The translations under genes were made by a program, and so were the position numbers. The notes beneath the pieces are model-generated. The model had not been told where the DNA came from. It saw only the letters and a list, made by a program, of their open reading frames with translations, and did not search any database. Shown here piece by piece: positions 1 to 48,690 of a stretch of DNA of 48,690 nt. This DNA is from Tortispora ganteri (lineage: Eukaryota): the NCBI GenBank assembly GCA_003707115.1, contig PPNB01000007.1, forward strand, positions 310,001 through 358,690, read 5' to 3'. Within the stretch, counting starts at the first letter, position 1. Each line of letters opens with the position of its first letter.

Positions 1-1
1 C

Positions 2-1627
2 AAGAAGATCATTAAAATCGTCAAAAAATTTCACAAACAACGCAAAGAAACTAGTCTTATTAGTTACATTGCTTCCAACTATGCCAACGCACTTCTTACT
101 GTGGGCAGTGTTTCAGATGCGCTCGCAGTGTCGCATGTAGCGAATGCGGCGGGATACTCATTGACACCTAAAGCTTTGACAAGGATTACTATGAAGTATT
201 TAACGGATATAAGGCTTCTGAAGGTGAAGCTTACGAAGGAGAATGGCGTCAAAAAGTTAAATGTGCACAAATTCAAACCGGTTCAAGCATACAAAGCCGG
301 TAACGTTCCAGAACCTAGTGTCTCGAATTCTTCACAAGCGGTAGAGCTCCGTGCGAACGCCCTAGGCTCGTTACTGCCGCTAAGAAGATTTTTGACTTCA
401 GAAAGCTGCTCAGCAGTAGTATATTTGGCCATACTCCGGTCACTGGACCACTCGTTCCCTGAAATTGACTACCTAACTAGCACTGCATTGAATCGTATCA
501 AGACATACACAATCCGCTCGATCGCTTCAAATCGCGTTTTGCTTTTGTACGAGTCTGCAGTTGAGCAGTATTTGCGCCGTGGATTTCGCGAACTTTTGGC
601 ATCATTTCCTGAAGAAAGGTACTTCAAAGAGCGCATTAATCCTAGCGGAAGACTGGCCGAAGCGTTTGCCAATGATAATTCCCTACATAGAGCATTATCA
701 AGCATTTTAGCCTTACAAAAGCGCATTTTAGCCTCACATTTGCTCAAAGAGACTGGTCAGTTGCGCATGAAGATGATTTGCGCAAAGGCACTGGCGAAGC
801 TAGGGGCTTCTAATGTACTTGAACAGCTTCTTATGGATGTGAAGCTATCTGGGTCCCCTGACGCTACCGAACTGAGAGAAATTCTAGCCTCATTGCGACA
901 CAGAAACTACAAAAAGATAGATGTACTGGAATATATGCGAAACAACCTCTATGGAGTGGAGGAACGGTATTTGCTTGAGCACGTTTCTATGTCACTTGGT
1001 AAAGATACCGCTGAGCAGGAGAGATTGAGGTTCAAGTCGGAGCTGAGGAAAGGCATTGCATACTCGAAATTTGCTCATCTGGAACTGGTAACTTCCGATA
1101 TTATGAAAGACCATGTGCGAAGGATATTGAGGAAAAATATCAATAGCAGCATAAGCCATGAGTATTTGAAAACTATAGCTAAATTGTCGAACGGATCTGA
1201 CGCGGTGTTAGCAGAGTGGGAAAATACTATACTGCCGGTTCTAGTAGATTCTGCGAACGAGATTAAAGCGGAATGTGCAGCAGTTGTAGCTGAAGCTTTG
1301 GCAAAAGATAAAGGCGGAGGGAAAGGTATGTGGCATCGCAGATGTAATGTTGCGGTAGCCCTAGCAGTGAGATATTGGAGATGGAAAGATTTGGACAGGG
1401 AGATGCATAGTTTCACGCTGATGGAAAGACTGATACCGCAAATCCAAGACTCGAAGTCAATGCGTGTAATATATGAGGAGTTCATGACTGCACATATTAG
1501 TGACAGTGATGTACTAAAGATGTTTGGAGACTCACATCATGAGATTCGCGATGCGATTCTTTCAAAAAGACGTGGAGATGATATAGAAAAGGCAATTGAT
1601 GCCTTAGAGACGACTTTATGTGTATGA
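2..1627 (+). CDS. Uncharacterised, probably alpha-helical protein, 5'-truncated by the window edge
   Basis: The frame of the 101..1627 ORF stays open back to position 2 (KKIIKIVKKFHKQRKETSLISY...), so the GTG start is not real. More than 540 codons; no motif recognised. Confidence 0.7.
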   Translation, partial: KKIIKIVKKFHKQRKETSLISYIASNYANALLTVGSVSDALAVSHVANAAGYSLTPKALTRITMKYLTDIRLLKVKLTKENGVKKLNVHKFKPVQAYKAGNVPEPSVSNSSQAVELRANALGSLLPLRRFLTSESCSAVVYLAILRSLDHSFPEIDYLTSTALNRIKTYTIRSIASNRVLLLYESAVEQYLRRGFRELLASFPEERYFKERINPSGRLAEAFANDNSLHRALSSILALQKRILASHLLKETGQLRMKMICAKALAKLGASNVLEQLLMDVKLSGSPDATELREILASLRHRNYKKIDVLEYMRNNLYGVEERYLLEHVSMSLGKDTAEQERLRFKSELRKGIAYSKFAHLELVTSDIMKDHVRRILRKNINSSISHEYLKTIAKLSNGSDAVLAEWENTILPVLVDSANEIKAECAAVVAEALAKDKGGGKGMWHRRCNVAVALAVRYWRWKDLDREMHSFTLMERLIPQIQDSKSMRVIYEEFMTAHISDSDVLKMFGDSHHEIRDAILSKRRGDDIEKAIDALETTLCV

Positions 1628-1725
1628 TAATGAAACAATCATAAATTGCATGAAAATTAGTGCTGTAAGAGAACTTGTAGAAATATGAATGAAGAGCAAA
1701 TCAGTAGAGCTAGCGAGTAAAGGAG

Positions 1726-2679
1726 CTATTTCGAAGAAATCGTTTTTAGAGGATCAGATGCAGAAGGAGACGAAGAAGGCGCAGAATGATGTCTTGGACG
1801 CACCAGAAGGATTATTATTAGGCCGAATATTAGAATCACAAGGAGGAAGATAATTCTGCATTTAGTAGTTCGTTTCTGGTACTTTTCTGCTTTGACAAGT
1901 TGTTTACTTGCTTGCTTTACATTAACTGCTGTGTTTTCAATGTTATAGTCGATTCTATCGAGTAGGGTACCTTGGTCTATGACCATAGTCTGAAGTTCGC
2001 GGAATATGTCTGCTAATTCCAGAATACCCTCTGCTATTTGAGTGATTTCATCGACGCGCTGACTGATGTTCGCATTTGTTGGATTCTTCTGTGCTTGAAG
2101 TGTTGATTGAGAGAGTTGGAGGTCGGATTCGTCATCAGCGATTGCAGATGCAGTGGAATCGAGATCGTACGGGTTGAGAGAGGAGTCTGAATCGGACATA
2201 CCCTGAAGCCGTTTCAAATAGGCGCCCTGTTGTTTCCTGAAGGTAGAGCTAATCTGTTGAATTTTCGTAGCAAGAGCAATTTTGAGGTTACGGGCGATTG
2301 CCTGATCGGGTGCGGATTGTGATCTTGCCATGGCATCGACTTTCCGTAGGTGCTCCTGACATTTATGGAAAAGGCCTGTGATTTCGCGCTGGAGCGCTTC
2401 AATACGCCCTTCATCGGCTTTCTGTGATCGCTCGTCAAAAGAAGGCAATGCATGGCGTGCATGTAGTTTTTCAAGCTCAGTCATTTTAATCTGTGCGCGT
2501 TTCAGACAGTCATCAACGTCAGATTTAATGTCGACCCACGCAGGCGGTAACCTGTCCATCTCAATGGCAGTATCTGCTCCGCGTATCAGGCTCTCAGACT
2601 CCGGCACAAATGCCGTAACCGGATGTCGGGCATATGACTGCCGAAATGATATAAAAAGCGACGTCTTGTCCCGGAACAT
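1726..2679 (-). CDS. TLG2: Qa t-SNARE, syntaxin-16/Tlg2
   Basis: N-peptide MFRDKTSLF (ATG at 2679), LPPAWVD, SNARE motif IDQGTLLDRIDYNIE, and a C-terminal TM helix. Confidence 0.93.
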   Translation of the reverse strand: MFRDKTSLFISFRQSYARHPVTAFVPESESLIRGADTAIEMDRLPPAWVDIKSDVDDCLKRAQIKMTELEKLHARHALPSFDERSQKADEGRIEALQREITGLFHKCQEHLRKVDAMARSQSAPDQAIARNLKIALATKIQQISSTFRKQQGAYLKRLQGMSDSDSSLNPYDLDSTASAIADDESDLQLSQSTLQAQKNPTNANISQRVDEITQIAEGILELADIFRELQTMVIDQGTLLDRIDYNIENTAVNVKQASKQLVKAEKYQKRTTKCRIIFLLVILIFGLIIILLVRPRHHSAPSSSPSASDPLKTISSK

Positions 2680-2750
2680 TCGAATATAAGAGATCTCGCC
2701 GAAGGCGGTGCTCGATGGTATGTATGTGCAATGTATATAGAGAACCAATA

Positions 2751-2760
2751 AGGGTTAGGG
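2751..2760. promoter_or_regulatory. Telomere-like AGGGTTAGGG motif (candidate Tbf1/Myb site) in the TLG2/calmodulin divergent promoter
   Basis: Exact sequence agggttaggg in a 175-bp head-to-head gap. The same 10-mer occurs twice, inverted, at 28786-28822. Confidence 0.35.
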
Positions 2761-2854
2761 TAAAGCTGTATCAATTTCCAACGTCAAAAAACCCTTTGTC
2801 CACCACCTACGCGTCACCTATACACGAGGCATTCTAGCGGCAAAAAAGAGACTA

Positions 2855-3310
2855 ATGGCCGAACAATTAACACAGGAGCAAATCAAAGATTTCAAGGAAG
2901 CATTTGCGCTATTTGATAAAGATGGTGATGGCCATATTACGACCGCGGAACTGGGTGTGGTTATGCGGTCTTTAGGTCAAACACCCACTGAAGCCGACCT
3001 GCAAGATATGATAAACGAGGTCGACCAGGATCACAACGGCACTATTGATTTTCCCGAATTTCTGACTATGATGGCTCGCAAAATGAAAGATAGCGATTCC
3101 GAGGAAGAAATCCGCGAAGCATTCAAGGTTTTCGACAGAGATAATGATGGTTATATATCAGCTGCCGAATTACGCCATGTTATGATGTCTATTGGTGAGC
3201 CCCTGACCGAGGAAGAGGCCGACCAGATGATTCGCGAGGCTGATGCCGATGGCGATGGGCTTATCAATTACGTCGAATTTGCCCATACCTTGTGTGCGAG
3301 CACTAAGTAG
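2855..3310 (+). CDS. CMD1: Calmodulin (intronless, four EF-hands)
   Basis: [48 protein letters not shown] and [12 protein letters not shown]. Confidence 0.96.
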
Positions 3311-3449
3311 TTATCTGCTATTATATTCTTATAGTACTATATTAGTTACTATAATGCTTTAATAGTGCCCATGCTCCCTAACATGATTTACAGCCTCCCT
3401 TAGTTCTACTGTTATCTTATTAAAAAGAAATTATCTGCTTATTCACTAA

Positions 3450-4742
3450 TTATTCTGTAGTTTCGCTCCCTGTAGCGTCAATAATCCCCTCCACTATATC
3501 TAGCATTCCTCCTTCTGTTAAGCCGTTCACCACCTCTTCGGCGTCTTCGACGGTCATGTTCTCCAGCACTTTGTTCACCTCCTTCAAATCTTTCGACTCA
3601 ATTGCCTGCTGTAAATCCAATGGAAATGACTCAAATATCTCACGGTTCTTCTTCTCCTCGTCTGTGCTGGTTTCATTTACTGGTGGCGGCACTGTGATAT
3701 TGATCGTCGTGTTATCGTCCGTCGTATGCAGCTGTATAATCTCCTTACCCTCCGGCTGCTGCTGTTCCGCGGAAATAACCTCACAACGCTGTACTACGTG
3801 CTGGTATGTCTTCTCGACATCATCTAAAAAGAGGCTCAGAGCTTGCTGGTTCTTTTTGTTAATCTTGTCGAAGAACACGCGGATCCCTTGTGGGCCCAAT
3901 TGCTGGCAGTACTGCAGCAACAGCCCCTGGTGCACTGCTCGTTTGGCGGCGATAGGCTTACCTGCCAGCTGCAGGTCAAACGCATGCATCAAGAGGCAAT
4001 CCTTCTCTCTTTCGGTCACTATTTGCGGGTGGTCGAGAATATACGACATGCTCTTACTCCAATCGCCGATCTCGATTTTCGCAAATTCCAGCCCTTCCTT
4101 AGACGGTTCGTAGCTGTTCTCATTAAGCTGGTTGGTTTCGGTGGCACTGCTCGCACCTACAGCAGGAGCATTTAAAACTTCAATTTGCTGTTCGGTCTTT
4201 TTAGTGGAGCTGGAATTCGCGGGCGGATTAGCGCTCTTGTTCACTACAGTACTATTAAATTTGTCGTGAATGCCGTCCATAGTAATCTTCGAGCTCTCTT
4301 CCTTCTCCAGCTTCTCAATAGTTTCTCGTCGTGATTTCGTGTAGCCGTCCATTGTTTCGAGACGAGCTTTCAGCGCGTCTCTGACGCTGTCTGATTTAGC
4401 AACTTCCTCCATCAGCTGACCGTACATCTGCGTTAGCGTCTGTTGATCATCAAGAACGTCAGTTTTAGGTGCACAATCACGCAAAACAGCCAGTTGCTCT
4501 TCTTTGCCACCATCTATATCATCCAGTTTGGTAATGCCTGCAATAACAGCTGCCCGAAACTTCGGGTACAGCTTCTCTTCCACTTTGAGCCTCTGTAGCG
4601 TCTGCTTCTTCTGCTCGCGCTTCTCGTGGATATCACGCTGCTTCCACCTTATAAAAGACGATTTATCTACATTAGGATGAACTTCAATATCTGAATCATC
4701 AGAGATCTCAAGATTGTCCCATTTAGAATAATCAAGCACCAT
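3450..4742 (-). CDS. CDC37: Hsp90 kinase co-chaperone Cdc37
   Basis: Diagnostic N-terminus MVLDYSKWDNLEISDDSDIEVHPNVDK..FIRWKQRDIHE; also VHQGLLLQYC. Confidence 0.96.
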   Translation of the reverse strand: MVLDYSKWDNLEISDDSDIEVHPNVDKSSFIRWKQRDIHEKREQKKQTLQRLKVEEKLYPKFRAAVIAGITKLDDIDGGKEEQLAVLRDCAPKTDVLDDQQTLTQMYGQLMEEVAKSDSVRDALKARLETMDGYTKSRRETIEKLEKEESSKITMDGIHDKFNSTVVNKSANPPANSSSTKKTEQQIEVLNAPAVGASSATETNQLNENSYEPSKEGLEFAKIEIGDWSKSMSYILDHPQIVTEREKDCLLMHAFDLQLAGKPIAAKRAVHQGLLLQYCQQLGPQGIRVFFDKINKKNQQALSLFLDDVEKTYQHVVQRCEVISAEQQQPEGKEIIQLHTTDDNTTINITVPPPVNETSTDEEKKNREIFESFPLDLQQAIESKDLKEVNKVLENMTVEDAEEVVNGLTEGGMLDIVEGIIDATGSETTE

Positions 4743-4894
4743 TGTGTATGTCGCAAGTAAGCAGAGGTTCTACAAGATTCGCGCAAATGTATAGGCACAA
4801 ACCTTAAACCGATTAAAGTTATACAACTACAAAAGTAAAAAGGAATTTATATATATATGTATATTCAAACTTACGAGATAATCGCCACCAATAA

Positions 4895-5740
4895 CTATAC
4901 GCGATTGACCCTGTATTTGACAATCTGAAGCGCAGCAATGGCATCTTCGATAGGATTATGAGGCTGATTGGCTGTCTGAATTTGACGTCCGAGGATGGTT
5001 GCGGTCAGTTCTTTCAGAGATTTTCGTTTAGGTAGACCATCCTCATGAGGATAAAGCAGAGATGTATCGATAACAGCAGCATGTGCGAGTCTCAAACACA
5101 AAAGATCATGATCTAGACCATGACCAATCAGGATTGTTTTTGGGCTCATCATGTTAATAAGCTTGCCTCTTGCCTCATCCAACGATAAAGCGTTCACCAT
5201 ATCCTTGCTGGTCACACCAGAATAGCTCGTGGCGTAGTCCCAGATTTCTCCTTTAGGTTTCACGTAAACGTCAAGCACTGTCTGTTCAGTGACATAATCA
5301 ACTACAGTGAGTCGGGTGACTTCAGTACCTAAATTAGTGTGTCCCATCTCGCAGTCCAGAGCAAGCGCTTTAAACGCTTGTTCAGGGGTCTTTGTGACGC
5401 TCACGAACGGAATAGTACTGCAAGCTTGAGCAGCATCAGACTGCGAGTAAACGTGACCTTTTGTTCTTACACAAGGTGCTGCATCCTTGCCGCCTTTACA
5501 GCAATCATAAAAGATCTGGTTACCTTGTCTCACCAACTTTCCGCTGTGGTGCTTACACTCTCCTTGCCGTTCAGAAACTTTAAAGGCCTGCTTGCACCGT
5601 TTACATTCAACGATCTGTTTGGCCTGAACAGGCTGAGGAATTTTTGCTGGAACGCCATAGCGGAGTAGGAAGTCAACAGGGTGCTGAAGCTTGACAAGGT
5701 CCTGATAGCCGCTAAGGTCAAGAGGCTTGATGATAGTCAT
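4895..5740 (-). CDS. REX3: DEDDh 3'-5' RNA exonuclease, REX3/REXO1 family (short form)
   Basis: Cys/His module (CKRC..CKHHSGK..CC..C..HVY), then ALDCEM, GHGLDHDL, IDTSLLY and HNPIEDA. Confidence 0.8.
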   Translation of the reverse strand: MTIIKPLDLSGYQDLVKLQHPVDFLLRYGVPAKIPQPVQAKQIVECKRCKQAFKVSERQGECKHHSGKLVRQGNQIFYDCCKGGKDAAPCVRTKGHVYSQSDAAQACSTIPFVSVTKTPEQAFKALALDCEMGHTNLGTEVTRLTVVDYVTEQTVLDVYVKPKGEIWDYATSYSGVTSKDMVNALSLDEARGKLINMMSPKTILIGHGLDHDLLCLRLAHAAVIDTSLLYPHEDGLPKRKSLKELTATILGRQIQTANQPHNPIEDAIAALQIVKYRVNRV

Positions 5741-7660
5741 TGTATCTGTCAGAGGTATCAGTAGAAAAGACTCTATTTATATTCTTTTTTCCTCTATTTT
5801 TTTTTTGTGATCCAGTGTGATGAATACATTCAATCACATTAGCACAATAACTCGTGATTCTGCTTTTTTTACCAGGTTTAGTCAACAACAAAGTCTACCA
5901 GTAATGTCTGACCGTGGATTTTATTACCTAGTTGACAATCTACTATATTGCAACTTTTACGGGTACTGTATTATTGATGTTTGTCATGAAAGAATACACG
6001 CGCAGCGCAATCAATTACTTTGTTAAAGGTTGACAAATATCAAACTTATGATATAATGATTTAACTCACTATATCACTGCTGTCACACAGAATGACAGGC
6101 ATTATAACTATATTCGATAAGTTGCATATAATAGTTTTCCTGAAGATGTTACACATTGAGTGACAAAACGGACTAAAAAAGTCATGAGAGAATAATGTCG
6201 GAGGCTTACTAGACTTTGATTAGCACGAACAAATTTGGACCTCTTACTACTGCAAATATTAGAGGTTAGCATCAAATGTTTGCTCTTCTCTCAGACTTTT
6301 GATTCCTTGTTGCTGGATGCGTGACGATTTGTCTGCAACAATTAATGAGAATAAAGTTACTATAAGCTGTGATCAAGTTACTATGAATTAACTCTTTCAG
6401 GCACATATACATTGACCCTGTACTAGGCTGGAAAGGATATGAATCTATCTAATTTGATACCAGCTTACTCGATTTGATTGTTGGTTTCCATGGGTGTCGA
6501 TACGACTCTCAAGGACATGTTCAGTTAGAGTGTGGTTCTTTTACCTATTGAATTTATTATGAGAGGGATCATTGGATCGGACGCCTCTACGTTATTGAAG
6601 CAGTAGTCCTCGACACAGCATTATCTGACCTTTTATACCATTCAGTCGATTACAAGATCAAATAAGGTACGGCTTAGTGATAGTCTATCGCTAATACTCT
6701 AACCAAATTGGCTGAGGAAATTGCTAGATTCATGAGACATTATTCATAATCGTTGAGAAACTTGCAGTGTCAGATAACATCGCCGTTAAGGATACTCGAC
6801 ATTATGTATCGAGATCCCAGAAATGACTATAGGTTTGCAAATATCTATAGGGATGTTTTGGCCTGAATTGAACTGCACAAGTTTAACCTATCTAAATGAC
6901 ATTGAGCTAAGGAAGTACACAAGTGCATAACCAATATCTGAAGATGCTTGAGGACTAAGTAAGGCAGTTATATACTATGGATACAGCAGAACCTGATTTT
7001 GGACCTTGCAAGCAAACCTTGTTACAGAAATGGAAAGCTTCTCAAATCTCACAGCGTCGTTTCTTATGCCATACTTAAATTACAATACTGAAATGCGGTC
7101 GTTATACCAACATCCATTATTCTGTGGAGTTTTTGCAACATTCATTTGCCTATTTGAGCCAGTTTCCTAAAATGCGAGACTTACAACACGAAATTCAACA
7201 ACGTGAATTCGTATCCGATGAATACTGTGCTTAACCTGATTTTAGAAGGTCTGGTGCAACTATACATATGCTAGGAGCCAACTATACGCAGTGACTCGGT
7301 ACCAATCACAAACGAACCTTATTAGATGTTCGAACCATTCAGCACAAGTGATTATGCTTAAGCGGCATCTTCATCGACATTCCGCTCGAGAATGCACGAA
7401 TGGAAAAATGCATGTCTTTGTTTGCAACCAAAGATACACCTTACAGTCGAACCCTTAAGGCTGTTCACTGTAATATAACAGCCTGGTCGAGACGTAAATA
7501 AAGTTTAAACGAGGCCCAATTGTATCGTTTACCCAACTGGACCATCCGCGGACAAACAGTTCCTCGCAGCAGTCTAAAGCACTCAACAACAAGTTAGCGC
7601 TGAGCCCGTGTGCCTTTTGAAGTAGTTGCCCTTGAGTTACTTTGACAAAATTTGCTTGAA

Positions 7661-9616
7661 ATGATTTTGAGGCATGTGGCCAGTTTGCGTTTCGGAGCGT
7701 TCCTACTTCGCCACAACAAACCACTCTGGCACTCGTCACGGCTATTGAACGCTCGCTGGCAGTCCTCCAGTTCTCGGCCAGAAAAACATATAGACGAAAA
7801 TGTTCACCTCAGAGCGCGGCTCTCTCCTGTTAAGGAGGAGGCGAAGGGAAATTTCAATGAAGTCTTGAGACTGCTGAAACTAGCGCGCCCAGAGCTCTGG
7901 CCATTGCTAGGTTGTTCGGGCCTGCTTGCGCTTTCGTCGGCAGTCTCAATGACTGTTCCGTTCTCTGTCGGTAGGGTGCTCGACATTGCCAGCGGTGCTA
8001 ATGAGTCTGGTACAGTATTTGGCTTAACTATCAACCAGTTCTATGGCGGACTTATCGGCGTCTTTGTTGTCTCTGCTACCGCCTCATATTTCCGCACAGT
8101 CTTTTTGCGAATAATTGGCGAGCGACTCATAACACGTCTGCGATCTAAACTGTTTAAAAAGGCCATCACTGCTGACGCAGAATTTTATGATGCAAATCGC
8201 GTAGGAGACCTTATTTCGCGCATCGGTGTGGGCACATCTATTGTCTCTCGTGCCATCACTAGCAACCTCGCGGACGGCCTTAGAGCTATTGTATCTGGCT
8301 CTGTTGGCTTTGCTATGATGATATATACGAGTCCGCAGCTAACGATGTATATGATGCTCATTATACCGCCGGTAGCTGCAGCAGCTGGACTCTACGGGCG
8401 GCGTTTACGGACAATCGCCCGCAAAACACAGACACTGATCGGAAACCTCACAAAAGTAACAGAAGAGCGCCTTTCTAACGTCAGAACCACACAAGCGTAT
8501 TCCTCAGAAAGCAAAGAATTGCATGCATATAACTCAAGTGTCAGAGATATTTTCAATTTGTCTAAGAAGGAAGCGCACCTGTCTGGCGGATTCTACGGGT
8601 TTACTAACTTCTCAGGGAACATCACCTTTCTTTCCCTGCTAGTTATCGGGTCTAATTTTGTATCTACTGGTGCTATTTCTATAGGTGAGCTTACATCATT
8701 TTTGATGTACGCAGTATACTCGGCGTCTTCGATGATTGGTTTAACCAGTTTTTTTTCTGAGCTGATGAAGGGAGCGGGTACAGCTACTAGACTGTTTGAG
8801 TTGCTCGATTACCAGCCTTTAATTCATGAAACGAAAGGTATTCACATACCTCCCGCACACAGGGGTTCTGTCACTTTTGATAATGTACACTTTGCATACC
8901 CTACACGGCCTTCTAACAATATCTTTAACGGACTGTCGTTTAGTATTCAGCCGGGTAGCAATGTCTGCATTGTGGGACCTTCTGGTACAGGCAAATCTAC
9001 TGTTGCTTCGCTCCTTCTTCGATTCTACGATCCTGTGTCGGGATCAGTTTTGTTTGACGGTATGGATATCAGAAACTTTAACCTGCGAAATTACCGGCGA
9101 GCGATTGGATTTGTTAGTCAGGAGCCGGTACTTACTGATGCTACTATTGCTGCCAATATTGCGCTGGGAAAACCTAATGCCAAACGCTGGGAAATTGAAG
9201 CAGCTGCTGAACGGGCGAACTGCGGGTTTGTTAAAAGTTTTCCTAACGGACTTGACACGCAAGTTGGTGTCAGAGGTTCAACACTTTCTGGTGGTCAGCG
9301 ACAGCGTGTAGCGATTGCTAGAGCACTTATTCGGAACCCTAGTATCCTACTTATGGATGAGGCCACTAGCGCGCTGGATACCGAATCCGAGAACGCAGTG
9401 AATGACGCCATGTCCAAGCTTATGACTTCACACTCTACGACAATTATTGCTATTGCGCACCGAGCCTCTACTATTCGCCGTGCCGACCGTATTATAGTGC
9501 TTTCGACCGAAGGAACGATTGCAGAAGACGGCACGTATGCAGAACTTATGTCCAAGAACGGAGTTTTCAAGCAGCTGATGTCTTCTTCTACAACTCCATC
9601 GTCTGCTTCTCCTTGA
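7661..9616 (+). CDS. MDL1: Mitochondrial half-size ABCB transporter (Mdl1/ABCB10-like)
   Basis: First ATG at 7661. Arg-rich presequence, TM domain, Walker A GPSGTGKS, LSGGQRQR, Walker B LLMDEATSALD and H-loop IAHR. Confidence 0.88.
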   Translation: MILRHVASLRFGAFLLRHNKPLWHSSRLLNARWQSSSSRPEKHIDENVHLRARLSPVKEEAKGNFNEVLRLLKLARPELWPLLGCSGLLALSSAVSMTVPFSVGRVLDIASGANESGTVFGLTINQFYGGLIGVFVVSATASYFRTVFLRIIGERLITRLRSKLFKKAITADAEFYDANRVGDLISRIGVGTSIVSRAITSNLADGLRAIVSGSVGFAMMIYTSPQLTMYMMLIIPPVAAAAGLYGRRLRTIARKTQTLIGNLTKVTEERLSNVRTTQAYSSESKELHAYNSSVRDIFNLSKKEAHLSGGFYGFTNFSGNITFLSLLVIGSNFVSTGAISIGELTSFLMYAVYSASSMIGLTSFFSELMKGAGTATRLFELLDYQPLIHETKGIHIPPAHRGSVTFDNVHFAYPTRPSNNIFNGLSFSIQPGSNVCIVGPSGTGKSTVASLLLRFYDPVSGSVLFDGMDIRNFNLRNYRRAIGFVSQEPVLTDATIAANIALGKPNAKRWEIEAAAERANCGFVKSFPNGLDTQVGVRGSTLSGGQRQRVAIARALIRNPSILLMDEATSALDTESENAVNDAMSKLMTSHSTTIIAIAHRASTIRRADRIIVLSTEGTIAEDGTYAELMSKNGVFKQLMSSSTTPSSASP

Positions 9617-9712
9617 TGAGTCATGTTGTATTTTACTGCTCTAATGATACGAAACGTCAATAATATAATGAGATGTATAGACAGATAGGCCACAGGCCAT
9701 AATGCATACAAA

Positions 9713-10333
9713 TTAGAAGCCCCCGGGTGCTTTAGCGTCGTCCTTGAGACTGAACAAAAGTTCGCGCATTCTAAATTTGTCTCTCTTACCCGATGCAGCC
9801 TTGTCTGTGACGTCAATTAGTTTCACGATCCTTGACCACGGCGAGCCGGTGGCCTCTGCATCGCGAGCAGCGATGAACTCCTCGCTCTCCTTAATTGTCT
9901 GCTCTATTCCCTTACTGACTTTCTCGTTGTAATTATTGTAGAAATCGTCAATTGCTTGCTGCGCTTCCTTTATGGTTTTCTCCTTTTCGGCGGCCGACTG
10001 TGCGTCCCGACGCTCAATTGCAAGCGCTTGTCGTTCCCGCCACTCTCTAACCGCCGCCGGTTCCTCCGATGAGACTACTTCAGGCTCTTGTTCGGTCAGC
10101 ACAATATTTCCTGTCGGCTCCACTTCTAGTGGAGGGAATTCCGTCGCCACAGTGCCAAATTCAGCGTCGGCGCCGTTGTCTGCCACTGGGAAGTCGTCGA
10201 TGAGGTCTTCTGCATCCGCTCCTAGTGCTTCTCGCTCGCGGGTCACGAGGTCGGCCTCGTCAGCGTCCTCAGGGATATCAATAATATCCGTCTTGCCAGA
10301 TTCAATCTCTTCTAGCGATGGAAATTTGCTCAT
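9713..10333 (-). CDS. CLC1: Clathrin light chain
   Basis: MSKFPSLEE start, acidic N-terminus, EEPAAVREWRERQ helix, IDDFY, and C-terminal LKDDAKAPG. Confidence 0.9.
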   Translation of the reverse strand: MSKFPSLEEIESGKTDIIDIPEDADEADLVTREREALGADAEDLIDDFPVADNGADAEFGTVATEFPPLEVEPTGNIVLTEQEPEVVSSEEPAAVREWRERQALAIERRDAQSAAEKEKTIKEAQQAIDDFYNNYNEKVSKGIEQTIKESEEFIAARDAEATGSPWSRIVKLIDVTDKAASGKRDKFRMRELLFSLKDDAKAPGGF

Positions 10334-10348
10334 TTGGATTTTTGCACG

Positions 10349-10420
10349 CTGTTTAAGGGAAGAGTTAGTGCGTGCAGGAGTACAGAAGGACTGTGTGTGG
10401 TGTTGCAGAAGGTAAGTTAC
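10349..10420 (-). other. Candidate 72-nt intron upstream of the CLC1 ATG
   Basis: The minus strand reads GTAACT...CACTAAC TCTTCCCTTAAA CAG. The branch point is identical to those of the PEX16 and MRD1 introns; the donor is one mismatch from GTAAGT. Confidence 0.5.
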
Positions 10421-10500
10421 CCGGCGTTGATTCATCCAACTACACCAACCCACCCTACCTCGAGCATCGACGACTGCCGCAGAAGTAGTCGCCGTTTACA

Positions 10501-11112
10501 ATGCCGGTGACCGCGCTTGTGCACTTCGACCAGGCCGACCGGATCCTGTTCAGTACTTTGTTCTCGAAATTACATGGTCGATCGCCTGTGAACACGTTCA
10601 AGGACGACTTCGAGTACCGCGCATATCGTGCGCCTGGAAGTAACTCTGAGGGCGCACCGCTAGCGATACTGTCATTTCGCAGCGACCCTGTCCGAGTCTA
10701 CTTAACCGCTGAGGGGTTCTGCACATCTCTTGATGACACATTTACGCAGATTCTACAACACTATATTGGACCTCAATTAACGCTGCGGTCGACACTAAAG
10801 GCCGAGGGCACGACATTCGAGTTTGATGATTTGACAATCACGCTACTTTCTGTCTCGCAACGGACTATGTTCCGTTGTCTCGTATGCGCAGTGTCCTGCC
10901 CGGATACAGAATACACAGATATTGGCAGTGTGAGTAACATACAGGCCCGTATAGCGATGGAATGTTCTACTATATTTGGCGAGCACCCGCATATCATTGA
11001 CCCGATAGTTTCTACGAATCCAGAACTGCCGTATCCGTGGCCAGAAAGCCATGTGCTTGTCGAATTGGCACAGAGATACGCTGATATCCTACACAAGGCG
11101 AACCAGAAGTAG
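10501..11112 (+). CDS. MED20: Mediator head subunit Med20 (Srb2)-like
   Basis: 203 aa. The MPVTAL-type N-terminus and LTLRSTLKAEGTTFEFDDLTITL resemble fungal Med20. Confidence 0.6.
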   Translation: MPVTALVHFDQADRILFSTLFSKLHGRSPVNTFKDDFEYRAYRAPGSNSEGAPLAILSFRSDPVRVYLTAEGFCTSLDDTFTQILQHYIGPQLTLRSTLKAEGTTFEFDDLTITLLSVSQRTMFRCLVCAVSCPDTEYTDIGSVSNIQARIAMECSTIFGEHPHIIDPIVSTNPELPYPWPESHVLVELAQRYADILHKANQK

Positions 11113-11235
11113 AACATAGCTTACGACGTTAATGATACTAGAAAATAAAGAATCGTATTAGATATATGTTAGCACGTGAATCGTGGTGTATGAGGATATC
11201 AGGATTATCAGTACGGACTGTAGAGCAGACTGTCC

Positions 11236-12681
11236 CTATAAGAGAAAGCTGATTATAAAAGAAAGAACTGAGCCCACAGAGAGCGCGGTGCAGATCACCA
11301 AGCCAATAAGGGATCCGGACACTTCTCGTTCCTGGCCTTGAACTTTCTTTGTAGTGGAGATAATGCAGCTGCTGGACATATGGCCATTAGTCAAGCCATA
11401 TAAGAAATGTGTTGTCATGTATATTAAATCGCTTCCAAGCCAATGAGCGCCCTTACCGTCGATGTTTCCTCCAACAAGAAAGATTACAAAGAGTGGACGG
11501 AACACAGTGTAAGCAACTAGCAAAGCTTCGTTATTTATTGTAATGAAATCATAGGCACATATAACCCGTCCAAGGAAATCGCCGAAATTCCATACAAAAA
11601 TAGCAAAAGGAATGAAAACGTCGTCTCTGAAAGGCGGATTGCTTACGCTAAATGTGCGAGCAGCAATTGGAGGGTATATTAAGGCGAGAACGAAACATAA
11701 AAACAGACAGGACATAAGTGTTGGTATCTTTTTAGCAACAGTGCCGATGTGGATGTGTCTTCGTTTCGGTGATTCAGAGTCTGAGCCGTCATCGAGCGGC
11801 ATAGGAACTCCGGAAAAGCCGTTGTCGTTTTCAATTCCATCCAGGATAAAACGTTTGCGTTTCAAGAGACTGCCGAGTGTACCGAGATTGACCAGACCGG
11901 CAACGATAGCGGAAACAAAGAAAACAATGTAGATTGTACTTGATGCGTTGACTTGGAAGTGAAACTGATCGATATTGGCAGTTTCATGTTTGCCGGTGGT
12001 GTTTCGTAGGCCAAGATGAATGAAAGGAAGAACTTGGACCAATGGAGGAAGGACGCCAGCGATACCTTGGCCCACCATCGTTCCCTGTGAAGATCTAGCG
12101 CCAAAGAGGGCCGCGAGGGCCATGGTGCCGTTTTGAGCGAACGAGTTACCGAATGCAGAGAGGAAAGTGACGGAAATTAAAAAGATGAAATAAGCGACTG
12201 GGGCCTGGTGGATCGGCCAGAGGAGGACAGAGAGTGCGAGAAGTGAGAAGACAGTAAGATTGAGATAGATAGATATGCGGATACGACGACCGTAGTTAGC
12301 GCCGTCGGTGTATTTAAGAAAGACAAACTGCATGATAGTCTGCACGACTGTGAGTATGCTCATTACAGTTGAAGTATGAGCACGATGCAACGCTGGAACA
12401 TCTTGAAACCGTTGGTTAAAGTAAGCAGAGGCGGATAGGAAAGTGTTGAAAGGCCAGAGCATTGCGAGGCCGAGTATAATGAAGGCGATATAGTCTTCAG
12501 TCGATATCTCATCGAAGTCGACAACTTCAGAATCTATATCGCTAGGAACATCAGCAAGTTCAAGACGCCATGTTCCGGAAGGATCACCATCGATACTGAC
12601 ATAGGATTGGGCTCGCTGGTGAGCATTGTTGCCTAGAATAGGCATTGTTTCCGATGTGAAGCGGGCGATTGGCGCGCCCAT
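11236..12681 (-). CDS. FUN26: Equilibrative nucleoside transporter (ENT/SLC29)
   Basis: GLAMLWPFNTFLSA, GQGIAGV, WNFGDFLGR and YGLTNGH; about 11 hydrophobic segments. First ATG at 12681. Confidence 0.85.
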   Translation of the reverse strand: MGAPIARFTSETMPILGNNAHQRAQSYVSIDGDPSGTWRLELADVPSDIDSEVVDFDEISTEDYIAFIILGLAMLWPFNTFLSASAYFNQRFQDVPALHRAHTSTVMSILTVVQTIMQFVFLKYTDGANYGRRIRISIYLNLTVFSLLALSVLLWPIHQAPVAYFIFLISVTFLSAFGNSFAQNGTMALAALFGARSSQGTMVGQGIAGVLPPLVQVLPFIHLGLRNTTGKHETANIDQFHFQVNASSTIYIVFFVSAIVAGLVNLGTLGSLLKRKRFILDGIENDNGFSGVPMPLDDGSDSESPKRRHIHIGTVAKKIPTLMSCLFLCFVLALIYPPIAARTFSVSNPPFRDDVFIPFAIFVWNFGDFLGRVICAYDFITINNEALLVAYTVFRPLFVIFLVGGNIDGKGAHWLGSDLIYMTTHFLYGLTNGHMSSSCIISTTKKVQGQEREVSGSLIGLVICTALSVGSVLSFIISFLL

Positions 12682-13942
12682 TTTCTGAGAGATAAGAAGA
12701 AGGTGCAAAAAGAAGACGGAAAGTCAGGCGCAGAGATAGTCTATAAGCGCACGAATGACGGGAAGAAAAAAGCCCGGTTGATGAGATTAGAAGTGATACA
12801 ATTGCAAAGGGTAGGCGGCTTGTACACTGGCGTATATATATAATAGTGTTAAAGTCAAGAATAGATGGGTGCAATTCCCAATAAGGTTGAGAGTAAATAA
12901 AACCTTGTGTGATTGCGGAAGCGAAGAGATGCCGTAAACTTAGGGTAAATAGGTGTAATTGGGCCTATAAATGACGAGATATGCGAGATCTGTAGTGGAT
13001 AGTGCTAGCAAAAGCAGAAATAGTGTCAATAAGCAGCTAGAGTGATGGGCCCGATCACAATGAGTGGTTATTATCAGCACAGGTAAGGGGGTGCAAGAAA
13101 TAGTTGGGACTTTTGGTTATGACGATAAGGAGAAGAAATGTAGACGGGCACAGGGAACTCTAAGTGGACAATACAGCCAATGAGAGAGCTTAAATTATCG
13201 GGATAAGCGAACAGTGGGATCGATAGAATGTCCTTTTAAAAAAGTAGCAGAATCGCAGTCAGAATAAATAAACGCAAACAGGTTTATTTATATTTTTATA
13301 TATATATTTAGCGAAACTCACGCCTTTGTTATAACAGACTTTGGAAGTGTTCTATGACGTGAACCGACCGCTGAGATGCAGGCGGGTACACGTCATATCT
13401 TACTTGTTTAGAGACGCCCTAGATTAAGATTAGTATAATTTCTTTTCTTCTATTAGTCCTCTTCGGGGCCCGCGGTGATGGAACAAAATAGGCTAAAAGG
13501 CAAAACAATCCGCAATTAATAGAACGTTCGCCGAAGGGCAACGTTAGTTACTTGCTGTCATGCCAATTTCGGCGTGGTCCCATGTTAACAATTAAACCTT
13601 AAATACAATAAAGTTTTATTCATTTTTATTACGATGACGTTTGAACCGATTTTATCACCTTATGCGGCAATCGATAAACACAATGAAACGAAATTTCTCG
13701 GTCTTCTCCGACATTATTGCTTACTTATGTACATTTACGGTATAATAATTAGTTTCACTGTTCACTGATATCGCAGATCAGTTTGTTTTGTGGCCAAAAA
13801 TGGACGCCTTTCATTGATATATTTTTCTCGAATGTCAGTTTTTCCGCCGGTCCCTCTATAGTTGATCTATGCGACCGCATATACATTCCAACAAGATAGC
13901 TAGCATCTACATCCGACAAATTTGTAGCGACCTCGCGGTGTA

Positions 13943-14851
13943 ATGGCCGTCGAGTCATTCCTGGCGCCGGTCATGCTGCCGCTGGTGGTCCTGAAAGCAG
14001 TGTATATTAGGCTTAAGGCGTCTGCTACCCCAGGGCTGCCGCTCTTAACCGCAGCCGGAACCAAACTTGCACCCTCACCTGATTGGTCTTGTCTTTCTGT
14101 GAAACGGACTGGTCTTCTATTTGCGTCCTACAATGTCTTTGCATGTACACCAACGCAGTCACAGTCGCAGCTACCAGTAGCGCTGCCACAGCATATAGAC
14201 CATCCAGTCGTCGCAACGAATGCACTTATTAATCGTAGGTTCGCCACGCAAGATTACAGGCCGGTCGCGTTGTCTTCGGCCGAGCTCAGCAAGGTACCCG
14301 ACTATGCGATCAGACGCAGCAGACTGTTCCGCTCGCAGTATAAAGTGTATAAGCGCACGTACATATCAGATCTCACCCGAGACCGTTCTCAAACGTCGCT
14401 GGCGCTCAACAGACTCGTCGCTCGCGTCTCGGCCGGCATAAATGCCAACGTAGGCACTTGTATCCCTGCAAACGATAGCCTAGACTTCCCTGACCACGTG
14501 TTTACGTTCCAGATACGGCCTTATTATGAATCAAATGGTGTCGCGCGACGTTTTGTGGTCTGTGGCGTCACGTACCAATGGTCCAAAGAATTCCGGCTCG
14601 AAAAGTTCACTAACATTACAAGAATACATATCGCGACTGTAGTCAACTGCTCGAAATCTGGGTTCGATGTTTATTACGATCCAAATCATATTGAACAGCT
14701 GGATGTCTTAACTACTGCTCTCGTCTCATTCATAGATCATTGGAATTCTCCTTTTGGAATCGGCGGGGTCTACTTGTCCATACCCCGATTTCTCAATTAT
14801 GCGCCGAAAACTTCGCGCTCAGAGCCAACAATTCAAGTTATAAATACCTGA
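13943..14851 (+). CDS. Hypothetical protein (302 aa)
   Basis: ATG-initiated ORF filling an otherwise empty slot, ending 40 bp from the ILV3 stop. Hydrophobic N-terminus; no recognised family. Confidence 0.7.
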   Translation: MAVESFLAPVMLPLVVLKAVYIRLKASATPGLPLLTAAGTKLAPSPDWSCLSVKRTGLLFASYNVFACTPTQSQSQLPVALPQHIDHPVVATNALINRRFATQDYRPVALSSAELSKVPDYAIRRSRLFRSQYKVYKRTYISDLTRDRSQTSLALNRLVARVSAGINANVGTCIPANDSLDFPDHVFTFQIRPYYESNGVARRFVVCGVTYQWSKEFRLEKFTNITRIHIATVVNCSKSGFDVYYDPNHIEQLDVLTTALVSFIDHWNSPFGIGGVYLSIPRFLNYAPKTSRSEPTIQVINT

Positions 14852-14891
14852 ATAATAATTATTAGTGTATATATAGATAAACATGTGACCA

Positions 14892-16676
14892 TTAAGCGTC
14901 GGTGACACAGCCACTTGAGGCATCTGACACAAGTTTAGCGTACTTATAAAGCGTTCCCTGCGTCACCTGCAAAGGGCGCGGCGTGAACTTCGCTTTGCGA
15001 CGTTCTATCTCGGCCTCATCTACCAACAGATCAATGCGACGTTTTTCAGCATCAATTACAATCTCATCACCGTTCTCGACAAGCCCAATAGGGCCGCCGT
15101 TTTGCGCCTCGGGTACAATGTGTCCAATCAAGAACCCATGAGACCCGCCAGAGAAGCGGCCATCAGTGAGAAGCGCAACGTCTTTGCCTAGACCCGCGCC
15201 CATAATCGCAGCAGAAGGTTTAAGCATCTCCAGCATTCCAGGGCCGCCGCGCGGTCCTTCATAGCGAATAACTACAACAGTCTTCTCTCCGTGCTTGATC
15301 TCATTGCGCTCAAGTGCGTGGATGAAATCGTCCTCGCCCTCATACACCTTAGCCTTGCCCTGGAACCGCAGTCCTTCCTTACCCGTGATCTTTCCGACAG
15401 ATCCGCCAGGCGCCAGAGATCCATACAGGATCTGCAAATGTCCAGTGGGTTTTATCGGATTAGAGAGCGGTTGGATAATCTGTTGGTCGGTTTCAAACAG
15501 GTCCGGGTACGACTCGACATTCTCGGCAAGCGTCTTGCCTGAGACGGTTAACGTAGAACCGTCAATTATGCCCTCCTTAATAAGGAATTTGTGCACTGCA
15601 GGCGTACCGCCGTACTTGAGCAGGTCAGCCATCACGTACTTGCCAGAGGGTTTAAAGTCGGCAAGCATCGGTGTGGTATCTGAGACAGCCTGCCAGTCGT
15701 CTGGGGTCAGCTTAATGCCGACGGAGGCAGCAACAGCAATGAGATGAAGAACAGCATTTGTGGAGCCACCAGTAATCATTACATATTTCATAGCGTTTGT
15801 GAAAGCAGTTCTGGTCATGATGTCTCTGGGACGGATGTCGTTTTCTAGTAGGATCTTCATGTACTTTGCGGTGTCTTTGCACTCCTGCATCTTCTCGGGC
15901 GAGTCCGCCGGGAAAGAAGACGAGCCGGTGATGGTCATACCTAGTGTTTCGGCTACAGATGCCATTGTGTTGGCGGTGTACATGCCACCGCAAGCGCCCG
16001 GACCAGGACATGCGTGCCTGACCACATCGAACCGCTGCTCCTCTGTCATCTTATTGGCAATAAACTCGCCATAAGCCTGGAAAGTCGAGACAATGTCAAT
16101 CTCTTTGCCGGGCTTGCCACCATCTGGACCAGCGCACGTAGTGTGACCAGGTTTAATTGTGCCGCCATAAACCATTAAACTTGGTCTATTGACGCGGCCC
16201 ATAGCTATAAGGGTGCCAGGCATGTTCTTGTCGCAGCCGGGAATAGACACATTACCATCGTAGTGCTGACCACACATGATTGTTTCTATAGAGTCGGCAA
16301 TGAGGTCGCGGCTTTGGAGAGAGTATCGCATGCCTGACGTGCCCATAGAGATGGCATCCGAGACGCCGATCGTATTAAATTGCATAGCCTTAAGGCCGCT
16401 GTCGTTTAGAGCCTTGCTGACGGCAAAATTGATGTCGAGCAAGTGCATATTACACGGGTTTCCCGAAAACCACACTGATCCGACGCCAATTTGCGGTTTG
16501 TTCATGTCTTCTTCGGTGAAACCTGTGCCGTAAAGCATCGCTTGACCTGCACCCTGCGATCTGTCCTGCGTGATCTGCGAGGAGACCGGGTTCAGCTTCT
16601 TCTGCGAATATGTGCGCAATCCGTTTACACACGCCTCTGCGCGATTTAACGGTAGCGATGACTTCGTCCACTTCAT
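14892..16676 (-). CDS. ILV3: Mitochondrial dihydroxy-acid dehydratase
   Basis: [33 protein letters not shown] and [13 protein letters not shown]-terminal presequence. Confidence 0.97.
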
Positions 16677-16877
16677 CTCGTTAGTTTGTGCAATCTAAGT
16701 GTTGCGTGAGTAAATCAAATCTGGCGGGTGCACTCCTTCCACCGCGAAAATTTAATAGAATTAGAGCTCCCTCATTGGTCACTCGGCTGTCGGGAAACCT
16801 TAACTCCTCCAAAGCTACGCTCCGGCAGTGAATAATGCTATTAATAATGATGACTAGCGCTCATACCAGTCAATTGA

Positions 16878-18956
16878 TCAGGCTGGTACTGATGATTGAA
16901 GAATTTGCAGGTCGTATTTGAGGTGGTTGATTCTTGCCGACAAAGACTTCAGCGCGGCATCGATCTCTTGCGCCGATGTAAAGTTTATTCCTCGAATAGA
17001 CGAGGTGTTGCATACTTTCTCGGCACTGCGCGCCTTCATGCTCTCTAGCAAGTGAATTGAGCCTTTGATCTTGTCCGATTTTGCTTTCAGGTCCGATACT
17101 AGACTCGATGCAGACCGTACCTCCTTACAGAATTCCTTGTCCGCCGAAGAGAGCCCATGCTTTCTGGAAACATTATAGTCCACGTCCCTCAAGTTCTCTA
17201 TGAGACGGTCAATCCTTCCCGAGATCTGCACAGACCGCGCACTGAACTGTTCGTAAACCTCTTGCAATTTATCTTCAGACAAAATCTTTTGGCGAATTTC
17301 CTTTGCTTCTGTAATTTTGCCCAGCTGTCGTTCCATTTCCTCCAGCTGTACAGTTATGTGGTTCCGAAGGTCATTCACCAGTCCTAGGAACGGTTGCAGA
17401 TATTGCGACGTTAGCTTGTCGGCAATCGCTATCAAAAGAGCCGTCGAAAATTCAGAGGCAGTGATCTGCTGTGTATATAAATGCCTTCTTTCTGGTGCAA
17501 GTCCAGCAACAATATCTCTCACCGCGGCCTGTACGCACGTCGGATCCACCTGTTCCATCACTTTTACGTAGTCCTGGCGAGTATCGAACGGTGCAGAGAT
17601 CGAGCAGTTGTATGTCGGTTTCTGCGCCGGAACCGCCACTTTCTCATCTATTGAGAAATCAAGTGGGAGCAGTGGTGGTGGCGGTAGCGGTGACGAAATG
17701 TGTTCTACTTCACCCGGATCGCGAAACACGCAGCCATCCAGTGAGTATAGAAGGTATGGTTGGATTGCATTGTCCAGGTATATTTTGTCAAATCCAGCGA
17801 TTTTATCAGTGGATATTGTAACTGTGGGGATATGATTTAGTTGAGGCAATTCAAATTCGACAATGTGAGTATTTTCGAGGTCAGAGTTATGCACGTCGGA
17901 TTCCGGAGTAGTCAGTCTTGTCAGAAGGGAAGAGGTCCAGGTTCTGATGTCGAGAGCGTATATCCGAAACTCGGTAGTGACTGCGTATATTATACGAGAT
18001 GTGTCTGAGAAGTAGAGGGCATGTAGATCGGGTATCGAAGTAAACTCGAGAAGACCTAGAGTATGGTGCGGCGACGCGTGATTGATCGACATGGTGGCGG
18101 CCACGGGGTCTGAGTCGATCACAAAGACGACCCCAGAGTCGTACTGAAGACATATTAATGGCATGATAATTGCAGTCATATGGTCATTAGCAGGTAAAAC
18201 ATGTATTTTTAACAGTTGACTGTTGTATAAAATCTCCGGGTATGGCGACAAATAGAATGGGCCAAACAGAGAAGGACGGATCAGCGGTGACAGTTCAATA
18301 ATAGAGGAGTGGGATGCTCTGAGTGCACGGGACAATGAGGACAACCAAGAGAGGTTCTTGAAAGAGTTTTCGTCTGGTGTTTCAGCTTGAGCGGCTGTAT
18401 CGACGAGTTCGCGAAATGCAGAGTCGACGACAGCTGGGGAAGGGCGGATCTGGGTAGGCAACAACGGACCGAATGTGTAGATATCACTGTTGTTATCGGA
18501 TAAGTATATGGAAAAACCGGATGCGGCAAAGTCAAATGACAGGGCTTTGCGATCAGAGTCCAAGCTAAACTTGTTGGTTTTTTTGCGCGGGAACAGCGTG
18601 TAGATGGTGGCAGATGGAATGGATATAGATGTAGAGCGTGTAGGGGAAGGAGCCTCTACGAGGGCTATATCTACACCGTCAATCAACACAGTGAGTGTTG
18701 GATTCGCAGCTATTGGATGCCATTTAATCTGCTGGATAGTTTCTGTGGTTTGTGGCAAGATCAGTGGGCACAGGACGGGCGGCTTTTGTTTAGAAGGGTT
18801 GACGAAAATAACAGAAGCGTGTGAGGAGTCATACACAAGGATATGATGGGTATGAGGCAATATTTGAGCAGGTAAAAAGGGCAATTCTAGTTTACCAGAT
18901 GCATGCAGTATCTGAGAATCGACGATTTCCAGATCCGGAAAACCAGGGACTTGCAT
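16878..18956 (-). CDS. NUP82: Nucleoporin Nup82/Nup88-like
   Basis: Beta-propeller-type motifs IKWHPIA and SDIYTFGPLLP, followed by a C-terminal coiled coil; divergent. Confidence 0.65.
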   Translation of the reverse strand: MQVPGFPDLEIVDSQILHASGKLELPFLPAQILPHTHHILVYDSSHASVIFVNPSKQKPPVLCPLILPQTTETIQQIKWHPIAANPTLTVLIDGVDIALVEAPSPTRSTSISIPSATIYTLFPRKKTNKFSLDSDRKALSFDFAASGFSIYLSDNNSDIYTFGPLLPTQIRPSPAVVDSAFRELVDTAAQAETPDENSFKNLSWLSSLSRALRASHSSIIELSPLIRPSLFGPFYLSPYPEILYNSQLLKIHVLPANDHMTAIIMPLICLQYDSGVVFVIDSDPVAATMSINHASPHHTLGLLEFTSIPDLHALYFSDTSRIIYAVTTEFRIYALDIRTWTSSLLTRLTTPESDVHNSDLENTHIVEFELPQLNHIPTVTISTDKIAGFDKIYLDNAIQPYLLYSLDGCVFRDPGEVEHISSPLPPPPLLPLDFSIDEKVAVPAQKPTYNCSISAPFDTRQDYVKVMEQVDPTCVQAAVRDIVAGLAPERRHLYTQQITASEFSTALLIAIADKLTSQYLQPFLGLVNDLRNHITVQLEEMERQLGKITEAKEIRQKILSEDKLQEVYEQFSARSVQISGRIDRLIENLRDVDYNVSRKHGLSSADKEFCKEVRSASSLVSDLKAKSDKIKGSIHLLESMKARSAEKVCNTSSIRGINFTSAQEIDAALKSLSARINHLKYDLQILQSSVPA

Positions 18957-19092
18957 TGCAGCTCGCGGTCTGTGTTGGTGGTGAGAAAATGTGAAGCGAG
19001 AAGAGTAGTTAAAGCCGGGTAACTTACTGAAGGAAGTTGATTCGACCCAACCACCAACAGTTCTCTGCCATCACGGACTTTCACATATCAGG

Positions 19093-19587
19093 ATGAGCAG
19101 CATGGAGCCTCCATTGACATCGGTTAAACGGATAGATGGACCTAGCGCTTACATGATACGCAAGAGCAGTCGGCAAGGAGAGTCTGCGTATGTGATTTTG
19201 CAGGATAGTCGGACTTTGTACGTAGGAAACTTGTCATTCTATACGAGCGAAGAGCAGATTGCAGAGCTTTTCAAGGAGGCGGGCGAGATCAAGCGAATCA
19301 TTATGGGGCTGGATCGATTTGAAAAGACCCCATGTGGGTTCTGTTTTGTGGAATATTTTGATCATGAATCAGCACTACGGTGTTTGAAATACATATCAGG
19401 GACAAAACTAGACGAGCGCATTGTGCGGGCGGACTTGGACCCCGGGTTCGAAGAAGGACGACAGTACGGACGTGGTACTACAGGTGGTCAGGTGCGCGAC
19501 GAGTTACGAGTGGACTACGATCCTGGTCGCGGAGGTTACGGTAAACGGCCGACAGATGACCAGGAGTCAAAGAGACGCAAAATATGA
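19093..19587 (+). CDS. CBC2: Nuclear cap-binding complex small subunit CBP20
   Basis: [50 protein letters not shown]. Confidence 0.97.
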
Positions 19588-19709
19588 CAAATCACGATCC
19601 ATATGTATATGTATAGAAATATAGTAACCCTAAAAACAGCAAGTAGTTCTTGAAAATAAACGTATGTAAAGGAATGAAAGCTCTAGAGATAGGTAGCTGA
19701 GCCTTGAAT

Positions 19710-21110
19710 TCATTGTTTAGCGTCAGCAGCCTCGCTTTTCGCGGGCTCCTTCTCCGTGTCGGGCTTAGTGGTGGAACTATCTTTGTTGCTGCTTTCTGCT
19801 TGAGCATTATCCCACTTCGCAGGCGGCACATAGCCGTGAAGTCTGCGCCTTCGTGCATTAATAAACCAGTTAGATATTTGAGACATAGAGAGCCCCGTGC
19901 TCTTCATAAGCATAATCTTCTCTGCTTCTGTCGGGTACGGGTGATGGTAGTGTGCAGTAAGCCAGTCGCGTAAAATAGACGTTACAGCACGTGGCAAGTT
20001 ACCACGGCGCTTCGTCTTTTGGTACCCCGGGTTCGCAGCAGCCCCCGGCACATGTAGTACAAATTCTTTGCTATTTGTGCCGTACATGTTACCCACCTGA
20101 GTTGGCATGTATCGACCAGACATGTCGTAGGCGCCAGGATTCATCATAACAGGGCCATTTAGACCGACCATAGGGCCCGAGGGTATGCCTTGCATCATAT
20201 GAGGCATCGGGTAAGCTGTTTGAGGTGCCATACGGGATGGATCCATACCAGGCGGATAGCTCATAGGCGCAGTCTGGTACATGTGTTGCTGATGCGGAGG
20301 GGGAACACCATACTGCGGTATAATATGAGGAGCAGCATTCGGGTGCATTGCTTGAGGAACCGGGTATTGGCCAATATTTTGGTGCATACCAGGGTGTGCA
20401 TATGTCAGTGGCATACCGGGGAGTGGCTGTTGGTACATGAGGTGAGGAGGCGGGGCCTGTCCAGGTGCAGGTGAAGACTGTGTGGGTACTTGTCTAAATG
20501 TAGGCTGCGACATTTGAGCCTGTTGATGTACTCCTGCCTGAACAGGCGGCTGTCCCTGCTGCGGTGGGTGGCCTTGTACCAGAGCTGGGCCAGCGCCCAT
20601 GCTAATTGATGCGCGCTGAGCAGCGTCTGCAGCAGCAGGAGAAGTCCGAAGAGGCTCGTTGCGAGGTACTTGTGAAGAGACATATTGCGATCCATTATTT
20701 ATAGGAGAAGCTAATGTCCGGTTGGCAATGGAAGGGTCGTTCGGTGCATTTAGGGAATGGGGAGGCGTGGTAGAGTGAGGCGGGGAGGAGTGCTGCTCAG
20801 CAGGCACATTAGTGTAAGGGAAAGAAGAAGCCGATTGGTTAGATGCAGATGATATTGCATGTGCTGATTGCGGTTGTAATTCATTAGCCGTTGGCTGCTG
20901 CTGGTTGTCTCTCTGGATGTGGGTTGAGAAAGAGGATCTTGCAGAAGAAGGCATTGAGCTCGGTAATTGGTTCGGGGAACGCGATCCAGAGAATGAAGAT
21001 GTTTGCGTACCGCTGCTGGTAGGAGGCAAATCGTTTCTAGGCTGTTTTAAGGCCGAAAAATCTGGGAATACTTCGTGCAAAGGAGGTAGTTCACGGTACA
21101 TGACTGACAT
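19710..21110 (-). CDS. TALE-class homeodomain transcription factor (Cup9/Tos8/TGIF-like)
   Basis: KRRGNLP..VTSILRDWL..H..HPYPTEAEK..QISNWFINARRR, with a long S/Q/P/M-rich N-terminus. First ATG at 21110. Confidence 0.9.
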   Translation of the reverse strand: MSVMYRELPPLHEVFPDFSALKQPRNDLPPTSSGTQTSSFSGSRSPNQLPSSMPSSARSSFSTHIQRDNQQQPTANELQPQSAHAISSASNQSASSFPYTNVPAEQHSSPPHSTTPPHSLNAPNDPSIANRTLASPINNGSQYVSSQVPRNEPLRTSPAAADAAQRASISMGAGPALVQGHPPQQGQPPVQAGVHQQAQMSQPTFRQVPTQSSPAPGQAPPPHLMYQQPLPGMPLTYAHPGMHQNIGQYPVPQAMHPNAAPHIIPQYGVPPPHQQHMYQTAPMSYPPGMDPSRMAPQTAYPMPHMMQGIPSGPMVGLNGPVMMNPGAYDMSGRYMPTQVGNMYGTNSKEFVLHVPGAAANPGYQKTKRRGNLPRAVTSILRDWLTAHYHHPYPTEAEKIMLMKSTGLSMSQISNWFINARRRRLHGYVPPAKWDNAQAESSNKDSSTTKPDTEKEPAKSEAADAKQ

Positions 21111-22122
21111 TCTTAACAAGATGATAGACTTAATGCCAGGTCCAGAATGAATTTTAATGATGGAAAACAAAAAGTTTTGCCTTATTTAGACTATCTGTTG
21201 AAAATTAGACTAAGGTTTGCAGGTGTTGCGTTAGATGAATAGCGAAACTGCAGAAAATCTTTCAGCGAATAAATCTTTGCGAAATGCGAAATGCACTATG
21301 TGAAGGGAAAGTCGTTGAAAGAATATAAAGAGGTTGAAATTTTGTCGCTGATGTATAGCGAATTTGCGAGAGAGTCAGTTTGAAACGGTAGGAATAGTTG
21401 GTAGTGTGCGTTTTGACTATTCAGCGCAAAGCAAAGAAATGACCTGAGTGAGGTAAGGCAGGCGGATAGTGAGAAAAGAGGTAGAAGATGGCACAGTCTG
21501 AAAGGTGTGACTGTGTGGCGATATGAATAAAATAGAGGATAAACAAGTGAAACAACTATAGAAATGCTATCGAACTGGTGCAGAGAAATACTTGTTTACG
21601 GGGGCAAAAAAAGCGCCAGCAGTTAAGATAAGGATAGGTGTGTATGAGGTGGAGGCGGGCGATAAAAACCAATTGGCAATAAATTAAATCGAGGCCGTGA
21701 GGAAAGTAGCGAAGAAAGGATATGCGAAATCCGTAAGATAGTTTTGCGAAATCGATCGGAGCAGTTCTTTTTGAAAGGCTGCAGATGTGAAGAGAGAGGA
21801 AGGAGATAGAAAGGGAGCAAAAGGAATTGTTTAATTATGCGATTTTGTATGAGGGTAAGGTACGCCAATCCTGTTTGACAGGTTAGAACCTATCAAATTA
21901 GCTTAATTGTATAAAGTTCAGACCAAAAATGAGGTTAAATTGAGCCATTATGCAGTAAGATTTAAGTTAAGTAAAATAACTAAAAACAGAGTTTGTGTAA
22001 TAGCGTTAAAAAATGACCCATAATAAGCTCGTACAGGATTAATTTATCCTGGTTTACTATGTGAGAAAGTCAATTTGTATGGGAAAATTAGGGTGTGCGA
22101 TACTAGGACTAAGGTGAACCGG

Positions 22123-22174
22123 GTTATAGTTCTATTTTGAGTTATAGTTATAGTTCGAAACTATAGTTATAGTT
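22123..22174. repeat. Five TATAGT units, including a small hairpin tatagtt-cga-aactata
   Basis: TATAGT at 22125, 22143, 22149, 22162 and 22168. Confidence 0.7.
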
Positions 22175-25100
22175 TATCAGGTATCGGATCTCAAAATCGA
22201 AAGTAAAGTAGTCAGCTAGGCTAAGCTTGGCGTTTCCATCACACTGTGCGGAAACAGGAAGATTAGCGCATCAAAGAAGCGGACTAGGTGATTGTCAAAA
22301 AAGGCGAGGTCAGCGATGCAAAAAAAGAATATAAGTATTTTTACAAGTCAACAATATTGTTTAAAAGTCAACTGACACGGGTTCATTTCGCTAATAAAAA
22401 GAAAAAAAGACAGGGACTTAGGTGCTATGCGTAATGCAACAGTAGGGACCGGGATAGTTTGTTTGTGATTTTGCCAATCATTAGTTTTAATTTAAATTTT
22501 GCTTTTTTTTTGCGTAGATAATTACGCTTTTTAATTTTGGTTTTTTTTTTAGTGTTTTTCTTTTCATATGAACTTTGAATTACTTCTTTTAACCTATATC
22601 CCGTAAATTAATCATAGAATCGAATGTTTTATATGTGCATCACTATACCTCGTGATATTTTTCCTTCATTATCGAAGTATTTCAGTAATACTGAAATCGG
22701 TTTTGGCTAACTTCTCACGATGTTTTATCTTATAGTAAACCCTGACACCACCCTGTTCAGTTTAATAAAAAAAGCCGCAGTAGTTAGCTCGTCTCTATGT
22801 CAGACCGTCCGCGCACGGGACCTAAGAATTCTCACTTTTTAAAAGACTATCAAATCATTGCCGTCATAAGATCTATTGAACTTCTACAAGAGCAGGGTTT
22901 AAAGTATTTAGTTCCGCGCTTTTCCACTTAGCTGTAACTGACTCTTAAAAGGCATTTTGACAGGAATGTCAAATATGCCGCGAACATGGCGAGAACAGCT
23001 TAGACTTTTGAGATTTTACGCCTTTTTTTCCTTTGAAAAATGTTTCGATCTGGGCCGAGCCTATGTCTAGTCCAAGAAATAAAATATAAAACTGTGAGAG
23101 GGCGTGGCGCGATATAATAAAGGCGGCAATAAGGGAACTGCGAACATTAAGGATTTGTGGCTTATAAAACTGTATTTTTGACCATGCGGTCGCCGCTCAC
23201 CATATCGCCTGACCGTATTGGTACCGGTCAGTTTGCTTAAATTGCTAACAGATACCGTCACTATGTCTTTAAGTTCAGCTATTTTTATACTTATACTGAA
23301 ATTATAAATGGGTATCACAATTTCACATTAGGCATCATTGACCAATGCCTAAAATCAACCAACTTCCACCTCCACCGTCATGCAACCTCCACCTAACCCC
23401 TCCTTCACGAATTTTGTCTCCCGAAGTTAAATGGTAAATGTCCCCATTCCTTAGCTTAATTAAGTATTCATTAAGTCACTCAATTCCTTCCGTTCATTTT
23501 TCATTGTTCGGCTTTAAACTCAATCTTAGATTTAGATTCTCGCCATGAAACCCTATTGCTACAATTAGGCCCCGCCTTCATTTTTAGATTTTTTCCCTTA
23601 TGCCTTTACATTCTGCTCTTACCTTTTATCTTATTATCCCTTTCAATATATCCTTTGCTTATACCGTTAACGAAGTTTCGCAGAACATTAAGATATTAAT
23701 TTTGCTATGAATTTCCTGCTATCGATATCGATTGCGCGGTAAGCTCTACTTAGCTGTTCTTATCATCTTTAGCTATTCGCTTATTAACCCGTTTCCCGTC
23801 CACTTAAAGTATAGGGTAAGGGCTTGTCTATACTCCTTAATTAAACGGTGTTTCAATGCGAACTTTAAAGCCGCAAAAACCATATACGATAATCTATCTT
23901 GATCGGTATCATTAAGACCCTTTTGGTATTCACTTCTAGCTGCCAATGTCCAACCGCTCTAGTGCAGGCATCAGTTTTAAGTACTTTTTCTATTTCAATA
24001 CATTTAGAAAAACAAACAAACAAGCAAACAATTGCTTATAGTGTCCTAGCGCCGAATTATTGTTGCCACTAAGTGCGATCAGTTGTTTTTGGAAAAAGAG
24101 CCAAGCTCTGTCTCCTGTTTCGCTTAGTGAAAAATTCCGCTTCACTTTCAGACATTCCAACCTTTTCTTTATAGTTACACTGGACAACTCTCTATGTCAA
24201 AAGCGCCGTACCATACAGAAACTGCTGTCGTTACGCCCGATAGAACAGATGTTTGATCGTTCCAAATTTTAACACCTTTAGTGGTGAGGTCATTGGCGTC
24301 GGCTTTTCGCCTATCGCAATGCAGGCTAAGACTTGACAAATAACGTCACTTCGAGTTCACCCTTTTTTCTTAAAATTCTAACTACACAGTGTCCATAATC
24401 TGAGTTAAAAACTTACACGGATCGCACTTTCCAGTGACTTCTGTTTTCCTATAGCTATGACGTGCTCGATACTGTGACCTAGATATTCATGGAAACAAAT
24501 AAAACCTGCATAATAGTAGCGATGGGTGTATGAGGAACTATTGGCGTTCTGTGGTTTTAAGGCGAACTTACACGGGCATCTCCTGCAGGAATGATTTTCT
24601 TTAAATTGGCTGTTAATGAAACTTACTTCTTGTTTGCAGGTGAAATAAACGTGACGTTATTTAAAACAACCTTAATAAAGTTAACGTTTTCTTATTGAAG
24701 TATTGTTTCAACTGTATTCTTAACAAAGTTTCGAACGTACGATTAGGTTCAGATACAGACTTTTGCGAGTTTAGTTTCACCGGAATACAGGAAGCTTATC
24801 TCCCGCTAACCATGATAATGACAGTTACTAAATCCATGTCCAAGAATGATATCTATTGTAAGTCGATATTTTTAGCGTACAGCTTTGAAATCAGATTGAT
24901 GTGCTGATAATGTCAGTACCAAATGTCCTTTTCGCTGAATAAATATCGCGGGTCATTCATATTTCCCATAATGGAACCAGAAAACTTGCGATTTGTTGAA
25001 GCCCAACAGTCACGAGAATTAAGTTTCATAAAGCCTGCGTAAATGTTCGTTAGTATTAGACAAGCCGTTCGGCGCCAACACTAAACTCAGCTGAACTAGC

Positions 25101-25425
25101 CATCTTACTTGGATAAACCACCTAGCGCGCGCTAATAGATGTCTGACGTAACGATATACTCGCAATATCAATTGAAGTATAAGGATAAACAGGGAGATAG
25201 ACAACTATTATAATCAATTTGCGGCACGGTGCCTGTATAAGGCAATATTACACGGCATCCAGCCCGGTCAATCGCGACACCGTAACCTTAATGCCTGCTG
25301 TATATATCGAAAGTTTAACCTTAGTATTCTGGTACAAGTGGCGTAACGGTCTACACAATTGCAGATTCTCAAGCACGAACCTATTGAATAATCTAAAATA
25401 GTTCATAAAGGCGGAAGATTGCATC

Positions 25426-25469
25426 AAAAAAAAAAATAAAAATAAAAAATAAAAAAATAAAAAAATAAA
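25426..25469. repeat. A-rich (A5-11 T)n tract
   Basis: Runs of 5-11 A separated by single T, read directly from the sequence. Confidence 0.85.
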
Positions 25470-26027
25470 GTAGTAAAGCTTATTGAGCGGGCGGGTTAAT
25501 TGCAATTGAATTTCCGCGATCGCTAAACCCAGTGAGGTACGAGGCAGATAATAAAAGCGCACGTGGCAAGTTCGTTGTAAACACCTCTAAAGTTTGCATA
25601 CGTCTGCAATTTCGTAATTAATACAGAACCAATGAAACGGCACAAAACTCACTTGATATTTCAATTTTGTAAATAGGCTGCTATGAAAGAACTTACCTTA
25701 GTGCATTAAACCGGGCTGATCGGTCTTTGTTAATGAAACTAATCCGTTATCTGCATCGCATCGCAAACCTTATAGTGTGGTTGAGGGTTAGAATTTGACT
25801 TTGAGCGCCTTGGCTTTTCAAAGTTAGGTTTGCATACTCAGGCACACATTGTGCCATGCCTCCCCTTTTTGCAACCGCGCAGAGATGGTCAGAAGGTCTC
25901 GTTATAGCGGTCAAACGCAGTTCAAATTCAGTAAATAGAGCAACAAATGACCAGATACGTAGCTCTTTGCAATCAGACTATTTTCAAGGCACAGTCCAAT
26001 ATAAGATATAGTACTATCAATTTAACC

Positions 26028-26057
26028 TCGATATCGATATCGCTATCGCTATCGCTA
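26028..26057. repeat. Hexamer microsatellite (TCGATA)2(TCGCTA)3
   Basis: Five consecutive 6-bp units read directly. Confidence 0.8.
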
Positions 26058-27101
26058 CCAACAATTCCACAAATTCAGGAAAACAAACTCTATTAGATTC
26101 TGCAGTTGTTTGTAGTCTTAAGTGGGCGTTGTCATTGCCGTTTTCCCACTAGTTACAACATTCGCAATTACTAACTTAACTGCGAACTATGTAGCGCTAT
26201 ATCCTGCGATCATTAATATGCACTACGATATGTACAATGCTTATACCAAGTAAACTCCGCCAGATATTTTTTGTGCAGTCCTTTCAGATATAAGGCCTGC
26301 AATTTATCTTGATCAAATAAAAATCTAGCATTGTCAGCAAATCAGGATCGTATTACGGCTCTAGATCAACCTTTAAGTTTCTTTAAAAGTTTTTTATTTT
26401 CGGCTCTTTCGCTTCCATTATTGACCGGTAATGTGCTAACGATATCATTCATGATCGATCCGAAAAACTCAATTGCTGTCCCGTGACTAACTGCCCATTG
26501 ATAGAATCAATAAGGGGTATTTCGTCACCCCAGATCTATCGCTAAATGTTCCGCAGTTTCTTGCCTTACAGCGAAGCTGACAATTATCTTAATTGTTGCC
26601 CTCACAACTATCGCTTTCGCTAGGCACAATGCCCACAACGTATCAGCGATCTCATCACGATCCCGCACTTACAGCTAGGTCGTCAATAAATCTCTAAAGC
26701 TTTCCTCAATCTCTACTTAGCTAACGGTACAGTCAAGATGACCTAAACCATACCATACAGTTTAACCACAGTGAGCCGCATTCCCTCCTTGAGTCTCATT
26801 CAACCAGCTCCAACTCCACATCCTCCCCACACCTTGCTATTCGCCTATACATTATAGCACTGCATTCATCTCGCTTTTATACACGCTTCTATCTGAAATA
26901 TCATTCTATAATTCTTATCGCTAATCTGAGCTCTTCTGACTTGTTTCGTTGACTTTGCTCTTCTCTATTGGTCATAGCGTTGTCTTAGCAACCTTACTAC
27001 ACTAGGAACGAAAACAACGCGAACTTACACCCATATAATACATTATTTTGCTGCATTTGTTTGAAATTCCCGCCGCAACAGTATTAGTTCTTTTATTCTA
27101 A

Positions 27102-28700
27102 ATGGTCAACGAAGTATCTTTGGCGAATCTATACAGAGCTATTGACTTGGACTTTAGAGATTCAGCCAATATCATATCAGAAAAGCTCTATTTTCAAGAC
27201 CCTACTGATCTACATGCTTACGCCCGAGCACTCGTTTTAGCTCGTCAAAGCTCATACACCGGAGTTTTTGGCTTACTTTCTAGAATACTAGAAGGCAAAA
27301 GGCCTAAAGAATCTGAAATTTACGCAGGATCGGCCTTCTTGTATGCACAGTCCGCCGTAGCAACAGAATCCGATGTCATAGATTCTAGCACACGACTCCA
27401 GAAGGCTTTAGTATACCTAGACCATGCTTTAACACTCAAAGATTTGCCCGAATACATTTCTGCAGGTTCTGAAGGTAACTCTCGTGTAAAATACGCAGAC
27501 AGGTCTGCATTGCTCACAATGAAAGCTGCTGTTCTGCGAGTCTTACCGCCAGTCCCTTCAGACGACCACGCGAAAAGTAGTCGTATAGAAAACAACGCTA
27601 ACCACTCTATGTTAGCCAGTTGTGCTGCCGATGCTTTTGCAATTGATCCGTTTAACTGGGATGCGCTTAACCTGCTGGCTTTTGCGGGCGCCACCATAAA
27701 CCTAGACCTAATACCTGGCTTTCGATCCAAAAACAAGTTTCTTTATGTGCTTGCCAAAATCGTTTTAATGCTAGCCCGTTACGACCTCTCTGAAGCTTCA
27801 AAGGCAGTAGAAACTTTAAATGATCTAGCTATGCGAACACCTACGTTCATGTGCTTAGTTGGCAGGATCAAATTCGAACTTGTCGACTACAAAGGCAGCT
27901 ACAGAGCATTCAGGATCGCACGAGAACTCGATACTACCCGTGCTAAAGATATGGACTATTTCTCTACACTTTTATGGCATATGAAAAAACATGCAGAGCT
28001 TTCTTTTTTGGCGCATGATCTTATTGACATGGACCGGTCGGCTCCAGAAGGTTGGGTCGCTCTAGGTAACGCTCTGTCTCTTGAGAACGATGAAGAAGGT
28101 TCACGTCTTGGGTTCCAAAGAGCAGCTGGCCTTGCACCTAGGTATTCATACGCTTACACACTTCTTGGTCACGAGTATGTTTCTGCTGAAGATTATGAGT
28201 CTGCTCTTAAGTATTTCAGACTAGCACTTCGATACGACGCTAGACACTATAATGCCTGGTATGGAATAGGCATGGTGTTCCTCAAGCAAGGCAGACCGCA
28301 CGAAGGCTATGAAAACTTGCAAATTGCGGCTAATATAAATCCTTGCAATGCGGTTCTCGAGTGCTGTGTGGGAATGGCTCAGGAGAAACTAAACCAGGAA
28401 GCACTGGCGCTAGCGCATTACTCTAAAGCAGTACGTCTGCAGCCTAAGAGCACCTTAGCTCGCTACAAGAAAAGCCGTGCACTTGTAAGTATAGGAAAAT
28501 ACAATGCGGCCCTGGAAGATTTAAAGATTTTGCAACATTTAGCTACAGAAGAGGCCAATGTGCATTTCCTGCTGGGAACCGTATACCAAAACTTGAAAGA
28601 CTACGCGGCTGCAAGGAGGGAGTTCACGTATGCACTGGGGCTGGATCCGAAAGGAGCGCACCTTATAAAAGAAGCTTTAGAGTCGATGGCTATGAGCTAA
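27102..28700 (+). CDS. CDC27: APC/C TPR subunit Cdc27/Apc3 (compact)
   Basis: MDYFSTLLWH, LSFLAHDL, PEGWVALGN, YAYTLLGHEY, RHYNAWYGIG and ALGLDPKG. Confidence 0.92.
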   Translation: MVNEVSLANLYRAIDLDFRDSANIISEKLYFQDPTDLHAYARALVLARQSSYTGVFGLLSRILEGKRPKESEIYAGSAFLYAQSAVATESDVIDSSTRLQKALVYLDHALTLKDLPEYISAGSEGNSRVKYADRSALLTMKAAVLRVLPPVPSDDHAKSSRIENNANHSMLASCAADAFAIDPFNWDALNLLAFAGATINLDLIPGFRSKNKFLYVLAKIVLMLARYDLSEASKAVETLNDLAMRTPTFMCLVGRIKFELVDYKGSYRAFRIARELDTTRAKDMDYFSTLLWHMKKHAELSFLAHDLIDMDRSAPEGWVALGNALSLENDEEGSRLGFQRAAGLAPRYSYAYTLLGHEYVSAEDYESALKYFRLALRYDARHYNAWYGIGMVFLKQGRPHEGYENLQIAANINPCNAVLECCVGMAQEKLNQEALALAHYSKAVRLQPKSTLARYKKSRALVSIGKYNAALEDLKILQHLATEEANVHFLLGTVYQNLKDYAAARREFTYALGLDPKGAHLIKEALESMAMS

Positions 28701-28785
28701 ATTAGAAACGATTTTGATTACGATGCCTATGACATTTTTACCGATATTTACAAGAAGGAGACTCAATTTATTAGGAAGCATTTTG

Positions 28786-28822
28786 CCCTAACCCTTTTTT
28801 TAGATCTATGAGAGGGTTAGGG
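28786..28822. promoter_or_regulatory. Inverted pair of telomere-like motifs CCCTAACCCT-N17-AGGGTTAGGG upstream of SLC1
   Basis: Perfect 10-bp inverted repeat at 28786-28795 and 28813-28822. Confidence 0.5.
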
Positions 28823-28992
28823 GAGAAGGGCGGTGTTGCAAGAGGTTACCGACACTTGACCTCGACCAATTGCTACGTCGACACTGATTTCCGGCAACTC
28901 ATCCATTTAAAGACCGCTGATTTTGCTTAAATTTGTCTCTGTTGTGTTTTGGCAGTTGAGATATATATTGTTTTCGCTCTTTGCCAGCGCGG

Positions 28993-29877
28993 ATGAGCTT
29001 GATTTTGCGTACGATCGTGGTTCTTGTTATTACATTTTTAGCGAGCGAAGCCATGTCACTTAAAAGTTTCACTAAAGCGCTCAAATTCTGGACTCGAGCT
29101 GTGTGTACTCTTGGATGTGTAACATTTAGTGCCTTTTATGGTGTAATTGCCTCTGCTGTACTGTTATTGGTCAACAAGCAGGGACTAGCGCAATGGACTA
29201 CCGCTAGGTGCTTCAAGTTAGTTATGAAGTACATAATGGGGATAAATGCTGTTGTTATTAACGAAGAAATCCTGACAAAATATCCTCGTGCTGTTATTGT
29301 GTCCAATCACCAGTCCGAGCTTGACCTGTTAGCCCTCGGCGCTCTCTTCCCTAAAAATTGTACTGTAACCTCCAAAAGTTCACTGAAGTACGTGCCGTTC
29401 TTAGGCTGGTACATGATTCTCTCGGGCACATTTTTCATCGATCGCGGAAACAGCGCGCGTGCGCGTCGAACTATGGAAAATGCGCTTAAACGGCTAAAGA
29501 CCGGCACTCAACGTGTCTTCATTTTCCCTGAAGGTACCCGCTCTTACACAACCGAACCGGCGTTGCTTCCGTTCAAAAAGGGCGCCTGTCATTTGGCAGT
29601 TGATGCGCAGGTTCCGATAATACCTTGTGTTGTATCGAACACTTCGAAAATCTACTCGCCACGCAACAGAGTTTTCGAAAAAGGAACTATGACTATTACG
29701 GTTCTCGACCCGATTCCAACAGAAGGATTAACATCACAAGATGTGACTGCGTTAAACGACAAGCTGAGAAATATCATGCTGACAGAAGTGATGAAAGAAG
29801 CTTCAACAGCTGAAGGAATGGAGGAAATGTTAAACACTGAAGCTTCTAACTCTCATACTCCACTTTTAGGAAGCTAA
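28993..29877 (+). CDS. SLC1: 1-acylglycerol-3-phosphate O-acyltransferase
   Basis: NHQSELD, FFIDR, FPEGTRS and PFKKGA; N-terminal TM segments. First ATG at 28993. Confidence 0.94.
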   Translation: MSLILRTIVVLVITFLASEAMSLKSFTKALKFWTRAVCTLGCVTFSAFYGVIASAVLLLVNKQGLAQWTTARCFKLVMKYIMGINAVVINEEILTKYPRAVIVSNHQSELDLLALGALFPKNCTVTSKSSLKYVPFLGWYMILSGTFFIDRGNSARARRTMENALKRLKTGTQRVFIFPEGTRSYTTEPALLPFKKGACHLAVDAQVPIIPCVVSNTSKIYSPRNRVFEKGTMTITVLDPIPTEGLTSQDVTALNDKLRNIMLTEVMKEASTAEGMEEMLNTEASNSHTPLLGS

Positions 29878-29953
29878 AATGGGGCATTTGTTAGATCCCT
29901 TGTGCCACCACTTTTACACGATATTTCTTTTATAAAATATATACTATCCGTGA

Positions 29954-31633
29954 TTAATCTTCGGTATCTCGCTTAAGAGCAGTAAATCCGTTTTCTATAG
30001 AATTGCATGGGAGTTGTTCTTCATCTTCTTGTTCATGTGGGTCCAGCTGTAGCTTGAACCCATCAGCAGTAGCAGATATTTTGTAGGCGCCCTTCAAAAC
30101 GAGGTCTTTAGCTACTAATTCTCTCGTACGTCCTAAACTCTCGATAGCCTCCACTCTACGGATCGATCGCTTAAGCAGTTCGTCGAATCCAGGTGTGTTG
30201 ACGATTTCGCGGAATGCTTGCATCATGGGAAGAGAATCTGCGCGTACATGCGATTTGGCATCCACGGCAAAAATGTTCAAGTGGTCATAAGCTTCGATGT
30301 AATCGGGGCGAGTCATGATCTGGCGTGCAAACCATAGTGGTAGTTCTGGCAAACCATCTTTGCAACCGTGTTGCTCATTGTGTGCGATTGCGGCGGGGTT
30401 GTTCTTGAGTTTGCGTTCCTGCTCGACTAGAGCCTTCGCAAGCAGCATAGCTGAAGTAGAAAATTTCCCATACTCCATCACGTCATCGTCCATGTCAGTG
30501 CCGAGCAGGGCGCAATGATTGAGGAACCAGGTCTTCTCACGTTGTATGATTTCGTTCACTTTCTCCATCATATCGGAGTGCTGGGCGACTTGATTGATAT
30601 GCTGCGGCCTACCTCCAATGAGATTAACAATGTATTTAAGTTTTTCATCCGGGATATTCTGGTTCCAGTAGTGTTTTCTGCGGCTTTTGAGTACGTTGCA
30701 GGCCTGATCTAAAGGTAGGTCGCGGATATTGAGCACTTCGAGACGCGTGCTTAGGCGTTTGAGACGTTGATATACCCAGTAGTCGTTTGAATTAAAAATT
30801 ATTGTGGCAAGACCAGAAGATGCGAGGGTCTCTGCCTTTTGCTGGAGCAATTCTACGAGGTCCTGGCCGTCGTCGTTGTGTCTGATGAGATGCATGCCGC
30901 TGATGATAATAACGAGTGGTTTGTTGTACTTTTTGAAACGGTTTATGGCAACAATCTGTAATTTCTGGAATGCTCTCTCTATATCGAGCAAGGCAGTAGT
31001 ATCTCTCGGACCACGCATTGAGAAGAGCGAACCGATGTAATTCTCTGCAAATTTGAAGTTAAAGGCTTCGCCTAGGCGAATTCTGAAGATTTCTGGATCG
31101 GCATGCGCTTCAAGCCAACAGCAATTAAAACCATTGACGTTACGGACAGCTTCGACAAGCATTGATGTCTTTCCGGTGCCCTGTTCGCCAACAAGGAGGA
31201 AGTACCTACCAGATATTTTGCCTTCAAGGATCTGGTTGAGTTTAGCCTGTTCATCACGATAAACGAAACTGGAAGAATCGTCAGAGATTTTCTGCCGTGC
31301 TTGATTATGATTGACCAGGTAACCTTGAAGGTCAGGATGAATTCCACCCTCAAAAGCTGAGCTGATATCGTGGAGAACTTTGAATTGATAATATTCGTGG
31401 TAGCAGTAGCCTGCGGCAGCAAGTGTTAAAAGTGTAGTAATAGAGGTGACAGCAGCTTCACCCGCGCGATAAGCAGCGCTTTTAGTAAATGAAGTTTCAG
31501 ATGAATGACCGGGTTCGGCAACATTGAAACTGAAGAATGATCTACGCCAGCGCGGGCGAAATATTGAGGTAGCCCTGCGCGTGCGGATCATGTCGAATGG
31601 GACGTTGTGATTGGCCCCCATAGGTTGTTTCAT
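29954..31633 (-). CDS. Uncharacterised membrane-anchored P-loop (AAA-like) protein, probably mitochondrial
   Basis: Arg-rich N-terminus, one TM segment (AAVTSITTLLTLAAAGYCY) and Walker A GEQGTGKT. The exact start Met is uncertain. Confidence 0.75.
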   Translation of the reverse strand: MKQPMGANHNVPFDMIRTRRATSIFRPRWRRSFFSFNVAEPGHSSETSFTKSAAYRAGEAAVTSITTLLTLAAAGYCYHEYYQFKVLHDISSAFEGGIHPDLQGYLVNHNQARQKISDDSSSFVYRDEQAKLNQILEGKISGRYFLLVGEQGTGKTSMLVEAVRNVNGFNCCWLEAHADPEIFRIRLGEAFNFKFAENYIGSLFSMRGPRDTTALLDIERAFQKLQIVAINRFKKYNKPLVIIISGMHLIRHNDDGQDLVELLQQKAETLASSGLATIIFNSNDYWVYQRLKRLSTRLEVLNIRDLPLDQACNVLKSRRKHYWNQNIPDEKLKYIVNLIGGRPQHINQVAQHSDMMEKVNEIIQREKTWFLNHCALLGTDMDDDVMEYGKFSTSAMLLAKALVEQERKLKNNPAAIAHNEQHGCKDGLPELPLWFARQIMTRPDYIEAYDHLNIFAVDAKSHVRADSLPMMQAFREIVNTPGFDELLKRSIRRVEAIESLGRTRELVAKDLVLKGAYKISATADGFKLQLDPHEQEDEEQLPCNSIENGFTALKRDTED

Positions 31634-31785
31634 TATACTAGGGATGTCCTCAGTTGGGTAGTATATGAAGGGATCACTAAAATGCTCAAAAAAGAGCGCG
31701 CAAAAATAACAAATTCGAAAAATAGAACTTTCACTAAATTGGGAAAAATATAAACATTTTTAGTCATTTTTTATGTACCATTAAG

Positions 31786-31962
31786 TCACAGCAGGGTATA
31801 CAAATGAGTTTGCTTAGAACAAGGACGCGTGCTAAATGATAGCCGTGCAAGCAACAAACCTTGGGTACCAACTGCGACCACCACTGCGGCCACCACTGCG
31901 GCAACCACTGCGGCCACCATCCCGGCCATCACTCCATTCAGCCTTGATTGCGAACCCATCAT
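31786..31962 (-). CDS. Candidate 58-aa single-TM microprotein (below the ORF-track cutoff)
   Basis: ATG at 31962, TGA at 31788-31786: MMGSQSRLNGVMAGMVAAVVAAVVAAVVVAVGTQGLLLARLSFSTRPCSKQTHLYTLL. TATA-like TATAATAA about 60 nt upstream. Confidence 0.25.
   Translation of the reverse strand: MMGSQSRLNGVMAGMVAAVVAAVVAAVVVAVGTQGLLLARLSFSTRPCSKQTHLYTLL
31871..31930. repeat. 12-bp minisatellite, 5 units, consensus ACTGCGGCCACC
   Basis: Units: actgcgaccacc / actgcggccacc / actgcggcaacc / actgcggccacc / atcccggccatc. Confidence 0.9.
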
Positions 31963-32104
31963 TACACTGATATGCTGCTCTATTACAGCTCAATTCTTTA
32001 TTAAAAATTATTCTTATGTTCTATTATTATAGTCCCTGTCACTGAGAGCTAACCCGCAGTTTTAATGTGCCACTGCGAAAATCTTGGCATTGAAAATGGC
32101 ACTA

Positions 32105-32115
32105 TCCCCCAAGGT
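32105..32115 (+). promoter_or_regulatory. ZRE-like site upstream of the ZIP gene
   Basis: TCCCCCAAGGT matches ACCYYNAAGGT at all but the first position and contains the CAAGGT core. It lies about 130 bp upstream of the ATG and about 50 bp upstream of a TATAAG. Confidence 0.4.
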
Positions 32116-32246
32116 TTTTAGACTGGATAAGAAAAAAACTTTTCGCTGAATATCACATTGATTTATAAGGGCCTCATAGACCCATTTATCTTTAAGAATC
32201 CCATTCTCTAACTAAACACGTTCATTTTTACTGTGTATTTTCAATC

Positions 32247-33284
32247 ATGAGCGCTGAAGAATGTACCATCTCCGGTTATACAGACTCCGAGTATAATCTC
32301 CAACTTCAGATAGGAGCCGTGTTTATCATTATGGTGATCTCAATCATCACATGTATGTCTGCTGTTGTTCTCAAAACAACCTCTAAGTTCAATATTCCGT
32401 CTATGGTTTTCTTTATCGTGCAACATTTTGGTACGGGAATTATCACATCCACCGCATTCGTTCATTTGCTGCCTGAGGCTATTCTCACATTAACCAATCC
32501 TTGTGCAGGCGAGTTCCTCTCAGAGACATTTCCGGGATTCTCAGGTGTAATTATTATGATTTCTGGGCTCATAATGTTCGGCGTCGAAGCATGGATCAAG
32601 TACTGTATATATTACAGTGATGCTTCACGGCTCCAGCAATCCGAATCGCAACAGTCCGTGGACTCTCTCTCCGTTTCCAGCAGCACACAGCGCACACCGT
32701 ACGTCTCCAGCACTAAAAACCCCAAACAGAACGTCGATATCGAGTCTATTCATTCCCGCAGAAACACAGTCGTTTTGGCCGCTCCAATCCTGGGAAACCC
32801 AGCTAAGAGCGAAATTGTCACTGTCATGGTCCTCGAACTCGGTGTCGTTGTCCATTCCGTGTTCGTCGGCCTCTCTCTTGGTACTGCACAAGGTCATACT
32901 TTCTGGTCGCTACTCATTGCCATTGCATTTCACCAAGGTTTTGAGGGCCTTGCATTAGGCGTCCGTTTGGCAAATCTGCGCATTAAACCTCTGTATCAGG
33001 TGCTTGCCTGTTTACCCTTTGGGTTCACCGCACCAATAGGCCAGGCTATTGGTATTGCCGCCAGAAAGTCCTTCAACGAAAATTCCCCTACTGTTCTCAT
33101 CACTATTGGTATTATCAACTGCATTTCTACTGGTCTCTTGATTTACGGAATATACGTTGACATCCTCGTCCATGACTTCATGAACCAGTATGAAGCACCT
33201 CTCTCGAAGCTAAAAGCTATCTGCGCCACGGTAAGTATTATGCTCGGTCTTATTTGTATGTCACTCCTTGCAGTCTGGGCCTAA
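32247..33284 (+). CDS. ZIP-family (Zrt/Irt) zinc transporter
   Basis: HFGTGII.STAFVHLLP, LELGVVVHSVFVGL, FHQGFEGLALG and PIGQAIG; eight hydrophobic segments. Confidence 0.94.
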   Translation: MSAEECTISGYTDSEYNLQLQIGAVFIIMVISIITCMSAVVLKTTSKFNIPSMVFFIVQHFGTGIITSTAFVHLLPEAILTLTNPCAGEFLSETFPGFSGVIIMISGLIMFGVEAWIKYCIYYSDASRLQQSESQQSVDSLSVSSSTQRTPYVSSTKNPKQNVDIESIHSRRNTVVLAAPILGNPAKSEIVTVMVLELGVVVHSVFVGLSLGTAQGHTFWSLLIAIAFHQGFEGLALGVRLANLRIKPLYQVLACLPFGFTAPIGQAIGIAARKSFNENSPTVLITIGIINCISTGLLIYGIYVDILVHDFMNQYEAPLSKLKAICATVSIMLGLICMSLLAVWA

Positions 33285-33295
33285 GATCGCCGTCG

Positions 33296-34105
33296 CTATA
33301 TTAGCCGAGGAAGCACCCCGTTGATTGTCATATTGTGGTGAATCATCGACAGAACACGTTCATGTACCTCACCTAGCACATCAATGACATAATCCCATTT
33401 TTTTCGCACAAACCCGCGAGGATCATTCGAGTAGTCATAATTCTCGAAAAGATCAAGTGTTTGTGCGAATTTCAAATCTGGTTTATCCGGATATATCACG
33501 CTTCTTCTGCGTGGTTTCGGAGTTGAAAACATGTTTAGATGATGTTCTACCCTGCCGTTCCACAGCTTTGAGAGAGTAAAATAGCCCATTTCGCTGTCAT
33601 CAGCTACTAACGGGCCCAAAAACTCGGCATTCTCGTTTGAACAGTTGTTCTTACCGCCTGCACACCGGAATATGCCTCCAACTATACTGTCTGCCACGAA
33701 CAACGACCACAATCGCCATGCGTATTCTTTCTTTCGTGTCAACTTATAACATGGTCCAGTTTCTTCATCCTTGCAGAAAAAATGGTCCCAGTCCCAGCCT
33801 TTGGCAGGATTGTACGGCGCGGTGAACTTCTCGGTGATTATACCACCGAAACAATGCACAAGGTTCATCTCGGTTTGTGTCTCGTTACGTTGGTATGTGC
33901 GTACGATTTCGCCGCGGAATCCATAGTAAGGAGAAAGCAAAAACTCTTGACGACTTGGATTACACGCCTTATACGAGTATATGTGTCGCCAAAAGGGCGC
34001 TGTTTTGTTCTCGTAAGTGTTGATCGGATAGAACACAGGTAGTGTGGCTTCGCATACTTGGCACATAAACGACATTGTGACCAGAATGCATGCACTGATC
34101 TTCAT
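33296..34105 (-). CDS. Secreted Cys-containing glycoprotein, possibly a highly diverged Pra1/AspF2 (zincin-like) relative
   Basis: ATG at 34105 with a signal-peptide-like MKISACILVTMSFMCQVCEA; six Cys in the mature part; sequons NKT, NET, NCS and NMT. The family call is a by-eye motif comparison only. Confidence 0.6.
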   Translation of the reverse strand: MKISACILVTMSFMCQVCEATLPVFYPINTYENKTAPFWRHIYSYKACNPSRQEFLLSPYYGFRGEIVRTYQRNETQTEMNLVHCFGGIITEKFTAPYNPAKGWDWDHFFCKDEETGPCYKLTRKKEYAWRLWSLFVADSIVGGIFRCAGGKNNCSNENAEFLGPLVADDSEMGYFTLSKLWNGRVEHHLNMFSTPKPRRRSVIYPDKPDLKFAQTLDLFENYDYSNDPRGFVRKKWDYVIDVLGEVHERVLSMIHHNMTINGVLPRLI

Positions 34106-34599
34106 TCTCAATTGTGGGTAAAAGAGGGCTAACAAATCGCCTTTTTTTTCATATCTTTATAGTCCAAATAGTTTGTGACCCCTGGAACATAGAGGGTTTC
34201 CTAGTGGAATGAAAAGGGTGTAAGTGCTGATCGAGTTCCCAGATTAGGCAACTGTCGTAAATAAGCTTTGCTCTGCTTTAGAAACTAGAGCTTCAGCATG
34301 GAACTCTTTTATTTATAAAAATATTTTACTATTTACTACAAACTTGCCGCAAGATACAGAAGATCTGCTAGAGCAAAAAAGCGATATTTCTGCGATTCAA
34401 GGCCCCTAATTAATTGACCTATGGTCCCTTGTCAAAACCTTAATCTCAACGGTAATAATGACCAACACCTTTTTTTTTTCACACTCCCAGGAGCCTGCAC
34501 GTACATCCACGCACATTCACGTGTATTTGTTTATACACAATTTCGTACATCCTTTTACTTCTCGGGTTAGCTGTTCGCTCGCTTGCTTTTACTGGTGCG

Positions 34600-36321
34600 A
34601 TGACATCAGTATCTATAACTGCGCTCTCCAAGTCCACAGGACTATCTATGGACGACATATACAGGGAACCGCTTGTATTTAAACCCGCGCAGGATCCAGA
34701 TCCAGTTATCACAGAGCTACCAGGCGTACGTGTTCTTGACTCAGAAATAACCGAACAAGTTCCTACTAAGCTTAAGAAACCTGTACAGCAGCTGTCTACC
34801 GCCACCGACCCCGATGAGTATATTGGCCCTGACCGACCGCTTTATTCACTCGACCAGCTCAAATGCCATTGGCTGAAAGTCCACAAACCATTTCCTGGGC
34901 TCATAAATGCTGGAGTCACGTGTTATCTTAACTCAGTTCTCCAAACACTGCTTCATATCCCCGGGTTCGCCAACTATCTACTGTACACTCACCGCAACGA
35001 GTGTAGCCGATCTGACTCTTGCTATATCTGTATTCTGAGCGAAATAGCTGATAATGTGGTTCTTGCGAAGTCTACAAAGACGCCGTACCTTCCGCGACCG
35101 CTTATCAAAAAACTTAGGAATCTTGGTCCAGGGTTCAACATATACGATCAGGAAGACGCGCATGAGTTCCTACTGTCGCTCATAGATTCGTTGCAGGACT
35201 CACTAGTAACAAAATCGATGCCTGATTCACTTAAAGAGACTTCTGCTCTGCATTGTTTGTTCGGCGGCCGGATCAGGCAGCAGATCAGGTGCTCAAAATG
35301 CAAAAAAGCATCTAATAGATTTGAGGCCTCGCTTGATCTGTCGCTCGATCTGCGACCTTCTGTGAAATCGCTCTCGGAGGCGCTGTCGGACTTCTTTGAG
35401 AAGGAAGAACTCTCCGTTAAGGAAGGGAATGCATACAAATGTGATACCTGTGACGATTACGTTGACGCACAAAAGTCTGTCGACCTCTACGAGTCACCTG
35501 AGTACCTCATTATCCACCTTAAACGCTTCGGGTTCTCGGCCTTTGGTACTACGCAGAAGATTCAGCGACCGATATCATTCACACAACATATTTCGCTTGC
35601 AGACTACACGATACACCACCCAGAACAAGCAAACTATGAGCTCATAGGGCTCATATCGCACAGCGGCAAATCGGCCAACAGTGGACATTACATTTGCTAC
35701 TGCAAGCAGCCCAGCGGCACCTGGGCGAAATATGACGACGAAGAAGTGCAACAAGTATCGTTTGATACCGTCTTAAAGGCGCAAGCGTACATGTTATTTT
35801 ACGCCAAAATTCACGTTTTGCCTTCCATCACGGAATCCATGCCTGAACTGCCGTCGCCGAAAACACCAAAACGCGTACATTCTACTTCTCACGATAAGAC
35901 TAACGATAAGAAACGAAAAAAGACCACACCTAACGGCAATGAACAGCATGCAGAAAGCGATTCACTAAAAAAGGTGGCCGAACCAGCTCCAGAGAAGCAT
36001 TCGGTTATCGCACCGCTTGCTGATACACCCGAGAGACAAGATAAACATGATGAACCCGATAAACTTGAGAAACAAGCTACTAACGGAATATCTACGCCGG
36101 AGAAGCGAAATAAACCCGAGTCGCCAATATCTTCAAGCAAGAAAGTCAAGCATAGAACGAGCATTATGAACGGAAAATCACCGGCTTTTGCAGAGATGCT
36201 AAATAAAAAAAGGAATAGATCCAGAGAAGAAAACAAATCCAAAGAAGAGAAAAAGAGTGTAAAACTGAGTGAAAATTATAAGCGCATCAAAGGCCCGTAC
36301 AAACCGCGAAACACTCTATAA
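34600..36321 (+). CDS. Ubiquitin-specific protease (C19; USP36/42-like)
   Basis: Cys box GLINAGVTCYLNSVLQ, QEDAHEFL, His box HSGKSANSGHY, WAKYDD and AYMLFY; basic low-complexity C-terminus. Confidence 0.92.
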   Translation: MTSVSITALSKSTGLSMDDIYREPLVFKPAQDPDPVITELPGVRVLDSEITEQVPTKLKKPVQQLSTATDPDEYIGPDRPLYSLDQLKCHWLKVHKPFPGLINAGVTCYLNSVLQTLLHIPGFANYLLYTHRNECSRSDSCYICILSEIADNVVLAKSTKTPYLPRPLIKKLRNLGPGFNIYDQEDAHEFLLSLIDSLQDSLVTKSMPDSLKETSALHCLFGGRIRQQIRCSKCKKASNRFEASLDLSLDLRPSVKSLSEALSDFFEKEELSVKEGNAYKCDTCDDYVDAQKSVDLYESPEYLIIHLKRFGFSAFGTTQKIQRPISFTQHISLADYTIHHPEQANYELIGLISHSGKSANSGHYICYCKQPSGTWAKYDDEEVQQVSFDTVLKAQAYMLFYAKIHVLPSITESMPELPSPKTPKRVHSTSHDKTNDKKRKKTTPNGNEQHAESDSLKKVAEPAPEKHSVIAPLADTPERQDKHDEPDKLEKQATNGISTPEKRNKPESPISSSKKVKHRTSIMNGKSPAFAEMLNKKRNRSREENKSKEEKKSVKLSENYKRIKGPYKPRNTL

Positions 36322-36378
36322 TAAGCGGTAAATGATTTCTTTCTTTTTTTTTGTGAAAATAATATCGTATTGCGTCAC

Positions 36379-37629
36379 TTATAGAGTAGCAGTTGCGTAA
36401 TAATATCGGTCAATAAGGTATTGAAAGTCTTCGAGAAGAAGTGCTGTCAAAGATCCAAATACCGGTACACGTTTGATCGAGGCGAGGAATTTCATGATAA
36501 TTCGTCGGGAAATATTGCGGTAAAAGGCAGAGCGCACTATCCACCAGACTAGACTGTGTCGTCTGTTACTTAGCTCTTCTGATTCCAGTCGAGACATCTT
36601 GCGTGGGCCCCCGAGGTCTTCATAGTGAGTTTCGAGCATTTTGTACGCTAACAGTTCCAAAGAGAATCCCGCAATCCACGGCCGCCAATCGCGAGGGTCC
36701 CTTCTATATTTTGTTAGAAGTGCAGTGTATATGAGTGGGCGCATTATGTAGGTAATTTCTCCGACCAGACCTATATTTGAGCGGAAGGCGTCGAACCAGG
36801 AAAGGGAGGAGCGAATAGGCTGAGTGTATAGGGAAGAAAGAAGGAACTCTGCGGGCATTATATCTTCCTCAGTGAGTATGCGGGACATTAAGAAGGCATT
36901 TACCTCGTTCACGGGTAGTGGCGGAAGGATAGTACCAGATCGTGGAAGGCGGTACGCTGTATGTGCAGGATCAAGTTCGTCAAACGCGGACTGGAGCGGA
37001 TCTCTCGCGCGAGCAAATGTTTGCTCGAGCTCAGCCGGGTCGTTATCGCGCTGAACGACAAGTTCGGTAGGCAGAGGAGAGAAACCCGTACGAAAGAGCA
37101 AGATAAGTCTGAGTGTGGCCTTGAAGGCTTCCAGGCTGAGTATAGCCTGCCACTTACGTTTGTTATTTCGTGAGGTGGTATACTCTGTCTTAACGGGATT
37201 AGATTCAAGAGCTTTCTCAATGGTCATTTCATAAAGAATCTCAGAAAATCCAATAACAGTTAGGAAGATCGATATGCCTCGGCAAAGGCGGTCCTTTTGA
37301 TAAGTGGCATTGACGTAGCGCGTATGAAGGCTAGGTTTTGGTTTGTATGGGGATTCCGGAAGCGCATCAATCGCTTTAGATATTATTGAGTTATGATACA
37401 AGCCAAGAATGTTTAAAGTCGTGTATAGTCCCTCAGAGACAGTAGCTACATCTTGGAATTGGCCTAGACGCGATACGCGGTTAGTGAGTGTTCAAAAGAA
37501 GCTCTAATGATGTGTTAACGTACCTGGAATTATATAACTGAGAGTTCTTAAGGTAGATTCAATTGAGGCGATTTGGGCACCATTTTCTATCAGCAGCTTT
37601 TCATAGCTATCTAGCCATTTTTTGCTCAT
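36379..37629 (-). CDS. PEX16: Peroxin Pex16; exons 37629-37524 and 37463-36379, 60-nt intron 37464-37523; 396 aa
   Basis: The intron reads GTACGT...CACTAAC...TAG. Splicing gives [29 protein letters not shown]; also [15 protein letters not shown] and WRPW. Confidence 0.9.
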
Positions 37630-38184
37630 TGTGTTGGTGAAGGTGGAGTAGGTGTGGCAGAGGCAAAGGGTATATTAACGGCGGGTCTTCAGGAGTCCCA
37701 CCCCCTAACCGTGATTTGATTTGGATTCCGACAGCAAATCATTTATTGATTCGAACGACATCCAAACGATACGAGAAAATTAAAAAAATTGTGTAGTCTT
37801 TTTTATACTAGTTTAGACCTTCATTGGCACCTTTTTTTTGTCTTGTTGCGTGGAAATCTCGTTTAGATATACCATCTAGTTATTGACATAGACACTGTTT
37901 ATCGGTCAATATGACTATTTCGACTGTGAATCTCGCAAGAATTAATAAATCCAGATATAAACTTGACCAAAAAATAGGCCAGAAGTCACTCCAAACAGTA
38001 AGTAATAATTTTGTGCATGTTCAAAGGATATCTAACTCTAGGTACTCCAATCTCTGTTCCTCACGTCAAACTCCTTACGCCAACATACCGAGGCAGCGAG
38101 GAACGTATTGTCTGCTGGCATCTCGCGTGCTCGTGGTGGTCTAGAACAAGTGATCTAATTGATTTTCTTGGTTTTTATTTAGAG

Positions 38185-38213
38185 AAAAAAAAAAAAAAAA
38201 AAAAAAAAAAAAA
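38185..38213. repeat. Poly(A)29 tract (poly-U on the MRD1 sense strand, just past its stop)
   Basis: 29 consecutive A. Confidence 0.9.
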
Positions 38214-38240
38214 CAATATTTATAATTATCTAATGTCATT

Positions 38241-40833
38241 CTATTCCATGGACTTCTCTTCGAGGTCAAATTTGCGCTTACCGCTTAGCCTCATAGAAGC
38301 TAACTGCTCGCTCTGTACCTGTTTTTGCACCTTCTTCTGCATCCGCTCGATCTCCTGTTCGGCATCTTCAACTTCAGCGCTCGCATAGCTTATAACAAGT
38401 CGTCGGCCTAATAAATGTGTGCCACTTAGTGATTTCAATGCATGGCTAGCGTCTTTGGTGCCCATGAATTCCACAAACGCAAATCCACGACTTGAAGAAT
38501 CAAATTTCTTAGGTACTCGAACTGTTCGAATTTGACCGTATGCCCCGAACAAGGATCGAACGTCTTTCTTTGTCGCTTCAAATGGCAAATTCTTAATAAG
38601 CAGTTTCGTTCCTTTAGCCGATTTCTTGCGCTGACTGTCGGCAGCCTGCTGCCCGGCACCCATCTCTGATAGATCACTCTTCGCTAATTTCACTTGCAAT
38701 TTGTGTCCTCCAAGAGTAAACCCATCCATAATTTTAGCTGCTTTTAATGCATTTTCACGAGTCTTGAACTCCACGAATCCAAATCCCATGCTCATCGACT
38801 GGCCTGGATTCTTGGGGTTCGGCTTCTTCTTTATTACCGCCGAGAGGTAACCTGATAAAGTGTTAAAAGCATTAACAAGCTCAGAATCTGTAGTCTTAAA
38901 GCTCAGATTCTTAATAAATAGTGACGCATGGTTTCCAATATCGTCTGTATCATCTTCCTGAGCGTCGTCAAATATCTCGCTGACCCCAACTGAAGAAACT
39001 GCCACTTGTGATGATTTCTCCAACACTGGTGCCTTATCTGTAAAAACATCAACAGGAGCTTTCTCTAAATAGATAATAGAGGTTTTGAAACGACGATATG
39101 CAAGTTTAGTAAAGGCAGCTCTAGCGTTCACAGCTTGTGTGAATTCCACAATAGCAACTGTACCGCTAGGCGGCATCAGAACTCTATGAAGCTCGCCGTA
39201 CTCCTCGAACATCCCTTTGATTTCTTCTAATGTTGTTCCATGAGGAAAATTTTTAACGAGAATAGTGGTGTCAGACTTTTTCTTGGAATTTTTAAAAGCG
39301 TTGAGATCAATTCCATGCTGCTCAAAATATGACCGGACATCATTAATTACCTGTGATTCTGCAAGCGCTTGTCTGACAGCAGCGTCAGATGATTCAGGGT
39401 CAAGAATATCTGCTTTTGAAACCGACAGTTTTTCTGCCATTGCTGCAACTACAGCATCAGCACTCATGTAAAGAGAGTTCCATGTGAAATCAGATTTAGC
39501 TGCTTCGGCTTGTCGTTTTAACTCTCTTTGCTTTTTCAATGGAAGATTTTTCAAATCATATTCATCCAGACGATTTGTTCTTTTAGGTTCAGCAGGGATA
39601 ATATGCAAAAGCCTTCCGTGAAAAATTTCTTTGTCTAGGGTTGTGTATGCAGATATGGCATCTTCAGGCTTTTCGTACAAAATATATGCATAGCCTTTAG
39701 ATGTGCCAGACTCAGTGTCAGTTGCAAGGTGTGCCTAAATAGTTAGTGAATGTTGTCGAAAATACATAATTTCGCAATGTAATGATCCTCAGTTATCATA
39801 CTATCTTTAATTCCAGAGATCATCATTTCCTAAGATAAGATGTCCCTATCTGATATTTTCCTCATTGGATCAAAATATGAAGTTAACTTACCTCTTCGAG
39901 CGGGCCAAATTTGGAAAATTGGTTTTCTAAATCTTCTTCTGTAACTGAATATGCAAGGTTTCGAAGAAACAGGCGTTTTGACGATCTTATCTTCTCAATT
40001 GATGCATCTTCCTGCATCTCTTCCAGAGGCTCAACAACCTCTTCCTCACTAGTTTTAACAAGTTCCCGTTCAGGTTTCTGTTCATGTTTCTGTTCAGGTT
40101 CATCTTTATAGTTATTGGTTTCGGCAGTTGGTTCAGGTTTTGGTACTGGATCGGTCTCGGGTATGCGTTTCTGCCTCGTAATAAGCCACTGCTCGTCTGA
40201 AACAGTTTCGTCTTGAGCGATATTGTCATATTCTTCAGTACCTTCATCTAAACCAGCAACCTGTTCCAGTTCTGAAGTATCAGCAGATTTTCTTCGGTTC
40301 ACTTCTTTTGCGACTACATTCAACTCATCAGGTTCAGATTCCGCTAACGGATCAGCTTCAACGGTAGCTGTATGATCCATTTGCACGGTCTCTTCAGGCT
40401 CAAAGAAGTCGTCGTTTGCCCAAGTACGTGCGCTTTTCGCTGGTTTCATTGCTTCAAGGTATTCCTGGAATTTGGGATCACGCCTTCGCTTGCCGTTTTG
40501 GCCTTCAAAACTTGAGCTGTCATTTGATGGTCGTTGTTGTAAATGTTTTGCAGCGCTGCGGCGTGCAAGCTCTGATTGTAAACCAGGGTCCTTGAATGAC
40601 CGCGCAAGTTCGACAGCGATCTTAGATGTGTCTATGAACGATTGATCGAAATATTTGACTGCATTTAAAGCGTCTTCTTCCGATCTGTATCCTACAAAAC
40701 CGAACCCTCGTGCTCTACCGTCTCTGAACTTGACGAGTTTGCAGTCAGTTATCGGTGAGAATTGCTTAAAGTGCTCTTTAAATCGATCTTCGGTGATACG
40801 AGGAGGCACATTCTTCACAATAATGCGAGACAT
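38241..40833 (-). CDS. MRD1: Multiple-RRM pre-rRNA processing factor Mrd1/RBM19; exons 40833-39892 and 39734-38241, 157-nt intron 39735-39891; 811 aa
   Basis: MSRIIVKNVP start. The intron GTAAGT...CACTAAC TATT TAG joins FGPLEE|AHLATD in frame. Also WNSLYM, SMGFGFVEF and THLLGRRLV. Confidence 0.94.
39783..39872 (-). ncRNA. SNR64: Intronic box C/D snoRNA, snR64/SNORD74 type (predicted guide for the 25S Cm2337-equivalent)
   Basis: Terminal stem TGATCC/GGATCA; box C ATGAGGA (39865-39859); guide AGATAGGGACA (39851-39841); D' CTTA; C' ATGATGA; D CTGA (39792-39789). The guide pairs with conserved LSU UGUCCCUAUCU. Confidence 0.88.
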
Positions 40834-41025
40834 TCTCTGCGGAAAATGCAAAAAAAGAGAAATGTACGTCTAGCGCAGAAATTGCAATGTAGGATTTGGG
40901 CATTTATATTTTTTTTTTCTCCCACCAAAACCTTATATTATAAACCTTATTTATGGAACTCGCCTGCACTAACACAAAAAGCTGACCCTACCTATAATTC
41001 TTTATCCATTAGCACTATTTACACA

Positions 41026-41394
41026 ATGAATTCCGAAGGTAAGTCGATGGCGAGTTAGGAATTTGAACAGAGTTATATTAACTATAGTTGATATTCGGGC
41101 GCAGGATGTGGTAAGTAGACAGCAACATCTTTAAACATTAAACCCTTTCTAACGAATCAGTCGGAGCCAGTACTTGCCGAGGTTATAAGTCTCAGCAACA
41201 ATGCTATAAGGCAGTATACAGTAGAGAAAGATATTGCGAAAGCTATTAAACAAGGGCTGGACCTTAAATTTGGAGGTCCGTGGCATGTTATTGTGGGCAA
41301 AGAGTTCGGCAGCTTTGTCACCCACGAATCTGGCTATTTCGTATACTTCATACTGGAATCTAAAGCATTCCTTGTATTTAAAACTGCCTCTTAA
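41026..41394 (+). CDS. DYN2: Dynein light chain LC8; exons 41026-41038, 41088-41110, 41161-41394; 89 aa
   Basis: Two GTAAGT..AG introns (49 and 50 nt). The product MNSEVDIRAQDVSE...EKDIAKAIK..LD.KFG.PWHVIVGKEFGSFVTHE..F..F...FLVFKTAS is a typical LC8. Confidence 0.93.
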
Positions 41395-41583
41395 TAAATA
41401 TAACCAATCGCTATAATTCGCTTTTAGCTCCACTCGATAACCCATAAAATTGACTGTGGTATACCGGCAATAGATGGTCACCACCGTAGCGTGAGCACTT
41501 ACCCTGCTTTCAGCATTCTCAAGTTCACCACCCAAACCAACCAAGCGAAAAATCCTTCCCTTGTTTCTCCAACATCTGTCAGT

Positions 41584-44500
41584 ATGGCCGACCCTTATGG
41601 AGATGAATATCCTGATGGATACGATGACACAGAAATTACCTCAGAGGACTGCTGGACAGTGATTTCTGCGTTCTTCGATGAAAAGGGTTTGGTCTCTCAA
41701 CAACTGGACTCCTTTGACGAGTTCATAGAAACAACAATACAGGAATTGGTATCGGAAGACCCTACACTCACGCTAGACAAGCCTGCACAACATCTCACGC
41801 CCGACGATGATTGGAACAAACGTTACGAAATCACTTTTGGCAAAATTTATCTGTCTAGACCGACGATGACGGAGGCCGATGGCTCGACGCACCCGATGTT
41901 TCCCCAGGAGGCAAGATTGAGAAATTTGACCTACTCTTCTCCGCTTTACGCTGACATGAAAAAGAGATCGCTCAAATGTCGCGATTCTGATACTGCTGCT
42001 GGATCAGAACCAGACTGGAAAATAGATGAAGATGAGCCCGAAGAGCCCGAAACAAAGGTGTTTATTGGTAAAGTCCCCATCATGCTTCGATCGAAGTTTT
42101 GTATGCTGCGAAACTTGCAAGAGCACGAGTTTTACAATCTAGACGAATGCCCATATGATCAAGGTGGATATTTCATTATAAATGGCTCCGAAAAGGTACT
42201 GATTGCTCAAGAACGTTCTGCCGCTAATATTGTCCAAGTGTTTAAGAAACCCGCTAATTCCCCCGTCAGTTATGTCGCTGAAATCCGCAGTGCTGTCGAA
42301 AAGGGAACTCGCTTGATATCTTCAATGCAAATCAAATTGATGGCAAAGGGTGAGAGAGGTATGGGCCAGCCTATACGCGCCACGCTTCCATACATCCGTA
42401 ACGACATTCCAATTGTCGTAGTATTTAGAGCTCTAGGTGTTGTGCCCGACGGAGATATTCTCGAACACATATGCTATGATCAAAATGATTACCAAATGCT
42501 CGATATGCTCAAACCTTGTATTGAGGAAGCATTCGTCATTCAGGATCGCGAAGTCGCGCTTGATTATATCGGACGTCGTGGTTCTGCACTAGGAATCAAC
42601 AGAGACAAACGTATGCGATATGCTCGGGATATCATGCAGAAGGAACTTCTACCTCACATTACTCAAGAAGAGGGCTATGAGACGCGCAAAGCTTTCTTCC
42701 TTGGCTATATGATTCACAGAATGCTGCTTTGTGCACTTGGACGCGCAGAAGTTGACGACCGTGATCATTTCGGAAAAAAGCGCTTGGATTTGGCAGGACC
42801 GTTGTTGGCTAATCTCTTTCGCATGCTTTTCAAAAAGTTAACTAGAGATGTTTATCGATATATGCAGAAGTGCGTTGAAACTAACAAGGACTTCAATCTT
42901 ATGCTGGCAGTAAAATCTACTACCATCACAAATGGTTTGAAATACTCCCTTGCCACTGGAAACTGGGGAGACCAAAAGAAGGCTATGTCTTCTCGCGCAG
43001 GTGTCTCACAGGTACTGAACCGATACACTTTTGCGTCTACACTATCTCATTTACGACGAACGAACACTCCAATAGGCCGTGACGGAAAATTGGCAAAACC
43101 TCGCCAACTTCATAATACCCATTGGGGTCTCATTTGTCCCGCCGAAACTCCAGAAGGTCAAGCATGTGGTTTGGTGAAGAACTTATCTTTGATGTCTTGT
43201 ATATCTGTCGGAAGTCCATCTCAACCGATCGTTCTCTTCCTAGAAGAATGGGGTATGGAACCTTTGGAGGATTATGTTCCACATGCTTCACCTAACAGCA
43301 CTCGCGTATTTGTTAACGGTGTATGGATTGGTACACACAGAGACCCTGCTCAGCTTGTTGAAACTATGCGTACACTTCGCCGTCGAGGTGATATTAGCCC
43401 CGAAGCATCTATTATTCGTGATATCAGAGAAAGAGAGTTCAAGATCTTTACTGATGCTGGAAGAGTCTACCGACCTCTGTTTATCGTGGATACTGATGAG
43501 AATAGTCCTACTAAGGGCGATATCATGCTTCGCAAAGAACATGTACAAAAGTTGCTAAACGCAGAGGAAGAAATTGACGACGAAGGAAATCCTTACGGAT
43601 GGAGCTCGTTGGTTCGCAGCGGTGTTGTTGAATACATTGATGCTGAAGAAGAGGAGACTATTATGATTGCGATGACCCCTGAAGATCTGCAACTTTCCAA
43701 GCAAGCTCAAGCTGGTAATGCACCCATTGAAGAGGAATTGGATCCTTCTCAGCGTGTTAGAACCGCCTTTAATCCGCATGCGCACACCTGGTCACATTGT
43801 GAAATCCACCCGAGTATGATTCTAGGCATTTGCGCTAGCATTATTCCCTTCCCGGATCACAACCAGTCGCCTCGTAATACATACCAATCTGCTATGGGTA
43901 AGCAAGCTATGGGTGTATTCTTAACTAACTATTCGACTCGCATGGATACCATGGCCAACATTCTTTACTATCCTCAGAAACCTTTAGCTACAACACGCTC
44001 TATGGAGTTCTTGAAGTTTCGAGAGCTGCCTGCGGGTCAAAATGCAATTGTTGCTATTTTGTGTTATAGTGGTTACAATCAGGAAGATTCCGTTATTATG
44101 AATCAGGGAAGTATTGATCGTGGCTTATTTCGAAGTTTGTTCTTTAGATCCTATATGGATCAAGAGCGGCGCATTGGTATGTCTGTGGTTGAAGAATTTG
44201 AGAAGCCTACAAGACAAACTGCTCTTGGACTGAAACATGGTACATATGATAAGCTTGATGCGGATGGTCTTATTAGCGCAGGCGTTCGTGTCTCGGGAGA
44301 GGATATCATTATTGGTAAGACTACACCTATTTCTCCTGATAGTGAAGAACTCGGCCAAAGAACAAAATTCCACACCAAGAGGGATGCTTCAACACCTCTA
44401 AGAAGTACGGAATCTGGTCTTGTTGATCAGGTGTTGCTGACGACTAACCAAGAAGGTCTGAAATTTGTCAAAGTGCGAATGAGAACCACTAAAGTACCTC

Positions 44501-45258
44501 AAATTGGTGATAAGTTTGCTTCTCGTCACGGACAGAAGGGTACTATTGGTGTGACTTATAGAAACGAAGATATGCCTTTTACTGCAGAAGGCATGGTGCC
44601 GGATCTTGTTATTAACCCGCACGCTATTCCATCGCGAATGACTGTTGCTCACTTGATTGAATGTTTGTTGAGTAAGGTATCTTCGTTGAGTGGTTTAGAG
44701 GGTGATGCGACACCTTTCACTGATGTGACAGTTGATGCAGTTTCGACCTTGTTGAGAGAACACGGGTACCAGAGTCGTGGTTTTGAAGTGATGTATAATG
44801 GCCACACCGGTAAGAAATTGATGGCGCAAGTGTTTTTTGGACCCACTTACTATCAACGTCTCCGACATATGGTGGACGACAAGATTCACGCACGTTCGCG
44901 TGGACCTGTTCAAATTTTAACCCGACAACCTGTCGAAGGTCGATCTCGAGATGGTGGTTTGCGTTTCGGAGAGATGGAGCGTGATTGCATGATTGCTCAC
45001 GGAGCGGCAGCCTTTTTGAAGGAGAGGCTGTTCGACGCCTCGGATGCGTTCCGAGTACATGTTTGTGGAGTATGTGGACTTATGACGGTAATTGCATCGT
45101 TAAAGAAAAACCAGTTCGAATGCCGATCTTGTCGTAACAAGACCAATATTTACCAGATTCATATTCCCTACGCGGCAAAGCTGTTGTTCCAAGAGCTCAT
45201 GGCTATGAACATTGCGCCTCGAATGTATACCAACCGTGAAACTGTCCTGGTAAAGTGA
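41584..45258 (+). CDS. RPB2: RNA polymerase II second-largest subunit
   Basis: [32 protein letters not shown] and [10 protein letters not shown]. First ATG at 41584. Confidence 0.99.
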
Positions 45259-45559
45259 GATTAAAAATAAATAAGAAACGGAATAAGAGACGTATGAGGA
45301 GAAGATTTTTGAATGAATATAATTATTACTATGTTTTACTGGCTGCTTCAGCACAGAAATTGCCGTAAAAATAATATAAATCGCACACTGTATAATCCAG
45401 CGAGAAGAAAATCCGGGGAATATCAGGGTATAGGGCATAATTTTGTATAAAGTTCGGCTAGCGATAGTAGCGGTCATATAATATTTAGCTTTCGATACTT
45501 TTCTTGAAGCACAAACTGTTGGACACCTTTGAAGGACTGCTTTTGCTGTAAAGAATATA

Positions 45560-46546
45560 ATGTTGCGAGGAATTAACGTACAATTGCCGAAATTGGCCAG
45601 GAATATGTCAGCTAGCACTATTGCGAGAGATGTTAAACGTGTAGGTGTGCTTGGAGCAGGTCAAATGGTAAGTAAACTACAAGCGAACATATTATCTCGG
45701 AGATATACCGGAGCAATCGATCTAACAAACTAGGGACTTGGAATAGCTTTAGTTGCTGCTAATAAAGCTGGTCTACCTGTAACTTTAGTAGACAGCTCCG
45801 AAAAGAGTCTTGAGAAAGGATTGGGATTCATGGACAAGCTGCTAGCGAAAGATGTTTCTAAATCGAAGATCACGCAGGAACAAGCTGATGCCATCAAAGG
45901 ACGCGTGAAAGGAACTACCAACTTTGAGGATATCGCTGAAGCTGATTTTATTATTGAGGCAGTACCAGAGATACCTTCTTTGAAAACGGAGATCTTCGGT
46001 AAGTTAGCTCAAATATGTTCAAAGGATGCTATTCTGGCTACAAATACGTCGTCAATTTCGATTACGAAAATTGCAGCTGCGGCAGTTGGAGCTGAAGATC
46101 GTGTAGTTTCTACGCATTTTATGAACCCTGTTCCTGTTCAGCCCGGTGTTGAGATTATCACTGGACTGCAGACGTCCGAGCAGACCCTGAACACCGCACT
46201 AGATCTTATCAGGAAGATGAGCAAGATTCCATCTGTTTCGCGCGATTCGCCTGGCTTTTTGGCAAACCGCATCCTTATGCCATATATCAACGAGGCTATT
46301 ATGTGTTTAGAGAATGGTATTGGTACCAAGGAGGATATCGATAGCATTATGAAGAATGGATGTGCGATGCCGATGGGCCCACTAGCGCTTGCAGACTTTA
46401 TTGGTCTCGACACCTGTCTAGCGATCATGAAAGTCCTGCACGAGAACACCGGAGATAGCAAGTACAGACCAGCTGTTCTGCTTCAAAACATGGTTGATGC
46501 TAAATGGTACGGCAAGAAGAGTGGCAAAGGATTCTACGATTACTAA
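45560..46546 (+). CDS. Mitochondrial 3-hydroxybutyryl/3-hydroxyacyl-CoA dehydrogenase; exons 45560-45667 and 45734-46546, 66-nt intron; 306 aa
   Basis: The intron GTAAGT...TCTAAC AAAC TAG restores the Rossmann motif GVLGAGQM|GLGIA. Also TNTSS, HFMNPVP and PMGPL; presequence MLRGINVQLPKLARN. Confidence 0.92.
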
Positions 46547-46942
46547 ACAAGAATTGACCGAGCCGAGCCGTGTATATCTCTTCCGATTAGGTTGCCGGGC
46601 TATTGCCTAGGCTAAAATTACACTGCCTTTCAGTAATAAACTCTATCTATTTATTATTGCTACTAGGGCCCAGAAACTTCTTAGCCCACCGTAAGCTGAC
46701 ATAAGCTGAAACCGGGTAACTATATATTCACCTTTATTATATTATATAGTTGCACAGTATAAAGGGAGCTTATTCAACAACCACTAGATTCTCTTTAAAC
46801 AAATAAACTATCATCTTCCGATTAAAGCGCCTTCTTAACTTGAAGGTATATTAAATTAATCAGAATTACTTTTTGGGCGCGATTTAGGCCTAATCGATAT
46901 ATCAACAGGCTCGCATTAGCATCTCTATCAACAATATCTCCC

Positions 46943-47929
46943 ATGGTTAGCGAAACTGGACGACACCACAAGGTCGTGATTATTGGATCCGGCCCCGCCG
47001 CACACACTGCTGCGATTTATCTCGCACGTGCAGAACTGAAACCTGTACTTTTCGAAGGCATGCTTGCCAACGATATTGCCGCCGGAGGTCAACTAACTAC
47101 TACAACTGAAGTCGAAAACTTCCCTGGTTTCCCTGACGGTATTACGGGCTCAAAACTCATGGAGAATATGCGTGAGCAGAGCTCCAAATTCGGTACTGAA
47201 ATTATTACAGAAACTGTCGCGAAGGTAGACTTGTCTGAACGTCCTTTCAAGTTCTGGACAGAATGGAATGAAGAAGAGCCGCCACAGACCGCTGATGTAA
47301 TAATACTGGCCACAGGTGCTGCTGCTAAGCGCCTCCACATCCCTGGAGAAGAAACATACTGGCAAAATGGCGTCTCGGCTTGTGCTGTTTGCGATGGCGC
47401 TGTCCCAATCTTTCGCAATAAACCGCTAGTTGTTGTCGGAGGCGGAGATTCCGCTGCCGAAGAAGCTATGTTCCTCACTAAATACGGATCTAAAGTATAC
47501 GTCTTGGTACGCCGTGATGTTCTCAGAGCCTCTACTATCATGTCGAAGAGACTTCTTGCCAATCCTAAAGTTGAAGTGCTTTTCAACAAAGCTCCTGTCG
47601 AAGTTAAGGGTGAAGACGGACTCATGACTACCCTCACCATCAAGGACACAAAAACCGGTGAAGTTTCTGACCTCCAAGCGAACGGCCTTTTCTACGCAAT
47701 TGGACACGCTCCAGCCACCAAAATAGTTACTGGACAAATCGAACTTGATGACCAAGGCTATGTCATCACCAAACCTGGCACTGCCCAGACCTCTGTTAAA
47801 GGTGTTTTCGCTGCAGGCGATGTTCAAGACAAGAAGTACCGCCAAGCTATTACTTCTGCAGGTTCTGGCTGTATGGCTGCCCTAGAAGCTGAACATCTGC
47901 TCAGCGAAGAGTCGGAGTTATTAGGGTAA
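46943..47929 (+). CDS. TRR1: Low-Mr thioredoxin reductase (unspliced isoform)
   Basis: [28 protein letters not shown], redox motif CAVC, GGGDSA and [14 protein letters not shown]. Confidence 0.98.
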
Positions 47930-48001
47930 GTCTTCTTTCTGTGTGGTTAGTAATCTAGCTGCGCTGTTGTCACCGTTCCATTGTTAACATTGCCTGTATA
48001 G
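47926..48001 (+). other. Candidate 76-nt alternative intron overlapping the TRR1 stop codon; terminal coding exon 48002-48017 gives ...LLGLTKL*
   Basis: Donor GTAAGT at 47926 contains the TAA stop; branch GTTAAC at 47983-47988; acceptor TAG at 47999-48001. Confidence 0.65.
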
Positions 48002-48579
48002 TCTTACCAAGTTATAGAACCCTTTAAAGCGTTATGCGTATGTTATTTCTTTTTTAATCACATTCTAAATAAACAGTCGTAGCCTTAAGTATTCTTCTAA
48101 AACTAACCACATCAACTAGTTAGTCAAGACATATAACGCAACAACAGGATTACAGTCAGACCACTAAATCTGTGCTAAAAATATTCAGGTATTAACAAAA
48201 GCATAGTGGTATCCTTCGAGGTAACCGACATAGGAGTGTCTTGAAGACGTCCATAGGTATTCTTAAAAAAACCTTATATAAGATAAGCTCCAACTGCCTT
48301 AGTTGTTGTCAGATTTTTAAGTTTGACGTGTCTGCGCGCCAGAGGATGGGATACTAGCCGCATATCCCCACCTCATTTAATGCACCTTCACATCCGTCGC
48401 GGCTCATGTACTACATGGTAAAGCCCGCCAAAACCAAGCAATCAACCAGTGAAATCCGGATTGAGCGTTCTGATTGTACGGTTCCAGAGCATTTAGTGCA
48501 ATGGCCACAGAAGTTATCCGCTTCGTGCGTCCGGAACACTAAAAGCACTGAAGGCAGGTGTCTCAGGACTCCCTGCAAG

Positions 48580-48625
48580 GTAAGGTGTCTTTGGCGCTTG
48601 TTCCGTAGCTGACGCCTATTTTTAG
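48580..48625 (+). other. Candidate 46-nt intron of an unidentified transcript
   Basis: AAG|GTAAGG...GCTGAC GCCTATTTT TAG. Size and spacing resemble the DYN2 introns. Confidence 0.35.
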
Positions 48626-48690
48626 GCTGATTTTATCTGCTCCCGCCTTAACCCATTATTCAACTCACTAGTCTGCACATGAGGCATCGC

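Follow-up and report, generated by a model that had tools for sequence, protein, structure and literature searches.

A candidate terminal intron over the stop codon of Tortispora ganteri TRR1 and the possible exposure of a weak peroxisomal targeting signal

How peroxisomes maintain their protein thiols and peroxiredoxins in reduced form is still an open question. What reduces PRDX5 in mammalian peroxisomes, for example, is not clear, and neither thioredoxin reductase nor glutathione reductase has ever been found there, according to the part of PMC10245115 covered here. Among these reductases of Saccharomyces cerevisiae, only Glr1 was recently placed in peroxisomes in the corresponding part of PMC9513677. 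We analyzed a stretch of 48,690 nucleotides from the yeast Tortispora ganteri (the window), in which the gene TRR1 raises the question of whether a thioredoxin reductase might reach this compartment: its stop codon lies within a consensus 5΄ splice site, and removal of the candidate intron would place the tripeptide TKL at the C-terminus of the protein. If such an isoform is targeted, it would mark the first case, in any organism, of a thioredoxin reductase isoform located in the peroxisomal matrix. It would also imply that yeast peroxisomes contain a thioredoxin system driven by NADPH, and would offer a testable entry point into peroxisomal thiol reduction through a splice-exposed type 1 targeting signal (PTS1). 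A redox enzyme would also join the short client list of cryptic peroxisomal targeting, which comprises MDH, GND, GAPDH and PGK.

The TRR1 gene and its two predicted C-termini

The unspliced reading frame of TRR1 encodes a low-molecular-weight NADPH thioredoxin reductase of the Trr1/TrxB type. The two-domain FAD/NAD(P)-binding fold was recovered in the Pfam search (Pyr_redox_2, PF07992, E = 2.4e-47; Pyr_redox, PF00070, E = 1.3e-17), and the GSGPAA, CAVC and GGGDSA motifs, which include the redox-active CxxC (CAVC) and the dinucleotide motifs, occupied invariant columns of the alignment, with C147 and C150 conserved in 22 of the 22 aligned sequences. Identities to fungal Trr1 proteins ranged from 72 to 95%. 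Among 8,000 scored candidates, the closest match was a protein of 328 aa from Tortispora caseinolytica (P0001, 95% identity), followed by those of Dipodascopsis and Lipomyces (at most 81% identity). In the AlphaFold2 model of TRR1 (mean pLDDT 78.2), the last helix spans residues 305-327, and the last block has a pLDDT of 74.

The coordinates of the features discussed below are summarized in Table 1. The codons TTA GGG TAA occupy positions 47921..47929 and are followed by GTC, which places the TAA stop codon inside the GTAAGT hexamer. By scripted translation, the unspliced frame yielded 328 aa with the end ...SELLG, and removal of positions 47926..48001 yielded 332 aa with the end ...SELLGLTKL. 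The layout described in the original prediction, in which a stop codon is embedded in a 5΄ splice site and excision of 76 nt gives ...SELLGLTKL, is thus correct to the base. A phase-2 intron that begins with GTAAGT always has an in-frame TAA; consequently, the stop within the splice site follows from the hexamer itself and is no separate oddity. The 76 nt past the TAA had a GC content of 0.42, compared with 0.34 +/- 0.085 past 24 other stops (at least 0.42 in 5 of 24) and 0.30-0.43 in the introns of the window. Rfam and tRNA scans of positions 47800..48690 and of the window revealed no tRNA and a single sub-threshold match to a bacterial sRNA.

Table 1. Positions of the TRR1 features, of the intron-like patterns near its 3΄ end and of the introns supported within the window
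Feature	Position	Strand	Remarks
In-frame open stretch before the TRR1 ATG	46844..46942	+	33 codons; R-rich, no D/E, no ATG
TRR1 CDS, unspliced	46943..47929	+	328 aa, ends ...SELLG; TAA stop 47927..47929; from ORF list, Pfam and identity
5΄ splice site GTAAGT	47926..47931	+	exon ...AGG|GTAAGT, consensus; phase 2; overlaps the stop codon
Candidate terminal intron	47926..48001	+	76 nt; within the 44-157 nt of the window's introns
Branch-like TGTTAAC	47982..47988	+	branch A at 47987; distance to the 3΄ AG, 14 nt
3΄ splice site TAG	47999..48001	+	TATAG ends at 48001; first AG past the branch
Tail exon T CTT ACC AAG TTA TAG	48002..48017	+	adds L-T-K-L after Gly328; TAG stop 48015..48017
AATAAA	48068..48073	+	within a 29% GC stretch, 48018..48100; TATGT and T-run upstream
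Distal branch and 3΄ splice site	48103..48123	+	CTAAC 48103..48107, canonical branch; CTAG 3΄ site ending at 48119, then T TAG
Intron-like pattern GTAAGA...TTACTAAC...CAG	47939..48007	-	69 nt; no ORF of at least 40 aa beside it on the minus strand
HADH intron	45668..45733		joins GAGQM|GLGIA; Pfam 3HCDH_N begins at profile position 11, exon 2
DYN2 intron 1	41039..41087		branch TATTAAC
DYN2 intron 2	41111..41160		23-nt exon between introns 1 and 2
MRD1-like six-RRM gene intron	39891..39735	-	from ORF joining and Pfam
PEX16 intron	37523..37464	-	Pex16 profile positions 2-32 in exon 1, 30-346 in exon 2
Probable small gene, intron	37998..38041		ATG of the gene closes a 401-nt ATG-free gap

The open stretch that precedes the TRR1 start codon had been regarded as a possible 5΄ extension of the protein. 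We found no ATG in the 396 nt upstream of TRR1 (by script), and the ATG-free gap before the start measures 439 nt. Similar gaps also close at other start codons (26738-27102 and 37510-37911; on the minus strand, 21108-21948 and 12679-13396), which indicates that ATG-free leaders are general in the window and not specific to TRR1. The gap is therefore no evidence for an upstream start, and we do not retain the extension. In the alignment, the homologues from E. gossypii (P0064) and K. marxianus (P0116) have N-terminal extensions with an upstream ATG, and one TRR gene can thus carry a presequence. Together with S. cerevisiae TRR1 and TRR2, these two belong to the same enzyme family as the TRR1 of the window, the upstream stretch of which, unlike those of P0064 and P0116, lacks an ATG; a PTS1 is absent from all of these proteins.

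We further compared the C-terminus with those of homologues and relatives. The unspliced protein ends where yeast Trr1 proteins usually end (alignment of 22 sequences), and the annotated T. caseinolytica protein, with 328 aa and the end ...SELSG, terminates at the same Gly and corresponds to the unspliced form. A PTS1-like end ([SACPT][KRH][LMIF]) was found in none of the 120 closest TRR1 homologues. When the last 100 aa were used as the query against transcript-derived and fragmentary sequences for Tortispora Trr1 C-termini, the best match showed 79% identity, and no match belonged to Tortispora. Similarly, a metagenome scan for TRR1 DNA of relatives returned 80 loci with identities of 55-74%, none of them close. 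Stops were determined by script for 31 of these 80 loci (L001-L024, L026, L037, L047, L055, L061, L069 and L074), the last six of which were picked by hand, most of them at the higher identities (64-74%); 30 of the 31 reached a stop, and one left its contig. One of the 31 loci (L002), encoding a metagenomic fungal thioredoxin reductase, has GTAAGT over its stop, followed by a tail that is not PTS1-like by our reading.

Splice signals of the window and their chance expectation

Local splice rules were derived from the six introns supported within the window itself. In DYN2, the frame and a dynein-light-chain match starting at profile position 10 fit only the structure with the 23-nt exon. The presence of PEX16 among these genes indicates that the lineage has peroxisomes; an ORF at 27102..28700 that was considered as PEX5 was rejected and is CDC27/APC3. 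The 5΄ splice sites of the six introns were GTAAGT in five cases and GTACGT in one, and the branches were CTAAC in five cases and TTAAC in one (DYN2 intron 1). The distance from the branch A to the AG ranged from 6 to 17 nt and the intron length from 44 to 157 nt. The TRR1 candidate has a GTAAGT site with G at position -1, as expected from these introns, and it falls inside every range for branch, spacing and length; its TTAAC branch is the minority variant that also occurs in DYN2 intron 1. The layout at the TRR1 stop codon thus fits the splice signals of this genome.

We then computed how often such signals are expected by chance. On both strands of the window, GTAAGT occurred 26 times, compared with 21.5 +/- 4.8 times in Markov-1 shuffles, and nine occurrences were followed by full signals, i.e. 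[CT]TAAC and YAG within 250 nt, compared with 4.9 +/- 2.2 in shuffled sequences (within about 2 SD). These nine comprised five established introns, the TRR1 candidate and three cases in unannotated stretches. None of the three non-intron GTAAGT in sense-strand coding sequences (28485, 33231 and 45999) was followed by such signals. In a simulation of 30,000 random 3΄ flanks placed behind GTAAGT, full signals by the same definition appeared in 21% of flanks, and in 9.2% when the length was at most 160 nt and the branch-to-AG distance at most 20 nt; the downstream signals accordingly raise the likelihood no more than four- to ten-fold. The 6,225 simulated tails ended in [SAC][KRH][LM] in 0.34% of cases, in [SACPT][KRH][LMIF] in 0.95% and in one of 41 plant PTS1 tripeptides in 1.33%. 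From the proportion of TAA among stops (11 of 24) and approximate base frequencies, we estimate that GTAAGT would fall exactly on the stop in about 0.5% of genes. The full combination of a stop in GTAAGT, downstream signals and a PTS1-like tail would be expected by chance at about 1e-5 per gene, which is rare for a feature that was, however, chosen post hoc. Of the roughly 20 GTAAGT outside introns, about 4.6 would have full signals by chance, and the TRR1 candidate could be one of them.

It is quite possible, although we hold it doubtful, that the arrangement is a chance juxtaposition. TRR1 would then simply end at its TAA, the GT, TTAAC and TAG would be fortuitous, at most a low-level and functionless 'protointron' would be removed, and TKL would be meaningless. 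Such protointrons were reportedly described in yeast UTRs by Talkish in 2019. The usual position of the unspliced end and the unspliced T. caseinolytica model agree with this explanation, as do the 21% of random flanks with full signals and a window count that is close to the shuffled one and includes five real introns among nine. The joint probability obtained from the simulation and the 0.5% estimate argues in the opposite direction, as does the lack of downstream signals behind the three coding GTAAGT. Furthermore, G|GTAAGT matches U1 perfectly and is followed by a usable branch and AG; in an mRNA that is normally well expressed, one would expect such a site to be spliced, and to be removed by selection if it were harmful. 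The ease with which intron-like patterns arise is nevertheless illustrated by the pattern on the opposite strand, which has no ORF beside it. A scan for joined ORFs likewise produced a calmodulin 'intron' at 2718..2875 that is false, the ORF having its own complete N-terminus, and the TRR1 feature itself was picked post hoc from the whole window, with a T at position -3 that is outside the classical set. If chance is the explanation, the locus would be a caution for intron-containing yeasts, in which a GTAAGT in phase 2 always brings a TAA into frame and about one-fifth of random GTAAGT come with full signals.

TKL as a targeting signal and comparison with known systems

The tripeptide TKL falls outside the pattern [SAC][KRH][LM], as T at position -3 does not belong to the classical [SAC] set. 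It is listed as an established PTS1 tripeptide of plants (Table 1 of PMC9542071), in which non-polar residues at positions -4 to -6 boost targeting and acidic residues inhibit it (PMC9542071). The spliced TRR1 tail has L, G and L at positions -4 to -6 and E at positions -8, -10 and -11. In zebrafish, the -TKL of Urad was found to be 'weak but functional' (PMC8919083), and human HPGDS, which also ends in -TKL, was predicted to be 'not targeted', yet showed an apparent Pex5 affinity of 1.79, compared with 5.11 for SKL (PMC6770196). We found no test of TKL in fungi in the main texts of the literature searched. For TKL as a putative PTS1, the plant listing and the zebrafish result are in its favor, and its non-canonical form and the 'not targeted' prediction for human HPGDS count against it.

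A gene layout of this kind has been published for MDH. When the last MDH intron of L. starkeyi is retained, the protein is likely cytosolic, and when it is spliced out, the protein gains a PTS1 (PMC7491326). The MDH gene of Y. lipolytica has two 3΄ splice sites 4 nt apart (Kabran 2012, PMC3372373; PMC7491326), and in A. fumigatus, the proximal 3΄ site recreates the retained protein, with changes confined to the wobble base and the stop codon (PMC7491326). As far as the system is described in the part of PMC7491326 considered here, the TRR1 candidate resembles MDH of Lipomyces starkeyi, Yarrowia lipolytica and Aspergillus fumigatus in that a single gene carries a final intron right at its 3΄ end, of which retention would give the cytosolic form and splicing a C-terminal PTS1, and in that one 3΄ site recreates the retained protein; the MDH system likewise occurs in early-branching Saccharomycotina. 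Unlike MDH, the enzyme is a thioredoxin reductase, the tail has four residues and a non-canonical TKL, and the spliced TRR1 isoform is a prediction from the sequence. The case is no 'undescribed system'; TRR1 would instead join the clients of a mechanism that has already been described.

In 2012, Freitag reportedly described cryptic PTS1 motifs of GAPDH and PGK in Ustilago and Aspergillus that are revealed by alternative splicing or read-through. The TRR1 candidate is similar to these cases in that a cytosolic housekeeping enzyme would acquire a minor peroxisomal isoform by a C-terminal change at the RNA level. Unlike that of TRR1, the GAPDH and PGK arrangements are shared by many fungi and have been verified by experiment. 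Read-through of the TRR1 TAA, unlike that in GAPDH and PGK, yields no PTS1, as the scripted translation continues with VFFLCG and a stop.

Disulfide reductases related to Trr1 are partly peroxisomal in other organisms. Arabidopsis GR1 ends in -TNL (Kataya & Reumann 2010, via PMC3798809), and S. cerevisiae Glr1 is imported via Pex5 without a PTS1, binding the N-terminal half of Pex5 (PMC9513677). As far as these sources describe them, GR1 and Glr1 share with the proposed TRR1 isoform that a pyridine-nucleotide disulfide oxidoreductase is common to the cytosol, another organelle and peroxisomes. In addition, GR1 has the Thr at position -3 in a weak PTS1, and Glr1 is a case of one gene serving several compartments. 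Unlike that of the TRR1 candidate, the GR1 signal is constitutive and not splice-exposed in the account consulted, and neither GR1 nor Glr1 is a thioredoxin reductase. The main texts on the peroxisome proteome of yeast (PMC9513677) and on that of Histoplasma, and those of two reviews of dual targeting, do not contain the word 'thioredoxin', and we found no report of a peroxisomal thioredoxin reductase in the main texts of the literature searched.

Readings of the TRR1 terminus

We consider it plausible, if short of probable, that the terminal intron of TRR1 is used and exposes a weak PTS1, which would add TRR1 to the clients of the MDH-type mechanism. According to this reading, TRR1 would carry a genuine spliceable terminal intron at 47926..48001 with its 5΄ splice site over the stop codon, and both isoforms would exist. 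The unspliced mRNA would be translated into the canonical cytosolic thioredoxin reductase ending in ...SELLG, and splicing would swap the stop for L-T-K-L, a weak and non-canonical PTS1 behind non-polar residues. If TKL functions with the Pex5 of this yeast, a small share of the FAD-bound Trr1 dimer may be carried into peroxisomes by Pex5, where it might have a physiological role. The mechanism would then be the one known from MDH in Lipomyces, Yarrowia and Aspergillus, acting on a new enzyme.

This reading is favored by the verified layout, by signals that lie within the local ranges and by the appearance of a PTS1-like tail in only 0.3-1.3% of simulations. It is also consistent with the function of TKL as a PTS1 elsewhere, with the MDH precedent and with the partial peroxisomal location of related disulfide reductases. 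Several observations argue against it. Since the unspliced ORF ends normally, no extension is needed. The lack of PTS1-like ends among the 120 homologues, the minority branch, the opposite-strand pattern and the 21% of random flanks with signals weaken the case for splicing into TKL, and the 'not targeted' prediction for HPGDS and the acidic E at -8, -10 and -11 weaken the case for targeting. Thioredoxin and thioredoxin reductase are also absent from the accounts of peroxisome proteomes of yeast, Histoplasma and mammals, within the parts of these sources covered here, and a thioredoxin reductase without a peroxisomal thioredoxin would be useless. Our grading of the TKL isoform reflects the rarity of the combination, weighed against the low prior for a peroxisomal thioredoxin reductase and the unspliced model of the sister species.

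The more specific proposition, that the one TRR1 gene also provides peroxisomes with a thioredoxin reductase through splicing of a stop-overlapping intron that exposes -TKL, appears somewhat unlikely to us. The original prediction also envisaged a switch on glucose, oleate and H2O2 and delivery to three compartments, both of which are unsupported. Its interpretation holds at the level of the sequence, with respect to the splice signals, the literature on TKL and the MDH layout, and fails for the 5΄ extension and the novelty of the system.

An unlikely alternative to the TKL isoform is that the intron is real and perhaps efficiently spliced but serves no targeting. The true end of the protein would then be ...LLGLTKL with a neutral tail, the intron would act in expression or be a relic, and the protein would stay cytosolic. 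The candidate signals equal those of constitutive introns of the window, and four-codon terminal exons are easy for annotation to miss, which would explain the T. caseinolytica model. The metagenomic fungal gene with GTAAGT over its stop, the tail of which we read as not PTS1-like, is in line with this explanation, as is a TKL that is weak at best. In yeasts, an intron so close to the 3΄ end of a gene is a rarity, which counts against a neutral tail. A 5΄ bias of introns has been noted (PMC5499181). Furthermore, a PTS1-like tail would be expected only about 1% of the time without a targeting role.

The region around the AATAAA downstream of TRR1 presumably acts in 3΄-end formation as a poly(A) signal. 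The distal branch and 3΄ splice site probably lie beyond this region, and most TRR1 transcripts probably end before the distal site, as the AATAAA and the AT-rich, terminator-like stretch precede the distal branch. It is thus very improbable that the 5΄ splice site is paired with CTAAC 48103 and AG 48119, even though this distal branch is of the majority type (5 of 6 introns) and the proximal MDH 3΄ site likewise recreates the retained protein (PMC7491326, as far as covered here), because the first usable branch and AG come before, at 48001. By scripted translation, removal of this 194-nt intron gives GGT-TAG, so that only the 3΄ UTR would differ and the 328-aa product with its end ...SELLG is unchanged; an in-frame stop directly after the junction, as required for this outcome, has about a 5% chance.

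Candidate stop codon-overlapping introns in thioredoxin reductase genes

In a metagenomic locus (L002) encoding a fungal thioredoxin reductase homologue, the stop codon likewise lies inside a candidate 5΄ splice site, and this site is followed by CTGAC and then TTGCAG. As such, introns of this type in thioredoxin reductase genes may occur beyond the window, and stop-overlapping terminal introns are perhaps not unique to it. As we read the sequence, splicing at L002 would append a short tail that does not constitute a PTS1. On the strand opposite the candidate TRR1 intron, an intron-like pattern was also observed (GTAAGA...TTACTAAC...CAG), and no coding frame was found around it.

Features of the window and of locus L002
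Feature	Position	Strand	Details
TrxR gene, L002	1900..2000		61% identity; stop inside CT|GTAAGT
Intron-like pattern	47939..48007	-	69 nt
ATG-free gaps ending at start codons, examples	46504-46943, 37510-37911, 26738-27102
ATG-free gaps ending at start codons, examples	21108-21948, 12679-13396	-
Small unannotated gene, probable	37912..38150	+	~66 aa; one intron (37998..38041)
Unbroken A-run	38180..38213		~35 nt; intergenic, downstream of MRD1-like gene
ORF-poor stretch	21110..27100		~6 kb; between homeobox gene and CDC27
PEX16	36379..37674	-	60-nt intron beginning GTACGT
DYN2-like dynein light chain gene	41026..41394	+	two introns; micro-exon (41088..41110)

ATG-free gaps and a probable small gene

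At several loci, the longest ATG-free gaps of the window stop precisely at gene start codons, which suggests that long leaders purged of upstream ATGs are a general feature of the T. ganteri genome. One such gap, of 401 nt, terminates at the ATG of the probable small gene, whose 44-nt intron carries GTAAGT, ATCTAAC and CTAG and whose product had no Pfam match.

Other features of the window

The ORF-poor stretch contained no ORFs of at least 110 aa, no Pfam matches and just two repeats, both short; its GC content was 0.36-0.40, below the ~0.44 observed elsewhere. It is possibly a centromere-like or other non-coding region. The presence of PEX16 shows that this yeast lineage has retained the peroxin, which S. 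cerevisiae is not known to have. In the dynein light chain gene, the 23-nt micro-exon is flanked by introns of 49 and 50 nt, and the TTAAC branch sequence of intron 1 lies just 6 nt from the AG of that intron.
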